IMG/VR virus record: IMGVR_UViG_3300025598_000020
Source: a virus
Reading direction: 5' to 3' (one strand)
DNA: 64,000 bases
In this document: piece after piece, positions 1 to 64,000 of the stretch
Layout of the letters: each line of letters starts with the position of its first letter
Position numbering within the stretch: position 1 is the stretch's first letter
Program-made: the position numbers and the translations under genes
The notes under the pieces: generated by a model
Databases searched by the model: none
Seen by the model: the letters and a program-made list of their open reading frames with translations, nothing else
Told to the model about the DNA's origin: nothing

Positions 1-99
1 CGGTATTTTGAGCGGCGCTGTCGTGCACCCGTACAAAAGACTCAGGAACATCACACATATGGTCATCTTTAGTATTGATTTCAGCTGTAATTTTATCAT
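1..99 (-). CDS. Putative o-spanin lipoprotein (Rz1-like), nested out of frame in the i-spanin, partial
   Basis: MIKLQLKSILKMTICVMFLSLLYG-CTTAPLKIP: lipobox-like LYGC, GAGGTG Shine-Dalgarno upstream, different frame from 1..424. Confidence 0.7.
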   Translation of the reverse strand, partial: MIKLQLKSILKMTICVMFLSLLYGCTTAPLKIP

Positions 100-424
100 G
101 TACCACCTCAATTTCTTTTTGCTTTTCAATGAACTTTTGCACAACAACCTTAGTTATGACTTTTTGTTCTGTAACTATTTTCTCAACTTCATGTTTACCT
201 TCAATCAAAATATCTTGGCGGCCTTGCAACCAAAATCCAAGACCAACCAACACAAAACATAAAATTGTGATACCAAATCTATACAATATAGGTATTAATT
301 TACCGAATATGTGAGCCAATAAAAAAAGGGCAATGCCGAATCCAGCAATTGCCCATGGTACCCATGTTGGCAGTAATCCTAATGCATAATTTATAACATA
401 TTCAGGAGAGAACATATCAAACAT
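1..424 (-). CDS. Putative i-spanin (Rz-like inner-membrane protein), runs off the window edge
   Basis: Not in ORF track; hand translation MFDMFSPEYVINYALGLLPTWVPWAIAGFGIALFLL...GITILCFVLVGLGFWLQG...HMCDVPESFVRVHDSAA. N-terminal TM segments, charged helical region, late Cys; AAGGA RBS. Confidence 0.7.
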   Translation of the reverse strand, partial: MFDMFSPEYVINYALGLLPTWVPWAIAGFGIALFLLAHIFGKLIPILYRFGITILCFVLVGLGFWLQGRQDILIEGKHEVEKIVTEQKVITKVVVQKFIEKQKEIEVVHDKITAEINTKDDHMCDVPESFVRVHDSAAQNT

Positions 425-433
425 CTTATGTCC

Positions 434-646
434 TTAAATTTTTGGTGGTTTTCTTGAACCCATTTTCATCATTATAGGGTTATGTGCTTTCTTTTTTCTA
501 GGTAGATAAACACCAGGTTCTCCACCTTTGCCGCCTGTACCAGCAATAGCACCTGTACTGACTACGTTAGTTGGACCTGCTGAACCTACTGCACCAGCAC
601 CCATACCGTCTTCTTGTATGTTCATAAACTGTTTAAATTTAATCAT
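434..646 (-). CDS. Small hypothetical protein, possible internal head protein
   Basis: N-terminus MIKFKQFMNIQE resembles T4 capsid-targeting sequence; tightly packed in operon. Confidence 0.6.
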   Translation of the reverse strand: MIKFKQFMNIQEDGMGAGAVGSAGPTNVVSTGAIAGTGGKGGEPGVYLPRKKKAHNPIMMKMGSRKPPKI

Positions 647-896
647 CTATTTTCCTTGATATTTCGGCCAGTTTAGCAGACAACTCTTGTAACTCTTTTT
701 TGATATTTAACTTTTCTTCAGTTTCTTCGTGCATGTGCTTAAAATACTGAACTTGTCTTTCTCTTTTTTCAATGCCTGCTTTTGTGCTGGCAGTACCAAG
801 GTTTTTGCCAGTTTTCTTTGAAACCAATTTGTAACCACTGCCAGTTTTGACAATGTGTTCCTTAAAGGTTTTAAAAGTTTTCATCAGCAGTTCCAC
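639..896 (-). CDS. Small basic hypothetical protein, possible internal head protein (start may be MKTFKTF at 884)
   Basis: MKTFKTFKE motif; operon packing. Confidence 0.65.
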   Translation of the reverse strand: MELLMKTFKTFKEHIVKTGSGYKLVSKKTGKNLGTASTKAGIEKRERQVQYFKHMHEETEEKLNIKKELQELSAKLAEISRKIDD

Positions 897-1678
897 TTTC
901 TTAGTGCCAAGGCTTTACGAGTTGGTTTACCATTTGGCTTCTTCATTGGACCTTTCATGCCACCCATACGAGCACAGAAAGACTTTCTACGTTTTGCAGC
1001 TTTAGAACCTGGTTTTAGTTTTGATGGTGGTGTTGTTACTGCCATGCTCAACTTAGAACCTGGATGTTCTCTGCGATAAGAAGCAATACCCTTACGGTTC
1101 AAACCACCTTTGGGGTCTTTACCTGCACTTCTTTGCCATGCGGCCGACTCATACAATTCTTCATCCGATACGTCATCAAGGTCTTCCCAAATAACTTCCG
1201 GATCAATATTATTGGCTTCTGCAATTTCCATGACAAGTCCTTCAACTACATCGAACATTGCATCTGGATTGTGTTCTTCTTTAAGTTCACTACGCATGTA
1301 ATTGGCAACAGTCATGATGTAGTCTTCTGCTAATGTAATCTTAGATTCAACCCATTCTGGCAAATCTGTTTTCTCACCAATCAAGTCCATCATTTCTTGT
1401 GCATTATGCATGATGGTACGTAATTGGTTAACTGCCATGTATGGGTCAGCATATTCTGGATCTTTAGTTTCTTCTGTGACTTCTTCTTTGGTACTTCTCC
1501 AGCCACCACCCATTGCTTTATATTTTTTAGATGCCCAACCGTTAGCGTAAGCAGAAGGATAAACAGCAAACTTAGATTTAGCTGCAGCCTTAGCACGAGC
1601 CCATTTTTCTGGACTTGTTGGAACATTCTTTTCTTCTAAATCTACAACTTCTTCACGAAATGTTCTAAGTGTTTTCAT
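884..1678 (-). CDS. Modular basic hypothetical protein, possible internal head protein
   Basis: MKTLRTFREE N-terminus; modules YPSAYANGW, LPEWVESKIT..DY, RRKSFCARM separated by Glu-rich linkers. Confidence 0.75.
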   Translation of the reverse strand: MKTLRTFREEVVDLEEKNVPTSPEKWARAKAAAKSKFAVYPSAYANGWASKKYKAMGGGWRSTKEEVTEETKDPEYADPYMAVNQLRTIMHNAQEMMDLIGEKTDLPEWVESKITLAEDYIMTVANYMRSELKEEHNPDAMFDVVEGLVMEIAEANNIDPEVIWEDLDDVSDEELYESAAWQRSAGKDPKGGLNRKGIASYRREHPGSKLSMAVTTPPSKLKPGSKAAKRRKSFCARMGGMKGPMKKPNGKPTRKALALRKWNC

Positions 1679-2319
1679 TATTGTTCCCTTCTTCTTTCTG
1701 CATTACTTTTTCTTAATGGATGGTCAGGATTCTTATAAGGAGTTTTTCTCATTCCTTCTGAATCATAATTTCCTGATTTTTTCTTTGCTATTGCTGTGGC
1801 GGCCGCAATTGCTGCAGCAGCACTTTCTGTCTTAACATTTATAGGTGCACCACGGCGTTCTGGATTTGGATCCTCACGGCGTTTTCTTTGTGCAGCTTTT
1901 GCTCTACCTTCTTTACCGAGTGCGTTTGCTTTTGCTCTAGGTAGACATTTTGGTTTACCTTCACCTGGATCTCTGGCACAATGACCTTTGACATTACCTT
2001 TGGTGTCCATGCGAACCCAATCTTGCTTAAACCATTTGCGTAAGTCTTCATTAATCCAATCGTCTGGTGTTTTACCGTGTTTGGATTTAAAATCGTTGTG
2101 TAAGTCTTTACCTGTTATGCCATGGTTTTTTGATATCTTAGTCATCAATTCATCAATTGTGTGATAATCATGACTATCTAATTGTTTCAAACCATCTTCT
2201 AATTCTTTTACATGGTCTTCTTTGGTGCAGCTACCTGGAGAATATGGAGCTTTACCAGGTACTGGTCTGTAACCTGGCCAACATCTACTTTTTTCTCTAA
2301 TCTGTTTAAAAGTTTTCAT
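1678..2319 (-). CDS. Modular basic hypothetical protein, possible internal head protein
   Basis: MKTFKQIRE N-terminus; CWPGY and LRKWFKQDWV...KCLP modules. Confidence 0.75.
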   Translation of the reverse strand: MKTFKQIREKSRCWPGYRPVPGKAPYSPGSCTKEDHVKELEDGLKQLDSHDYHTIDELMTKISKNHGITGKDLHNDFKSKHGKTPDDWINEDLRKWFKQDWVRMDTKGNVKGHCARDPGEGKPKCLPRAKANALGKEGRAKAAQRKRREDPNPERRGAPINVKTESAAAAIAAATAIAKKKSGNYDSEGMRKTPYKNPDHPLRKSNAERRREQ

Positions 2320-2702
2320 ATCTTTCTCAGTATATCTGCAACTCTCATATCTACTGGAATAACATCTGTTGTTATATTCTTACCCCTAATACCATTAACA
2401 TTTTCTGGCAATATGTTCAAATAAAGCAAAAATGTCTTCAATACATCGTAATCCTTCTCATCGGTCCTAAAAAACAATATTCTTGCTGTAGCTTCAGGTC
2501 CAAAAACATTATTCAAAAGAATGATATGATTTAGAATCAATCTCTCTTTAAGACTTTTGGTAATTTTATACCTACGAAATAGTCTCTTGAGATACTTGGT
2601 TCTCTTCAAGTCTCCTTCAAATTCTGACATAAGGCAGTTTGGAGATGTATAACACTTTGCCGCATACATCACAAAATTATCTTCATTCAATTCATCAAAC
2701 AT
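2316..2702 (-). CDS. Conserved hypothetical protein of T4-like phages
   Basis: 128 aa, LKERLILNHIILLNNVFG motif familiar from environmental T4-like phages. Confidence 0.75.
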   Translation of the reverse strand: MFDELNEDNFVMYAAKCYTSPNCLMSEFEGDLKRTKYLKRLFRRYKITKSLKERLILNHIILLNNVFGPEATARILFFRTDEKDYDVLKTFLLYLNILPENVNGIRGKNITTDVIPVDMRVADILRKI

Positions 2703-2707
2703 AATGT

Positions 2708-2723
2708 TGGGGCCGAAGCCCCA
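2708..2723 (-). terminator. UUCG hairpin (terminator or processing/stability element)
   Basis: TGGGGC-TTCG-GCCCCA between two genes; no clear U-tract. Confidence 0.5.
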
Positions 2724-2729
2724 TCCTTA

Positions 2730-3356
2730 TTATAGACCAGTGAATGCTTGACCCCAGCTAGTATTAGCTGAGTTTGTATTTGCAGCAGTTGGGCTAGCCA
2801 AGGCAACTAATGTTTCTTTGATATAACGCACAGAACCATCATTGTTGGTTTTCTTTTGAATGTGAACCCAACCAGGAACAACATCACCTAAGGCAACAGT
2901 ATTGTTTGCCAAACGTGTTGGTGTAACTAAAATTGTATCTGCACCATATGTTTTGGTCATTGTTTTGTTTGTGTTATAAACAATACCTTTATCAAACTCA
3001 ACACCAAAACCAGCACTTACAGTATTAAATAAAGCTGGTGTTAGTGTAACTGTGTTGCCACTTATAGAAGCAACAGTTGTGTTCGAAGCAAAGAAACCGG
3101 GAATACCATTGCCTGCTTGGCCACCTTTGTTATCACCAAATCCGTTGGCCCAGAAATAAACGTATTGACCGGCAGTAATACCGATGTTTGCTACGTTATT
3201 TGCGCCGCCATCCAAATAATTGATACTGATGATGGTATTTCCTGAAGTGTTACCTGCAAAAACAGTTGCTTGAACATTTTCTCTGGTGACTCTTACAGTA
3301 TCCCATTTTGGTTTGCCTTGGTTACTATTTGCGTCTGTATTTTTCCACGATGACAT
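2730..3356 (-). CDS. Hypothetical virion structural protein
   Basis: Asn/Thr/Gly-rich beta-type composition, PGWV...ETLVA C-terminal motif, TAAATA and AAGGAG upstream. Confidence 0.65.
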   Translation of the reverse strand: MSSWKNTDANSNQGKPKWDTVRVTRENVQATVFAGNTSGNTIISINYLDGGANNVANIGITAGQYVYFWANGFGDNKGGQAGNGIPGFFASNTTVASISGNTVTLTPALFNTVSAGFGVEFDKGIVYNTNKTMTKTYGADTILVTPTRLANNTVALGDVVPGWVHIQKKTNNDGSVRYIKETLVALASPTAANTNSANTSWGQAFTGL

Positions 3357-3392
3357 TTTTATCTCCTTAAAGGGTAATCTATCTATTTATTG

Positions 3393-4226
3393 TTATTGTT
3401 TTTTGCCTGTATTTGTGGCAATATAGTCTGGTTGTTTACTACGATTTTTCAACATTGGGTCAATTTCAATCGTATCTCGTTTCTCACCAGTTAAAGTTGT
3501 ACCACCTTTAAGGATCATACGAGCATTGGTTCCCTTTTCATCACTATCATTCACCTCAGTCTTTTTAATGACTTTTGGTTGTTTAACATCGGTACCTGGA
3601 CCTTTGTCATCCTTTTCGTGGTCATACAAGTCTTCTTTTAGTCTATGTTTTGCATAGATTTCTTTGACCATTTTAGCAGCTTTTGTTCTTTTTGGTGAAG
3701 CAACATCATTGGTAGTGTTAGCACCATCAAAAGGAGATTGTGTCGCACATTGTGGATCGTTGATATTGTCTTCTTTTTGCATTGTATGTTTCATACTTCC
3801 TGCTGGTGTTGGTACCGCATAGTGTGAAGCTGCTTTGTCTAGTTGACGTTTTCTTTTCAAAGTCGGAGACTTGGAAATTTCAGAACGAGTTTCTGGAGCT
3901 CCAGTATGTGGGCCATTATACTTTGTTGTCAAATCCTCATTGACTTCATCTTCTTCATAAATTCCATGGTCACGTTTCCATTTTTCATATTCGCCTTTTT
4001 TAGATTGTGCAACTCTTTGGTTCTTACTGACATAATCAATGTTGTAACCTTTAGATTTGTAGAATCTTGAAAGTAAGTCTGCACGGCGAGATGTGACATT
4101 TTCAGGCAAACCAATGCCACCACCATCACCTGTGGTGGACCATTGGTCCCATGGATTTTTTCCAAAAGATGGTTTGACTTCAGTCTTTTTGACGATGCCT
4201 TTAACCAACTCTTTTGCTTTAGTCAT
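3393..4226 (-). CDS. Hypothetical charged protein
   Basis: 277 aa ORF overlapping the upstream gene's stop. Confidence 0.7.
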   Translation of the reverse strand: MTKAKELVKGIVKKTEVKPSFGKNPWDQWSTTGDGGGIGLPENVTSRRADLLSRFYKSKGYNIDYVSKNQRVAQSKKGEYEKWKRDHGIYEEDEVNEDLTTKYNGPHTGAPETRSEISKSPTLKRKRQLDKAASHYAVPTPAGSMKHTMQKEDNINDPQCATQSPFDGANTTNDVASPKRTKAAKMVKEIYAKHRLKEDLYDHEKDDKGPGTDVKQPKVIKKTEVNDSDEKGTNARMILKGGTTLTGEKRDTIEIDPMLKNRSKQPDYIATNTGKKQ

Positions 4227-5670
4227 CTTTCTTTTCCTCAGAAGTACCTAATTTACCCATCATAGTTTCGTTTCTAATCTTTTTGAAAGATTTACGAGCC
4301 AACTCTTTTGCAACTTCCATTGGTGAAGTTTTTTCTTCTTCTTCAACATTCAACTTAACTTTGTAAGAAAGTGGTTGATTGTGGTAATCAGCATGAACTT
4401 TTTGGCGACCTTTTAATGTGTCAACAGTTTTGGTTTTCATGTTTTCACCTGGATCAATACGAACATCATCCTCTTCACTCATTGTGCTAATGCCGCCAAT
4501 GTCTTCTTTTTTAGTTTTTTTTACATTCATTTTATGGGCTTCTTCATGGTGCATACCCATTTCTTCCATTTCCATGCAATGTCCTTCATGGCAGTCACAT
4601 AGATGTTTTTCTGCTTCTTCACAGGTTTTGTGACCAATCATTTCTTTCATTGTTGGGTGGTGAATGTAAGCCCATTTTGTTTTTCCAGTATGTCTGCCAG
4701 AAGAACTAATATCATGGTACTCATGGATTTCACCAATCTTTTTACCCTTGTGATATGCATGTAATACCTGAATCGTATCAGGATGGTGATGCATTCCATG
4801 TTCTCTCTTATATTCTAACTCTTCTTGTAAGTTAGCAAACTCTTCTTTCATGGCTTGCTTAGTAGCAGTAGCATACATTACATTCTTTGCACGGTCACCA
4901 TAACGGTCTTTGAAACCAGCCATGCCTTTTTTCATAGACATAACAATCTTTTCACGTTTTTCTTTTTCAGAAGGAGTCATGTGACGTTCTTCATCAAGGT
5001 CAGTTTCTTTATGACCTTTGTGCATTGATTTTTCGTGTTTGTGAACTTCTTTATCAGCAATTTTCTTTGCTTCTGGTTTAGTTACATACTTTCCAGTTTC
5101 TTCACCCATTGAATGTTTAGACAAATGAGTTTCTTTTTCTTCTTCTTTCTTCAAAGCAGAAGGTTTGACCATTTTCTTGACAAGTGCTTTATCTTCTTTC
5201 TCGTCAGGATGGTCTTCTTCTTTCATTGCTTTCTTGGTGTATACATCACCAGTAGAAGTCTTTTTGTGTTCATGGCCAGTCAATTCGCCTTTTTTCTTAG
5301 GCATTTGACTCATGTATTTGCCTTTTAAAACATCAAAAGGATTAGATGATTTTTTCATTTCATCTTCTTCTCTAACGTCAGCTGAATGTCCAGACGCTGC
5401 GGCTTTGTCATCTCTTTTTTTGTAAATCTGGCCGCCAATTTTTTCTGGAGGAACCATGCCTTCTGCGTGTGGTTTTGCTGTAACAGGATATTTCTTACCT
5501 TGGAATTCAAAGTGAGATTGTCCTGCTTTCTTAGCAGCATGAGCAGCCATATGAAAACCAGTCTCATCTAGTTCTGGTTCTAAAAGCATCTTTTTCTTCT
5601 TTTCGTCTGCTTCCAAGATTGATTTTGTTACGTCAATCAAGGCTTGTGACACTAGAGATTTGGTAAACAT
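4219..5670 (-). CDS. Lys/Glu/His/Met-rich low-complexity protein, possible internal head or core protein
   Basis: 483 aa, repeated MKEE motifs, NVMYATATKQA module. Confidence 0.7.
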   Translation of the reverse strand: MFTKSLVSQALIDVTKSILEADEKKKKMLLEPELDETGFHMAAHAAKKAGQSHFEFQGKKYPVTAKPHAEGMVPPEKIGGQIYKKRDDKAAASGHSADVREEDEMKKSSNPFDVLKGKYMSQMPKKKGELTGHEHKKTSTGDVYTKKAMKEEDHPDEKEDKALVKKMVKPSALKKEEEKETHLSKHSMGEETGKYVTKPEAKKIADKEVHKHEKSMHKGHKETDLDEERHMTPSEKEKREKIVMSMKKGMAGFKDRYGDRAKNVMYATATKQAMKEEFANLQEELEYKREHGMHHHPDTIQVLHAYHKGKKIGEIHEYHDISSSGRHTGKTKWAYIHHPTMKEMIGHKTCEEAEKHLCDCHEGHCMEMEEMGMHHEEAHKMNVKKTKKEDIGGISTMSEEDDVRIDPGENMKTKTVDTLKGRQKVHADYHNQPLSYKVKLNVEEEEKTSPMEVAKELARKSFKKIRNETMMGKLGTSEEKKDD

Positions 5671-7473
5671 TTATTTTACTCCTGTTTTCTTCTTTTTGAT
5701 TGTTATACCCGATTGGCCAAATTTTTCAGATGGCTTAACGAAGTCTTCCTTATTACTAGCACCACCAAGAGTGCCACCTACACCAGAATCTCCTTGACCA
5801 AAATCAAAGATTGATTCCTTAAACTTTTTTAATTTCTTATTTTTTTCAGCTAACGGGTTGGGGTTAACACCTCTTGGTTTACCCGCATAATCTGCAACAT
5901 CATCATTACTGTATTCTGTTTCTTCACGGTATGTAGAATCTCCTAAACCTGCGCCAGCAGAAGCACTTGTTCCTGCTGCTCTTGAATTCATTGTTTGGCC
6001 AATACCATCGACACTGCCTAATTTTGCAGAATTTAAAGAACGGTCACCCAATTTTTTTCTTCTGACACTATCAGCATCTTTGTTGAAATTTGCCACTTTA
6101 GGTTCTGGCATTTTAATCATTTTTTGTGCATCTTCTGTATATGTATTACCTCCGCCAATTTTAGGCATGTAATCACTATTTTGTTTGATATCACCATCTC
6201 TAACATCATCTCTACGACCTAATTTTGCAGCAAATTGCATAACAGGACTATTGTTGTCCTTCAGTACATTCAAACCTCTGTCTTTTAGATTTGATTTCTG
6301 AATAGATTTTGCACCTTCATAAATTTGTAAAAATCTATTGGAACTTGTATAATGAATAGAACCATTGTCCAAAAACTTTGTTGTTTCTGTGAATAGTTCA
6401 GAGATATCACTAACTTTATCTTCTAGATTTCCAGTGTTATCAAAACGAGAGAAACTTTCAAATAATTCCGAAAAATGTGCAATATTCTTTTGTGCTTCTG
6501 TCCAACGAGCGTGACGAGTTGATTCAACCATCATTCTGGACAATAATGTGTTTCTTTCTTGGCTTACTTTGTCGGTTGTATCAACAAAAACCATCATGGT
6601 GTTATAACCCAATTCTTCCAATTCTTCTTTGATTTGGGAAATCTTTTCATAATCATCGGCAGGTCCATTAATAATAAGTGGACCACGTTGACGAATTGCT
6701 TCCATCTTAGGATTCATAGAACGCATAGCCAACTTGTGCTTGTCGTTCATGATATCCATAACTTGTTGGAAGTTCAACTCCACAATGTTTTGTTCTGCGA
6801 TACACTCACGAATAACAACGTCTTTACCAGAACCAGGACCACCAGTAACAAAGATGGCTTTACCTTGTCCACGATTGGTAGATTCATGTAGGCCCATACC
6901 TTTAGTTACATCGTGGAACAATTCTGTTGCATGTTCCGGATGTTTTTGTATGTTTGATGGTAGATTCTTTTTGAATTCTTTAAAGTTACCATTTTTAACG
7001 TGGTTACGCATATCGGTACCAGAAATACCTTGTTTACGTTCACCTGTTGATTGTTGTTCAATGTGGTCAAACTTAAAGTAACCATGGCGGCCTTCTACAC
7101 CATTATACTTTTTCAACAAGTGATAATTTGCTGAGGCGTCTTCACCAGAAGCAACGATAGCATGATTGTAACCTTTTTTGTGCATTTCTGCCGCATGATG
7201 TAATAGACCAGGTGCTTCTTTTGATGCTGGAACAATATTTGCATCTGGAAAAGCACGTTTGATGTGCTTCATTTTTGTTTTGATATCTAACGGATTCTTT
7301 TTGGCATCATGAGCGTGCGAAGCCACAATAATGTGGTCAGCATTATTTTTCTTGGCCAAAGCTTGAATGCCTTTGACATTTTCCTCATGACCCTTAGTAG
7401 GTGGGTTCATGCGGCCAATTGCCATGACAATCGACTTGGTCTTTTCTTCTACTAATTGTCTAAATGATTTCAT
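5671..7473 (-). CDS. Cytidylyltransferase-like (HxGH family) domain fused to a P-loop kinase-like domain
   Basis: GRMNPPTKGH and ISGTDMR motifs; Walker A GGPGSGKD; N-terminus MKSFRQLVEE. Confidence 0.8.
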   Translation of the reverse strand: MKSFRQLVEEKTKSIVMAIGRMNPPTKGHEENVKGIQALAKKNNADHIIVASHAHDAKKNPLDIKTKMKHIKRAFPDANIVPASKEAPGLLHHAAEMHKKGYNHAIVASGEDASANYHLLKKYNGVEGRHGYFKFDHIEQQSTGERKQGISGTDMRNHVKNGNFKEFKKNLPSNIQKHPEHATELFHDVTKGMGLHESTNRGQGKAIFVTGGPGSGKDVVIRECIAEQNIVELNFQQVMDIMNDKHKLAMRSMNPKMEAIRQRGPLIINGPADDYEKISQIKEELEELGYNTMMVFVDTTDKVSQERNTLLSRMMVESTRHARWTEAQKNIAHFSELFESFSRFDNTGNLEDKVSDISELFTETTKFLDNGSIHYTSSNRFLQIYEGAKSIQKSNLKDRGLNVLKDNNSPVMQFAAKLGRRDDVRDGDIKQNSDYMPKIGGGNTYTEDAQKMIKMPEPKVANFNKDADSVRRKKLGDRSLNSAKLGSVDGIGQTMNSRAAGTSASAGAGLGDSTYREETEYSNDDVADYAGKPRGVNPNPLAEKNKKLKKFKESIFDFGQGDSGVGGTLGGASNKEDFVKPSEKFGQSGITIKKKKTGVK

Positions 7474-8648
7474 CGTGGTCTTGCCAAAAAGTTAAGTCTA
7501 TTGAATTCTTGTCTATCGTTTAGTTTAGATACTCTACCTTTGTGTGTTGCAACAAAACCTTCTGGTTTAACTGATGCATCACCAACTGTATGTTCTAAAC
7601 CACCTGTATGTCTAGCCAATACATGAACCAAAGAATCTTTGGCTTTCTGTAAATGGTTGTGCATTTTGAAGAAATTTTCATAATGTTGAGTATTATTATC
7701 TATGTGTTCAATGTGAGCTTTCTTTTCTGCTTCTTTTCTAGCAATTGCCGCAGGTGTTTTGACCTTTGCAATGTCTTTGTCATATTTTGTTTCAATAGAT
7801 TTTTTGAGTCCAGCAACGCTTGGTTTCTCACCAGTTCTGATAGTCTGGTTAATATGTGTCTCTATAGGACCACCAGCATTACGGTGTGGTTCTGTTGCTG
7901 TATACATTTGTTTACCATGTAGGTCATGTAATGCTTGTGCTGATGCCAAATGGTGATGAAATTGGTCATCATCATGTTTTGACATCATAACTTTAGATGT
8001 GTCGTGACCAGGTTCTCTGTGGTACACATCTGCATGGTTTTTAAATCCAGACAAATCTGGATGAAAGTCAGCCTTCATATCCGCTAAAGTTTTTCCATGG
8101 TATTGTGTATGTGTGTATACACCAATCTTGGCTTTACGAATTTTCTTACCTTCTTCTGAGTCTTTAGGTGCAGAATAGTTAATTGTATTTGGTTTGAAAT
8201 GAACTCTACCATCATGTTCAGTCTTATCACCATGGCCGAACATCATATCACCTTGATAAACACCAGTTTTTGGTGCAACTTTTGGTAAATGATGCAATGC
8301 GTCTTTTAGTTTGGCCACAAGACCTGGTGCATGGCCATGGTTCATTTCAATGTCTTTATCCGAGTAATTAACTTTTGGATTTACATTAAATGCAGATTTG
8401 GATGCCACAAAGAACTTACCTGTCTCTGGATGATGACCATAAACAATACTTGGTGAACCATCATGTTTCATTGTCAAAGTAGGATCATTCTTACCTGCTT
8501 TGATATGTTTTCTCACTTGATTCAACACTCCAACTGCGTGATTAAAGCCTTCCGCACCATCATGGATGGCATGGTCTTCCACATGCGTGATGTGTTTTAG
8601 CTTGGACTCGTCAGCTTCCTCTTTGAGGAGGGATTTGAAACTTCTCAT
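7470..8648 (-). CDS. Ligase-like covalent nucleotidyltransferase-fold protein (DUF6267-like)
   Basis: KHDGS (motif I KxDG), YQGD, PEGFV, SKL motifs; N-terminus MRSFKSLLKEE. Confidence 0.65.
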   Translation of the reverse strand: MRSFKSLLKEEADESKLKHITHVEDHAIHDGAEGFNHAVGVLNQVRKHIKAGKNDPTLTMKHDGSPSIVYGHHPETGKFFVASKSAFNVNPKVNYSDKDIEMNHGHAPGLVAKLKDALHHLPKVAPKTGVYQGDMMFGHGDKTEHDGRVHFKPNTINYSAPKDSEEGKKIRKAKIGVYTHTQYHGKTLADMKADFHPDLSGFKNHADVYHREPGHDTSKVMMSKHDDDQFHHHLASAQALHDLHGKQMYTATEPHRNAGGPIETHINQTIRTGEKPSVAGLKKSIETKYDKDIAKVKTPAAIARKEAEKKAHIEHIDNNTQHYENFFKMHNHLQKAKDSLVHVLARHTGGLEHTVGDASVKPEGFVATHKGRVSKLNDRQEFNRLNFLARPR

Positions 8649-8690
8649 GTTTACCTTTAGACTTGCAATACACTATGATTGCCATGAAGT

Positions 8691-8698
8691 TATTTATA
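8691..8698 (-). promoter_or_regulatory. T4-type late promoter TATAAATA
   Basis: Exact consensus 43 nt upstream of the 8648 start; gp55 is encoded in the window. Confidence 0.8.
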
Positions 8699-8750
8699 TA
8701 ACTTTTTAGTTTGTATACCCAAACGTGGAGAGTTTGGGTTCGATACATAG

Positions 8751-9437
8751 TCAATATTTTTCGACTTGACCGTTACCAGCTAACCAACCAGTACAATGAA
8801 TTGTATCAAATTCTACCAAATATTCTTTTGGAATGTTGACAAAATGAGCATGTTCGAAATCCATGAATGTAAATAGTGGCAAGTTTTTCTGTGTTACTTC
8901 TAAGTAATTATCAATTAATGATGGGCAAAAAGAAAACATTCTGGTGATTAGAAGGTCTGTTGCACCATGTGTTACTTGCGACATCCATGTTGGAATACGT
9001 TTTTTGAACACGTATTTACCAAACATGTCATCATACTCATTAATATTAAAACCATCTTCCAAGACAGAACGACCAGATATCTTAAAGATTCTTTTTACAT
9101 CTTTTAGAATTGGTTGTTGTTTTAGTAAGATGAATGCGTTGAATAACAAAGCACTCTCAGCCCAAGATTGCATACCTTTAGAAGAATATTCATTTACTTG
9201 TGGTACTTTATTCATATCCATGAAATAGTTACATTTAGAATAAAGTAATTCTAATTCTTCTGTTGTGAAAGTAATCACGGATGCATCAGCCAAAATAATG
9301 ATGGCTTCCGGAACTTTACTTCTGATGGAATCCAAAGTTATAATAGTTTGTTCAAATCTTTGTTGGTGATTCCAAAACCTAGTATTCAGTGATTTGATTG
9401 CTGAAGTTACAAAAAATAGGTTTTTATTTGGTATCAT
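8751..9437 (-). CDS. Hypothetical protein, glycosyltransferase-like
   Basis: FFVTSAI...IFKISGR pattern; glycan island context. Confidence 0.55.
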   Translation of the reverse strand: MIPNKNLFFVTSAIKSLNTRFWNHQQRFEQTIITLDSIRSKVPEAIIILADASVITFTTEELELLYSKCNYFMDMNKVPQVNEYSSKGMQSWAESALLFNAFILLKQQPILKDVKRIFKISGRSVLEDGFNINEYDDMFGKYVFKKRIPTWMSQVTHGATDLLITRMFSFCPSLIDNYLEVTQKNLPLFTFMDFEHAHFVNIPKEYLVEFDTIHCTGWLAGNGQVEKY

Positions 9438-9882
9438 ATTTGTTTCTTAATTTTTCCACATAGTCACTACAAATTCCATAGACACCATTATACTCTTTTT
9501 CCAAGTCTTTGTCAAATCTTTCCGGCATAACTATGATACTACGTTCTGTAGTTTCTTTTCCTGGATATGTCCAGATATAGTTATGGCTAGTTAATGTGAA
9601 ATCATCTTCTTGGTGCCAAAAATATTGCATATAAATTCTTGTGGTTAACCACTTTAAAGCCTCAAGGTTTTTGGCATGAATCCATAGACCAGTTTTTTGT
9701 AACCATCTTTCATTAATTGCATATTCAGGTTTATTGTGGCCAAGATAGAAAACGGAATCAACCAACCATAAGTCAACTTCACAATCATATCCTTCTGCCA
9801 AAGACTTTTCTATTTGTTCGGGTTTGTTTTCTAGGTTAAAATTTGGACCTTGTGTTAAACCTCTATGTGCAATAAATTTCAT
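9424..9882 (-). CDS. Glycerophosphodiester phosphodiesterase-like protein
   Basis: IAHRG, EN, EVDLW, GICSD motifs. Confidence 0.75.
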   Translation of the reverse strand: MKFIAHRGLTQGPNFNLENKPEQIEKSLAEGYDCEVDLWLVDSVFYLGHNKPEYAINERWLQKTGLWIHAKNLEALKWLTTRIYMQYFWHQEDDFTLTSHNYIWTYPGKETTERSIIVMPERFDKDLEKEYNGVYGICSDYVEKLRNKYDTK

Positions 9883-10562
9883 ATTTTTAAATTGTTATAG
9901 TTAAACCATTCTTGTGAAGTACCAACATCAACATAGTTAAGAGATAGTTTTTCTTTAAATGTGTGTCCAGATTGTAACATCACGGCAATCACATCAGACA
10001 CAAATACTTCTCTTTCTTGTGAAATGGATTCAAAAACCTCTTTATATTCTTTGACTGATTGAAACTTGTAACCACCAAGACAAAACTTATTTGATACAAC
10101 TTTCTTCTCTACAATATTATTTACATTTCCATCTGCATCAGTAATGATATAACTTTTGGCTTCAGGTCTATTGAGATTCGGATAATCAGCAATATCTGAA
10201 ACACAAATGTAATTGCCTTCAGTAAGTGTGTGTGTAAAATAACTATCACAGTCTTTTATGATGAATTCATCTTCGCCAATATTCTGAAGAATTTGGTATG
10301 CAGTATCTGCTGGACCTTTTGTCAACTCTGGAATAATAACAACATTAACTTTGTCACCTAGTTTTTCCTTGATAACTTGTTTTGAATTGTATTTCTCATT
10401 ATGTTCTTTGAGTACACCAATTGTAATTGAAAGACCTGCATCCAAATAAGGTTTGATTGCCTTCTCTAACATCAATTTGTTTTCAAAATCTTCCAACAGA
10501 TATTTCGGCTTCATATTCGGAAAGCGACTGGAAAGACCTGCAGCCGGTACAATTACTTGCAT
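9879..10562 (-). CDS. Sugar-phosphate nucleotidyltransferase (NTP_transferase)
   Basis: PAAGLSSRF..PKY, DCD, VEKK, DVGT. Confidence 0.85.
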   Translation of the reverse strand: MQVIVPAAGLSSRFPNMKPKYLLEDFENKLMLEKAIKPYLDAGLSITIGVLKEHNEKYNSKQVIKEKLGDKVNVVIIPELTKGPADTAYQILQNIGEDEFIIKDCDSYFTHTLTEGNYICVSDIADYPNLNRPEAKSYIITDADGNVNNIVEKKVVSNKFCLGGYKFQSVKEYKEVFESISQEREVFVSDVIAVMLQSGHTFKEKLSLNYVDVGTSQEWFNYNNLKI

Positions 10563-10563
10563 A

Positions 10564-11949
10564 TTAAACCTTATAATGTTCCAAGAAATAGTTCAAATCT
10601 TCTGGAGTACCAATACCCCACATCTTTTTGATATTCTTGGTTCTAATTTTCTTGCCGTCTTGAATAGCTTCATTGAATACTGGACAAACATAAAATTCAT
10701 TGTTTGTACGAATGTTCTTTTCAATCATTTGTTCAGCATACTTGACATAATCACTACCTTGTTTCCAATAGTAGATACCAACAGTTGCAAGATTACTGAT
10801 TGGGTTCTTTTCTGCTACTTCAGATACAAAACCATCTTCACCTAGTTTTGCAAAGGACCATTTGGGGTGTGTTGCCTCAAAAGTAACAATACCACCATCA
10901 ATAGAGTCGGCAGTAAATGCATATAGGCATTCATTAGAATTCCATTCAACAAACTGGTCGGAGTTGGCCATCAACAATGGTTGGTCGTTGTTAATAAGTT
11001 CCTTAGCAAGAAGTGTGGTACAAGCCGCACCTTCTGTTAAACCATCAACTTGAATGATATCACAACCTGGTGAAATTAGATTCAATAATTGTTTTAGATT
11101 GTACTTTTCATAATGTTCTTTTTGCACAATGTAGATGAAGTGAGCTTCTATGTTCAAATTTTCAGTTACAACCTGAATCATAGGTTTACCATCAACCTCA
11201 ATCAACGGTTTGGGAAAAGTGTAACCCGCTTGTGCAAAACGACTACCTGCACCGGCCATTGGAATCAATACATTCATCTTATTATTTCTCCATGGTATAT
11301 TCAATTGTGTTTGTTTTTTATCAAAAGATTCAATCATATCTATGAATGTATTTCCATGCAATTCATATGCATCTTTGACAGGATACAAAATGGCACCAGA
11401 GTTGGTTGCACCCTCTCGACCAATATGACTATCTTCTACGATAATTGTATCTTTTGGTAATGCTTTCAATGCAGTCATACATTGCCAGTACATTTCTGGA
11501 AATGGTTTTGGATATTTCACGTCTTCATTGCTAACGATATAATCCACATACTTTAATACATCCATGGAATTAAGTGAAATCTTAATTGTTTCACGGATAC
11601 TATTAGATGCAACTGCAATCTTCCAACCCATAAGGTTGAGTATTCGCATTATATAATGTGCTGATGGATTTTTTGGACATTCTGGTATTAGTTTGAATGT
11701 AGACTTCTGCTTTTCTTTCCAGATATCATCAAAATATTTTGCATCTAGACCTTTTTCTGTGGCCAACATTTGAAGTTTTTTGGTGGTATTCAAACCATCA
11801 TATTTTGAGAGATGCTCTTCTCTTGTAATTACAAACTGTTCGCCAGCAACTTTACGAATTGCATCATTAAGAGCTTCATAGTGTAGTTCACGGGAATCAA
11901 GTAAAACGCCATCAAGGTCAAATATAACTAATTTATTCATTTCTTCCAA
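10564..11949 (-). CDS. HAD phosphatase / sugar nucleotidyltransferase fusion
   Basis: DLDGVL, KP, EDS HAD motifs; PMAGAGSRF..PKPLI, EK, GIGTPEDL. Confidence 0.9.
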   Translation of the reverse strand: MEEMNKLVIFDLDGVLLDSRELHYEALNDAIRKVAGEQFVITREEHLSKYDGLNTTKKLQMLATEKGLDAKYFDDIWKEKQKSTFKLIPECPKNPSAHYIMRILNLMGWKIAVASNSIRETIKISLNSMDVLKYVDYIVSNEDVKYPKPFPEMYWQCMTALKALPKDTIIVEDSHIGREGATNSGAILYPVKDAYELHGNTFIDMIESFDKKQTQLNIPWRNNKMNVLIPMAGAGSRFAQAGYTFPKPLIEVDGKPMIQVVTENLNIEAHFIYIVQKEHYEKYNLKQLLNLISPGCDIIQVDGLTEGAACTTLLAKELINNDQPLLMANSDQFVEWNSNECLYAFTADSIDGGIVTFEATHPKWSFAKLGEDGFVSEVAEKNPISNLATVGIYYWKQGSDYVKYAEQMIEKNIRTNNEFYVCPVFNEAIQDGKKIRTKNIKKMWGIGTPEDLNYFLEHYKV

Positions 11950-12635
11950 CTATCATAATCTTCACGAATCAAAGAGTGCCAAGTACCATTATGTGGTCCT
12001 GGTGGAAATGGATTGTTCATGTCAACATATTGTAACTTTGGTCCAAACAAACCATATTCTCGCAAGTTAGCACTCATCATATTTTCACCAACAAACTGTG
12101 TACCAGCACTGTAATACTTATCTAGGTTCAAAAAAGTTGACATGTATTTGTCCATGTTCTCTTGTGAACTAAATGCAAATTGGTCATTACCAAAGTCTCT
12201 TGTTGGTACCATTCTGCAATTCGGAATATACAACATTTCATTAGGCAATTCACCAAAAGGTATCTTTACGTTTAAAGCATAATCTGTTCGGCTACGAATA
12301 ACCCAATCATATTTTACATTGTTTGTCTTTGAATAATACATCATGGATTCACGACACTTATTCATTGAAAAATACATTGAGTAAACAAATCTAGCTGGAA
12401 ACTTTTCTGGATTTGGAACATTGGTATATTTTCTATCAACATCCAATTCAAGTGGTGGTGAAGAAGAATGTATGACTGGTTTATACAACTCAATCATCTT
12501 ATCAACAACATTATCTGCATCCCAAGTATGAAAGAAAATATCTACATCATGATTATCTAATAGATTTTTTCTATAATACTCAAAACCTCTTTCAACAGAA
12601 CGAGCTTGACCGGAGAAACATAATGCAATTTTCAT
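11937..12635 (-). CDS. Hypothetical glycosyltransferase-like protein
   Basis: KIALCFSGQAR, HTW, YDWVIRSRTD, NDQF motifs typical of glycan-locus proteins. Confidence 0.6.
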   Translation of the reverse strand: MKIALCFSGQARSVERGFEYYRKNLLDNHDVDIFFHTWDADNVVDKMIELYKPVIHSSSPPLELDVDRKYTNVPNPEKFPARFVYSMYFSMNKCRESMMYYSKTNNVKYDWVIRSRTDYALNVKIPFGELPNEMLYIPNCRMVPTRDFGNDQFAFSSQENMDKYMSTFLNLDKYYSAGTQFVGENMMSANLREYGLFGPKLQYVDMNNPFPPGPHNGTWHSLIREDYDSWKK

Positions 12636-13783
12636 TTGAACACCTTATTGAGTCTAGTTAAGTGGCGACCACCATCAAATGTTGTTTTCAACCAAATGTC
12701 AACCATTGCAGAAAACTTTTCTTCATCTACATACTTAGATGGTACCGCAAAGTGATTTGCACAATTGTGTTTGATGGAAAACTCAGCCGTATATTCATCA
12801 AACGTCAAAGCACTAATTACACCAGACTGACTTGCTGCAATATTGACACCTTGGCCTGAACGACAGAATGCAATACCAAATTCACAAATATTGTTCCGAA
12901 TCAACTCTGTGGATTGACTGATGTAATCATAGTAATCACAAGGCTTGTCAACATATGTTCCAACATCAATGTACTTGATACCTTTTTCATTCAAAACTTT
13001 CTTGGCCATTTCTTTTGCGTCAAAACCAGAATGGTCGGATGCAAGTGCAATAGGTTTGTCACCAAATCTGGCAATTACTCTTTTACGGAAGAATTCAAAA
13101 CTATCCACATCTCCAAGAACGTGCATCTTTTCAGTTTCAACTGTCACAATCTTTTTACAATCTTTAATCATATGATTGTATAAAGGTGCAATGTAGAAGT
13201 CTTTGTCTGTTGGGTCATTACGCATAACATAGTCTGCATAAGATGTGAACAAGTATGCAGTCTTGAAGTAATAAAGTCCAACGTTTGCATATCTTGAGAT
13301 GACTTGTTTTTCGGCAACACGTGTGACAAATCCGTTAGAATCAATATCACAATAACTGTGGTCTGCACTATTGGCTAAGAAAGTCAAAAGAAAACCGTCA
13401 CAATCTGCTGGCGGTTCATTTAACTTAAATGTTGATTGAAAATATACATCAGGTGTATAAATGTATAATGGTAAGTCTTCATCAATTAGTTCTCTGGCCT
13501 TCAAACACGTTTCTAAAGCACCACGGGTTTCTCCGTCAACAATACAAATTTGAACATCATCACCAAACTTAGACTTCAGAATTTCATCAATACCATAATC
13601 ATAAACATGTTCTAAACGAACCACAAATATCAAATTACAATCTGTAGTATCAATAGAAGACATGGACCAATCAATGATGTGTTTGTCTTTGGCCATAATC
13701 AAAGACTTGGGCATGGTATAACCAGCATCAATGAAGTTTTGTGCTTTGCCAGCAATAGGTAAAATTACATTATACTTTTTCAT
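12632..13783 (-). CDS. Sugar nucleotidyltransferase / RpiB-LacAB sugar-phosphate isomerase fusion
   Basis: PIAG..PKSL N-terminal domain; ASDHSG, CRSGQG, HN.AN, FDGGRH C-terminal domain. Confidence 0.9.
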   Translation of the reverse strand: MKKYNVILPIAGKAQNFIDAGYTMPKSLIMAKDKHIIDWSMSSIDTTDCNLIFVVRLEHVYDYGIDEILKSKFGDDVQICIVDGETRGALETCLKARELIDEDLPLYIYTPDVYFQSTFKLNEPPADCDGFLLTFLANSADHSYCDIDSNGFVTRVAEKQVISRYANVGLYYFKTAYLFTSYADYVMRNDPTDKDFYIAPLYNHMIKDCKKIVTVETEKMHVLGDVDSFEFFRKRVIARFGDKPIALASDHSGFDAKEMAKKVLNEKGIKYIDVGTYVDKPCDYYDYISQSTELIRNNICEFGIAFCRSGQGVNIAASQSGVISALTFDEYTAEFSIKHNCANHFAVPSKYVDEEKFSAMVDIWLKTTFDGGRHLTRLNKVFK

Positions 13784-14444
13784 TATATTTCCTAATCAAT
13801 TCAGAAGCTGTCTTGTGTGCATAGTTTATTGCTGAGTCTATTGAACCAGATTTATGCAATTCATATAAGAAACAACTTGCAAACATATCTCCTGCACCCA
13901 AAACATTAGCATCTTTTACAAACATATCTGGCTCTATGAAATATGCTTTCTTTGAGTCTTTGATACGCACGGTACTGCCTACTGAAGTATGTACAATCAC
14001 AGCACCTTTCGTGTGTTCTGCCAATTCTTCCAAGTTATACATTTCTTCATAAGAAATAAACAAGTAGTCCACATACTTTAACAATTCTACATCAACTTTT
14101 GGACCTTTGCAAGTGTCCGCAGTAACTATACCATTTAATTTAGAAATGAACTTAGTATCTTTCAATTGATTCAAATATAAAATATGTGATATGTGTGATG
14201 GTTTGATTGAGTGTTTTAGTTGTAATGCGTTTAAATTGGCCTCAGAGTCTCTGGATGAATTAAGACGGTCAACATATATGTCTGCATCACCTAATGCAGT
14301 AGGACACAATCCAAGATTGATATCTGCACCAATATCCTTGAATGTTCTAACCATATTGGCCATGGCACCAAAATCCATGGTTACTTTGTCACCATCATGT
14401 ATTGTATCGATGGCCAAATGACCATATAGTGTAATATCAAACAT
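13770..14444 (-). CDS. PfkB-family carbohydrate kinase
   Basis: DANVLGAGDMF signature. Confidence 0.85.
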   Translation of the reverse strand: MFDITLYGHLAIDTIHDGDKVTMDFGAMANMVRTFKDIGADINLGLCPTALGDADIYVDRLNSSRDSEANLNALQLKHSIKPSHISHILYLNQLKDTKFISKLNGIVTADTCKGPKVDVELLKYVDYLFISYEEMYNLEELAEHTKGAVIVHTSVGSTVRIKDSKKAYFIEPDMFVKDANVLGAGDMFASCFLYELHKSGSIDSAINYAHKTASELIRKYNEKV

Positions 14445-14962
14445 TAGAATTTTTCTTTCTTATCAAGTTCATATACCTTTTGAAGATGTTCATCAAAGTC
14501 AAACCTTGGCAATTCTTTTACACTTAAGTAATCAAATAGTTGCATAACAAAGTTTTGTCCACCATAACTATGTAACTCTTGGGCGTGGTCTTTAACAATC
14601 AATGGTGAATCTTTTGGACAATAACTCTTAACAAGCTTCATCAAGCCAACATCAAATATGTCATCACCAACAAATATGATTTCACCTGGTGAAACGTCAT
14701 ATTTTTCACAAATTTCTGGAAGGAAATCAGCCTTCTCTTTGTTTCTGGTTACAATAACATCAATGTTTCTATTCTTAGCAATTTCCACATTGTATGCATC
14801 TCCAGTAAGAAACATAACATTAACACCCAAAGCACGAAAACGTTTAATTGCTGTCCAATCTTTATCACAGAATGTTTTTGAAGTAACATTTCCATAACGG
14901 TCATAGTATTTTTTCCCATCGGTCAAAACACCATCTACATCAAGTATTAATAATTTAATCAT
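14444..14962 (-). CDS. KdsC-like HAD phosphatase
   Basis: LDVDGVLTDG, GDDIFD. Confidence 0.85.
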   Translation of the reverse strand: MIKLLILDVDGVLTDGKKYYDRYGNVTSKTFCDKDWTAIKRFRALGVNVMFLTGDAYNVEIAKNRNIDVIVTRNKEKADFLPEICEKYDVSPGEIIFVGDDIFDVGLMKLVKSYCPKDSPLIVKDHAQELHSYGGQNFVMQLFDYLSVKELPRFDFDEHLQKVYELDKKEKF

Positions 14963-15642
14963 CTGAATCTCTCTAAAACTTCGGGGTGAACTGGATAGTG
15001 ATTACCTTGAAACTCGGCTTTACATATTGAATAGTATAAGTTATCGTGACTGTTTTGTTCAACATTTGTTAAAACAACTATTTTTTCTTTTGGTATATAC
15101 TGAACCAACTTATTCATTAGGCCATGCGTGTCAGGTAAATTCCTATATGCGTGATATGATTCTCTCATGGCTTTGTATACAAGTGATGTCATTTCGCCTG
15201 GCCACATATACATGTTATCGCAAGTCCAATTCAAGTGTGCAACACTTTTTTCCATAAAAAGAAAATTGAACTTATCAAAATGTATGTTGTCGATTGGTTT
15301 AAACCAGTGTAAGTCTAAACGAGTAAACACAACAAAATCAAAGTCTTTGTCTAAGAGATTTTCAAAAGAAGCAATCTTAGATGTGAATGTATTTGAACCT
15401 TGAAATTCAGAATAGTATACACCAGTCGGTTGAACCATCTCATAAAATTCTTTTTCCAGATGTTCATCAGGAATCCTGTAAGATGAAACAAAGACTTGAA
15501 CCTCATGACCCAAGTCTCTTAGTGGTTGAATGATGTTTTTGTTTACATTTGGCCAACAATGTTTGAAATCTTTTGGACTTGGTTGACCATTACGCATAAA
15601 CTGGCCGTATAGTAGGCCATATAAAGATACTGCTATTTTCAT
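14959..15642 (-). CDS. Hypothetical glycosyltransferase-like protein
   Basis: KIAVSLYG, FDFVVFTRLD; resembles 11937..12635. Confidence 0.55.
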   Translation of the reverse strand: MKIAVSLYGLLYGQFMRNGQPSPKDFKHCWPNVNKNIIQPLRDLGHEVQVFVSSYRIPDEHLEKEFYEMVQPTGVYYSEFQGSNTFTSKIASFENLLDKDFDFVVFTRLDLHWFKPIDNIHFDKFNFLFMEKSVAHLNWTCDNMYMWPGEMTSLVYKAMRESYHAYRNLPDTHGLMNKLVQYIPKEKIVVLTNVEQNSHDNLYYSICKAEFQGNHYPVHPEVLERFR

Positions 15643-16490
15643 GCGGTTCTATAGATAAACATTTGTGATTCATTATCTTGTCCATATTTTTCTTGGACAA
15701 ATTTCTTCCATTCTGGTACACGGTCATATTGATGAACAATCGGGAACATTTCACGGTTATGTGTCCAAACGACACCATTATCAAACATAGGTTCTTCACA
15801 CAAAAGATTTGGTCTAAACCCATCAATCTTAGATGGATCAACAACAGTACCAGCTTCACAAGCCCAATGATTTGTTTCTAATACACAATCTTTAAATGGT
15901 TGTGTGTTGATTAGAACGTTAAATACTGCTTGGTCACAAACAGGAATAGGCCTGTTGATTGCATTGGTGAAAATGTTGAACACCATATCTTTTACATATT
16001 CAGATGTACCACCAAATGTTCCAACGTTAAAGATTTCATTGTCTTTGAATTGTTCATAGACATAAAGACCGTAAGCCTGTTTTAGATTCTCATCACCCCA
16101 AGATTCGTCTTTATATTTTAAACCTTCAGATGCAATAACAAGTTTGCATTCCAGTTTATGCATATCTTCCATAATGTCAAACGGACTACATTGGAAGAAA
16201 ACATCCTTAACATCTGTTGTTACGACATACTGATAGTTTTGCCAATTAGAATACAAGTAATCATAAATTGACAGAAAACGCAACACATGTGGTGGAACAT
16301 TTTGCATCATTTTCATAGGTACAACAAATACACCCTTTTCAATCAACCAATCGACTGTGGCTTGATTTGCGTTACCTGCAACCAATACAACATCAGTATT
16401 ATCTCCTGCAACTTCTAGTGCAGACATTACCCAAGGTTTGAGTTGATTGATTCCGTAGTTTGTAAAACCACCAATAATTAAATTCTTCAT
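15639..16490 (-). CDS. Putative GT-A fold glycosyltransferase
   Basis: TDVKDVFFQ, NVG, DQAVFN, HQYDR. Confidence 0.65.
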   Translation of the reverse strand: MKNLIIGGFTNYGINQLKPWVMSALEVAGDNTDVVLVAGNANQATVDWLIEKGVFVVPMKMMQNVPPHVLRFLSIYDYLYSNWQNYQYVVTTDVKDVFFQCSPFDIMEDMHKLECKLVIASEGLKYKDESWGDENLKQAYGLYVYEQFKDNEIFNVGTFGGTSEYVKDMVFNIFTNAINRPIPVCDQAVFNVLINTQPFKDCVLETNHWACEAGTVVDPSKIDGFRPNLLCEEPMFDNGVVWTHNREMFPIVHQYDRVPEWKKFVQEKYGQDNESQMFIYRTA

Positions 16491-16491
16491 T

Positions 16492-17250
16492 TCAATATCC
16501 TGACCTAGTTTTAATCAAATTCATAACATCTTCACTGCCTTTTTGTTCTTCACGGGGAACAAACAAAGCTCTCTGTCTCTTATTATCTATGTCTTCTGCT
16601 GGAACAAGATAATAGATTGCTAAACTCTTTCTATATTGACCTTCAGGTGCGGTAATACCTTCAGTTACACCGTGCCAAGAGTTTTGTGTAGTATCAAACA
16701 ATACTGCACGATTAAATTTTGGCCAAATAGACTTAATCAATTTCTTTGGTTGATTAGTTTCTTCGTCATGTGACCAAAGACCTATATTGCCACCCCAAGA
16801 CTTCTTCCAGTTTGGATTTAAGTAAACGATGAGATTCAACTTACGCCTCATGTCCATCTTAGGATGAATATCATAATCGAGGTGAACATTCAAGTAATCA
16901 CCAGCTTGATGCATGTGAATACCGCCACCATGTAAACCGTAATCTGGAACCAAATCAAATTCGTTCGTAAGATATGCAAATTTACCAACAAGAGGTTCAT
17001 CTACTAAACATGATATTGCTTTGTAAACGTTTTTTGAAAACTTGGTCCAGTTTTGTATGGTGCGTTTCTTTTCAATTGGATTGTCATACTTTGCATCAGT
17101 ATTTTCATCATATCCTGGCATACCATCAAAGATACTACGAGCAATTTCTTCAACAAAAAAGTTATCAATCACGGCATGATTAAAGGGTTCTGCTGATAAA
17201 AAATCTTGTGATATTTTATGCCAATCATGTTTATTAATTATTTTATCCAC
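16492..17250 (-). CDS. 2OG-Fe(II) oxygenase
   Basis: HLD...H facial triad, WGG, RKS. Confidence 0.9.
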   Translation of the reverse strand: MDKIINKHDWHKISQDFLSAEPFNHAVIDNFFVEEIARSIFDGMPGYDENTDAKYDNPIEKKRTIQNWTKFSKNVYKAISCLVDEPLVGKFAYLTNEFDLVPDYGLHGGGIHMHQAGDYLNVHLDYDIHPKMDMRRKLNLIVYLNPNWKKSWGGNIGLWSHDEETNQPKKLIKSIWPKFNRAVLFDTTQNSWHGVTEGITAPEGQYRKSLAIYYLVPAEDIDNKRQRALFVPREEQKGSEDVMNLIKTRSGY

Positions 17251-17939
17251 GGGAATTTTTCTCCATAACGATTTTTCATCACTGTATTGCCATGCAAAAA
17301 GAATTCTGGTTTAACAGAACCTTCATTGCCGGCAAGTTTATAATTTAGTGTATATTCACCGGTGCAGTCAAAATTTTTAAAATGTGTTGACAAAACATTT
17401 AAAAACACTCTGTCTTGTCCCCAACCACCGTGCCATACATTGGCTAATCTTATCGCAATTTCAGTTTTAAGGCAATAACAATTTGTATCTACATGGTGAT
17501 AATCTTGAAAGCATTTCCATTTACCTAGTGATTCACAGTCATCATTACAAAAGTAATTTCCATCTTTATCAAGAATCTTTCTTAGTGAATAAGACCAGTC
17601 TAGATTTTTAGTTTTGATGTTTTGAATTTGTGATTCAACATGATTTGAATCAATGAAACAATCTTGATCCAAATATAGAATATATTCTGTATTGATTAAG
17701 TGTGTAAAAGAGGCGTAGATGCGATGGCCATAAAAGCCATTTGCACCTACGTTGATTGGTAAATAAGCAACTTTAACTTTATCACCATATTCACTGGTGA
17801 TAACGCTGACTTTCCCACGATGTTGTTCGCCATCACATACAACATAACAAGTTGTTGGATATGTTTGAGATAAAACACTATCAATTGCTTTTCTCAGGTC
17901 AGGTGAACCTGTTGTAGGTATAATCACTGTTGCTGTCAT
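17238..17939 (-). CDS. Family 2 glycosyltransferase
   Basis: VIIPT, SVLSQT, VVCDG, YLDQD. Confidence 0.85.
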   Translation of the reverse strand: MTATVIIPTTGSPDLRKAIDSVLSQTYPTTCYVVCDGEQHRGKVSVITSEYGDKVKVAYLPINVGANGFYGHRIYASFTHLINTEYILYLDQDCFIDSNHVESQIQNIKTKNLDWSYSLRKILDKDGNYFCNDDCESLGKWKCFQDYHHVDTNCYCLKTEIAIRLANVWHGGWGQDRVFLNVLSTHFKNFDCTGEYTLNYKLAGNEGSVKPEFFLHGNTVMKNRYGEKFPWIK

Positions 17940-17954
17940 AATATACTTTCAGTT

Positions 17955-19697
17955 TTAAGATATTTTTAAATGAAAACAACTTGTGAAAACTGTTTGTGCA
18001 ACACTAACAGGCAAAGACTGTAAATCCTTATCTATATTTCCACCTAATTGTTTTTTTCTTGATTCAATTTGTTCTGGACGAATGCCTGCACCAATACGAG
18101 ATGATGAAGCGGCATCCACAAGATTTTCAATTACAATTTCTTTAGCATATTTATTTACGATACCTTCGATAGAAATAGCCAATTCAGAAGCCGCAGTCTT
18201 GTTGTAAATCTTTTCAGCATTTGTGCCAGTTTTGACCTTATTTAAATCAAATTCTTGGCCACCATTTATTTCTGAAAACATTCTTTGCAAATAAGGAAGT
18301 AAGTCATCAGCGAGACTTTTATCTTTCGATACTGTATTTTTATATTCGTTGCCACCAAACCATAATTTATCACCAGGTTTAGGTATAATTTCGTTTAGTT
18401 TTTTACTTTCATCAGCAAACTCTTTACGTATTTTTTGTAATTTACTAATACCACTACTGTCTGTTCCCTTAATTATGAACTGATAAATTCCTGTACCAAT
18501 AGAACCAAAACGTGCATCAGCACCACCTTCAATTTCTAAACGGAAACCACCAGAAGAACCAGCTTTCATTTTTAGTTTTAACTCTCTATTGTAAATCATC
18601 TTGTTTTTTTGGAACATTTGCAAAGTAAAATAAAACTTAACATCGATGTTACCTTGAGACAATTCAACTTTTTTAAATTTAACAATCTTTTCAATTGCAC
18701 CTGCCACGTTGATTTCATCAATATGGGGATTTAAACCAGATTTTTTCAATGAAACGGGATAACAAACACCTTTTTTATACATCTTGTAGATTTCATCATT
18801 GACCATATTTAATATGGCCACATTATAACTATCTGGATCACTACTAGTTAGTTTTTTGGCTGCTTTATTCAACTCTTTTAAACGTCTGATGCCTTCATTG
18901 TTATAGATCCACAAATCTGCTGGATTCCATTTATCCTCACCAATTTTACTATCAAAATTAAATTTCTTTTGCATTGAACCCGCTACTTCACGGTAAGTGG
19001 TGTATGGACTATAATCATCAGGAATTGCACCACTTCTTGCAACATAACACGATTTGCCAATACCAGAAAAACTTGCGTCAAATTTTTTAACTTGTGCTCT
19101 TAAAATTTCATCGAAACCTGTTCCTAAAAACGCATACATTGTTTTAATATATTGATTCAATTGAGTGTCGTTAACTGAATCACTCATGATTTCACTTAAA
19201 CGATATTTGGAGATTAGTTTTTTATAATCTGAGACTGTGCCAACTGTTTGAAACGATTCTTTTTTAAAAGAATCTAATTGATTGGTGACTTGTAACGCAT
19301 AGTAGAAACAAAAACCAGTTTCAGAGAGAACTTCTGTAATTGTACCTCCAGATATTTTAGTGTTTGTTTCATCTTTAGACGTTCCACCAGTTCCACCAAA
19401 TTCGTTAGTCTTGGTTAGTTTAGAAACGGCATAAACTTTATTTTCTGCACGAACACTTATCTTGGCCTTAGTTAAATTTTCAAGTTGTTTTTTAATTTGT
19501 TTTGTTTGTTCTTCTTGTTTACTTTTGACCTTTGAAAGATTAGACAAATTGTATTCATTGTTATCAATAATAATTGAAGTCAAAACTCTGGATTTACCAT
19601 CATCAAAGACAAAAGGTGAAGATGTAACAAATTTATTAACGAACGTGTCAATACGACCGGGACGTTTCTTTAATTCTCCAAGTGATAAACCTGACAT
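17955..19697 (-). CDS. Large hypothetical protein, possible PD-(D/E)XK nuclease
   Basis: SE...DKWNPADLW...PVSLKK pattern. Confidence 0.55.
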   Translation of the reverse strand: MSGLSLGELKKRPGRIDTFVNKFVTSSPFVFDDGKSRVLTSIIIDNNEYNLSNLSKVKSKQEEQTKQIKKQLENLTKAKISVRAENKVYAVSKLTKTNEFGGTGGTSKDETNTKISGGTITEVLSETGFCFYYALQVTNQLDSFKKESFQTVGTVSDYKKLISKYRLSEIMSDSVNDTQLNQYIKTMYAFLGTGFDEILRAQVKKFDASFSGIGKSCYVARSGAIPDDYSPYTTYREVAGSMQKKFNFDSKIGEDKWNPADLWIYNNEGIRRLKELNKAAKKLTSSDPDSYNVAILNMVNDEIYKMYKKGVCYPVSLKKSGLNPHIDEINVAGAIEKIVKFKKVELSQGNIDVKFYFTLQMFQKNKMIYNRELKLKMKAGSSGGFRLEIEGGADARFGSIGTGIYQFIIKGTDSSGISKLQKIRKEFADESKKLNEIIPKPGDKLWFGGNEYKNTVSKDKSLADDLLPYLQRMFSEINGGQEFDLNKVKTGTNAEKIYNKTAASELAISIEGIVNKYAKEIVIENLVDAASSSRIGAGIRPEQIESRKKQLGGNIDKDLQSLPVSVAQTVFTSCFHLKIS

Positions 19698-19719
19698 TCT
19701 AATCTCCTTTGATTATTAT

Positions 19720-20826
19720 TTATCTAATGATTTGAATTTCTTTTCCAGAAGTCCAAACTTCTAATTCAGTCCTCAACCGACCTTCACCTTTCAATGTTTC
19801 GTATCGGTTTGAAGCCTTGTTTTTCCACCATTGTATCACATTTTCTAGTTCAAACTTATCATAGTTCTCCTTATCTTTAACAAGTGTATCAGTTTTACAA
19901 CAAATATAGTCAACAAAGTTGCTATAACCATAGTTAGAAATGTAGTAACGCTTCTGTTCAGTCAATTGTTTGGCCTTCTCAATCGTTTTATTAAAGGCAT
20001 CACCCTCTATTGTACCTTTCAACGCAGCCTTTGTCAACGAAATAATTTTCATAGAAATTTTTAGTTTCTTGCTTGAAGCGTCTTCATCAACTAAGGGACC
20101 AACCCTCTCTTGAACAAAGTCACGCAAATCCGAGTAAGGTTTACCGTGCATCATAGGCAAGAAATCGGATTCTGTCAAGCCTTTATAACGAATAAATGGT
20201 TTCATGCCATCATATTGTGATACTTGTTTAGAAGAACCATACAAACTTGTTGTTTCAAATAGACACAAATTCATTCCATACTTTTTGTTTGCAATCTCAC
20301 GGACTGCATGTGAAGTGCAAATTGCAGCCAAGAGTTTTCCACCAAGATAGTTGAAACCAAATGGTTGACTTGGCACAATCACAAAACCCATCATTGCAGA
20401 GTCATTGAATCTTTTACCCCACTCAGGTTTTTGTGTAAAGACTTGGCCAAGCATTTCATTTCTTGGTTTGCAGTTGATTACAGGAGAACCTAACCGAATG
20501 AAACCAAGATATTGTCCAGACTTTCTTTCTTTGACGGCTAGGTGAATGCTACGACCAACAGGACGAATGTTGATATGTGATGAGGTGATGTTTAGGAGTG
20601 TTTCCCAAGTTTCAGTAGGAATTTCACACACTTGAATATCCATATCATTTGGATGCATGGAGAAATCAGAAAACAAATCATCTTCTGGAGGAAACAAAGG
20701 TGTTGGCATTTCAGCCAACGAATTCAATTTTTGGTCACGCATGTACTCATCAATACGGTCAAAATTACCAAAGTAATCTTCAAACGCATTTGCACAATGA
20801 ATAGCATCTTCTTTAGTCAATATCAT
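19720..20826 (-). CDS. DUF4338 (DruA-like) domain protein, copy 1
   Basis: VPSQPFGFNYLGGKLLA, TTSLYG, SQYDG. Confidence 0.7.
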   Translation of the reverse strand: MILTKEDAIHCANAFEDYFGNFDRIDEYMRDQKLNSLAEMPTPLFPPEDDLFSDFSMHPNDMDIQVCEIPTETWETLLNITSSHINIRPVGRSIHLAVKERKSGQYLGFIRLGSPVINCKPRNEMLGQVFTQKPEWGKRFNDSAMMGFVIVPSQPFGFNYLGGKLLAAICTSHAVREIANKKYGMNLCLFETTSLYGSSKQVSQYDGMKPFIRYKGLTESDFLPMMHGKPYSDLRDFVQERVGPLVDEDASSKKLKISMKIISLTKAALKGTIEGDAFNKTIEKAKQLTEQKRYYISNYGYSNFVDYICCKTDTLVKDKENYDKFELENVIQWWKNKASNRYETLKGEGRLRTELEVWTSGKEIQIIR

Positions 20827-22205
20827 ACTTTAAATCCATCAAATGATTTCTTACCAGGTTTCTTTACGTTGACCGCTGCATCAACAATACCAGCATCAAC
20901 AAGACCTTCTTGGCCAGATTGTTCAACGTCATAGAGTTTCATCTTTGCTCTGTCAACACCAACAGTGAATCTTTTGTACATCGTAGGATCATTGTAACGA
21001 TTCTTCAATTGTTTCACCATGATTTGACCAAGTTCTTGCAAGTCTTCGGATGTAATCAAAGCAAACATCAAGTCAGCGGTAGCGGGCAAACCAAAAGACT
21101 CACTTGTGTCTTCCAGTCCGGGATCGGAACTGGTAAAGCCTGAACGTGTTGTTTGTGTAGCAGATACAATTGGAACTCCGTATTCAACGGCAAGGCCACG
21201 CAGTTCTTCTGCAATTGACTTAACGTAGGTGTAGGAGTTGATGTTTGCTCCGGCTTTAATGCGAGAACTACAGCATATATTAAGATAATCAATAAAGATA
21301 ATGTCAGGACGAAACGATTTTTTAAGATTGAGTTCATTCAATAAAGACCTAAAGTGTGTTGCGGATGCGGATGCAGTTGGATACTCTTTGATGATTAGTT
21401 TACCTGTAGTCTTTGCTTTTAGTTTTGCAACTTTCTTGTCATACATGTCTTTCGAAAGACTTGTCAAATCATCCAACGTAACATTAAGGAGATTTGCATC
21501 AATGCGTTCGGCAATCTTTTCTTCAGCCATCTCCATTGTGATGTAGAGAACATTACGACCCTGAGACATAGCACCAGCGGCAACGTGACACATAAAAAGA
21601 GACTTACCGACACCAGTACCAGCCAGAGCGATATTGAGAGTTTTACCAGGTAATCCACCTTTTGTAATCTTGTTGAAGTAATCCAAGTCGAACGGGATTC
21701 GTTCTTCGTGTCTGTGGTAGAATTCATATCGTTCATCACTGTTCTCCAAATAATCGTGGCCAACTGAGGTATCAAAAGTTACGGCTAAAGCGTCTGATAG
21801 TATTTTGGGAATCTGACCTTTGTCGTGCGTTTTGTCTTTTCCTTCAAGAATAGAAATGCTCCCCAATACTGCCTGATAGATGGCCTTTTCTTGACAGAAT
21901 TGTTCGGTTTTGTCAGTAAGCCATTGAATTTGGGATTTCTCTCCTTTAGTTTTCTCAATTTCTTGGATAGTAGTTTGACACTTTTCCACTTCTGCATCTG
22001 TGAGATTTCGCCTTTCTTGGACGGCCAATACAAGCGCTTCAGGCGATGGTGCATTATTGTAAGTTTCCGTGAATGATTTAATTTCATCATAAATTAGTCT
22101 TTCTGCTCGGTCGGTGAAGTATTCACTCTTTAAAAAAGGAAGAACTTTTCTCAGGTATTCATCTGAGTAAATCAGGTTCTTCAGTATCGTTTGTTCTAGT
22201 TTCAT
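20823..22205 (-). CDS. gp41: Replicative DnaB-like helicase
   Basis: AGTGVGKS, IDYLN, SATQT, KNRY; start set at MKLEQ. Confidence 0.95.
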   Translation of the reverse strand: MKLEQTILKNLIYSDEYLRKVLPFLKSEYFTDRAERLIYDEIKSFTETYNNAPSPEALVLAVQERRNLTDAEVEKCQTTIQEIEKTKGEKSQIQWLTDKTEQFCQEKAIYQAVLGSISILEGKDKTHDKGQIPKILSDALAVTFDTSVGHDYLENSDERYEFYHRHEERIPFDLDYFNKITKGGLPGKTLNIALAGTGVGKSLFMCHVAAGAMSQGRNVLYITMEMAEEKIAERIDANLLNVTLDDLTSLSKDMYDKKVAKLKAKTTGKLIIKEYPTASASATHFRSLLNELNLKKSFRPDIIFIDYLNICCSSRIKAGANINSYTYVKSIAEELRGLAVEYGVPIVSATQTTRSGFTSSDPGLEDTSESFGLPATADLMFALITSEDLQELGQIMVKQLKNRYNDPTMYKRFTVGVDRAKMKLYDVEQSGQEGLVDAGIVDAAVNVKKPGKKSFDGFKV

Positions 22206-22485
22206 CAATAATATCCCCATCAACATTGTCACTCATCAATTCAACCAACATATCACCAAGATAGTTTTTGAATTTGGCATCATCCATAAGTTTTTTAGGC
22301 TTCACGATTGGTGATTCTAACACATCAAAAGCGAAATGTAAATGGGGCCCATCAACTTCTTCCGTTATTTTTACTTTACCATATTTGAACACCACATCCT
22401 TATAACTACCGTTAAGTAGTTTGATGTGGGTTATAGTCTCATCACCCTTAGGATAAATGAAACAGTAATCCACACCTTCTATCAT
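22159..22485 (-). CDS. Small acidic protein at the T4 gene 40 position
   Basis: Synteny between uvsX and gp41. Confidence 0.55.
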   Translation of the reverse strand: MIEGVDYCFIYPKGDETITHIKLLNGSYKDVVFKYGKVKITEEVDGPHLHFAFDVLESPIVKPKKLMDDAKFKNYLGDMLVELMSDNVDGDIIDETRTNDTEEPDLLR

Positions 22486-23516
22486 TCTTCTTCCTGCATG
22501 ATGCTGCCAGTAGCAACACCATATTTGTTTGAAACATATTCTTGGAATGTTTGGTCTGCCAAGATTGAAGTCCAGAACTCTGATGTATTGGTGTCTTTTT
22601 CACGGTATTTCTTTTCTTCAACTTCACCAGTTTCAGAATTTACTTTGCTGTACCAACCATTACTTGGTTTTACCACATGTTTGGATTCGAGAGCGATATC
22701 CAATAGGCCGCTCCACTTGCTAATGCCACCGTCAAAAGATACTGAAACAGGGATTTTAGATTTTTCTTTGACATAACGGGACTTTTCTACATTGATAATG
22801 AAGTTGTAACCAGTGATTTCGGTTCCCTCTTTTTCTTGCTGGCGACCAAGAATAAAAATGTTATCGGCAGAGTAATATGAACCTGTGCCACCACCAACGA
22901 TTGCTTTAGGGAACATACCAATTTCCATGTAAGTGTGATTCACTACAATCATTGGAATATCTTTCAAAGACAAGTGTGGTGTCACCATACGGAACAAACT
23001 CTTGACTTGTTTTGCTCTTGACATATCAGCCACAGACTTTTCAGATAATGCATCTTCAACTTCTTTCTTGGATGCCAAGTTGCCAATAGAATCAATAACA
23101 ATGATTAGGTGTTCACCACGTTCCAATTCTGTCAGTTGTTTCATTACGTCAAACTTCAACTGTTCGATATCAGTAAGTGGAGTATGAAGCACCCTATCAG
23201 TGTCAATACCAAAAGAATCGAAATAGGATTGAGGAGTACCAAACTCAGAATCATAGAAAAGCAGTGCAGCATCAGGATATTTGTCCATGTAAGATTTGGC
23301 CATCAATAATGAAAAAGCAGTCTTAAAATGTTTCGATGGGCCAGCCCACATTGTAAGACCTGGTGTTAAACCGCCATCCAACTTTCCAGATAAAGCAATA
23401 TTGATTGCCGGTACTGCGGTTGCAATCATATCTTTCTGTGTGAAGAACTTTGATTTGGATAGAATAGCAGAATCTTTAATGCTACTATTCTTTTTGATTT
23501 TGTCTAATATACTCAT
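22482..23516 (-). CDS. uvsX: RecA-like recombinase
   Basis: GPSKHFKT, YDSEFG, IDSIGNLAS, GGGTG. Confidence 0.97.
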   Translation of the reverse strand: MSILDKIKKNSSIKDSAILSKSKFFTQKDMIATAVPAINIALSGKLDGGLTPGLTMWAGPSKHFKTAFSLLMAKSYMDKYPDAALLFYDSEFGTPQSYFDSFGIDTDRVLHTPLTDIEQLKFDVMKQLTELERGEHLIIVIDSIGNLASKKEVEDALSEKSVADMSRAKQVKSLFRMVTPHLSLKDIPMIVVNHTYMEIGMFPKAIVGGGTGSYYSADNIFILGRQQEKEGTEITGYNFIINVEKSRYVKEKSKIPVSVSFDGGISKWSGLLDIALESKHVVKPSNGWYSKVNSETGEVEEKKYREKDTNTSEFWTSILADQTFQEYVSNKYGVATGSIMQEEE

Positions 23517-23524
23517 AGTGTTCC

Positions 23525-26071
23525 TTAGTTAAAAAAGTCATCAAGTGTGCTTTGCTTTTCAGTGGTCCAACCGATACAGTCTAGGATAACTTTAATCGGT
23601 TCCACAAAAGTCTTGTCGAATTGTGTATCATAATCGATAAATTTGGTAATGTCAAATTCTTTTGGCAACCGAGAAGGATAAGAGATAACGGTATCTTTGA
23701 AAGGATTGGGCTTCTTCAGATAGGAAAACTTAATCTTCTCACCTTCTTGAATTTTGGGATACTTCTTTGTGAGACCCATTTTTTCCAAATTGTGATTATA
23801 AATGATTGCACCTTTCACATGGATTGGTGTACCCATTTTATATAGAGTGACTGCATCCGCATACTTTGAAAGTCCGTTAATACCACGTGGGAAAGATACC
23901 TCTTCAACAGGCAGATTCTTAAATTCTTCACGGAACTCCTGAATGAACTTGTGCATATCTTCTTCTGTGCCGGCAATCATGATGTTGATAGATTCTTTCA
24001 TCTTTGTGCGAACTGCGGCAGGAGTTGAAGATTTAATCATTTCAAGACCCATAACTTTTAAGTCTGGTTCATTGTAACGAACACCTTCATTGTCATACAC
24101 ATTCATGATATAACGTTTCTTGGCTGTCCAGATACCTTTGTCTGCCAGACCTTCACGTTTCATTTGCATCTTTTGTGCATATGCGTTTACATAAGATGCC
24201 AATTCTTGATACGACTTGTCAATGAACGGTTGAATCTTTTGTTCACAAACACGATCCATGAAATCAATCACTTTAGTCTTTGGAAGTCCAACAGTACCGT
24301 CTGCACCATAAACACTATTCACCAAAGGACCAAGTTTCATATAGATTGAATCTGTGTCGGACGCAATCACATAATCCACATCAGAAGTCTTTAGAATCTT
24401 GTTCATGTATTCGTTCAGTTTGTTCTCAATCCAACGAATGCTTAATTTCCCAGCAGAAGTAACGCCAAGTGCCATGCGTAAATCGTAGAAACGAAAATAC
24501 TGAGAACCCAAAGCACCATAAGCAGAGTTAAGTGATACTTTCTTGGCCAATTGAAGATTGTTAAACCTTGCAATTCGCTTTTCAATGTCATACTTTTTGG
24601 TTGAGTCTTTTTCATTCTCATACTCCTGCTTTGCGACCAACATCATCTTTTTGAACTTCTTACGGTCTTCATACATTTCTGCCATCATCTTAGGCAAGAA
24701 ACCTTGGAAGTCTGTACGGAAGAATTGACCGTTAGGTGTCATGGTAATTTTATCACCAATATTTGATAGGTTAATCGACTTAGTGAGCAACTTATCAACG
24801 GTTACACCTTGTGATAGAATCTCACGCATTTCATCTGTATAGTCTTCTGGCTCAATCAATGTTTCAGGACTGATATTGTATTGCATCATCAAGTGAGGAT
24901 ACAAACTGTTCAAGTCAAATGATGCAACCCATTCATGTAAACCAACTTGTGGGTCTTTAACATAAGCGCCTTCAAACATACCATCTTTATCTTGTACTTC
25001 CCGTGGTGGCACAACGATATCATCTTGCATCAGACGGTTGTAAGTCAAAGCATCCCACATACGAGTTTGTGCAAACACATCTTCATAGTTGCACTTGGTG
25101 TCATATGCAAGAGTTAGAGCCAACTCCAACAATTTCAACTTATCTTCCAGACGGATAATCAACTCAACGTCTTTGATGTTATATTCAATAAACTTTTGGA
25201 AATTCAAACGATACAAAGCGTGTAGGTTATCAAATTCATCATATGACAATTTGCTTTCACCAATTTCTGCGTTTGCAATAGCATCCAAACGATAAGACTC
25301 CTGAGATTTACCGTCAGGAGCATACCATTTGTATAGTTCGATGTAGTCAAGTGATGCAACACCCATGATATCGTATGCAATCATAGAACGACCATTGATA
25401 ATGGTGTTTCGTTCACCGATGTATTTCCATGGAGACAACAACTTGGCTTCATCTTGGCCAAGAATCTTACGGAAACGATTAATCAAATATGGAATATCAA
25501 AGAACTTGGTGTTCCAGCCGGTCAAAACATCTGGTGTATCATTGACCCAATGTTGAATGAATTTCTTGCAAAGTGTCCACTCATCTTTACATTTGATATA
25601 GATTTCTTCACCTTGAACTTGGTAATCACCACAGCCAAAGACGAGTGTCATACCATTTAAATATTTCAAACAGATTGCAGTGATAGGTTCGTTAGCCAGA
25701 TATGGATCAGGGAAACCATTCTCAGAACCGACTTCAATATCGATTACGCCGATACGAATGTGATCCTGGTCCCAATCAACCATGTCGGAATGCTGTTCAC
25801 CAATGAATGCATACTCATATCTGGTGTTTCCATAGACCTTAGGTCCACCAGATACACCATCAAACTTTTTGATGTATTCTCTTGCTTCTTTGATATCATC
25901 AAACTTCTTTTGTAGAAGCGGAGTACCGTCTAGAGATTTAAGTTTACCGTTTTTGTGTTGAATGTAGAGAGATGGTTGGTAATCGATGCGTTGTTTCACA
26001 CGTTTACCATTCATAACGCCTCGGTAAAGGATCGCATTACCGAAGCATTGTACATTAGTATAAAAATTCAT
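23525..26071 (-). CDS. gp43: Family B DNA polymerase
   Basis: DIEV exonuclease, SFDLNSLYP, KVSLNSAYG, DTDS. Confidence 0.98.
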   Translation of the reverse strand: MNFYTNVQCFGNAILYRGVMNGKRVKQRIDYQPSLYIQHKNGKLKSLDGTPLLQKKFDDIKEAREYIKKFDGVSGGPKVYGNTRYEYAFIGEQHSDMVDWDQDHIRIGVIDIEVGSENGFPDPYLANEPITAICLKYLNGMTLVFGCGDYQVQGEEIYIKCKDEWTLCKKFIQHWVNDTPDVLTGWNTKFFDIPYLINRFRKILGQDEAKLLSPWKYIGERNTIINGRSMIAYDIMGVASLDYIELYKWYAPDGKSQESYRLDAIANAEIGESKLSYDEFDNLHALYRLNFQKFIEYNIKDVELIIRLEDKLKLLELALTLAYDTKCNYEDVFAQTRMWDALTYNRLMQDDIVVPPREVQDKDGMFEGAYVKDPQVGLHEWVASFDLNSLYPHLMMQYNISPETLIEPEDYTDEMREILSQGVTVDKLLTKSINLSNIGDKITMTPNGQFFRTDFQGFLPKMMAEMYEDRKKFKKMMLVAKQEYENEKDSTKKYDIEKRIARFNNLQLAKKVSLNSAYGALGSQYFRFYDLRMALGVTSAGKLSIRWIENKLNEYMNKILKTSDVDYVIASDTDSIYMKLGPLVNSVYGADGTVGLPKTKVIDFMDRVCEQKIQPFIDKSYQELASYVNAYAQKMQMKREGLADKGIWTAKKRYIMNVYDNEGVRYNEPDLKVMGLEMIKSSTPAAVRTKMKESINIMIAGTEEDMHKFIQEFREEFKNLPVEEVSFPRGINGLSKYADAVTLYKMGTPIHVKGAIIYNHNLEKMGLTKKYPKIQEGEKIKFSYLKKPNPFKDTVISYPSRLPKEFDITKFIDYDTQFDKTFVEPIKVILDCIGWTTEKQSTLDDFFN

Positions 26072-26376
26072 TAGACAATTAGTTGTTTATTAGGGAGAAC
26101 GATGCCGGCACCAAAAACTTGTTTGTAATTGGTGATAAAGTCTTCGGCTGGCACATAGTAGTACACAATATGCTTTTTGGCAAGCGTAATTGTGGAACCT
26201 TTAACTTGTTCCGCATGTAAAGGAAATGGAGCAAAACCAACATTTGGTTGGCCAGACGCAGAACGAACAACAGCAATTCCAACAGGATTTTCAAGAACAA
26301 ATTCAGTTTCAGATTCGGTTTGAACCTCGGCAAGTACATCTTCGCCAGTAATAAGTTTTAGTGCAATAATTTCCAT
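26071..26376 (-). CDS. Small hypothetical protein (Sm-like fold possible)
   Basis: LKLITGEDVLAE motif; start reset to MEIIALK. Confidence 0.7.
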   Translation of the reverse strand: MEIIALKLITGEDVLAEVQTESETEFVLENPVGIAVVRSASGQPNVGFAPFPLHAEQVKGSTITLAKKHIVYYYVPAEDFITNYKQVFGAGIVLPNKQLIV

Positions 26377-26390
26377 GACAAACCTTTTCG

Positions 26391-26398
26391 TATAAATA
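26391..26398 (+). promoter_or_regulatory. T4-type late promoter driving the plus-strand cassette
   Basis: Exact TATAAATA 94 nt upstream of ATG 26492. Confidence 0.7.
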
Positions 26399-26491
26399 AT
26401 AGGGTAAGCGATTATATATGAATTCAGTTGAGTAGGCAACCTACTTGTGTCATTTTTGCCATTATTCCACAAAAATAAAGAAGGAAATGAA

Positions 26492-27910
26492 ATGAATTTC
26501 AAAAAACTGCTTGCGGCCTCTATACTATCAGCATTTAGTATTGCTTCTATTGCCGCTGACCCACTAATCAATCAATCAGCTAGTTTAACTGGTGGTGCTT
26601 ATAGTTCATCTTCACTTGTTGATACTAATAGTACCAGTGCCAGTACTTCTACTGTTAATACAAATAACAACAGTACGTCAGCCAGTACTGCAACCAGTAC
26701 CAGTACCGTAAATTCTACCAGTACTAATACAAACAACAACATTAATAGTGGCACTATCACTTATAACAATAATAACAATAACGTTCAAAGTGGTTCTGTG
26801 ACCAACAATAATGTCAATACCAACAACGGTACAATGACATATAACAACAATAACACAATGAGTGGTGGTGTTACATATACCAACAATAACATTCAAAGTG
26901 GTACTGTTACAAATAATAATAACAATGTTAATACCAATACAAGTACTGCAACCAATACAAACAACAATAATAATGTAAGTACAAGTGCAAGTACCTCTAC
27001 CAATGTTAATACAAATAACAATGTAAACAGCGGTACTATGACATACAATAACAATAATGTCAATACAAGTACAGTTAACAATACTGGTACTATGACATAT
27101 AATAACAACAATGTCAATGCTACTACAAGTACCAATACAAACACTAACAATAACGTTAATACAAGTGCAAGTACCAGCAATAACGTAAACACAAATAATA
27201 ATGTTAATAGTGGTACTATGACATATAACAATAACAATGTAAGCACAAGTACAAGTACGAATACCAATTATAATAATAACGTGAGTACAAGTACCAGCAA
27301 CAATACAAATAATAATAACAATGTGAATACAAGTACAAGTACTAGCAGCAATACCAACGTAAACACAAATAACAACGTGAATACTGGCACAATGACTTAC
27401 AATAATAACAATGTGAGTGCAAGCACAAGTAATAATAACAATGTTAACCAAAACAATAACACAAACACTAGCACAAGTTCAAACAACAATGTCAATCAAA
27501 ATATCCAAAGTGGTACATTGACTAACAATAATAATAACTCAAATATTTCTAAGATTGACCAAACAATTCATCAACCACCTCCAACAGCTGTTGCACCTGC
27601 AATGATGTCAGTTGGTAGTGACCTTTGCGTTACTGGTGTTAGTGGTGGAACACAAACTCAAGTATTTGGTTTAAGTTTAGGTGGCACAATGCGTGATGGT
27701 AATTGCGAACGCTTGAAACTATCTAAAACATTATTTGATATGGGTATGAAAGTGGCCGCAGTAGCTACTATGTGTCAAGACCGCCGTGTATTTGATGCTA
27801 TGTTACAAGCAGGAACACCTTGCCCATATGAAGGCAAAATTGGTGACCAAGCAAGAGAAGAATGGGAAGCACATCCAGAAAAGGTTCCAACAATTGGTCT
27901 AAAGGACTAA
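26492..27910 (+). CDS. Secreted Asn/Thr/Ser-repeat protein with Cys-containing C-terminal domain
   Basis: Signal peptide MNFKKLLAASILSAFSIASIA; AAGGA RBS; GTMTYNNNN repeats; 4-Cys C-terminal domain. Confidence 0.85.
   Translation: MNFKKLLAASILSAFSIASIAADPLINQSASLTGGAYSSSSLVDTNSTSASTSTVNTNNNSTSASTATSTSTVNSTSTNTNNNINSGTITYNNNNNNVQSGSVTNNNVNTNNGTMTYNNNNTMSGGVTYTNNNIQSGTVTNNNNNVNTNTSTATNTNNNNNVSTSASTSTNVNTNNNVNSGTMTYNNNNVNTSTVNNTGTMTYNNNNVNATTSTNTNTNNNVNTSASTSNNVNTNNNVNSGTMTYNNNNVSTSTSTNTNYNNNVSTSTSNNTNNNNNVNTSTSTSSNTNVNTNNNVNTGTMTYNNNNVSASTSNNNNVNQNNNTNTSTSSNNNVNQNIQSGTLTNNNNNSNISKIDQTIHQPPPTAVAPAMMSVGSDLCVTGVSGGTQTQVFGLSLGGTMRDGNCERLKLSKTLFDMGMKVAAVATMCQDRRVFDAMLQAGTPCPYEGKIGDQAREEWEAHPEKVPTIGLKD
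26620..27545 (+). repeat. Coding low-complexity repeat (Asn runs, xGT(M/I/V)TYNNNN units)
   Basis: AAC/AAT-rich degenerate repeats; the unit recurs at least 6 times. Confidence 0.9.
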
Positions 27911-27911
27911 A

Positions 27912-30533
27912 ATGAAAAGGTTAGTCCTTTTTGTTTTGTTGATGGTGGCAAGCATAGTCTTTGCCCAAGATGCGGCCACTATAAATGCAACCAGTGGTGC
28001 ACTTAGTGTAACAAGTTCTGGGAATGTGCTCAACTTGGGTGGTGGTTTGCCATGGAACAATACTGTTACTGGTGCAGCAGGTGGTTATAGTGGCGGTTAC
28101 ACACCTGCTTATAATCCTAGTACAGGTAATATTATTTTTGGATATACCACACAAACTGTTAGTCAAACAGTAGCAATCAACCAAGCATTAGCGAGTGCAG
28201 GTACAGGCATTCAACTGTCTGGATATAGTTATTCATGGGGTATCAATAATGAATTATCCAACGGTGGAGGTAATAGAGGTACGCTTTCAGGTAATGTTTC
28301 GTTGATTGGAACAAGTGGTAATACGCTTGAAAGTTACAACTATAATTACAGTCAAGTAAACACACAAACCGGAACTTTTCAACAATTTTCTGGCACTCAA
28401 ATGTTTTCCAATCAATACGATTTGAGCCAAGCTAGTAAAATAATTGTTAGTTTTACGGGTAAAGACCAAAACTTTTGGGCAGGTTATTATGGTCCAAGAG
28501 TTCATGTGAACTCATTTGATTTATTGTACTCAGTAAACCCATGTACTGCAAATCCTGCATATAGTCCTAGTTGTTCTGGATTTAGTAGCCTTCTTACAAG
28601 TGCTAATTTAGTTCCTAATCCTACTGCGGTTGCTACACCAAATAATCCAGTAAGTAATTCTTTTGCTATTTCAACTGCATTGTCTAATAGTGGTTCCGGT
28701 TTATCACTGTATGGTATTAACTATGGATTTACATACAACTTACCCACAACTGCATCAACAGGTCTTGTTAGTGTGGCAATAGAAGGTGGTAGCACAAGAG
28801 GTATTGGAGGTACAACATACCAATTAAATGGTCCATCTCAAGGTGCACAGATTGCCAGTTATCAATTGTTAACACCATCAGCAGTTAATACAAATTCATT
28901 AGGCAATTTTAACTTTAGCGCAAGTGTACAAGGCACAGGTTCATCTATTTACAATATGAATGCGAGTTTGATTGTTATGCCTGATGCATGTACAACAAAT
29001 CCATTAAGTAGTACAAGTTGCACTGGTTATGCTGCAGCATATGCTAAACAATCAACTCAAAATGCAATTAATGCGGCAACTGCGGCCGCAACAAATAATA
29101 CATCAACAACAGTTGCAGCCGCATCAGTTGCACCTGCACCACCTCCAGCGGCTACACCTCCTCCACCGCCACCTAATTCAGGTTCAAATGTTGTGAATGA
29201 CACTAATCCAGTTACAACTTCTGCAACAAGTGGTGCACCAATTGGTTCTGTAAGTATTGCAGCCAATGTTGTTTCAGCACCAGCGCCTCCTGCTGCGGCA
29301 AGTCCTCCGCCACCAGCATCAAACAACTCACCAAACTCAAATGGTTCTAATGCACAAAATTCACCTGCATCAGGTGGAGGTAATGCTGGTCCAGCACCGG
29401 CAGCAGGTCCTGCACCAGCAGGAGGACCAGTAACTGCATCAGCAGGTCCATCGGGTGGTTCAAATAAAGAATCTACATCAGGTACCAGTATAGGTTTATC
29501 AGTTGTTGCAAAAAATCAACAACAAAACCAAGCAGTAGCAATGCAAGTTGCTGCAGCTGCAACAGCACAAGCACAACAAGCCGGTACACAAGCACAACAA
29601 ACTGCACTTAGTGTTGCAGCTTCCGCAACAGCAAACTCGGTAACAGCTGCACAATCAGCAGTGAAAAGTGGACCTAGTTCTCCTTCTGGTTCAAATTCAA
29701 CAACAAGTAACTCAAACAATTCCAGTAGTCAAGGTTTATCAGCTAACTCAACAGCAATTGCTGCAGCAGGTCCTACTACAACAACATCTAGTCAAAAACA
29801 AGACCAGTCTGGTTCATCAAGTTCAACTACACAAACAATAACAACACAAGCATCCACTATTTCTAATCAAGTAATATCATCAACAACAGGTACAACAGTT
29901 GCAATGATATCACCATCCCAAACACAAACTGTTACTAATACTGCACCACCCGTCAATAATACACCACAAAATACACAATCTGCTGCAGCAATCCAACAAA
30001 ATGTTACAAACAATACAGCGGTTCAACAATATACTACAACAAATCAATTGTATAGTTTATTGCCGCCTGCACAACCAACAGTTCAACCATATACAGCACC
30101 TACTACAACTTTTGATGTAGCTCTAACAACACCTCCACCTACATATTATCAACCACAGCAAAGTGTGACACAAAGCACAAGTACCGTAGCACTATTAACA
30201 CCTACACAAGTATTGGACAGATTTGGTCCAATAAATCAAGTCTTGAATGATAAAGTTGTTGTACCATCAACGAATACAACAGTAAACACGGGACCAGTAG
30301 TTAATAAGAATGCAGAAAACAACGAAGCTGCTGGTGGCGTTGATATTAACAAAATGGCCAAAACGCCAACAGGATACGGAAGTTATTTAACTCTTGCATT
30401 AAAAGATGCATCATTTTATGCACCTAAAGAAGTGTATAGAAATCAAAGAACTGTTGATAATGTAAGAGCATTCAGGTCATTGGCTAACGACAACAAACAC
30501 CGTGAAATGGTGGATTTACAGTACGTAAAATAA
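27912..30533 (+). CDS. Large secreted protein with globular N-terminal region and Ser/Thr/Ala/Pro/Gln-rich stalk
   Basis: Signal peptide MKRLVLFVLLMVASIVFA; two CxxNPxxSxSCxG motifs; long mucin-like region. Confidence 0.85.
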   Translation: MKRLVLFVLLMVASIVFAQDAATINATSGALSVTSSGNVLNLGGGLPWNNTVTGAAGGYSGGYTPAYNPSTGNIIFGYTTQTVSQTVAINQALASAGTGIQLSGYSYSWGINNELSNGGGNRGTLSGNVSLIGTSGNTLESYNYNYSQVNTQTGTFQQFSGTQMFSNQYDLSQASKIIVSFTGKDQNFWAGYYGPRVHVNSFDLLYSVNPCTANPAYSPSCSGFSSLLTSANLVPNPTAVATPNNPVSNSFAISTALSNSGSGLSLYGINYGFTYNLPTTASTGLVSVAIEGGSTRGIGGTTYQLNGPSQGAQIASYQLLTPSAVNTNSLGNFNFSASVQGTGSSIYNMNASLIVMPDACTTNPLSSTSCTGYAAAYAKQSTQNAINAATAAATNNTSTTVAAASVAPAPPPAATPPPPPPNSGSNVVNDTNPVTTSATSGAPIGSVSIAANVVSAPAPPAAASPPPPASNNSPNSNGSNAQNSPASGGGNAGPAPAAGPAPAGGPVTASAGPSGGSNKESTSGTSIGLSVVAKNQQQNQAVAMQVAAAATAQAQQAGTQAQQTALSVAASATANSVTAAQSAVKSGPSSPSGSNSTTSNSNNSSSQGLSANSTAIAAAGPTTTTSSQKQDQSGSSSSTTQTITTQASTISNQVISSTTGTTVAMISPSQTQTVTNTAPPVNNTPQNTQSAAAIQQNVTNNTAVQQYTTTNQLYSLLPPAQPTVQPYTAPTTTFDVALTTPPPTYYQPQQSVTQSTSTVALLTPTQVLDRFGPINQVLNDKVVVPSTNTTVNTGPVVNKNAENNEAAGGVDINKMAKTPTGYGSYLTLALKDASFYAPKEVYRNQRTVDNVRAFRSLANDNKHREMVDLQYVK

Positions 30534-30543
30534 GGAGACTAAA

Positions 30544-31164
30544 ATGTCAGAAGAAATTAAAAACGTTAACGCAAAAATTGATGAGGCAGAAGCTGCAGTC
30601 AAAAAGTATGCAAGTAAAGACACCGTTATCAGCATCGGTGGTTATGAATTCACACCAGCAAAACTGATGGTTGCATTCACACTTGCATCTTCATTGCTTG
30701 GTGGTTTGTATGGTTGCTTTGAAGTCTATAAAGACTACATTGGCATGAAGAAAAAGATTGCTGAATATACTGCACCAGACCTATCTGGTTTTGATAAACG
30801 ATTAGCAGTTATTGAAGAAAACAGCCAAAAGTCTAGTGACTATACCCGTGATATCAAAGTTGATTTGAAGAACGATATTCGCCGTAATGAATCAGTTACT
30901 GAACAAGTTGAACGTAGTGTTAAACAGGCTCAACGTGAAACAGAACAAGAAATGCGTCAAGCACGTAAAGATGTACATGAAGATTTGGAAAAAGCACGTA
31001 CAGAAGTGAATGCCATCCGTAAAGAAATGGCTGATGCTCGTAGAGAAATCTCTACAGACTTGAATACAACCAAAAAAGAAATTAATAAAGAAGTGGAAAC
31101 ACTAAAGAGAGAAGTTGACGCCAAGATTCAAAAGGCCGTGGACAATCCTTTGGCCAACAAGTAA
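30544..31164 (+). CDS. Membrane-anchored coiled-coil protein
   Basis: One TM segment (LMVAFTLASSLLGGLYGCF) then heptad-rich helix; AAGGAG RBS. Confidence 0.8.
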   Translation: MSEEIKNVNAKIDEAEAAVKKYASKDTVISIGGYEFTPAKLMVAFTLASSLLGGLYGCFEVYKDYIGMKKKIAEYTAPDLSGFDKRLAVIEENSQKSSDYTRDIKVDLKNDIRRNESVTEQVERSVKQAQRETEQEMRQARKDVHEDLEKARTEVNAIRKEMADARREISTDLNTTKKEINKEVETLKREVDAKIQKAVDNPLANK

Positions 31165-31165
31165 T

Positions 31166-31384
31166 TTATACTACTGTTGCAGATAAACTGGCAGGAACAT
31201 CAATAGAGACTGTTCCTACAGGATGACGTTCATGTTTGTGTTCGCCATTCTCATCAAAGATTCTGCAATGTGCATCTGGATGTTTTTCAATAAAAGCGAT
31301 TGCGGCTTCTAGCGAATCAATGAAATGGTTTTTACTTTCAAAAATACCATTAATCACTCTTTGAATTTTTACCATGTGTGCCAT
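31166..31384 (-). CDS. Small hypothetical protein with C-terminal VSIDVPASL motif
   Basis: AAGGA RBS; 72 aa. Confidence 0.7.
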   Translation of the reverse strand: MAHMVKIQRVINGIFESKNHFIDSLEAAIAFIEKHPDAHCRIFDENGEHKHERHPVGTVSIDVPASLSATVV

Positions 31385-31400
31385 ATACTATCCTTTAAAT

Positions 31401-31474
31401 TGGAGCGGGATAGCGGAATCGAACCGCTGACTAAAACTTGGAAGGATTTCGTTTTACCATTAAACTAATCCCGC
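31401..31474 (-). tRNA. tRNA-Gly(TCC)
   Basis: Cloverleaf, U73, encoded CCA. Confidence 0.9.
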
Positions 31475-31479
31475 ATTAT

Positions 31480-31555
31480 TGGTTGCGTGGGGATGGATTC
31501 GCACCATCGACTTCCGGCTTATGAGGCCGGCACTCTACTACTGAGTTACCCCGCA
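31480..31555 (-). tRNA. tRNA-Met/Ile2(CAT), atypical
   Basis: CCGGC-CTCATAA-GCCGG; T-loop TGCGAAT; bulged A in acceptor stem. Confidence 0.8.
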
Positions 31556-31559
31556 ATAC

Positions 31560-31567
31560 TATTTATA
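31560..31567 (-). promoter_or_regulatory. Late promoter TATAAATA directly upstream of tRNA(CAT)
   Basis: Exact consensus. Confidence 0.65.
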
Positions 31568-31644
31568 TGGTGCGGCTGGTGGGACTCGAACCCACAAAAC
31601 TCGGATTTTAAGTCCGATACGTATACCAATTCCATCACAACCGC
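31568..31644 (-). tRNA. tRNA-Leu(TAA), short variable loop
   Basis: TCGGA-CTTAAAA-TCCGA; 77 nt; CCA. Confidence 0.85.
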
Positions 31645-31668
31645 ATAATTAAGTGTATTCTTATATAT

Positions 31669-31744
31669 TGGTGCAACCCACAGGAATCGAACCTGTTTCC
31701 ATGGTTCTTCAGACCACCGCTATGACCACATCAGCTAGAGTTGC
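31669..31744 (-). tRNA. tRNA-Phe(GAA)
   Basis: Cloverleaf, CCA. Confidence 0.9.
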
Positions 31745-31746
31745 AT

Positions 31747-31820
31747 TGGTGCTCTCACCAGGAAACGAGCCTGGTTCTCATCCTTACCAAGGATGTGTAA
31801 TACCATTATACTATGAGAGC
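31747..31820 (-). tRNA. tRNA-Thr(GGT)
   Basis: CATCC-TTGGTAA-GGATG; variant T-loop CTCGTTT. Confidence 0.85.
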
Positions 31821-31868
31821 AGGTGACACACAATTTGTCCTTTTGTACGCCGTGTGTCGAGGCGAATT

Positions 31869-31944
31869 TGGTACCTGGTGTTGGACTCGAACCAACATCG
31901 CTCTCCTTGTAAGGGAGACGTATCACCTCTCTACGCAACCAGGC
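31869..31944 (-). tRNA. tRNA-Val(TAC)
   Basis: Cloverleaf, CCA. Confidence 0.9.
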
Positions 31945-31949
31945 AAATT

Positions 31950-32024
31950 TGGGGTGATTAATGGGTATCGATCCCATACTACGACTTTCACAGAGTCGGG
32001 TGCTTCCACTACACTATAACCACC
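31950..32024 (-). tRNA. tRNA-His(GTG)
   Basis: G-1:C73 pair, CCA. Confidence 0.9.
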
Positions 32025-32025
32025 A

Positions 32026-32143
32026 TAGAATAGGTGAGGACTTATTATCCTCGTGACGTCCGTACCCGGCTGTTCCTTTCCGGTTCACTGGTAAATTCCA
32101 GCTATACTTGGTGCGGCCTTTCGGTCCGTGCCGGACTATTCTA
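32026..32143 (-). ncRNA. Candidate structured ncRNA
   Basis: Closing stem TAGAATAG/CTATTCTA with internal hairpins including a GAAA loop; GC-rich relative to the genome. Confidence 0.55.
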
Positions 32144-32149
32144 AAGAAC

Positions 32150-32223
32150 TGGAGCGGGATACGAGAATCGAACTCGTGTCCGAACCTTGGCAAGGTCCCG
32201 TTCTACCATTTAACTAATCCCGC
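32150..32223 (-). tRNA. tRNA-Gly(GCC)
   Basis: Cloverleaf, U73, CCA. Confidence 0.92.
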
Positions 32224-32230
32224 TTTAATC

Positions 32231-32722
32231 TTACAATGCTTCTGCCATTTCTTGTTCTGCCAGAATACGTTTCAAACGGTCTGCACAGAATGATGCTGCT
32301 GGAGCATCTGGTTTAACCATTGGTGTCATGTTACAAGTGCCTTTTATATATCCAATTGCTTGTTGGACAACACAGGATGAACCATAAATGTCTTCTTTGT
32401 TCAAGTCTAAGTGAACTTCAACATGATGGTCTTCCAGAACTTCCTGGAGACTTTGGAACAATTCTGAAACCTTATATACTTCTGTCATCAAACGCATAGC
32501 AGGTTTAGATTTTTTATGGTCATAATCTAACTCACGTTCAACATAACCAAAGATTTTACAGCCATGACGGCCATCAATATGAACTACGACAGCCAAAGCA
32601 TAATCTGCATACCATACACCATCAACACGAACTCTTTCTGAATCTGCACCAAGATAAACTTTAGTATCTGGTCCTTGTTTTTTTAAGAATTCTTTTACCG
32701 CTTGAATGTCGAAATTTTTCAT
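32231..32722 (-). CDS. RNase H-like YkuK/DUF458 family protein
   Basis: YLGADS, LMTEV, EVHLD, KP.A.AAS..AD motifs. Confidence 0.8.
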   Translation of the reverse strand: MKNFDIQAVKEFLKKQGPDTKVYLGADSERVRVDGVWYADYALAVVVHIDGRHGCKIFGYVERELDYDHKKSKPAMRLMTEVYKVSELFQSLQEVLEDHHVEVHLDLNKEDIYGSSCVVQQAIGYIKGTCNMTPMVKPDAPAASFCADRLKRILAEQEMAEAL

Positions 32723-32736
32723 ATCAATCCTTAAAT

Positions 32737-32810
32737 TGGCATCCCAGGAAGGACTCGAACCCTCACAAACGATTTTGGAGACCGTTGTGCTGCCATTACA
32801 CTACTGAGAT
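32737..32810 (-). tRNA. tRNA-Trp(CCA)
   Basis: Cloverleaf, G73, CCA. Confidence 0.9.
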
Positions 32811-32811
32811 A

Positions 32812-33015
32812 TTATTTCTTTACTAATGGATTCTCCACATCATCATAGCGGAGTCCCAACTCATCCGAAATTCGAGCCAACTCATCAAGAGCCTTCTCTT
32901 GTTTCGATTTCTTATCCTTACCAAATATTGCATCCCAATTACTAGCGAACTTTTCTTGAGATACACTATATGGTCTAGGACTTGAACCTTTGCCACCGTC
33001 ACTCATATTTAACAC
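32812..33015 (-). CDS. Small hypothetical protein
   Basis: GKGSSPRP...NWDAIF motif; AAGGAG RBS. Confidence 0.65.
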   Translation of the reverse strand: MLNMSDGGKGSSPRPYSVSQEKFASNWDAIFGKDKKSKQEKALDELARISDELGLRYDDVENPLVKK

Positions 33016-33025
33016 TCCTTATAAT

Positions 33026-33101
33026 TGGCTCCCCTTCGTGGGTTCGAACCACGCTTCACGGATTAACAGTCCGCCGCCTACACCTAGTTTGCTTAAGGGG
33101 A
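33026..33101 (-). tRNA. tRNA-Asn(GTT)
   Basis: Cloverleaf, CCA. Confidence 0.9.
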
Positions 33102-33108
33102 ATAAAAA

Positions 33109-33184
33109 TGGTCTCCGTAGAGGGATTTGAACCCCCACTACCTGCTCCCAAAGCAGGGGCGCTACCAGGTTACGCTATACGGAG
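33109..33184 (-). tRNA. tRNA-Pro(TGG)
   Basis: Cloverleaf, CCA. Confidence 0.92.
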
Positions 33185-33189
33185 AAAAA

Positions 33190-33255
33190 TGGAGCAGTCA
33201 TTACGATTCCCACGTAAATGTTAGGTGGACCCTAACACGGTTACTATCCGACTGC
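33190..33255 (-). ncRNA. Non-canonical 66-nt tRNA-like RNA (Gly-like acceptor end)
   Basis: Acceptor GCAGTCG/TGACTGC + TCCA; stems TGTTAGG/CCTAACA and TTACG/CGTAA; reduced D-arm; no TTC loop. Confidence 0.7.
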
Positions 33256-33262
33256 AAAAAGA

Positions 33263-33336
33263 TGGTGCCCCATGAGAGAATCGAACTCCCGTACCCGGAT
33301 TACAAAACCGGTGTAATGCCATTATACTAATAGGGC
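33263..33336 (-). tRNA. tRNA-Thr(TGT)
   Basis: Cloverleaf, CCA. Confidence 0.9.
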
Positions 33337-33353
33337 GTATACTTATATATCTA

Positions 33354-33427
33354 TGGTGGACCGTGAGAGAATCGAACTCTCAATCTCGGCTTGCAAAGCC
33401 GATGTTATCCCATTTAACTAACAGCCC
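33354..33427 (-). tRNA. tRNA-Ala(TGC)
   Basis: G3:U70 pair, CCA. Confidence 0.93.
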
Positions 33428-33434
33428 ATAAAAT

Positions 33435-33519
33435 TGGTGGAGACGACTGGAGTCGAACCAGTAGTGCCAGAGGCGGCGGATTTACAGTCCACTGGGGTTA
33501 CCAATTTTCCTACATCTCC
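33435..33519 (-). tRNA. tRNA-Tyr(GTA)
   Basis: Long variable arm, CCA. Confidence 0.92.
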
Positions 33520-33521
33520 AA

Positions 33522-33711
33522 AATTAGGATAAGCTACTTGTTTCCACACAAGCCCTTAATTGAGCGGTTACTCTGTCCATTCCTTTTATTCTACAGTCTG
33601 TGTGCAGAGGAATACTGCCTATCAGATTCTGGATTTCTCCGCTAACGGTCTTCTGCCACCGGATCTCTATCGTTAATCAAACGCCACTTTTACGAAAGTA
33701 GTAACGGGATT
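33522..33711 (-). ncRNA. Candidate ~190-nt ncRNA between tRNA-Ile and tRNA-Tyr
   Basis: Long non-tRNA spacer, no ORF in track, several short stems. Confidence 0.4.
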
Positions 33712-33785
33712 TGGTACCCAGTAGAGGTATCGATCCTCTGATTAACGCTTATCAAGCGTTTGTTATACCATTTAACTAACCGGGT
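33712..33785 (-). tRNA. tRNA-Ile(GAT)
   Basis: Cloverleaf, CCA. Confidence 0.9.
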
Positions 33786-33790
33786 AAACT

Positions 33791-33865
33791 TGGCGGTCTA
33801 TAGGGGTAACGATCCCCTTCTTTTGGCGTGACAAGCCAACGTGCGTCCATGAACACTTACAGACC
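33791..33865 (-). tRNA. tRNA-Asp(GTC)
   Basis: Cloverleaf, G73, CCA. Confidence 0.9.
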
Positions 33866-33870
33866 TAAAT

Positions 33871-33953
33871 TGGTGCCCCAACCGAGACTCGAACTCGGAT
33901 GCCGAAGCAGTGGCTTCTAAGACCACCGTGTCTACCAATTCCACCATCGGGGC
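33871..33953 (-). tRNA. tRNA-Leu(TAG)
   Basis: Long variable arm, CCA. Confidence 0.93.
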
Positions 33954-33963
33954 AAAAAACTTT

Positions 33964-34038
33964 TGGTACGGGTGGAGAATTTCGAAATCTCGACTCTCTG
34001 GTTAAAAGCCAGATACTCTGCCTCTGAGTTACACCCGC
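33964..34038 (-). tRNA. tRNA-Lys(TTT)
   Basis: Cloverleaf, CCA. Confidence 0.9.
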
Positions 34039-34042
34039 ATAC

Positions 34043-34170
34043 TACCATTTGTTTTGCTGACGCACTATTTGCTAAGTCTCAACGGAATTGGTGGCCACAC
34101 TACCGTTTATCGACAGAGTTACTCAAGGTTGACGTTTACCTCATGGCTTACATCAGCAAAACAAATGGTA
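34043..34170 (-). ncRNA. Candidate ncRNA closed by an 18-bp perfect stem
   Basis: TACCATTTGTTTTGCTGA (34043-34060) is the reverse complement of 34153-34170. Confidence 0.6.
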
Positions 34171-34240
34171 TTCCGTACGAGGATCGAACTCGCCTGCGTA
34201 AGTTGAAAGCCTACTGACCTCACCAGAAGTCCAACGGAAT
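34166..34240 (-). tRNA. tRNA-Glu(TTC)
   Basis: Cloverleaf, CCA. Confidence 0.88.
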
Positions 34241-34258
34241 AAAAATACACTTAACTTT

Positions 34259-34345
34259 TTAAAGAACAATTGATTGATTTCTCAATTCATGGATGAATTA
34301 TAACACAACCAACAACTTTGTCAAACACTGTTGTAAAAATACAAC
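34259..34345 (-). promoter_or_regulatory. Sigma70-type promoter with upstream GTTG-N8-CAAC palindrome and downstream boxA
   Basis: TTGACA (34319-24), 16 nt, TGn-TATAAT (34297-302); TGTTCTTTAA at 34259-68. Confidence 0.8.
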
Positions 34346-34350
34346 AAACT

Positions 34351-34426
34351 TGGAGTACGTGACAGGAATCGAACCTGCATAAAACGGATTTGCAATCCGC
34401 ACCCTAACCGTTCAGGTCACACGTAC
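34351..34426 (-). tRNA. tRNA-Cys(GCA)
   Basis: U73, CCA. Confidence 0.9.
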
Positions 34427-34433
34427 ATGAATA

Positions 34434-34482
34434 TGGCCCCGTTTTTTTGTCATTCTCATTGAGGTGTACGGGAGTTCCTCAA
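34434..34482 (-). ncRNA. Candidate H-type pseudoknot RNA ending in CCA
   Basis: TTGAGG/CCTCAA stem; loop TCCCGT pairs with ACGGGG after an A7 tract. Confidence 0.5.
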
Positions 34483-34500
34483 ATCAGTTGCAACACAACT

Positions 34501-34590
34501 TGGTGGAGAGTCAGGGAGTCGAACCCTGTGACCGTATTACTACGGTCTACGGATTAGCAATCCGCTGCATTACCATCCTGCCCACTCTCC
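34501..34590 (-). tRNA. tRNA-Ser(GCT)
   Basis: Long variable arm, CCA. Confidence 0.92.
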
Positions 34591-34592
34591 AT

Positions 34593-34660
34593 ATCTCAGT
34601 TTGGATTCGAACCTTGTTCTAGTATTGTCTATCTGCGCTTCCCACAGTGCTGACCGAGAT
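34593..34660 (-). pseudogene. Degenerate tRNA-like element
   Basis: Terminal stem ATCTCGGT/ACTGAGAT and GGTTCGAATCC T-loop; no anticodon stem, no CCA. Confidence 0.55.
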
Positions 34661-34663
34661 GAC

Positions 34664-34753
34664 TGGCGGAAACGGTGAGATTCGAACTCACGGACCCTTT
34701 CGGATCGTCTGTTTTCAAGACAGGTGCAATCAACCGGACTCTGCCACGTTTCC
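34664..34753 (-). tRNA. tRNA-Ser(TGA)
   Basis: Long variable arm, G73, CCA. Confidence 0.92.
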
Positions 34754-34759
34754 AATAAA

Positions 34760-34856
34760 CCATATAGAAATACACTACCTTCACCCACTTACGATTGGCG
34801 TAACCAGCGGAAGTTAACAACCTGCTCATGTGTTGCTATAATGTATTTTTATATGG
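34760..34856 (-). ncRNA. Candidate ncRNA closed by an ~18-bp stem
   Basis: CCATATAAAAATACATTA / TAGTGTATTTCTATATGG. Confidence 0.55.
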
Positions 34857-34929
34857 CAGGGGAGATGAGATTCGAACTCATGATACTGATTTCAAAGACC
34901 AGTGCCTTAGGCCTCTAGGCGACACCCCA
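34854..34929 (-). tRNA. tRNA-Gln(TTG)
   Basis: Cloverleaf with acceptor-stem mismatches, G73, CCA. Confidence 0.85.
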
Positions 34930-35015
34930 ACATACTCAAATACACTAAAAAATATCTAATGCGTTTGAGTATGGCCACTCCTTGCGGAATGGCCAAAAAA
35001 GAATACACTTAATTT

Positions 35016-35083
35016 TTAAAGAACAAGGTTGAATTCTAACAGACACGATGGTCTTTGTCAACCGTGTGTTGTTTTTACGCAAC
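35016..35083 (-). promoter_or_regulatory. Sigma70-type promoter with GTTG-N8-CAAC palindrome and boxA, head of tRNA array
   Basis: TTGACA (35056-61), 17 nt, TAGAAT (35033-38); TGTTCTTTAA at 35016-25. Confidence 0.8.
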
Positions 35084-35090
35084 ACCAAAT

Positions 35091-35122
35091 AAAAAAACCT
35101 CAGAACTTTCGTTGTGAGGTTT
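35091..35122 (-). terminator. Intrinsic terminator (candidate attenuator)
   Basis: AAACCTCACAAC-GAAA-GTTCTGAGG followed by T7. Confidence 0.85.
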
Positions 35123-35149
35123 AGTGAAATTTAATTAGATTTTATTCTG

Positions 35150-35254
35150 TTATGTTCCACTAACCCCGTTTACATGCGCCCATGGTTGATTATCGCTACC
35201 AATAAATGGTGTGCGATACTCACATGTTAACAATGATTTGGACGTGAAAAACAA
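35150..35254 (-). CDS. Putative attenuator leader peptide, 34 aa, containing all 20 amino acids
   Basis: AAGGAG + 6 nt + TTG; MFFTSKSLLTCEYRTPFIGSDNQPWAHVNGVSGT*; 3' end complementary to terminator 5' arm. Confidence 0.75.
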   Translation of the reverse strand: MFFTSKSLLTCEYRTPFIGSDNQPWAHVNGVSGT

Positions 35255-35288
35255 AATAAACTCCTTAATATACTATTATATATGCAAC

Positions 35289-35807
35289 TTAATTTTTAGA
35301 AATTGGTTTTTTCCAATTAATCTTTCTTTTCTTCAATGGTTCTTCTGGATTTCTAAAGCCAGAAAATACTTCCCATAATCTTTCTTTATGAACAAACTTA
35401 GTTAATAGACCACTTTCCATACCGTGTGCTTCTATTTCCCAAGGATGGTCCCAATAATCCATATTATCGGAATCAATCTTTAAATCATGCCATTTACTTA
35501 ATGTTTCATTTGTATGACCATAAGCAAATTGCTTAATATGCACCATTTCATGTGCAATTGTTTCTAATATATTTGGTACTCCAATATCTGGATTAACTTC
35601 TATTAGAAACTCTCTAGGCATATTCCTAGAATTATAACCTTCAACATATGCATAACCAAATACTTGCATGTCTTTTTTGAATTTGATTACGATTGAAGTA
35701 TAATCCTGCATCTGCTTAGTTAATAAACTATCAGCATAAAACTTAGCGGCCCTATGAACATAGGGGGTAAAGTTTTTATCGGGACTTCCAACAATCTTAA
35801 TAGACAT
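35289..35807 (-). CDS. Zinc metallopeptidase-like protein (HEXXH)
   Basis: AHEMVH and PWEIEA motifs. Confidence 0.8.
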   Translation of the reverse strand: MSIKIVGSPDKNFTPYVHRAAKFYADSLLTKQMQDYTSIVIKFKKDMQVFGYAYVEGYNSRNMPREFLIEVNPDIGVPNILETIAHEMVHIKQFAYGHTNETLSKWHDLKIDSDNMDYWDHPWEIEAHGMESGLLTKFVHKERLWEVFSGFRNPEEPLKKRKINWKKPISKN

Positions 35808-35836
35808 AGATGCTCCTTAAAGAAGCCATTATACAC

Positions 35837-36316
35837 CTATTTAGAGTACTTGTCAACCTCCACACCACACTGTTGTAAAAATACAACACCTTGGTCATTT
35901 CGGTAATCTTCTTTATAGAAAACCTTACGAATTCCTGCGGTAAATATCTGTTTTGCACAGTCAATACATGGTGCATGTGTCAGAAACATTGTGGAACCAT
36001 CACCTGATTCACTGGATTTAGCCAGTTTAGCAATGGCATTTGCCTCTGCATGGATGACTTCTGGTTTGGTTGTTAACTTATAGTTTATCCACTGATTTGC
36101 TTGTTTTGGAAGCAATTGTTCACTATAATCACCATCATCACAATAGTGTTTAGTTTCACATTCATTAGTCCAACCTGGCGGCATGCCATTATAACCAATA
36201 GAAATGATTCTATCATCTTTTACAATGATAGAACCAACTTTCAATCGGACGGCAGAACTTAGTCCGGCTGTCCGACTTGCAATGTCCATGAAATAATCAA
36301 TAAACTTCTGCTTCAT
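35837..36316 (-). CDS. cd: dCMP deaminase
   Basis: HAEANA and PCIDC zinc motifs, GYNG. Confidence 0.93.
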   Translation of the reverse strand: MKQKFIDYFMDIASRTAGLSSAVRLKVGSIIVKDDRIISIGYNGMPPGWTNECETKHYCDDGDYSEQLLPKQANQWINYKLTTKPEVIHAEANAIAKLAKSSESGDGSTMFLTHAPCIDCAKQIFTAGIRKVFYKEDYRNDQGVVFLQQCGVEVDKYSK

Positions 36317-36322
36317 AATATA

Positions 36323-36397
36323 TGGTGCGACCAGTAGGATTCGAACCTACCCCGTAAGAATTATGAGTTCTCGGCACTACCTCTATGCTATAGTCGC
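36323..36397 (-). tRNA. tRNA-Met/Ile2(CAT)
   Basis: Cloverleaf, CCA; no initiator features. Confidence 0.88.
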
Positions 36398-36404
36398 TTA
36401 ATTT

Positions 36405-36536
36405 TTATTCCATCAAAACATAATCTTCTTTACTCACACCACATTCGGGGCAAGTAACAGAATCAGGTAAACTTAGATAATCTGCTTCAGACAAGGTGTG
36501 TCCACAAACGACACAAACATAAACACGTTCACCCAT
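36405..36536 (-). CDS. Rubredoxin-like protein (43 aa)
   Basis: Hand translation MGERVYVCVVCGHTLSEADYLSLPDSVTCPECGVSKEDYVLME; two CxxCG motifs; GGAGG RBS. Confidence 0.85.
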   Translation of the reverse strand: MGERVYVCVVCGHTLSEADYLSLPDSVTCPECGVSKEDYVLME

Positions 36537-36537
36537 T

Positions 36538-36987
36538 TTAGATACCTCCTAATACTTTAATATATGCTTCTGCATGGCGTTTTTCAACTTTAGCCAATGC
36601 GGCAAAACGTTTTTCTGCCTTAGCCAAGATAGCGGCAAATTGTGCGGCATGTTCTTTAGACTCAGCAATCTGCTCTTGGATTTCTTTCTGTGCTTCGGTC
36701 TTACCCTCTGCAACTGCAATGGCTTCAAACTGAGGATACATTGTAGTAAACTCATATGTTTCACCATCAATAGCAAGTTGTAAGCATTCCTTAGTGGTTC
36801 GCTTACCGACCAACAATTCCAAATGACCCCATGCATGTTTGATTTCTTGATCGGCAGTTTCTTCAAAATGTTTTGCAACATCTTCAAAGCCTTCTGCACG
36901 AGCCAACTTGGCAAAGTAACGATATTTAATATGTGCAATTGACTCACCGGCCAATGCACTTTCTAGGTTTTTCAAAGTAACTGACAT
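36538..36987 (-). CDS. Rubrerythrin-family (ferritin-like di-iron) protein
   Basis: NL..A.AGES, EIKHA, GETYE..TMYP, EKRHA. Confidence 0.92.
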   Translation of the reverse strand: MSVTLKNLESALAGESIAHIKYRYFAKLARAEGFEDVAKHFEETADQEIKHAWGHLELLVGKRTTKECLQLAIDGETYEFTTMYPQFEAIAVAEGKTEAQKEIQEQIAESKEHAAQFAAILAKAEKRFAALAKVEKRHAEAYIKVLGGI

Positions 36988-37003
36988 TATAATTCCTTTA
37001 ATT

Positions 37004-37078
37004 TGGTCCGGCGTAGAGGAATCGAACCTCTATTAATAGCTTAGAAGGCTACTGTTCTATCCGTTGAACTAACGCCAG
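37004..37078 (-). tRNA. tRNA-Arg(TCT)
   Basis: Cloverleaf, CCA. Confidence 0.92.
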
Positions 37079-37084
37079 AAGATT

Positions 37085-37369
37085 TTACTTACTGTAATCC
37101 ACGACATTTACAAGATTCATCTTTTCTTGTGCAGACCAATTCTTCAAATAATCATTATCTATGTCAAACAAGTCCAGATATTCAATCTTAGAAAGTTCAC
37201 GACTTGAACTAATAATTTCATCCAGATGTTGTTGAGAAAACTCTTTGAGTTCTTCACCACCAGTGGTATGCATGGTTACTTCATCCAAGGCATGACCTTC
37301 TTCTTTACATTCCACGACATAACGCATACGAAACATTGAAATGGTTTCAACAAGATATAATTTAGACAT
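37085..37369 (-). CDS. Hypothetical protein
   Basis: 94 aa, LYLVETISMFRMRYVVE, EFSQQHL. Confidence 0.7.
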   Translation of the reverse strand: MSKLYLVETISMFRMRYVVECKEEGHALDEVTMHTTGGEELKEFSQQHLDEIISSSRELSKIEYLDLFDIDNDYLKNWSAQEKMNLVNVVDYSK

Positions 37370-37565
37370 TTCTCACCTTCTCCAAGGAGTCTTTACGAAC
37401 ATAATATAATTGTTTTGTACGGTTATCCGATGGATCAAATCTTGTAACAGGTAGAAACTCCACACCATCCACAAAATTAGAATCCCAAGACGAATAAGTC
37501 CAATAGAACTCCGTAGGGTTCAATCGGCTACGCATTTTGATTGGATTGTTTTCAACTTTTTTCAT
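37362..37565 (-). CDS. Hypothetical protein (start reset to MKKVENN)
   Basis: Start lies just downstream of a sigma70-type promoter. Confidence 0.6.
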   Translation of the reverse strand: MKKVENNPIKMRSRLNPTEFYWTYSSWDSNFVDGVEFLPVTRFDPSDNRTKQLYYVRKDSLEKVRNV

Positions 37566-37575
37566 GATGTTGAGA

Positions 37576-37604
37576 AGTATATCACAAGAAGGGGACTTTG
37601 GCAA
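37576..37604 (-). promoter_or_regulatory. Sigma70-type promoter overlapping a hairpin
   Basis: TTGCCA, 17 nt, TATACT. Confidence 0.6.
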
Positions 37605-37679
37605 GCCCCCTTGTTCACTTAGCGGAACTTTTCTGGATAATTCAGGCGTTCCCATTCCTCATCGGTAACAGGCCACCAA

Positions 37680-38120
37680 TTATTCATCTTTAGATTTGAT
37701 ACCAATTTTCTTGATAGCATCCTGTGTTTTGACGATATTTTCCAACCAAACTTTTAACATACCGTTGGCTAATTCCGCATCTTTGATTTCAATCTTATCA
37801 TTGATTGTAAAGACACGTTCAAAAGCACGGTTTGCAATTCCCTTGTATAGGAAATGTTCGTCATCTGCATCATCTTTTGCAAGACCCTTGATGACAAGTT
37901 TGTTGCCGTCCATTGTGATTTCAATATCAGACTTAGCAAAACCAGCAACTGCCATTTCAATGACGTACTTGTTTTCTTTTACTTGTTTGATATTGTATGG
38001 GGGATAACCCATTGATTTGGCTGTATGCTCTGTTGCTCTGCGTAGAGCATCCATAGTTTCTTCAAAGCCAATGAATTGACCGAACAGGTCTTTGCCGAAG
38101 ACATCTTTTAGATATGTCAT
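37680..38120 (-). CDS. Small heat-shock protein (Hsp20/IbpA-like)
   Basis: YPPYNI, MAVAGF, YKGIANRAFER, NGML. Confidence 0.95.
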   Translation of the reverse strand: MTYLKDVFGKDLFGQFIGFEETMDALRRATEHTAKSMGYPPYNIKQVKENKYVIEMAVAGFAKSDIEITMDGNKLVIKGLAKDDADDEHFLYKGIANRAFERVFTINDKIEIKDAELANGMLKVWLENIVKTQDAIKKIGIKSKDE

Positions 38121-38126
38121 ATTTTT

Positions 38127-38141
38127 CTCCTAAAAAGCGAG
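38127..38141 (-). promoter_or_regulatory. ROSE-like RNA thermometer hairpin over the Hsp20 Shine-Dalgarno
   Basis: CTCGCT-TTTT-AGGAG (UYGCU opposite AGGA). Confidence 0.6.
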
Positions 38142-38276
38142 TTAATAAAATGCGATACCCCGAAGGCGTATCATTTTCCAGCTTACTTTATACTGGACCA
38201 ACTAACGAGTGGTAGTGAAATCTCTCGGACGCCTTTTACCGTGAACGTCAAACAGCCCTAAGGTGGGCCTGTCTTA

Positions 38277-38284
38277 TATTTATA
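38277..38284 (-). promoter_or_regulatory. Late promoter TATAAATA
   Basis: Exact consensus overlapping the regA stop codon. Confidence 0.65.
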
Positions 38285-38684
38285 CTTTTTTCTTAGAGCC
38301 AATATTGTATTTCGGAACGAGTTGCCATTCATGTTTCTCTTTGTGAGAAATAATCTTGACTTGGCTAATGAAGATTGGTTCTGGAACTTGAATCTGAGAT
38401 TCATTGATAACCTTCACCAAACCCCAATCTTGTAACAACTTAACAATAGCATTTCTACGAGACAAATCATTCTCGGTCAAATCGGTTGGTTTACCATCCA
38501 ATGCAAACAATTCTTTAAAGTGAACTATGTAATACTTACCTTGTTTATGTAAAATATGACAAGATTGAAAAAGTGTTTTATCTTTTTTAGATGATACACC
38601 AATTCTTGTTAAAGTTTCACGGACCTTTAAAAAATCATCTGTTTCAGTTAATGTAACTTCAACTAGGTCTTGTATTCCTATCAT
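38280..38684 (-). CDS. regA: Translational repressor RegA
   Basis: DDFLKVRETLTRIGV, QSCHILHKQGKYYIVHFKELF. Confidence 0.97.
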   Translation of the reverse strand: MIGIQDLVEVTLTETDDFLKVRETLTRIGVSSKKDKTLFQSCHILHKQGKYYIVHFKELFALDGKPTDLTENDLSRRNAIVKLLQDWGLVKVINESQIQVPEPIFISQVKIISHKEKHEWQLVPKYNIGSKKKV

Positions 38685-39069
38685 TATTCACTCCGCCTTT
38701 ATTTGTTTTTGCTTTTATCTCAGCGATTTGTTCATCATCAAGAATACGCAATGCTTCTTTGGCCTTTTCGTTGGAGTAACCAAAATACTGCTTGACACAT
38801 TCTATATCCTTTAAGACCTCGGCTTTTTGCCATGGCTGAAACTTACGTTTCATAGGTCTGATTGTATTTAGAAGATACTGGTATTGCATATCGGAATCTA
38901 AATCTGGATACAGATTCATTTCGTTTGCATACAATACACAGTCCATGTGAAAAGATAAAGCACGATTGACCACAAACTTATTATAGTCTTTATAGTCAAC
39001 TTCACCATCAAATACATTCTTCTTGGTTTGAAGAATAGACGGAACAATTTCTTTGAATAAATCAGGCAT
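38659..39069 (-). CDS. gp62: Clamp loader small subunit
   Basis: NRALS..D, ANEMN, YFGYSNEKA; synteny. Confidence 0.92.
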   Translation of the reverse strand: MPDLFKEIVPSILQTKKNVFDGEVDYKDYNKFVVNRALSFHMDCVLYANEMNLYPDLDSDMQYQYLLNTIRPMKRKFQPWQKAEVLKDIECVKQYFGYSNEKAKEALRILDDEQIAEIKAKTNKGGVNNDRNTRPS

Positions 39070-40001
39070 TATTTGAACTCACAATCCACCATGACTTCTG
39101 TCAAACAGGCAATCATATTGATTTCGTGGTCAGGAACAAAAGCGGCTTGATATTGATACTTAGCCAAGTGAAGAACCAATTGAGGAACCGAGTTTGGTTG
39201 TAATAGTTCATACAAACCATCATAAATCTTACGATAGATTTTTGCAGGATCATTGTCTAAGTTTTGTGTTACCCATTTACGAGCACCAGCAAAATCTTTA
39301 GACTTCAATGACTTGATAAGGTCAGTCAGTTGCACATCAGCAACAGAACCAAGAATACCCTTGTCAATATTACCTGAAACACCATATCGTTGCAATTCGT
39401 TTAGAATACGGCGATTGTCTGGAAAGTGTTTAGTGATGATGGCCGCAACCACATCTTTTTCGTATGTGATATTTTCTTGTGTAAGAATACTTTCAACACG
39501 TTTAAAGAAAGCGGTTGCCATCTTGGCTTTAGAACCATTTAACTTGTAGTCAATACAAGTGCAACGAGAATGTATAGGATCAATAATCCGATTCTTAAAG
39601 TTACAAGTGAATATGAACGAACAGTTGTTAGCAAATTCTTCAATGGATGCACGTAGGATCGCTTGTGCGTTAGGTGTAAGATAATCTGCCTCATCTAAGA
39701 TGATGACCTTGCGGCCGCCCATCAAAGAAACGGATGAAGCATAGTTTTTAATTTTAACACGGATGGTATCAACACCGTTCTCATCAGAACCGTTGATTAC
39801 GATATAGTCACAACCAACTTCTTCACACAAAGCCTTTGCGACTGTGGTTTTACCAACACCGGCGGTACCAGACAACAAGAGATTGGGAATCTCTTTTCTA
39901 TTAACATATTCTTGGAAAGTTGCTTTCAAAGAATCGGGAAGGATACAATCTTCAATCGTTTTAGGACGATACTTCTCCACCCACAACATGTGATTCGACA
40001 T
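39069..40001 (-). CDS. gp44: Clamp loader large subunit
   Basis: WVEKYRP, GVGKTT, DEAD, SRC. Confidence 0.97.
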   Translation of the reverse strand: MSNHMLWVEKYRPKTIEDCILPDSLKATFQEYVNRKEIPNLLLSGTAGVGKTTVAKALCEEVGCDYIVINGSDENGVDTIRVKIKNYASSVSLMGGRKVIILDEADYLTPNAQAILRASIEEFANNCSFIFTCNFKNRIIDPIHSRCTCIDYKLNGSKAKMATAFFKRVESILTQENITYEKDVVAAIITKHFPDNRRILNELQRYGVSGNIDKGILGSVADVQLTDLIKSLKSKDFAGARKWVTQNLDNDPAKIYRKIYDGLYELLQPNSVPQLVLHLAKYQYQAAFVPDHEINMIACLTEVMVDCEFK

Positions 40002-40031
40002 TCAATAACCTCATAATATAAAAATTCAGTA

Positions 40032-40055
40032 TGACACGGCCCGAAGGCCGTGTCA
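40032..40055 (-). terminator. Strong hairpin (terminator or processing site)
   Basis: TGACACGGC / GCCGTGTCA around a TTCG-containing loop. Confidence 0.6.
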
Positions 40056-40063
40056 AGTTAACA

Positions 40064-41191
40064 TTAGAACTGTGTGGCTGATAATAACCTGCGTTTAACC
40101 GGAGAAAGACTTTCAGTCAATTTTCTCCATTCATCACAGGATTCAGGAATAGCACAATCTCCTTTTAAACCACCAACTCGAAAATTGATATCTCTGGCAA
40201 AACAATATTCGTTAAATAAAACAACGAATCTTGAAGCATAGAATTCTCTAATTTTGATACCACCAGAATCTTCAACAATATCTTGTTGTGTTGTTAATGG
40301 GCCTTTACCATTAAATTTACGGCGTTCGGTAAAAACATATTTAATAAAGTCGTCAAAAGAACAAATCAATTTATTATTTTTTTGAATTTTATAAAATCTT
40401 TCACCAAATACTTTTTGGAATAAAACCAAACCTACAAATAAAAATCCTTTAATGTCTGTTTCAGTCAAATGCTCTTTCAATGAATGTAGAGAAATCTTAA
40501 CGTATTCTTTATTTGGTGTATCATCAAGACGCAAAGCTTCAATTAAGTTACCATATGATTCAAAGGTATGTGTAGCAACATAATCATTGCGGTTCGTATT
40601 GGCAATAGAAATGCCAAAAGGTTTTACAAACTCATATAAAGCAACTGCATCTGGGTCTTTAGCTCCATAAGCACCCTTAAATTTGTGTTCGGCAACCATG
40701 TTCCAACGGTCAATGTTGTCACTATTATAATTGTCGGATTCTATTTGTTTAATTTTGTCAATGTCAGTTTCACTATGAACTTCTAATGACACTTCAACAT
40801 ATGCATCTTTACCCAAAGTCAGATAACGTTGTGCGGTTCGATGATTGCCTTGGGTCAAAACTAATGTGCCGTCAGGACGTAAGTATGCTTTCATTCCATT
40901 TGCTTTGCCATAACAAAACCCATTATGTTTTTCTAGGTTTTTCATGGCTTTTTCTAAATTCAATTCGTCTGTTCTATTGTAAAAGTCATCACCGTAAAGA
41001 TATTTAACTTGAATTAAACATACAAATTTTGCTCCAGGAACTAAAACATTTGAGGCTTTTAATTCATCATATGTTGGTAAGTTTTGTGAGTACGTATCCA
41101 AAGGAACACTTAATGTGGACCTATAATAACTTAATTTTTTAGGTGTAAGTTTTGGATTTTTATCAACAATATCAATAATTTTATGTAACAT
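40064..41191 (-). CDS. Hypothetical protein, possible ParB-like N-terminal domain
   Basis: RPDG..VLTQGNHR resembles the ParB (D)GxHR motif; AGGAG RBS at MLHK start. Confidence 0.55.
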   Translation of the reverse strand: MLHKIIDIVDKNPKLTPKKLSYYRSTLSVPLDTYSQNLPTYDELKASNVLVPGAKFVCLIQVKYLYGDDFYNRTDELNLEKAMKNLEKHNGFCYGKANGMKAYLRPDGTLVLTQGNHRTAQRYLTLGKDAYVEVSLEVHSETDIDKIKQIESDNYNSDNIDRWNMVAEHKFKGAYGAKDPDAVALYEFVKPFGISIANTNRNDYVATHTFESYGNLIEALRLDDTPNKEYVKISLHSLKEHLTETDIKGFLFVGLVLFQKVFGERFYKIQKNNKLICSFDDFIKYVFTERRKFNGKGPLTTQQDIVEDSGGIKIREFYASRFVVLFNEYCFARDINFRVGGLKGDCAIPESCDEWRKLTESLSPVKRRLLSATQF

Positions 41192-41279
41192 TTTTTCTCC
41201 TTTGGTTAACGTTACGTTTAAAAAATCAAAGGGGTATAGTCCTTTGATATTGGAAGTTGTAACTTCCAAATTCATTGTA

Positions 41280-41630
41280 TCAGATTCTACGCCATTGGTC
41301 AAGTTCTTTGACGTATAACTTACCATCAGGACCAGGAACAATATTCACCTGGACTTTTTTCTCTGTACCAGGTTTGTATCTTGGGCCTATACCCGATATA
41401 ACATACATGTTTGTTCCAAGGTATTTCTGTGGTGGCATTTCTTTACCGTATGTTGCACTCAATTGCAACACAGGTTTACTATCAATCTGTTTTTGTAGTT
41501 CTTCGGAAGGAATCTCGTCTTGTTTATATACAATACGTTCTTTCACTTCCTTGTAACCTTCAATACCAGCAACAAGTAGGCCAGCAAGGCCTAATGTTTT
41601 GGCAAAAGACCTACGAGTTGCTTTTTCCAT
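41280..41630 (-). CDS. Hypothetical protein with twin-arginine (Tat)-like signal
   Basis: MEKATRRSFAKTLGLAGLLVAG. Confidence 0.65.
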   Translation of the reverse strand: MEKATRRSFAKTLGLAGLLVAGIEGYKEVKERIVYKQDEIPSEELQKQIDSKPVLQLSATYGKEMPPQKYLGTNMYVISGIGPRYKPGTEKKVQVNIVPGPDGKLYVKELDQWRRI

Positions 41631-42012
41631 TTTTAGTGACCTTCTTTGCAGGTGCTTTTGCAACAGTTTTACGTGGTGTACGTTTCTTTGCAACAGGTTT
41701 TACTGTTTCAGCGACTTGTTCAACTTGTGTATCAGTCAAAGCACCATCGTCTTTTTCATACTTTGGTTCTTCAACAAATTTAATAGTAGCACTACCAATG
41801 GTTCCTGGCATAGGAATTGGATTCCCAACCAATTCTTCTTCTTTAAAAGCATCTTCAAGTTGTTGTGGTGTTGGTGATTCAATAACTTCTGTCTTTGTAA
41901 GAACTTCAGTTTTTTCAGGACCCAACTGAACCAAAGGTGCAGTTTCTACGATAGGTTCTGGTTGTTTTTCTACAGGTTTAGACTTGAATAGACCAAATAG
42001 TTTACTTAACAT
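41611..42012 (-). CDS. Hypothetical protein, Glu/Pro-rich with basic tail
   Basis: MLSKLFGLF start, GGAG RBS. Confidence 0.65.
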   Translation of the reverse strand: MLSKLFGLFKSKPVEKQPEPIVETAPLVQLGPEKTEVLTKTEVIESPTPQQLEDAFKEEELVGNPIPMPGTIGSATIKFVEEPKYEKDDGALTDTQVEQVAETVKPVAKKRTPRKTVAKAPAKKVTKNGKSNS

Positions 42013-42280
42013 CTTTAATACTCTCCAAAAGAGCCTCAAACTCTTTAAATTCTGCAACTTCTTCTTGCAGTGACTGGTTATATTGAACCTTGGCCATGCG
42101 TTTGATAATCTTCTTAGGGATTTTTAATTCGTCATGGGCAAGACTTACCATGTCAGCCATAGATTGTGATGTTGCTTTTGCTCGTGACATGCATACCACA
42201 ATTTCTTCAATGTAACCCTTGAGAGCTCTTAATTGTTTCTCATCAAAGGTGCCATATAATGTTTGAACTTGGTTAGTCAT
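42002..42280 (-). CDS. T4 DsbA-like dsDNA-binding protein
   Basis: IPKKIIKRMAKVQY..SLQEEVAE motif; size. Confidence 0.7.
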   Translation of the reverse strand: MTNQVQTLYGTFDEKQLRALKGYIEEIVVCMSRAKATSQSMADMVSLAHDELKIPKKIIKRMAKVQYNQSLQEEVAEFKEFEALLESIKDVK

Positions 42281-42282
42281 AT

Positions 42283-42951
42283 TTAGAAGGTACTTTCTTT
42301 AGATTCAATTGCAATCCAGTATTGAATTTCTTCTTTAGTGTTTTTGAAGTTAGCCAAACCTTTGAAAGAGATTTGAACATCATATGTTCCTTGAATCATC
42401 TTCAAGTTTTCGGTCTTAAACACAAGGTTGAAAGATTTACCATTACCATCACCAACCTTGATGGAACTGGTGTGTTGTGAATCATCCTTGGCATCATATG
42501 CAACAAGGTCAACAGTCTCACCATCAGACTTCAATGCAATATTAGGTGACGATAGAATTGCAGCAGAACGCATGATTTCTGCATAGTCAACATCAGACAA
42601 CGTGAAAGAATAATCAATCACAGCCAACTTGATTTCTTTTTCTGGAGGAACAACGATGGTATCTTTAGATGCCATGCGATACTTGGTCTTACTACGACCA
42701 CCTTGGAATGTAATATTAGATGCATCAAATTCAAGGTCAACATCACCCTTGAACATAGAGTGAACCAACAAGAACTGGTTCAAATCATAGACACAAAAGT
42801 CTTGTGGAAATTCATCTTTGAGAAGAGCTTGCGCCAAGACAGATTTACCAGCAGAAATTGTTGTCAATTTATTACCTTGTTTGAATTCAAGGTTTTGATT
42901 AATCGTAGAGAAATTCTTCAATACGGTAAGTGTTTCAGTAGATAGTTTCAT
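42283..42951 (-). CDS. gp45: Sliding clamp
   Basis: MKLS..T..VLKNFSTIN, YDLNQFL, YWIAIE. Confidence 0.95.
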   Translation of the reverse strand: MKLSTETLTVLKNFSTINQNLEFKQGNKLTTISAGKSVLAQALLKDEFPQDFCVYDLNQFLLVHSMFKGDVDLEFDASNITFQGGRSKTKYRMASKDTIVVPPEKEIKLAVIDYSFTLSDVDYAEIMRSAAILSSPNIALKSDGETVDLVAYDAKDDSQHTSSIKVGDGNGKSFNLVFKTENLKMIQGTYDVQISFKGLANFKNTKEEIQYWIAIESKESTF

Positions 42952-43346
42952 TTGTTTTCCTCATTATGTAAAGTTTCTTTGGAATAGATTGTATCATGTT
43001 CATAAAGAAACATCAAGCAGCACATAGCATGTGCCAAGTGATGAATACCAGATTCTGGATCATCTTGTTCGCCACGTTTCCAAGCCCACACATGTCTTTG
43101 TAATGCGTCAAAATATCTACGTTTAGAATCTGGAACTTTTTGCCAGTTATCTCGTTCATATTTCTGTGCACCAAAGGTGAGAACCTTTACGACTTCATCT
43201 AAAGCAAATGGTGGCAACAAACCATATTCTAGTTTGCCACCATCAAATTTGCGGCCAAGTTCTTGAACCTGTGCCGTGACGGAAACAGGAACATCGATAG
43301 GTGAAGAAACATCATCATCACTGTTGCGGTATCCTGTTGTTGTCAT
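42948..43346 (-). CDS. dATP/dGTP diphosphohydrolase-domain protein (DUF5664-like)
   Basis: KFDGGK, GAQKY..DNW, RH, DPESG.HHLAHA. Confidence 0.85.
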   Translation of the reverse strand: MTTTGYRNSDDDVSSPIDVPVSVTAQVQELGRKFDGGKLEYGLLPPFALDEVVKVLTFGAQKYERDNWQKVPDSKRRYFDALQRHVWAWKRGEQDDPESGIHHLAHAMCCLMFLYEHDTIYSKETLHNEENK

Positions 43347-43347
43347 T

Positions 43348-44166
43348 TTACATTTCTCCAACGAAATTAGCAACAGCTGGCATATCTCCGTGGAAGTGAT
43401 ATGTACCAATGTGTGCAGTTCTCATCCATGGACACAAGTAGATTTCTCCACCCAATTTACGCCACATTTGACAGAACATATAATCTTCTGACAGATAACG
43501 GTCTGAACCACCACCTGTGATAGAGTCTTTAGTATCAATCACGGTATCAAAGAATGCGTGAATATAACGAGAACCATCAAAGTTGGCTTGGCCAACGTGG
43601 TCTGGACGATAACGAATCATTGGATATGCTTCTTCCATTTTGGTGAAAACATCACGTTTAACCATCATGAAACCAGTACCAATTTCTAATACATCCAATG
43701 GTTCTGTCACGTTAAACTGTGCAGTACCTTTAACTGGATTGAAAACAAAGTCACCAACAACCTTTTCGAGAGTTTGTGGATCAATATTTGGATTCTTTTC
43801 CATAGCTTTAACGGCAGAACGCCACTTGATTGCTTTCTTAGGATAAGGACCACCGATAACATCTTTATCCAAAGCCAACATTGCGATAACATCTTGTGGA
43901 TTAAAGTTAATGTCTGAGTCAATGAACAATAAGTGTGTACATTCGGAACGGTGAATAAATTCATCAACCAAATAGTTACGAGCACGTGTAATTAGTGATT
44001 CATTGAACAAGAATGAGAATTTGACCTGAATGCCATATTGCATACAAAGTCCTTGCAAGTCCAAACATGCTTTCATGTATAGACCGTGATTCATACCACC
44101 GTACATTGGGGTGGCAACGAAGATACTATACTTTCTTAGTTCTTCTGTTTTGATTGAAATTTCCAT
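43348..44166 (-). CDS. GT-A fold glycosyltransferase-like protein
   Basis: ATPMYGG, ESLITRARN, FIDSD, SEDY.FC. Confidence 0.7.
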   Translation of the reverse strand: MEISIKTEELRKYSIFVATPMYGGMNHGLYMKACLDLQGLCMQYGIQVKFSFLFNESLITRARNYLVDEFIHRSECTHLLFIDSDINFNPQDVIAMLALDKDVIGGPYPKKAIKWRSAVKAMEKNPNIDPQTLEKVVGDFVFNPVKGTAQFNVTEPLDVLEIGTGFMMVKRDVFTKMEEAYPMIRYRPDHVGQANFDGSRYIHAFFDTVIDTKDSITGGGSDRYLSEDYMFCQMWRKLGGEIYLCPWMRTAHIGTYHFHGDMPAVANFVGEM

Positions 44167-44191
44167 GTGAACTCCAAGTTAATAAAAAATA

Positions 44192-44209
44192 GGAACCCCG
44201 AAGGGTTCC
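44192..44209 (-). terminator. Intrinsic terminator
   Basis: GGAACCC-TTCG-GGGTTCC followed by TATTTTTT. Confidence 0.8.
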
Positions 44210-44218
44210 GTGTGTCAA

Positions 44219-44485
44219 TTAAGCAGTCAAAGAAGCACCAGCTGCCAATGCGGTACGAACCAAAGATTTAGTTGGTGTACCAAGACGATAAACATTGATT
44301 TTCTTGCCGTTAACAGTCTTTGTGTTTGTATAAATGCAATGACCTTCTTGACGAAGTTCATCGATACGTGCAGAAACGTTCTTGATTCCGAAACGGCGTT
44401 GTGCAGACTTAACGGTGAAAGTGTTGTAACCTTCAGTTTGCTTCAAGGCGTTAAGAATACGGGTTTTTGCGGATAGATTGCTCAT
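44219..44485 (-). CDS. Small winged-helix DNA-binding protein
   Basis: FGIKNVSARIDELRQEG..IYTN. Confidence 0.75.
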   Translation of the reverse strand: MSNLSAKTRILNALKQTEGYNTFTVKSAQRRFGIKNVSARIDELRQEGHCIYTNTKTVNGKKINVYRLGTPTKSLVRTALAAGASLTA

Positions 44486-44535
44486 AATATAGACTCCTAA
44501 TAATTTAAAAAAACTCTCATTGCGAGAGAATCAAC

Positions 44536-44564
44536 ATCATACACTTATGTATGTCACTTGTCAA
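44536..44564 (-). promoter_or_regulatory. Sigma70-type early promoter
   Basis: TTGACA, 17 nt, TATGAT; two ACCACAA direct repeats upstream. Confidence 0.75.
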
Positions 44565-44587
44565 GCATATTTGTGGTATACTTGTGG

Positions 44588-45850
44588 TTATCTACCAACT
44601 TGTGGTAGGTATTTGGCCTTGGTTTCATCCCAGGACAAATAAATCAGGTCATCATAGAATAAAGATTCATATGAAACCTGGTTTTTCTTTTGTAGTTGCC
44701 GAATCCTAGGTTTGGCATACTTACTTTTCCAAATGTTTGTGAGTGCTTCCTCGGATGTATCAAATGATTTAACCAAATCTTTGTCACCAATTTCTTTGCG
44801 GAGAAATTCATTTGTGTTATTATACAAAGGAGAGAAATAAATTCCACGTTGGTGTTCGGTACGAATCAACTCTTTTGGAATTTTTAGTTTGCCATAAGCA
44901 AAATTCAATGAACGATTCTTGTGGTCACGCTTTAGTGGAAGTCCTTGTGTGTTGGTTGCTTCCCACCATTCAAAGTATTTTCTCGTATGATTTTCTTTGA
45001 TCCATTTGTAAACCATGTTAGAAGTAGAACGCTTAGGCTCAAACGCAACAGAACCACTAGAGAATCCCATTTTCTGCCAATGTTCCAAACCATCATATTG
45101 AGAAAGCCCATTGGCTTTGGTCTTTCCATAGAGTGACGTTGTAGTAACGCCGACAAGAGTGTCTCCATAACGAACTTTCCAATCTAGTTGAACTGTATCA
45201 GACAAACACAACAAAGCCAACAACTTGCCGCCCATGTAATTATAACCAAGTGGTTGTAGGGGCACAATCGTAGAACCAATTGCTGTGTGATTAATCATGC
45301 CTTGTTGTGTCTTAACATCTCTAGACCAACCGATAGCATTGTCACGTGGTGTCAAGTCTAAGAAGTCGGATGAAATGCAAATAACACCAAGATACTTACC
45401 AGACCTACCATCAACAACGGTGTAAAATAGATTACGACCAATGTTAGAATTGTTTTTCATGGTAGACGAGAATGTACGAATGGCATTCCATGTTTCAGCC
45501 AAATCACCATTATGTAACTGCATAATAGGTTCTAACTTTTCATAATCATCTGGAGAACTAGGAACCCAAAAGTTGTTTTTAACTTTTTGAATTAACTTTT
45601 CTTGTTCTTTATTAACCATGTGTACTTCATCACCCCACAATGTAGATACATCTTTTACGGGATAACGTTCTTTGACTTCACACCATTTTTGGTACAAAGT
45701 GTATTCTCTAACATCCATTGAGGATGCATAAGTTAAATCTTCAATAAGTGTTTTCTTTAGTTGTTCTTCATCAATATGTTCATGGCCAGGATTGATTTCC
45801 TGCCATTCAACCCATTGTTTCTCAACGAACTCTAGCGGAGTTTTTGCCAT
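44588..45850 (-). CDS. DUF4338 (DruA-like) domain protein, copy 2
   Basis: VPLQPLGYNYMGGKLLA, TTSLYG, SQYDG. Confidence 0.7.
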   Translation of the reverse strand: MAKTPLEFVEKQWVEWQEINPGHEHIDEEQLKKTLIEDLTYASSMDVREYTLYQKWCEVKERYPVKDVSTLWGDEVHMVNKEQEKLIQKVKNNFWVPSSPDDYEKLEPIMQLHNGDLAETWNAIRTFSSTMKNNSNIGRNLFYTVVDGRSGKYLGVICISSDFLDLTPRDNAIGWSRDVKTQQGMINHTAIGSTIVPLQPLGYNYMGGKLLALLCLSDTVQLDWKVRYGDTLVGVTTTSLYGKTKANGLSQYDGLEHWQKMGFSSGSVAFEPKRSTSNMVYKWIKENHTRKYFEWWEATNTQGLPLKRDHKNRSLNFAYGKLKIPKELIRTEHQRGIYFSPLYNNTNEFLRKEIGDKDLVKSFDTSEEALTNIWKSKYAKPRIRQLQKKNQVSYESLFYDDLIYLSWDETKAKYLPQVGR

Positions 45851-46475
45851 TTTTTTGTTTTGCCTGTTTCATCATTAGTGCTTGATATTGAGCCATTTTC
45901 TTAATCATTTTGTTTCGTTTATCTAAACCAGATTTGAGAGCCAATGGTTTTACACGGTCAGTATATACTATTCCGTTCATGTGGTCAAGCTCATGCAAGA
46001 AACAACGAGCAGAAATGCCAACATATTTTGCAGTATGTTCTTTACCATTAAAGTCTTGGTATTTTACCACAATTTCAGCAGGACGAGTAACACGCAATCC
46101 TAATAATGGAAAAGATAAACAACCTTCCATCATATGGGATTCTCCCGAAGATTCAATTACTTCAGGATTAAAGTGAGCAACATAATTATCACCAGAACCC
46201 ATCACAAAAACACGATATGGAAAACCACATTGGTTTGCAGATAATCCGATACCACTATTCTTCTTACAAGTTTCAACTAATGAAGATGCAAAATCATTTG
46301 GATTAATGATTGCATTATCGAAATCAAAATGCGGCATAACCTCACGTAGAATCGGATCATCAGGAGATACTAAATCAAAAGTTTCAATCGTTTCGATTTT
46401 AGGATTTACATCACCCTTTAATACATCAGAAGTGTCAAATTTAAAGACACCATCAATTGGTTTTATTTCACTCAT
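45822..46475 (-). CDS. def: Peptide deformylase
   Basis: GIGLSANQ, EGCLS, HELDH. Confidence 0.95.
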   Translation of the reverse strand: MSEIKPIDGVFKFDTSDVLKGDVNPKIETIETFDLVSPDDPILREVMPHFDFDNAIINPNDFASSLVETCKKNSGIGLSANQCGFPYRVFVMGSGDNYVAHFNPEVIESSGESHMMEGCLSFPLLGLRVTRPAEIVVKYQDFNGKEHTAKYVGISARCFLHELDHMNGIVYTDRVKPLALKSGLDKRNKMIKKMAQYQALMMKQAKQKNGKNSARVR

Positions 46476-48187
46476 TTAGTCACCTGTGAGAAGTTATTCT
46501 TCTTTTCAAATTTAACAATGGACCTAAACTTATCAAAAAGTTGGTCACCTTTATGGCTGATAACAAAAATATTTGTTTCGCTGCCCATGTCATGAATCAA
46601 TTTTAAAAATTCATCCGTACCAACACCATCTAAACTGGAATCAAATACTTCATCCAGAATCAACAAGTTGGTATTTGTTGAGTTTTTCATCTTAGCAATT
46701 TGTCGCCATGTGAACAACAAAGCCAAGTCAATACGCATCTTTTCACCTTCTGAAAAATTAGAGTAACTAAACTCATCACGGTGTCGTGACTTGATTGTTT
46801 CTTCAAAGTTTTCATTCAAGTTAAAGTTGACAAAGAAGTCCATGGCTTTTAAATACTTATTCACCAATTTATTGATGATAGGCAGATACTGCTTGATAAT
46901 CTTTGTCTTGATACCATTGTCTTTCAACAATGATGCTGCGTATTCATGATAATGTTTATCAACAGAAAGTGCTTCTTGGTCTTTCACCAATCCAGACAAT
47001 TCTGTTTTCAAGTCTTTCAACTTTTGGTTATCTTCAGTTAAGGTATCTTTCTGTTTGGAAAGAACTTCAATCTCAGCATTAAGTTTCTTTGTATACTTAT
47101 TAATGGCCGAAATGGTTGAGTTGTGCTTAACGATTTCGTTGTTATGTTCCGTAATGTGTTTAGAGATTTTCATAATATCATCTAAACGGGTTTGCAACTT
47201 ACTATATTCTTTGTTTAATTCGCACAAACCATCTTTCTGTAACAACACTTTTGCCGAATGTTCGTTGATTTGGTCTTGTTTAAAATCAGCATCAAGAACC
47301 TGTTTACAGGTCGGACAGTTATCGTTGTTGTGGTAAAAAGCAATGTCTTTTTCAACCTTCTTAATAGAAGTTTCAATCTTGGCTTCTAGTTGGAGTAACT
47401 TTTTACTTTTTGTTTCAATAGACGCTTTGTCAGCAATCTTTTTGTTCAACGCATCGATATGTTTTTGAATCAACTCAATGTCTTTTGATAGTTGTTCGGC
47501 CTGTTTCTGATTTGTCTGTATTTCTTCTTTTCTACCTACAATTTCATATTCATTGTTCTTCTTGCTTTCTTCAATGTTTTGCTTTTGCATCTGAATCTTT
47601 TCAGACACAAGTTCCATTGCATACTTGTTTTTTGTAGTTGTATCTTTGATAGCTGACATGCGTTCTTTGATAAGACCGTTCATGGCAGTAAAGATTTGAA
47701 TGTCCAACAGTTCTTCAATGATTGTTCTGCGGTCAGCAGGAGTCAACTGCATAAAAGGAACAAAAGATGCCGAACCAAGGATGACAATTTGCGTGAATGA
47801 CTTATAGTTAAACTTGAGAATAGATTTCTCTAAGAAGTCTTGGTAGTCTTTTGCCTTAGCATCTTGATTCAGTAAATTACCATTAAGATAGATTTCAAAC
47901 GTATTAGGCTTGATACCACGAATAACTTTGTAGTGTTTCTTGCCAATAGTGAATTCAATCTCAACTACAGTGTCTGAATTGTTAATTGAGTTTACAAGGT
48001 TTGGTTTATTAATCTTACGAAAAGGTTTACCAAACAAAACAAAACACAGAGCATCCAGAATTGTGGACTTGCCTGCACCATTGTTACCAATAATCAAAGT
48101 GTTGGGAGATTTATCAAGTTTGATTTCAGTAAAAGAGTTACCTGTACTTAACAAATTCTTCCAACGAATAGTCTGAAACTTTATCAT
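46472..48187 (-). CDS. gp46: Rad50/SbcC-like recombination ATPase
   Basis: GNNGAGKS, CPTC hook, FSEGE, LDE. Confidence 0.97.
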   Translation of the reverse strand: MIKFQTIRWKNLLSTGNSFTEIKLDKSPNTLIIGNNGAGKSTILDALCFVLFGKPFRKINKPNLVNSINNSDTVVEIEFTIGKKHYKVIRGIKPNTFEIYLNGNLLNQDAKAKDYQDFLEKSILKFNYKSFTQIVILGSASFVPFMQLTPADRRTIIEELLDIQIFTAMNGLIKERMSAIKDTTTKNKYAMELVSEKIQMQKQNIEESKKNNEYEIVGRKEEIQTNQKQAEQLSKDIELIQKHIDALNKKIADKASIETKSKKLLQLEAKIETSIKKVEKDIAFYHNNDNCPTCKQVLDADFKQDQINEHSAKVLLQKDGLCELNKEYSKLQTRLDDIMKISKHITEHNNEIVKHNSTISAINKYTKKLNAEIEVLSKQKDTLTEDNQKLKDLKTELSGLVKDQEALSVDKHYHEYAASLLKDNGIKTKIIKQYLPIINKLVNKYLKAMDFFVNFNLNENFEETIKSRHRDEFSYSNFSEGEKMRIDLALLFTWRQIAKMKNSTNTNLLILDEVFDSSLDGVGTDEFLKLIHDMGSETNIFVISHKGDQLFDKFRSIVKFEKKNNFSQVTK

Positions 48188-49254
48188 GCTTGTTCTAAGT
48201 TCAAGGCCTCCACGTATAATTCACGCATCATGGATTTAAGCCTGTTATTATCAATACCTTCATTCTGTAATGCATCAACATATTTGTTAATAATAGTTAC
48301 AGTATCCTCGGCTTCATCGATTGTATCACCTTCATTATCATCTGTCAAGTCTAAAGCATCTTCAACAATGGTAATATCGAGTGGATTTACCGAATACAAA
48401 TGATTCATGTATTGGTCGAACAGATATGGATTAGTTTTGTTGGCTACCACAACCTTAACATAGGTGTTGGTATATTTGTTCATATCAATTTTTAATACAT
48501 CAGAAATTGATAAAGCTTTATCATCATAGACTAACCTGTGAAACATGACATTAGGATTTTGTATAAAATCCAACTCATAGGAATCCAAATCAAAGAAATG
48601 GAAACCACGAGGATCAGCGTAATCTTGCCAGGTAAGTTCATATGGATTACCAAGATATTGAATATTCCCATTGTTAGACCTATGGTGATAGTGGCCGCTA
48701 AAAACATGGTCAAAAGTTCTAAAAACATTTCTATCTAATCCTTCTTCTGAAGGCATGCCACGGTGCATGGCAAAACCTGCAATTTCAAAATGGCCCATAC
48801 ACACCTTGGCCTTTGTGTTATTAATTTCATACATACAATCTTGGTAATTTTCTGGACAAATCCAAGGTATCATACAGATATCATTACCATCTACGTTAAT
48901 TGTTTGTGGTGTATCAATGACTGTAACATTACTATACTCACGCAACAACAAGTCTACTGAATTAACGTCATTAGTGTTTTTAAAATAAGTATCATGATTG
49001 CCAGCCAACATGTATACTTGAATATTCTTTTCTGCAAGCACATCGAAGAACATCTCCTTTGTTCGTTTTAGAGAATAAAAATTAACGTACTTACGTCTAT
49101 CAAAAGTATCGCCAAGTATAAGCAAATTGGTAATGCCACAATTATCCAGATTAGTAAAAAAAGTATCTCTATAAAACTTTTCATAGTAGTCCAAAAAGTG
49201 TGTTGAGTCATTTCGTGCTCCAAAGTGGGTATCTGTTATAATTCCAACCTTCAT
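48184..49254 (-). CDS. gp47: Mre11/SbcD-like nuclease
   Basis: DTHFG, GDTFD, GNHD, GHYH. Confidence 0.97.
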   Translation of the reverse strand: MKVGIITDTHFGARNDSTHFLDYYEKFYRDTFFTNLDNCGITNLLILGDTFDRRKYVNFYSLKRTKEMFFDVLAEKNIQVYMLAGNHDTYFKNTNDVNSVDLLLREYSNVTVIDTPQTINVDGNDICMIPWICPENYQDCMYEINNTKAKVCMGHFEIAGFAMHRGMPSEEGLDRNVFRTFDHVFSGHYHHRSNNGNIQYLGNPYELTWQDYADPRGFHFFDLDSYELDFIQNPNVMFHRLVYDDKALSISDVLKIDMNKYTNTYVKVVVANKTNPYLFDQYMNHLYSVNPLDITIVEDALDLTDDNEGDTIDEAEDTVTIINKYVDALQNEGIDNNRLKSMMRELYVEALNLEQA

Positions 49255-49784
49255 AATATGATTTTATGACCTTTCTTTCGGTTTTCTGTTCGTGTCAAAA
49301 TTTTTAAGTTATCTTGATGGTGTAATCCACCAGCAGCAATAGGAATAATATGATCCACTTCATGTGGTATTCCTGTTTCTAAACTAAGATTACGACATTC
49401 TTCATATATCTTTTTAATCATATCAAAATTTGCATCATTTGGCAATTGATTTTTAACTCTGGCCCTTCTTTTTGCCGCTTTGGTCGTATTTGCAATTTTA
49501 CCTTTTTCCGATTGGTTATACTTTTTATCAATCTCTTTTGCTTTATCTTTATTGTTTTCCCAGTATAATTGAACTTTTTCTTTTGTTCTATACTTAGACA
49601 TTAAGTTTTTGTCATATAACTTGGGTAAATTTCGTTTTACATTACATTCAACACAACTATAACTTGAAACATGTTTTTTTGTTGAACCACAAATTTTACA
49701 TGGAATACCATCGTAAATTTTTTCGCCGTTGTTTATAGCGTTTAATCTATTTTCTTTAGAAGATGATGGAAATTGATTAGGCAT
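49251..49784 (-). CDS. HNH endonuclease (probable homing endonuclease)
   Basis: HEVDHIIP..GGLH..DNL..L...ENRKK; own TATAAATA at 49809-49816. Confidence 0.9.
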   Translation of the reverse strand: MPNQFPSSSKENRLNAINNGEKIYDGIPCKICGSTKKHVSSYSCVECNVKRNLPKLYDKNLMSKYRTKEKVQLYWENNKDKAKEIDKKYNQSEKGKIANTTKAAKRRARVKNQLPNDANFDMIKKIYEECRNLSLETGIPHEVDHIIPIAAGGLHHQDNLKILTRTENRKKGHKIIL

Positions 49785-49829
49785 AAATGCTCCAAAGTGT
49801 GTATGTTTTATTTATACATTTTGGTGCTT

Positions 49830-50354
49830 TCATTCTAAAAAGTTTTCAATACCCTTTGGTTTTTTGGTAGACTTTTTATCGTCTTTCTTTTTCTGTTGGC
49901 CTTCTTCATAGTTCTCAATGAACTCAGCAATGTTATCATACAGTTCAAACTGCCTGTTACCACCACCCTCAGTTTCCAACATTTCAAATTCATCCAAAAT
50001 ACCAAGCTGTTCCGTAGATTTGTACTTCACATAGAGTTGTTTTTTCTCTTTCTGAATCCTACGTAAGAATGCATAATATATGATTTGAGTGAAATAGGCA
50101 AATGGATTCTTTGACTTAGTAGGATCAAAGTTCTCAAAGTACATGAGACAATTTTCAATACCATCTCCTATCATATCTTCTCTGTGAGGATAATTGATGA
50201 AGTTAGGTTTATGTGATAGTCCTTCGGCAATCTTCATCCAACATTCACCAATATAATTTGGTATTGGTTCATTAGGATTGGTAACTTTACGTTCCTTATA
50301 GGCAATTAAAGCTTGTAGAAAGTCTGCGTTGTTGATGTAATGTTTAGTGCTCAT
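49830..50354 (-). CDS. gp55: Late-transcription sigma factor
   Basis: HYINN, PNFINY, DGIENC, NPFAYFTQI. Confidence 0.96.
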   Translation of the reverse strand: MSTKHYINNADFLQALIAYKERKVTNPNEPIPNYIGECWMKIAEGLSHKPNFINYPHREDMIGDGIENCLMYFENFDPTKSKNPFAYFTQIIYYAFLRRIQKEKKQLYVKYKSTEQLGILDEFEMLETEGGGNRQFELYDNIAEFIENYEEGQQKKKDDKKSTKKPKGIENFLE

Positions 50355-50424
50355 TCAAATATACCATAATTTTTGTTGACAAATCGCTTGACAAGTGTTA
50401 AAGTCTCGGTGTTGACCATTGAGA

Positions 50425-50823
50425 TTAATGAATTGTTTTACCTTCTGTATCAACTTCCATGTTCTCAAAAGCTTGGACAATTAGTCCTTTAATTCTTTCA
50501 CTAAGTTCTTCTTGAACTTCTTCATGGAACTCACTTTCAGATTCCATTCTTTTGAGATTATCTACAGAGTTTTCATAGTATTCAGCAAAGTCTTCGGTTG
50601 GTGTTGTGATAAACAAAATATCTTTGTTGTTTAAAATAACTTCATTCTTTTGTACCAGTTGTTGAGGTAAGAAAAAACTCAACATGATGTGAGAGGTTGT
50701 ACCTCTGTTTGTCACATCAAATATCATTGGGTCAGTCAAAAGATAATGGCCTTCCATTATTTCTTCTATAACACTAATGATATCACTTCCATTTTGTAGT
50801 CGGACAAGTTTTACATTGTTCAT
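50425..50823 (-). CDS. Conserved hypothetical protein (Sm-like fold possible)
   Basis: VKLVRLQNGSDII; position between uvsW and gp55. Confidence 0.7.
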   Translation of the reverse strand: MNNVKLVRLQNGSDIISVIEEIMEGHYLLTDPMIFDVTNRGTTSHIMLSFFLPQQLVQKNEVILNNKDILFITTPTEDFAEYYENSVDNLKRMESESEFHEEVQEELSERIKGLIVQAFENMEVDTEGKTIH

Positions 50824-52310
50824 TTTTTTAGTCCTATCTTGTAAGTTTTAAATGGAAACTTCTCTTCCGTATATATCTTCACTCGTTCCACAAAATGTCG
50901 TAATGTAAAATTCATATGTTTTCCAACCCTCATATCATCTGCAATATCATACAATGTGGCAATTTCTTTACCTTCTGAGTTTCTAAGTCCACGGCCAATA
51001 GACTGTAGGTTTCTCACTCTGCTTTTAGACGGAGATGCAAAGATAATATTATGAAGGTTCTTAATGTTAATACCGGTACTAAATGTACCAAAAGATGCCA
51101 CAATAATGGCATCATTTTCTAACTCCATAATCCTTCTGATTTCTTCTCTGTCCTCTGTGTCTGTTCCACCGTGGACAAAAAATACTTTTCGATTACCTAT
51201 CTTCTCCGTATTCTTAATCATATTATACAGGAGCTTGCCATGTTTATCAACCATTTGATATAATATTAATGTATTATTACCTAAACTAACCGCTAGATTT
51301 TTAATGAATTTATTTCTAGCCTCACATGCAATTAGGTACTGAATTTCTTCTTGATAATCTGCCTTCTTCATTTCATCACAAACATCTTCAGGATGTTTCA
51401 ATATCAAGCATTTAATTTCAAAAGAAGAAGCAATCTTCTTATCAATCATCTCCTTAGTGGTGATTACTTTCTCCACTGGCCCAAATAAACCCTCTAATAC
51501 TAACTTGTGTGTTTTAGTACCATCAAGTGTTCCAGTAAGTCCTATGCGATATTTGGTATTGATACATGCAGTAAGAATTGAAGTTAATGATTGTGCCTTG
51601 AATAAGTGTGCTTCATCACCAATGATATAATCAAACTGTTCAAAGTATTGTGTAGGCATTTTATACAATGACTGCCATGTGGAGATAGTTACAGGTAAAT
51701 CGGTGTGTTTTTCTTTACCCTGATATATTTTGTGTACATTTTTTTCAGAATCCCAGCCATAGTCTTCAAAATCTTTAGAAAGTTGTTCAACCAAAGATGT
51801 TGTTGGTACAATAATAAGGCCTTTGAGTTGTTGATAATCAAATAGTTGTCTCACCAACATATAAATGATTAAAGATTTACCTGAAGCCGTTGGTGAAATA
51901 AGCATTGCACGGCGACTTTGCATTGCATGAATAAATGCATTTATTTGGTGGTCGTGAACCTCAAATGGTAGACCTAGAGTTTCAATAAACTTCTTAGCAT
52001 GATATAAAGAGAATTCATCTTCCACAAAGTTGTGTGAGAACGCATAATCTCTTTCGGTGCAGAATTCTTCAAGGTATCTTAATAGACCAATGTAAAGATT
52101 GTTGTTTCTCAGGTCAAACAAACGAATCTTGCCATCCCAGATTCTGTTTCTGAATGCTGGAACAAATTGATGGCCTGGTACAAAAAATGTGAAGAAGTCT
52201 GACAATTCTTGCGCCACATGACGTTCACATTTTACTTTGAGATAAACCTCATTAACTTTGGTTATCTCTAGGTGTTCTTTATTGTCCTCCAATGAATCTC
52301 TCCCAATCAA
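50820..52310 (-). CDS. uvsW: SF2 helicase UvsW
   Basis: PTASGKS, DEAH, LQSIGRGLR. Confidence 0.96.
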   Translation of the reverse strand: MIGRDSLEDNKEHLEITKVNEVYLKVKCERHVAQELSDFFTFFVPGHQFVPAFRNRIWDGKIRLFDLRNNNLYIGLLRYLEEFCTERDYAFSHNFVEDEFSLYHAKKFIETLGLPFEVHDHQINAFIHAMQSRRAMLISPTASGKSLIIYMLVRQLFDYQQLKGLIIVPTTSLVEQLSKDFEDYGWDSEKNVHKIYQGKEKHTDLPVTISTWQSLYKMPTQYFEQFDYIIGDEAHLFKAQSLTSILTACINTKYRIGLTGTLDGTKTHKLVLEGLFGPVEKVITTKEMIDKKIASSFEIKCLILKHPEDVCDEMKKADYQEEIQYLIACEARNKFIKNLAVSLGNNTLILYQMVDKHGKLLYNMIKNTEKIGNRKVFFVHGGTDTEDREEIRRIMELENDAIIVASFGTFSTGINIKNLHNIIFASPSKSRVRNLQSIGRGLRNSEGKEIATLYDIADDMRVGKHMNFTLRHFVERVKIYTEEKFPFKTYKIGLKK

Positions 52311-52713
52311 TATAAGACTTCAATTCCCATGCACGTTGTTTGATTTCACCCATGATAGACTCTACCACGGTTACCACTTCTTCATGGTAAATCTTTTTTT
52401 CTAGTAGTTTGATTAGGTCTTGGTCAGATTCTAGGTAAAATGAAATGTCAGACTTGAGTGTGAATCGGAATGGCTCCCAACCTTGTTCATCCAATTCTTC
52501 TTGTGACATTTTGCCTGTATAGTATTCCCATTTGAGTTTACGCATACGCAAGTAATCAAAGTTGGCTTTCTTTGCAGCCATTTTATTCTTAATCAGAACG
52601 TCAATGTACTTACTGTGTAGTTTTGGGATTTTTAGGAGTTCTTTGCCGGGTTCCGTTTGGTCAATATCGGCGTCAGATTCCCAGGACTTTAAGATTTCAT
52701 CAAGTTTGTTCAT
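52279..52713 (-). CDS. uvsY: Recombination mediator UvsY
   Basis: IPKLHSKY, WEYYTGK; synteny. Confidence 0.9.
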   Translation of the reverse strand: MNKLDEILKSWESDADIDQTEPGKELLKIPKLHSKYIDVLIKNKMAAKKANFDYLRMRKLKWEYYTGKMSQEELDEQGWEPFRFTLKSDISFYLESDQDLIKLLEKKIYHEEVVTVVESIMGEIKQRAWELKSYIDWERFIGGQ

Positions 52714-52728
52714 AATATAAAAGTAAAG

Positions 52729-53256
52729 TTAATAATTTTCTATATCAAAGTATTCGTATCTGAATGTTGCATTTGCTGTTATGATTGTGTCAGCAGACTC
52801 TTTTGTGTCAAACTGAATATCCGACAATGAGACCGGAAACATTCTATGAAATTTTATACTAATCAATGGATTATTTAGTGCTGACATTACGGTCAAATTT
52901 GAATCAGAATAATAACTATCTGTTGCCGTAAATGTGTTTTGTAACTGATTATTCAGTGCTCTATCAGCCAAACTTTTTGGTGATGCAATGGCTAACATCC
53001 ATTTATATAACTCAATCCAAGACTGAGCTTGTTCATCAACCATAAAAGTAACATTGAATTCATTGTAATTAATTTTGGTTCCTGCAATAGGAACATTCAC
53101 TAATGGTGTATTGAATTCGGTTGTACCGATGCTTGCACCAGGTAAGTTTGCTTCCTGGCAGAAATACTGAACCGTTGGCAGTCTATTGAATGCCAATATA
53201 AATTTTGACGGTTGTAAAAAATTGGTGTTAGCTGGTGTTCTGTTTAATGCTGTCAT
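52729..53256 (-). CDS. gp3: Tail tube terminator / tail completion protein (gp3-like)
   Basis: NFLQPSKF, ANLPG, FPVSLS.IQF; position downstream of gp23. Confidence 0.75.
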   Translation of the reverse strand: MTALNRTPANTNFLQPSKFILAFNRLPTVQYFCQEANLPGASIGTTEFNTPLVNVPIAGTKINYNEFNVTFMVDEQAQSWIELYKWMLAIASPKSLADRALNNQLQNTFTATDSYYSDSNLTVMSALNNPLISIKFHRMFPVSLSDIQFDTKESADTIITANATFRYEYFDIENY

Positions 53257-53274
53257 ACATCTATTTAGGACACC

Positions 53275-53297
53275 AAAAAACCGCCCGAAGGCGGTTC
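53275..53297 (-). terminator. Intrinsic terminator (possibly bidirectional)
   Basis: AACCGCC-TTCG-GGCGGTT with T-tracts on both strands. Confidence 0.85.
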
Positions 53298-53302
53298 TTT
53301 TT

Positions 53303-53404
53303 TTACTTTATCTGCGTAGTAAAAGACACAGGCACATCAATTTTTACAGGTTGTTTTACAAACCTTTGAACTAATTTTTGAATAAATTCTTTAATTAGTT
53401 CCAT
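53303..53404 (-). CDS. Unannotated 33-aa peptide with C-terminal VKIDVPVSF motif
   Basis: Hand translation MELIKEFIQKLVQRFVKQPVKIDVPVSFTTQIK; fills gap before the terminator; shares motif with upstream gene. Confidence 0.6.
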   Translation of the reverse strand: MELIKEFIQKLVQRFVKQPVKIDVPVSFTTQIK

Positions 53405-53420
53405 GATATATCTAATCATA

Positions 53421-54176
53421 TTACTTTACTTCAACAGACAATGAAGCAGGAACATCAACAGAAACTTCAACTGCTGGTGCAGGAGTTGGTTCTGCTGCAA
53501 CTGCTGTGGCAATTGCTGCTGTAGTTTCTGGTGTTGGTTCTGTACCTGTAGCGGCAGTAACAACGGCTGCAACTGCTGCTGCGGCTTGTTCTTGTGCTGC
53601 TGGATCAGTTACTGCTGGTGCTGCTGCAACTGCGGCAACGATTGCTGCTGTAACTGCTTCAGGACTTGTAACTGTTTCTGCTGGTGCTGTTGCAACTGCT
53701 GCGACTGCGGCTGTAGCTGCTGCGGCTGCTGTTGGTTCTTCAATTGCTGGTGCTTCAGCTTGTGCTGTTGCAACTGCTGTAACAACTGCGGCAGCTTCTG
53801 GATGGTCAGCTGCAGGAGAAGCATCTACAACTGCTTGAACAGCAGCTGCGGTTTCTTCTGGTGTTGCTGCTGGTGCTGCTACAACTGCTGCAACGGCATC
53901 AACAACTTCTGCTGGTGCAGGTTCTACTGCTGGCGCTGGAGCTGCAATTGTAACTGAACCTGTGATTTGTGCACCCAAAGCATTACCAGATTTATCAAAT
54001 GTTTGTGCTGTAATAGCAAATTCGCCTGCTTCAACATTTTCAAATGTAGCAACATATGGTGCTGCTGTTAAAACTTGGTCTGGTGCACCAGCCAAAGTAA
54101 CTTTGATACCGGCTGTTTCTGTGCCGGCTGGAAATTGTTGTTCTTGAGAAACAACTGTAACGACTACTGTAGACAT
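53421..54176 (-). CDS. Beta-rich (Ig-like?) N-terminal domain, Ala/Pro/Thr-rich repeats, C-terminal DVPASL strand
   Basis: AAGGAG RBS, CTAAATA upstream; low-complexity middle. Confidence 0.75.
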   Translation of the reverse strand: MSTVVVTVVSQEQQFPAGTETAGIKVTLAGAPDQVLTAAPYVATFENVEAGEFAITAQTFDKSGNALGAQITGSVTIAAPAPAVEPAPAEVVDAVAAVVAAPAATPEETAAAVQAVVDASPAADHPEAAAVVTAVATAQAEAPAIEEPTAAAAATAAVAAVATAPAETVTSPEAVTAAIVAAVAAAPAVTDPAAQEQAAAAVAAVVTAATGTEPTPETTAAIATAVAAEPTPAPAVEVSVDVPASLSVEVK

Positions 54177-54223
54177 AATAACTCCTTTATAAAGTGGTAC
54201 GGAAACTCTCCATACCCAAATAT

Positions 54224-54850
54224 TTAGGTAGGATCAATGTTTCCGAATAATGACAAACAAATCTTTACACACTTCCATCCTTTGTGTTGTTTCAATATGC
54301 CTTGGGAAACTTTGACCATATTTCCTTGGTCTAAACCGTTGTTCTTACAAAATTCTCTTAAATTATTGATGGTGTGTGTTGTGCCTTGGGGTGACGTTAC
54401 GTTCCAACTTTTTGATAAAGCTTTTGATACGGAATCTTTTTGTGACTGTGGTTGTTTAAACCCTATTCTGCTTAATCTCAATTTCTCAACATCATATACA
54501 CCAGAGTTCCACCTTTGTTTTGCCTTATCACTATTTTTTTTGTTTGATTCTATTGTGTGTTTATCAAACCCACCATCCAATCCATTTTCGTTTTTTAAAT
54601 TTGCCCATTCTGTTGATTCCACAATGTTGTTGTCTTTTGAAAAATTCAAAGCAAATTTTTCCAAATCATTCTTGTCTGTGAATAGTTGACACCAAATTGT
54701 TTCAACATGTTGTTCGCCGTGTTTTTTGATATGTTTTTTCCAATATTTACCTGATCCCAGGTATTCTATTGGACTTTTTTTGGTCGTTTTACCAAAATAT
54801 TTCAATTTGGTTAATGTGTGCTGCTTTATGTACAGATATGTTGGTTTCAT
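54224..54850 (-). CDS. GIY-YIG-like homing endonuclease
   Basis: YLYIK..T.LKYFGKT, YLGSG..W; C-terminal NLREFC..NGL DNA-binding module. Confidence 0.75.
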   Translation of the reverse strand: MKPTYLYIKQHTLTKLKYFGKTTKKSPIEYLGSGKYWKKHIKKHGEQHVETIWCQLFTDKNDLEKFALNFSKDNNIVESTEWANLKNENGLDGGFDKHTIESNKKNSDKAKQRWNSGVYDVEKLRLSRIGFKQPQSQKDSVSKALSKSWNVTSPQGTTHTINNLREFCKNNGLDQGNMVKVSQGILKQHKGWKCVKICLSLFGNIDPT

Positions 54851-54886
54851 TTTAATAATTGTTAAGAACTATATGTATTTATCAAA

Positions 54887-54917
54887 CAAAAAAAGGGAAT
54901 CTTGCGATTCCCTTTTG
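54887..54917 (-). terminator. Intrinsic terminator after gp23
   Basis: AAGGGAATC-GCAA-GATTCCCTT followed by T-tract. Confidence 0.85.
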
Positions 54918-54971
54918 AATTGTCACTCTTTTTGGTGACTTTACTATATTTTTACATATAGTTTTAAACCA

Positions 54972-56333
54972 TCACATTAGGTTTTTAACTGCGAACAGTC
55001 TATAGTAAACGTTAGATTGTGCATCTAAACGACCGTTACCAGCTGTTAGACCTTCTGCAAATGGGTTTGCAACCATACCGTAACGGGTTTTGAAACCAAT
55101 TTTTGGTTGGAAGGTGAATTGGTCAACTGCACGAACCATTTGTAGAGGAACGTATGGGCAGTAGAACAAACCAGCGTCATAAGGCGAAGAACCTTTATAA
55201 CCGATTGTAACTAATTCTTGGTTAGATGTGTAACCACCATAATATGGATCGATGTACACTTTGATACGACCATGCAACATACCAGCAAATGTATTGCCTG
55301 TATCGTCAACTTGTAGGTCAGCTTGTAGGGATGGAGTGTAAGACAACACACCAGCCATAGCCATAGCGGAAGCAACGTCTGAAGAAACAATCAGAACGTT
55401 ACCTTTGCCTCTACGAGTTTGTTTTGCAATAACGTTAGCATCACGTTCGATTTGGAAAATCAAACCTTTGAAACGTTCAACAGACCAACGACCGTTGGAG
55501 TCTGTATCCAAGTCAAAGTAACCAGCTGTTGTTGTACCGTATTGAGCACCAATCTTAGCAGTTGTATAGATTGTACGGATAACTTCTCGGTTAATTTCAG
55601 CAAGAATTTCTGTAGACAGAATGTTAGACAATTCTGTTTCAGCGTCAAGGCCGTGAATTGCTTTCAAGTCTTGTGCTAGTTCTAGAGAATATTCAGCTTT
55701 CAATGCACGGCTAGATGCAGTAACAGTAACTTTCTCGATAGAGAATGCCATTTGTTGGAACACTGCGTTAGCATCAGAACCTAGGTATTCAGCAATGCTT
55801 GTTGGCATAGCAGTACCAGTTGTGATTGTGTTAGCACCAGCAACTGCTGTTTGTGTGTTAGACAATGTATCGCTTACACCAGCAGCATCACCTCTGAAAG
55901 CTTGTTGACCACCGTAGGTAGAACCGTAGTTGGTATAAGAAGTGTTACCAGAGAAGATTGTGTTAGCTTCGTTATAAAAAGCTTCAGAACCTTGTTGGTT
56001 GCTGTAACGAGCACGCATTGCGAAGATTAGGCCTGTAGGACCTGTCATTGGCTGAACGCCTGCAACGTCATAAGCAATCAAGTTAGGCAATGAACGGCGA
56101 ACCAAACTGATTAAGATTGGGTCGAAGTTGCTGATACCAGAACCAGTAACGTTAGTTGGACCTGGATCGGATGCAGTTTCGTTCAACATACGACGGTCTT
56201 GAGCCATCGCTTGTGCTTGGTTTTCCAATACTAGAGCGGTAACGCTTCTTTTGTATGGGTCTTTAATGGATTCCAATTCTGGGTGTTCCAAGATTGGTTC
56301 CCATTTCTTTTGTAGTTCTTCTGTCATGAACAT
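54972..56333 (-). CDS. gp23: Major capsid protein
   Basis: DPILISLVRR, GVQPMTGPTG, SRALKAEY, FQPKIGFKTRYG. Confidence 0.99.
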   Translation of the reverse strand: MFMTEELQKKWEPILEHPELESIKDPYKRSVTALVLENQAQAMAQDRRMLNETASDPGPTNVTGSGISNFDPILISLVRRSLPNLIAYDVAGVQPMTGPTGLIFAMRARYSNQQGSEAFYNEANTIFSGNTSYTNYGSTYGGQQAFRGDAAGVSDTLSNTQTAVAGANTITTGTAMPTSIAEYLGSDANAVFQQMAFSIEKVTVTASSRALKAEYSLELAQDLKAIHGLDAETELSNILSTEILAEINREVIRTIYTTAKIGAQYGTTTAGYFDLDTDSNGRWSVERFKGLIFQIERDANVIAKQTRRGKGNVLIVSSDVASAMAMAGVLSYTPSLQADLQVDDTGNTFAGMLHGRIKVYIDPYYGGYTSNQELVTIGYKGSSPYDAGLFYCPYVPLQMVRAVDQFTFQPKIGFKTRYGMVANPFAEGLTAGNGRLDAQSNVYYRLFAVKNLM

Positions 56334-56371
56334 GTGAATGTCTCCTATTGTTTAACTTAAATTTTTATTGA

Positions 56372-57640
56372 TTACACTCTTTTATTAAGAATGCCAACGA
56401 CTTGTTCCATCAAAGGATCCAAAGACTTAGTAGTCTTTTTGTCTTCTTCAATGTGGACTTCATCATCTAAAGCAGAATTGTCTGCAACTTTTACGTCAAC
56501 GTTGAAATAAGATTCAACTAATGTTGACAACTTTGCCGCAAATTCTTCTTCAGTAGTAAATTCCACACCCTCTGCGAGTGATTTCAATTTTTCTACTTGA
56601 GTTTGCGATAGGCCTTCACACACTGCGTAGATAGCCTCAATTTTTTTATGTTCGTTTAATTCTTTAGACATTTCAACGCTACGGTTGATTTGTTCATTCA
56701 ATTGAGATTCCAATTCAGACACTTTGTCTGCCATTTCGGCAACAACATCAACTTTGTCTTCAGGAATATCAATGTAATGTTCAACAAATACATTGCGTAG
56801 AGCGCCGATAAAGTCTTCAGCAATTTCAGCACGTAGACCAGATTCTACGGCCAATTCGTTTTCTTTCATCCATTCTTCAGCCATATAGTTTAGATAGTCA
56901 TCAACTTTGGATGCCAAATCTTCTTTAACTTGTTCTACGGCTTCATTGAATTGTTCTACCAAGTTAGACTCAACTTGTTCAGCAATAACTTGAATACGAG
57001 CAGCAACGGCAGCTTCAAAAATTGTAGTTGCTTTAGCAGCAAATTCTTCTGATAGGTTTTCACCAGCCAACAATGCACGAACGTCATCAGACATATCTAA
57101 TGCTTCCATGTTAACGTGTTGTGCTTGTGAACCTGCTGTTTGTGAACCATCATAGTGCTGGAATGTAGAACCTTTGTTCATGCCGAATGTGTTTGCTGGC
57201 AATTTACCTGCAATACGGTCACGAATTTGGTCAATATGGTTAGTCATTGTTGCAACAGTAGTTGGGTGCATAACGTCTTTACGACCCATAGTTTGTTGTG
57301 GTTGACCAGAATATGTATTGTAACCAACTGTACCTAGGTGTTGGTCGTTCTTTTCAGAACCAACAGGTGGTGTTGCACCTGGAGGAGTTGCGCTTGGAGT
57401 ACCTTTTAGGTAATCTGGCAATTCATCATCATTAACTTCTGGTGAATGACCAATAATACCTGCATCTTTTTCGCCATAGGCTACTGATGCTTGAAGTCTA
57501 TCGTCACCAACTTCACCTTTTTTGTGAGCATCTTGGCCACGCATACCTCTTTTTGCCATAATATTAGAATCAAAGGTTTCTTTAGAACCTTCACCTAATA
57601 CTGCTTTAGCGGCTTCTGACAGATTGAATCTTTTTGACAT
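56372..57640 (-). CDS. gp22: Prohead core scaffold protein
   Basis: LSEEF..KATTIFEAA, VDDYLNY..EEW; synteny; TATAAATA at 57669-57676. Confidence 0.93.
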   Translation of the reverse strand: MSKRFNLSEAAKAVLGEGSKETFDSNIMAKRGMRGQDAHKKGEVGDDRLQASVAYGEKDAGIIGHSPEVNDDELPDYLKGTPSATPPGATPPVGSEKNDQHLGTVGYNTYSGQPQQTMGRKDVMHPTTVATMTNHIDQIRDRIAGKLPANTFGMNKGSTFQHYDGSQTAGSQAQHVNMEALDMSDDVRALLAGENLSEEFAAKATTIFEAAVAARIQVIAEQVESNLVEQFNEAVEQVKEDLASKVDDYLNYMAEEWMKENELAVESGLRAEIAEDFIGALRNVFVEHYIDIPEDKVDVVAEMADKVSELESQLNEQINRSVEMSKELNEHKKIEAIYAVCEGLSQTQVEKLKSLAEGVEFTTEEEFAAKLSTLVESYFNVDVKVADNSALDDEVHIEEDKKTTKSLDPLMEQVVGILNKRV

Positions 57641-57678
57641 TTAAAAATCTCCTTGATTTTGTATTGAATATTTATAGG

Positions 57679-58323
57679 TTATAGTTTTTTCATGAAGTTT
57701 TCAAATATGCGAAGACTTACTGCTTCGACATCCGCACGTGATGCTGATTTGATTTCTCTAATCGCTTGTGCGTGTTCTACTTCAGTCCAAACACCATTTA
57801 CCAACATCCATTCTTTTCCTTCCATAATGCCTTGAACAAATGCTCCAGGCGCAGAAGGGTCTGCTACAATATCCGCCGCTGTGGCTAGATAAAAGTCGGG
57901 TTGAACAACATTAACACCGTTAACATTTTTCAATGAACCCATACCTCTTGAAGAAACTCCTAGTTGTGCACCGCCTTCAATAAGTTGACGAGCAATTTGA
58001 CCCATTGGAGTTTCTAAAATTTTTGCTTTACCAATCCATTGATTACCGTCTTCACGTAAACCAACAATCATGTGTGATACACGGTCTAAGTTAATGGTTG
58101 GAGAATCTGGATGTCCTAGTTCACCAAAAGCACGGTGCTTGTTGATGTATTCTTCTGTGTAACGATGAACTTCTTTTTTCATCGTATTGTATTCGTATAG
58201 GCGGCCATTTTTGTTTTTCTTTTCAGCAACAAGGAATGGACCCTCTATGTACAGTTCTTTTTTACCATCTGCACCTTCTGTCAGATAGTTGACTGTTTCG
58301 TTGATTTCTTTAATGAGTTTCAT
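57679..58323 (-). CDS. gp21: Prohead protease
   Basis: GELGHP, GVSSRGMGS, DIVADPSAP. Confidence 0.97.
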   Translation of the reverse strand: MKLIKEINETVNYLTEGADGKKELYIEGPFLVAEKKNKNGRLYEYNTMKKEVHRYTEEYINKHRAFGELGHPDSPTINLDRVSHMIVGLREDGNQWIGKAKILETPMGQIARQLIEGGAQLGVSSRGMGSLKNVNGVNVVQPDFYLATAADIVADPSAPGAFVQGIMEGKEWMLVNGVWTEVEHAQAIREIKSASRADVEAVSLRIFENFMKKL

Positions 58324-58334
58324 TATTGTACCTA

Positions 58335-58850
58335 TTATGGTGTTACGTTGTATGGTCTATAGTTGAATGCAGCAGGATCATTAAATTGACCACGTTGATA
58401 GTATTCGTTTTGTTTACGCAACTCAATAATTAGTGTGTAAGCGCAATTTGCTACCAAACCAATAGTTTGAACGCCGATGTCACCTGTTGCACCAACTGCA
58501 TTATTTGGAATAGAAACCATACCTTGGTCTTCTGAATATTCACCGCAAAGGTCCATATTCATGATAGGCACATTATTTGCTGCACCGTTGCCAGTCCAAA
58601 ACAATTCAACATAGCCCTTTTGTTGTGAAGCAATATTGTAACCAATTCTAGTTACAGTTAAACCGTAATAAGACAATGGTGTTCCGTTTGGAATAACATT
58701 GTTATTACTTGTCAAAGCACCATATAGTGTATTTGCCGCAATACGGGAAACGTTATATTCTTGGCCAGAACCATCAAAATTGGCAGTCAGTTTGATAACT
58801 GCCTTTTCTGTAGTGTCTCGCAAGACTTGATATGTGAAAATATTTGCCAT
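58335..58850 (-). CDS. Hypothetical structural protein, paralog B
   Basis: Shares termini with 58865..59470. Confidence 0.75.
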   Translation of the reverse strand: MANIFTYQVLRDTTEKAVIKLTANFDGSGQEYNVSRIAANTLYGALTSNNNVIPNGTPLSYYGLTVTRIGYNIASQQKGYVELFWTGNGAANNVPIMNMDLCGEYSEDQGMVSIPNNAVGATGDIGVQTIGLVANCAYTLIIELRKQNEYYQRGQFNDPAAFNYRPYNVTP

Positions 58851-58864
58851 GTTTATTCCTAGTC

Positions 58865-59470
58865 TTACGGTGTAATGTTGTAAGGCTTGTAGTTGAATGC
58901 TGCTGGATCGTTGAACTGACCACGTTGATACATAGCATTGTTTTTACGCAAAGAAACAATTAATGTATATGAACAGTTTGCAGCGGCACCTTGTGTGTAA
59001 ACACCGATATCGCCGTTACCTACGTTGGCTGTAACAATATATCCGTTGGCCAAAGTACCAGAATTATTAGTAATAGAAGGTAGTTGTTCACCCAAACCAA
59101 ATTCACCAGAAGCATTTAAATGGAAAATTGTTGCTGAGTTTGCATATTGTGCTGCTGGAGTTGCACCTGCACCGTTCCAAAATAACTCAACAGAACCTTG
59201 AGAGTTTGCACTTGTACTTGTAAATGGCATGTTAACGTAGTATTTCAAACCAGTTAATTGCAAATCATAGTAAGACAACGGAGTATTTGCAGAACCACCT
59301 TGATTATTTGCTACAAGAAAACCATTGGTTGCCAACGCATTTGAAAGTGAATTTGCTTGAATGCGTGTGTTATTAATTTCTTGACCAGAACCATCAAACA
59401 CTCCAGTTAACTTAATAACAGAGTCTGTTTGTGTATCTCTTAAAACTTGATATGTGAATTTATTGGCCAT
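58865..59470 (-). CDS. Hypothetical structural protein, paralog A
   Basis: FTYQVLRDT...YQRGQFNDPAAFNY; TATAAATA at 59493-59500. Confidence 0.75.
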   Translation of the reverse strand: MANKFTYQVLRDTQTDSVIKLTGVFDGSGQEINNTRIQANSLSNALATNGFLVANNQGGSANTPLSYYDLQLTGLKYYVNMPFTSTSANSQGSVELFWNGAGATPAAQYANSATIFHLNASGEFGLGEQLPSITNNSGTLANGYIVTANVGNGDIGVYTQGAAANCSYTLIVSLRKNNAMYQRGQFNDPAAFNYKPYNITP

Positions 59471-59507
59471 GGTTCTTCTTTAAAATATTATCTATTTATA
59501 GTTAAAA

Positions 59508-59807
59508 TTAATAACCTTCTTTTTTCATTTTTTCTTTCTTCATTTTCATTTTTTCTTCTTCATCTTCTTCTTCACTCATGCCGTGCTTTGGCTTTTCTTC
59601 TTCTTTTTTCATGTGCCATTTTTCTTCTTCTTTTTTCATTTTCTTTGTTGGCATCATTTCTTCTTGGTTCAATAAACCTTGAGCAATTTCTTGTTTCTTG
59701 GCTTCAATGTGTGCAGTTACACGGTCATGAATTCCAGCATACAGTTCTGCTCTAAAATTAACTGCGTCATCACTTACTGCGTAATCGATTAGGTCTCTTG
59801 CGTTCAT
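59508..59807 (-). CDS. Small prohead core protein (gp67-like by position)
   Basis: Directly downstream of portal; highly charged tail. Confidence 0.6.
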   Translation of the reverse strand: MNARDLIDYAVSDDAVNFRAELYAGIHDRVTAHIEAKKQEIAQGLLNQEEMMPTKKMKKEEEKWHMKKEEEKPKHGMSEEEDEEEKMKMKKEKMKKEGY

Positions 59808-59819
59808 TTTGGTCTCCTA

Positions 59820-61499
59820 TTAACCGTTGATTAATTTTTTAACAACATCTAAAACTGGTTTGTAACCTTCATCCACTTTTTCTGGATTTTTTTCTTTACT
59901 TTGATCCAATTTCATATCTAGGTCATTTTGGTGTTCTGCACCATCCATTTGAATTTGTGACAACATTTGTTGTTGTGCAACATCATTTGTAACTTGAACT
60001 GGCAAACCAATACCTGCTTCTTTTTCTTCTTCAATCTCGTCTTGCATAATCTTGATTTCATCATCATTTAGTCTCAACACATTGCGTTGAATCCAAGCTT
60101 GTGAAAAATAACGGCCAGTATATGGGTCAACTGAACTTAACAATTGCAATCTTTGTGTCATCAGTTCAGCATCTTTAAGTTCACTGAAGTTATTATCTTT
60201 GATAAAACTATAGTGTACGTGTTCTTTAAATTGATCCCATTCTTCATTAGTACAAACACCTTTAAGTACCAACTGAACTCTTAGCGCTTGATGGAACAAG
60301 TCAGAAAACTTGTTACGCATACGAGCAACAAACTTAGCAAACTTCAACTCATCTCTTGTGATTTCACCAACACGACCTAAAGAGAACCCGGATTGGTTAG
60401 GATCAAGTCTGGAGACTGGAACGTTCAATGATTTATACAGTTTCTTCTCAAAGTATTTAACGTCTTCCAACTCACCTAGGTTCTGTCCACCTGGTAGTGT
60501 AGTAATCTCTGTACCTTTGCCACCTTCTCTACGTGGCAACCAGAAGTCTTCCATCATGGATAAGAACTTACGGTCATCACGGACTTCACCTGTATTTGCA
60601 TCATAGACAAGTTTGTTTTTATACTTAACCATAATATCACGTAGGTATTGTTCTGCCTTCAATTTAGGCAAATTACCAACGTCAATATAGAAAATTCTAC
60701 GTTCTGGTGCACGAGAGATACGATAGATAACTGTCGCATCTTCAATCATACGCAACTGATTCAATGGCTTAATTGCTTTGTGCAGGTAAGATAATACAAC
60801 CGCACGGCGACTATCCATAAGTCCACTAACCACAGAAATAACAGAGTCGGTAGTAATTCTGGTACCAACAGGCCCATAATTGGTTGAAGTGCCTGTCGTA
60901 ACTTTATCATTGTAGATGTAATATTCATTAACAACATTCATTACCTCTACACCGGTACGTTCGTCTTTTTGTTTCTTAATTTCACGAATCTTACGCATCT
61001 TGCGTGGATCAACGTAACGTAGTTCTTTAATTCCGGTTGTAGGATTTTCTTTGTCTACAATAATATGATAATATAACTTTCCGTCAATATAATATCTACG
61101 GAAAATATCTTGAGCCATGTTGGTATAGTTCAACAAACGCAAGATAGTATGAAATTCTGTTTTAATAACTTTTTTAATTTTATCTGGAACATCCAAATCG
61201 TCTAAAACAATTTGAATAATCTTACCGTCATCATCTTGGCAAATCGCTTCATTGACAATATCGTCAATAGCCGATTCAATTTCAGGCTGCATAGCCATTT
61301 CACGGTAACGAGATATGAGTTCTACCTCGTTTTTTGCAGTACCGTCTAAGTCAACATACGTACCATAATAGGCCGCAGAAGTAATTGTTAACGCACCATC
61401 ATCGCTCGGTGGTGGACTGAACGATTGTTGCGTTGCTTTGTTTTCTTCTTCCTCTTGACGAGAAATAGTAAAACCAAATAGACTAAACTTTTGGGCCAT
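59820..61499 (-). CDS. gp20: Portal protein
   Basis: RAPERRIFYIDVGNLP, EDFWLPRREGGKGTEI. Confidence 0.99.
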   Translation of the reverse strand: MAQKFSLFGFTISRQEEEENKATQQSFSPPPSDDGALTITSAAYYGTYVDLDGTAKNEVELISRYREMAMQPEIESAIDDIVNEAICQDDDGKIIQIVLDDLDVPDKIKKVIKTEFHTILRLLNYTNMAQDIFRRYYIDGKLYYHIIVDKENPTTGIKELRYVDPRKMRKIREIKKQKDERTGVEVMNVVNEYYIYNDKVTTGTSTNYGPVGTRITTDSVISVVSGLMDSRRAVVLSYLHKAIKPLNQLRMIEDATVIYRISRAPERRIFYIDVGNLPKLKAEQYLRDIMVKYKNKLVYDANTGEVRDDRKFLSMMEDFWLPRREGGKGTEITTLPGGQNLGELEDVKYFEKKLYKSLNVPVSRLDPNQSGFSLGRVGEITRDELKFAKFVARMRNKFSDLFHQALRVQLVLKGVCTNEEWDQFKEHVHYSFIKDNNFSELKDAELMTQRLQLLSSVDPYTGRYFSQAWIQRNVLRLNDDEIKIMQDEIEEEKEAGIGLPVQVTNDVAQQQMLSQIQMDGAEHQNDLDMKLDQSKEKNPEKVDEGYKPVLDVVKKLING

Positions 61500-61558
61500 A
61501 TTTTTCCAGTTATCAGTTCAAAAACACATAAAAGGGGACCGTAATCCCCTCGACAAAA

Positions 61559-62173
61559 TTAAGATGTAGTAACAGTAGTATTTGTAGATGTCCAGTATTG
61601 GTATGCAAATGTTACTGTGAATTCTTCAATAGTATCATTTGTTCCCCAATCTAAATCGATTGGAGACATATCAACTGGGAACATACCTACAAAGTCGTAT
61701 GCCTTAATAGCACCAGCCAAACCATCAGCACCACCAGTTTTTGCATACTGGTAAACGTGAGCATCAGATGTATAACCTAATGCTTGTGAGGTGTTGAAGT
61801 TATTTGCTTGTACGGATGTACCTCTCAAGTTACCTTGATTACTATTGATATAGTTCATCCAGGCTTCAATAGAATTGCGAATGATGAAGTTTTCATCGTT
61901 AACAATTGTAACTGTCCAATCAGCAAATGTTCTGTTGCCAGCAAACTTTACTTCACGACCAAAGTAATACATTGGGACAACACCCAATGTAGAACCTGGA
62001 AGTTGAGCAGCCTTTGCCAAGAAAGACAAAGATGTGCTTGAACTGCCAGCCGCAGGATTAGCACCAGGTGCATTTTGTCCAGTTGGAATATTTGGAATAC
62101 TTACCTGGAACAAATTTGGGCGTGCGCCATCGCCTGTTAGGCGTGTTGTGAAATCGCTAATTTGAAATGCCAT
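61559..62173 (-). CDS. gp19: Tail tube protein
   Basis: GARPNLF, GNRTFADW, IEEFTVTFAYQYW. Confidence 0.96.
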   Translation of the reverse strand: MAFQISDFTTRLTGDGARPNLFQVSIPNIPTGQNAPGANPAAGSSSTSLSFLAKAAQLPGSTLGVVPMYYFGREVKFAGNRTFADWTVTIVNDENFIIRNSIEAWMNYINSNQGNLRGTSVQANNFNTSQALGYTSDAHVYQYAKTGGADGLAGAIKAYDFVGMFPVDMSPIDLDWGTNDTIEEFTVTFAYQYWTSTNTTVTTS

Positions 62174-62199
62174 TTTATTCTCCTATTTGTTCTTATTTA

Positions 62200-63966
62200 T
62201 TAAGCTGTTGTAGTGATAATTGTTGAGAAATTAACACCAGTTCCAACTGCAACAAAATTCAACTGGATAAAGTTAATAGAACGAGCAGGTTGAATGTAAA
62301 TGTCACCAATAAATTGATTGCTATTAATAACTTGTGGTGTGTTATTAGTGTTATCACAAACAACTTGGAACGCTTGAATACCACGTTGACCTTGTACGTT
62401 ACGCAAGAAAGGAGTAACTAAAGAAACAAACTGCGCTTGTGTAAATGCATCATTGAATTCAAACAATGAATATTGAGCAGCCTTCTTAATTGCTTGTTCA
62501 AGTGTGATAAACAATCTACGAACGTTGATACGGTCAAATGCAGATGGTTGTGTTTGCATTGTCTTATCACCAAACAAGACTGTACCTTGTCCTGGGAACG
62601 AAGCAACTGGATTAACAGCAACTTGATACAAAGCATCACGTTGTGATTGTACTGGATTCCATGCCAATTTGATAACGTTCTTGATAACACCACGATTGAA
62701 ACCGGCAGGAGACCACCATGGATTATTGGCTGTGTCTGTGTATACACATAGACCTGCAATATCACCATTCAATGGAACCCAACGATAAACGTTATTGTAT
62801 TTGTCAAACATGTATTTCCAACCAGAGTCGGCAAAACCATAACTTCCTGTTGGTCCACCAGTGATTGAAGACAATGCATTAATCCATGACAATACGCTAG
62901 TTTGTTCACTACCAGAGTTGTTTACTACTGCGGATTGTGGTGGAGAAATAAAAGTAACTGCATCACGGCGTGTGGCTGAAATGTTGATTGCGTTTGATTG
63001 AACTGCCAAACTTGTATATGGACCAGTCATAATCAATGAAACTGAAACTTGTGTAGAATCTGCAAACAAGTTTTGTGCATTAATAATGTCAGCATCAGTG
63101 ATTGTTGCATCTGTACCAGAATACAATGGTAATGTATAAACACCAGACAATGTAGCAAAAGAAGTATTTGCTGTTGCTTTACCCCATGTGGCATTTGTAG
63201 ATGAATAATTTACTGGATCAACTGCAAAGATGTATTTTGATTGACTGAAAATAGCATTTTTGTAATAGTTTGATTGACCATTTGCGTCAACACTGTCAGA
63301 AGCTTTAGACAAATATGCAAAAGTTTCTAGAACCGTACCTTTTGTTCCTGTAAACAAACCGCCTGTGTCAACAACTGCAATGTGAATTTGGTCGTTGGCT
63401 GCACCTAATTGTGTGCCAGTATAACTTGTACTTGGTTGACTATTGAAGTAACCAGACAATGCTGTGTTTGCATAATTTGTGTTAGCAGAGTTGTAAAGTG
63501 GAACACTCCAATTTGCAAACTGATTTGCTGTTGCGCCAGCATCAATAACAGAAACTGTCAATGAGTTGCCTAAAGCACCAGGATAACGTGCAACGAAAGC
63601 ACCTAATGAGTTTGCGGCGCCAGATGGCAAATAACTGTATTGGAATGCATTTGCATTTGCAATTTGAACTTGTGCATTTGCATTTGCAGTAGCGTTGTAA
63701 GTTGCATTATTGGCTGCACGAACAATATTCAAATTATTACCGTAAGCTAAGAAAGAAGCCGCGGTAAAGAACGAAGCATAAGTGTTGCTATCTGGTTTAC
63801 CAAAAGTGTTCAATAAAACTGTTTCGGATGATACTGGAATAACTGTTTGTGCTGGACCCCATACAAAAGGTCCTGCATAAGCGCCTGCTGTGGTCAGAAC
63901 GGAAGGCACAACGGTAGTCAGGTTAACTTCGTTTACGCTTACGCCTGGAGATAATAGATTTGCCAT
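62200..63966 (-). CDS. gp18: Contractile tail sheath protein
   Basis: SPGVSVNE, WSPAGFNRG, FDRINVRRLF, PARSINFI. Confidence 0.98.
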   Translation of the reverse strand: MANLLSPGVSVNEVNLTTVVPSVLTTAGAYAGPFVWGPAQTVIPVSSETVLLNTFGKPDSNTYASFFTAASFLAYGNNLNIVRAANNATYNATANANAQVQIANANAFQYSYLPSGAANSLGAFVARYPGALGNSLTVSVIDAGATANQFANWSVPLYNSANTNYANTALSGYFNSQPSTSYTGTQLGAANDQIHIAVVDTGGLFTGTKGTVLETFAYLSKASDSVDANGQSNYYKNAIFSQSKYIFAVDPVNYSSTNATWGKATANTSFATLSGVYTLPLYSGTDATITDADIINAQNLFADSTQVSVSLIMTGPYTSLAVQSNAINISATRRDAVTFISPPQSAVVNNSGSEQTSVLSWINALSSITGGPTGSYGFADSGWKYMFDKYNNVYRWVPLNGDIAGLCVYTDTANNPWWSPAGFNRGVIKNVIKLAWNPVQSQRDALYQVAVNPVASFPGQGTVLFGDKTMQTQPSAFDRINVRRLFITLEQAIKKAAQYSLFEFNDAFTQAQFVSLVTPFLRNVQGQRGIQAFQVVCDNTNNTPQVINSNQFIGDIYIQPARSINFIQLNFVAVGTGVNFSTIITTTA

Positions 63967-64000
63967 TTTTTTCTTCTCCTTGATTTATTATGAGTTTGGC

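Follow-up and report, generated by a model that had tools for sequence, protein, structure and literature searches.

A conserved leader ORF and terminator-antiterminator pairing at the head of phage tRNA gene arrays: a putative leader-peptide attenuator of tRNA transcription

The closest described counterparts of the element analyzed here are the leader-peptide attenuators of the enterobacterial amino-acid operons, namely trpL, hisL, leuL and pheL and above all the multivalent thrL, ilvGMEDA and ilvBN versions. Close as well is the attenuator of E. coli pheST, with its pheM leader, which senses one amino acid and controls a synthetase. The T-boxes bind uncharged tRNA directly and do not need translation. 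Why phages carry tRNA genes at all is an open question, with the proposals including compensation for codon usage, host tRNA turnover and escape from tRNA-cleaving defences. T4-type phages are, moreover, said to carry PeSLs, reportedly described by Arbiol, Comeau and Krisch in 2010 as mobile cassettes combining a terminator stem-loop with an early promoter.

Here we describe a locus in a 64,000-nucleotide stretch of viral DNA (the window, by which the whole of this stretch is meant throughout), in which a short ORF, an alternative RNA pairing and an intrinsic terminator precede an array of tRNA genes. We regard it as probable that this is a leader-peptide transcription attenuator heading the array, with read-through raised by slow decoding, an interpretation drawn from sequence, for which there are no experimental data; that the leader is translated, which way the switch works and to what signal it responds are inferences. 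A full-text literature search, conducted in a limited collection, found no leader-peptide attenuator before phage tRNA genes. A T-box riboswitch was considered and rejected, given that a permissive cmscan of positions 30500-38000 recovered the tRNAs and matches far below gathering scores, none of them over the leader-terminator region. Like a T-box, the locus appears to offer a terminator/antiterminator choice that reports tRNA status; unlike a T-box, it has a conserved ORF as its central component. Like a PeSL, it has, as a conserved block, a terminator hairpin with a sigma70 early-type promoter no more than 30 nt behind it; unlike the PeSLs, which have reportedly been described without a translated leader or antiterminator, the window terminator belongs to what appears to be a conserved switch.

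The source phage is an uncultured T4-like myovirus from a lake. Its nearest cultured phages are the cyanomyoviruses, with DNA polymerases only about 51% identical to its own, and a blastn search for related loci among cultured phages found no relatives. All the window elements that were checked sit on the minus strand, and are listed here in their 5' to 3' order along it:

35828..35856, minus strand: perfect sigma70 promoter (12 of 12 hexamer matches) ahead of the 172-aa gene
35289..35807, minus strand: gene for a 172-aa protein of unknown function (phrog_10499), the anchor for fetching related loci
35274..35285, minus strand: conserved box of the TATATAAT type, the -10 of the leader's own sigma70 promoter in many relatives
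35261..35266, minus strand: Shine-Dalgarno sequence (SD) AAGGAG, 6 nt 5' of the TTG start
35150..35254, minus strand: leader ORF of 34 codons plus stop (TTG start at 35254, stop at 35152-35150)
35191..35218, minus strand: hairpin P1, within the ORF and midway along the long leaders, with conservation at the RNA level
35155..35167, minus strand: predicted strand A of the antiterminator, comprising codons 30-33 and the first base of codon 34 and ending 2 nt before the stop
35116..35129, minus strand: predicted strand B of the antiterminator, its last bases being the first bases of the terminator 5' arm
35091..35119, minus strand: intrinsic terminator, a G+C stem-loop (35119-35098) followed by seven U (U-tract 35097-35091)
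35067..35084, minus strand: small conserved palindrome between the terminator and the array promoter
35033..35061, minus strand: near-consensus sigma70 promoter of the array, TTGACA-17-TAGAAT with TG, 30 nt past the terminator
35013..35025, minus strand: boxA-like TGTTCTTTAAAAA, past the array promoter
31401..34929, minus strand: 23 tRNA genes, tRNA-Gln first, the presumed regulated target
34297..34324, minus strand: second sigma70 promoter, confirmed

The unit comprising the SD, the TTG start and the leader ORF lies 35 nt past the stop of the 172-aa gene. Most of what the initial annotation had read from the window was borne out by our analysis. The SD, start codon and 34-codon ORF are as it described them, with coordinates and peptide all correct. 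The set of 19 non-Met amino acids that it claimed by codon 28 is completed by Val at residue 28, the last new kind, with all 20 of the 20 amino acids present in the peptide. Its pairing of the last codons with the segment ahead of the terminator was recovered as an A:B helix of 13 pairs with one bulged A (-15.1 kcal/mol, RNAduplex), and the mutual exclusion that it inferred follows from the 5 nt that strand B shares with the terminator 5' arm. The array does consist of 23 tRNA genes for 19 amino acids, without Arg (tRNAs for Met and Arg(UCU) lie upstream), and both sigma70 promoters that it placed downstream of the terminator were confirmed. One proposal failed, namely that the TATATAAT box might be a late-promoter variant: the box occurs just once in 64 kb, which rules it out as a general late promoter, and in relatives it serves as a sigma70 -10. 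In the window it has no -35 to match it, and a good promoter directly 5' of the leader is absent from window-type loci in general; the likely source of transcripts reaching the leader in this phage is the promoter at 35828..35856. Phages DLP_6 and Cr30 have homologues of the 172-aa gene that do not adjoin tRNAs. Hairpin P1 may act as a pause or timing hairpin, although this is an inference.

Neither the composition of the window leader nor its duplex is compelling when taken alone. A random 34-mer drawn from the phage's own amino-acid usage contains all 20 amino acids with P ~8e-4, and natural 34-residue windows of phage proteins do so with P ~4e-4; the six frames of the window contain 237 ORFs of 30-40 aa, of which only the leader ORF has at least 19 different residues. 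Because 237 ORFs were tested, the 20-amino-acid content of the window leader is by itself only marginally unusual. Likewise, 3% of shuffled partners equal the energy of the window A:B, which is among the weakest of the family, and the terminator stem is modest (-8.3 kcal/mol). Hence, the case rests on comparison with relatives, in which the retention of ORF, pairing and coverage, as judged from their sequences, lifts the coverage above chance.

The 172-aa protein and DNA patterns served as anchors for fetching several hundred related loci from viral contigs of freshwater origin; most hits to one of the patterns were chance matches, and only those with the complete ORF/terminator/tRNA layout were retained. 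Between the ORF and the array promoter, sequence identity is 73-79%, also where that of the flanking protein has fallen to about 50%. Frame 0 is open in all 38 distinct long leaders (30-44 codons), and each of the other frames is closed in 37 of these 38. Two types of start are seen. In the first, an ATG lies 5-6 nt past the -10 of a TTGACA/TTGCCA-17-TATAAT promoter without an SD, pointing to a leaderless mRNA; in the second, a GGAG SD precedes a TTG or GTG start. These patterns indicate that the leader ORF is conserved as a coding sequence, its translation itself being inferred. Several short-leader loci, among them L140 (at position 3013) and L237, show a further configuration: a TATAAT-like box contains the stop codon of the 172-aa gene, and because this stop is only about 8 nt before the SD-less ATG, the leader at such loci may be translated by termination-reinitiation rather than from a leaderless mRNA.

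The terminator, comprising a stem-loop and U-tract, is present in 40 of 41 aligned variants, with the sequence of the 41st being incomplete. An A:B helix was predicted in all 40 variants by per-sequence RNAduplex, with energies of -14.7 to -24.6 kcal/mol, and its geometry is constrained in every one of the 40: strand A ends between -2 and +4 nt from the stop codon, strand B overlaps the terminator 5' arm by a constant 4-6 nt, and the terminator follows the stop codon at 26-37 nt. When each strand A was paired with its own as against foreign strands B, the mean energies were -19.6 versus -15.8 kcal/mol, and 12 of 31 strands A have no partner better than their own B. In a covariance-model alignment 84.8% of cells are paired, versus 43-56% in slid controls; double changes occur at 5 of the 13 pairs of A:B (19 cells), and the covariation score of 0.20 versus 0.13 was reached by none of 500 shuffles. 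An alignment of this kind is fitted to the model, which makes the pairing counts lean towards structure; the unfitted per-sequence duplexes nevertheless agree with them. RNAalifold on the MAFFT alignment was uninformative on account of misaligned strands, and the other two approaches were used in its place. Several divergent members (L074, L092 versus L082, L094, L017, L123, L143 and L212) have fully re-matched helices. Of the features that the initial annotation proposed to look for in related phages, the ORF and the covarying alternative pairing are kept, and near-full amino-acid coverage is kept in most of the long leaders.

The folding energies bear on how the choice between the two structures might be made. 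In the absence of the terminator 3' arm, the full A:B helix is the minimum free energy (MFE) fold in all variants; once the 3' arm is included, about half of the variants, the window among them, favour the terminator together with the distal half of A:B. It follows from these predicted folds that the choice must be kinetic, as in the trp leader. An anti-antiterminator formed by the N-terminal codons with strand A appears in many MFE folds, yet was rejected as a conserved feature, given that own partners are scarcely better than foreign ones (-13.9 versus -13.3) and shuffled sequences do no worse.

The core peptide of the main family is near-invariant, and this conservation is largely a by-product of conservation of the RNA, because in L143 and L160 the 3' arm of P1 is read in a different frame, giving other residues; the arms of P1 also co-vary in distant members. 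In L143 (3219-3260, compared with window positions 35218-35171 on the minus strand) the residues after the P1 5' arm form almost an anagram of those of the main family, with the same ten amino-acid kinds in a changed order. The near-anagram results from the change of reading frame over the P1 3' arm, and may be a coincidence or reflect selection for keeping the amino-acid set.

The element heads a tRNA array in every case. At long-leader loci with enough sequence, the terminator is followed 28-46 nt on by a sigma70 promoter, then by tRNA-Gln and the remainder of the array, with up to 18 tRNAs within the fetched stretch. In L209, whose long leader includes all 20 amino acids and whose record has 25 tRNAs, only a near-consensus boxA (TGCTCTTTGACAA, L209:3338-3352) intervenes between the terminator and the array, at a place equivalent to that of the boxA-like motif of the window; L144 and L160 are similar, but with a degenerate promoter-like stretch, and a boxA-like motif is also found at L160:4868-4882. 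The presence of such motifs before the first tRNA suggests rrn-style processive antitermination across the array. Directly 5' of the -35 of the array promoters there is a TGTTG..CAACA palindrome (35067-35084 and 34330-34345 in the window) with loops that vary among relatives, which may be a protein-binding site or a second hairpin.

A distinct subfamily with leaders of just 21-25 codons (L029/L135, L041/L134, L139, L140, L146, L147, L167, L212, L220, L266, L272, L317, L336, L339 and L340) has the same promoter box, a leaderless ATG, a strand A made up of the last four codons and the stop, a matching B and the terminator. In the 13 short-leader types, the L308/L167 type apart, the first tRNA lies 5-16 nt past the U-tract with no promoter between, and because there is no room for one, these tRNA genes should be reachable by read-through only, as should those of L209. 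The exceptional type has a tRNA-His-like gene, uncalled by aragorn, between the terminator and the first called tRNA: in L167 (3140-3230) and L308, which are of the same contig, the gap from terminator to tRNA-Trp is 87-93 nt and contains a tRNA-His-like anticodon stem-loop, CTGTGAA, and the homologous position in L220 is occupied by a called tRNA-His(GTG). These arrangements support, at the level of sequence comparison, a linkage to tRNA genes that goes beyond synteny. At many loci (e.g. L023:3556-3625, L052:3684-3757 and L212:3058-3129) we also observed an RNA-like stretch of about 70-75 nt immediately after a TTGACA-17-TA[CT]A[AG]T promoter. This stretch, of which there are two sequence types, starts with GCGGT and ends with CACCGCTCCA, an acceptor-like stem followed by CCA; aragorn does not call it, and it may represent an unusual tRNA or tRNA-like RNA.

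The amino-acid content of the leaders can be compared with the tRNA sets that they precede. The long leaders stand before arrays of 23-27 tRNAs, and of 35 distinct long peptides 20 contain all 20 amino acids and a further 11 contain 19. Near-complete coverage extends to divergent long leaders in which most positions differ, with 20 kinds among 36 residues in L074, 20 among 38 in L209, 19 among 33 in both L143 and L160, and 19 among 32 in L017; the low values are those of L020 (18 kinds) and L016 (only 15). For the window the codon-to-tRNA match has no discriminating power, because its 25 tRNAs read 84-95% of all codons in its genes anyway.

When the initiator and the last four residues (fixed by strand A) are left out of the count, the 13 distinct short leaders have 132 residues matched by their own arrays, versus 106.3 +/- 5.9 with arrays permuted (P = 2e-5, uncorrected for ancestry). 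Shared ancestry inflates such statistics, and we count roughly five independent agreeing changes. In the complete 161.8-kb genome of L146, the sole tRNAs are Met, Trp, Tyr, Thr, Gly, Asn and Met, and 11 of the 19 scored residues of its leader are amino acids of its own tRNAs, versus 27% expected. The 40.5-kb contig of L212 has only tRNAs for Leu, Pro, Thr and Met; its leader contains six Leu and two Pro, and it alone lacks Trp or Tyr. A stretch S-P-A in the leader goes with arrays that start with tRNA-Ala and include tRNA-Pro, Y-H-T-H goes with arrays that start with tRNA-His, and an extra Cys codon accompanies the sole array with tRNA-Cys. All eight amino acids of the L340 array (Ser, Trp, Glu, Tyr, Thr, Gly, Asn and Met) occur in its leader, from which Pro, Ala and His are absent. 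In general, each amino acid of an array has a codon in the short leader, except Glu (8 of 11 arrays) and one Asp; in the other direction, L134 has Pro and Ala codons without such tRNAs, and three leaders have Ser codons without tRNA-Ser. Subject to the uncorrected ancestry, these data support the view that short-leader composition follows the phage's own tRNA set. Judged by comparison of their sequences, then, the ORF, the A:B pairing, its overlap with the terminator, the place before arrays and, in the short-leader relatives, the match of content to tRNA set are all features of the family.

These comparative features fit the trp/his-type attenuator that the initial annotation had proposed, on account of the ORF, the pairing, the tRNA linkage and the tracking of array content by the short leaders. 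The proposed sequence of events would begin with transcripts from upstream that carry the leader, initiated at the promoter of the 172-aa gene in the window and at the leader's own sigma70 promoter in relatives. If translation were smooth, a ribosome at the stop codon would cover strand A, leaving B free, upon which the terminator would fold and transcription would end. If instead the ribosome lagged, stalled upstream or never loaded, strand A would capture the emerging B, the terminator would be blocked and the polymerase would enter the tRNA genes; a ribosome held at least 8 codons before the stop would leave A free for B before the terminator 3' arm was made. Because every amino acid is represented in the leader of the window, read-through should rise when almost any of its codons is decoded slowly, and in small-array relatives the leader would sample mainly the amino acids of their own tRNAs. 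This would constitute a feedback in which plentiful sampled tRNAs result in a stop, and shortage of any results in transcription into the tRNA genes. The response of read-through to stalling is, like the signal, the leader's translation and the direction of the switch, an inference. Given the lack of support for an anti-antiterminator, read-through is also to be expected on a transcript that is not translated, unlike in trp, and the switch would thus report the timely arrival of a ribosome. The strong sigma70 promoter behind the window terminator implies that the attenuator only adds to transcription of the array. In the window and its closest relatives, this internal promoter with its boxA-like leader would provide attenuator-independent expression, the switch modulating the part that comes from upstream. 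Accordingly, the caveat that the attenuator may gate only late or upstream transcription stands with respect to an upstream contribution, given the array's own promoter, and falls with respect to the late-promoter box. With these qualifications, the window phage and many of its relatives probably send extra transcription into their tRNA genes when decoding is slow.

Some of the same observations could be accommodated by other explanations. The switch might be real and yet read only the presence of a ribosome behind the polymerase, as set by ribosome supply, host shut-off or global translation, with codon identity being irrelevant. Without a supported anti-antiterminator, missing translation alone would give read-through; the geometry of A, stop and B suits any cause of ribosome delay, and the uninformative codon matching of the window offers no objection. 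This explanation does not, however, account for leader content that shifts with the tRNA set among close relatives (His, Ala plus Pro, Cys, Leu/Pro), or for near-complete coverage retained in divergent long leaders of differing peptide sequence, and we consider it unlikely. We regard as somewhat less plausible still that the leader ORF encodes a small functional protein and has a terminator of its own, the peptide acting in trans and A:B merely shaping the mRNA 3' end, its stability or its translation. The strictly conserved frame, the near-invariant core peptide of the main family and the Cys residues in the C-terminal part of several members could be read in this way, but the conserved core coincides with RNA hairpin P1, whose 3' arm encodes other residues in another frame in L143 and L160, and the short family lacks the core and yet keeps A:B, the terminator and the tRNA linkage. 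A peptide acting in trans also gives no role to the constant B/terminator overlap, and the leaders have no protein-family match: comparison of the leader peptides with PHROGs and Pfam returned nothing, and an exhaustive phmmer search with the leaders found two family members and two repeat proteins. The latter were not accepted as homologues, as their scores are sums over repeats. One such resemblance is of the leader core to a Kazal-type repeat motif, Y-x-P-x-C-G-S-D-x-x-T-Y, which we judge to be due to chance amplified by four repeats. Kazal-type domains are about 50 aa long with six conserved Cys; a domain of this type was rejected here on the grounds that the score is summed over four repeats of a short motif, the leader has one Cys and there is no Pfam match.

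The high conservation of the main-family core in both peptide and nucleotides could also be taken to indicate an arrest peptide like TnaC or SpeFL, a particular nascent sequence on which the ribosome halts when one small molecule or factor is sensed. Across the subfamilies it is nevertheless the RNA switch that is conserved rather than the peptide sequence, and the arrays are tracked by composition, not sequence, leaving this as a very improbable explanation. We give equally little credence to the A:B helix being a double-stranded RNase target that parts the upstream mRNA from the tRNA precursor, with the ORF being incidental. Precursors of tRNAs need processing, and some members have a longer helix, of about 20 pairs interrupted by internal loops, but most have just 11-14 pairs, the ORF is kept in all 38 variants, and the overlap with the terminator arm and the fixed stop position would remain unexplained.

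Within the preferred interpretation of a leader-peptide attenuator, a more specific proposal is possible, namely that of a homeostatic decoding sensor whose leader codons form an inventory of the tRNAs that the phage itself carries, extending to as many as all 20 amino acids, such that any tRNA shortfall switches on the replacement pool. We offer this only tentatively, as an idea that we think may well not hold. The shortfall might be caused by codon usage that does not match that of the host, by host shut-off or by anticodon nucleases of the host that cleave tRNAs; a role in countering the last of these is pure conjecture. If the proposal were true, tRNA genes would have their first known attenuator, and decoding speed its first truly general sensor. 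A built-in sensor coupling tRNA transcription to decoding speed would show that phages gauge the tRNA pool and respond to it. The element, of about 170 nt, is self-contained and has natural variants with different amino-acid sets; for these reasons it is directly testable in reporters and cell-free systems, and it is potentially useful as a synthetic sensor of translation stress.

A comparison with the enterobacterial attenuators brings out both the shared logic and the peculiarities of the phage element. In common with them it has a short leader, here with translation inferred, and an antiterminator that shares bases with the terminator 5' arm; the ribosome's position would pick the hairpin, the leader codons of the short-leader relatives match the product, and the choice appears to be kinetic, with the terminator being the more stable structure in about half of the variants, the window among them. 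Unlike them, it targets tRNA genes rather than biosynthetic enzymes, and whereas their leaders repeat one to three amino acids, the phage leader samples the whole set of the array, up to 20. The phage ORF also runs through the antiterminator strand instead of ending before it, many members would be expressed from leaderless mRNAs, and there is no conserved anti-antiterminator of the 1:2 type seen in trp. The pheST system is likewise a leader-peptide attenuator placed on the decoding machinery rather than biosynthesis and answering to charged tRNA; the phage element differs from it in that the output would be the tRNAs themselves and that many amino acids are sampled. If borne out, it would carry leader-peptide attenuation beyond amino-acid biosynthesis and into the decoding machinery itself.
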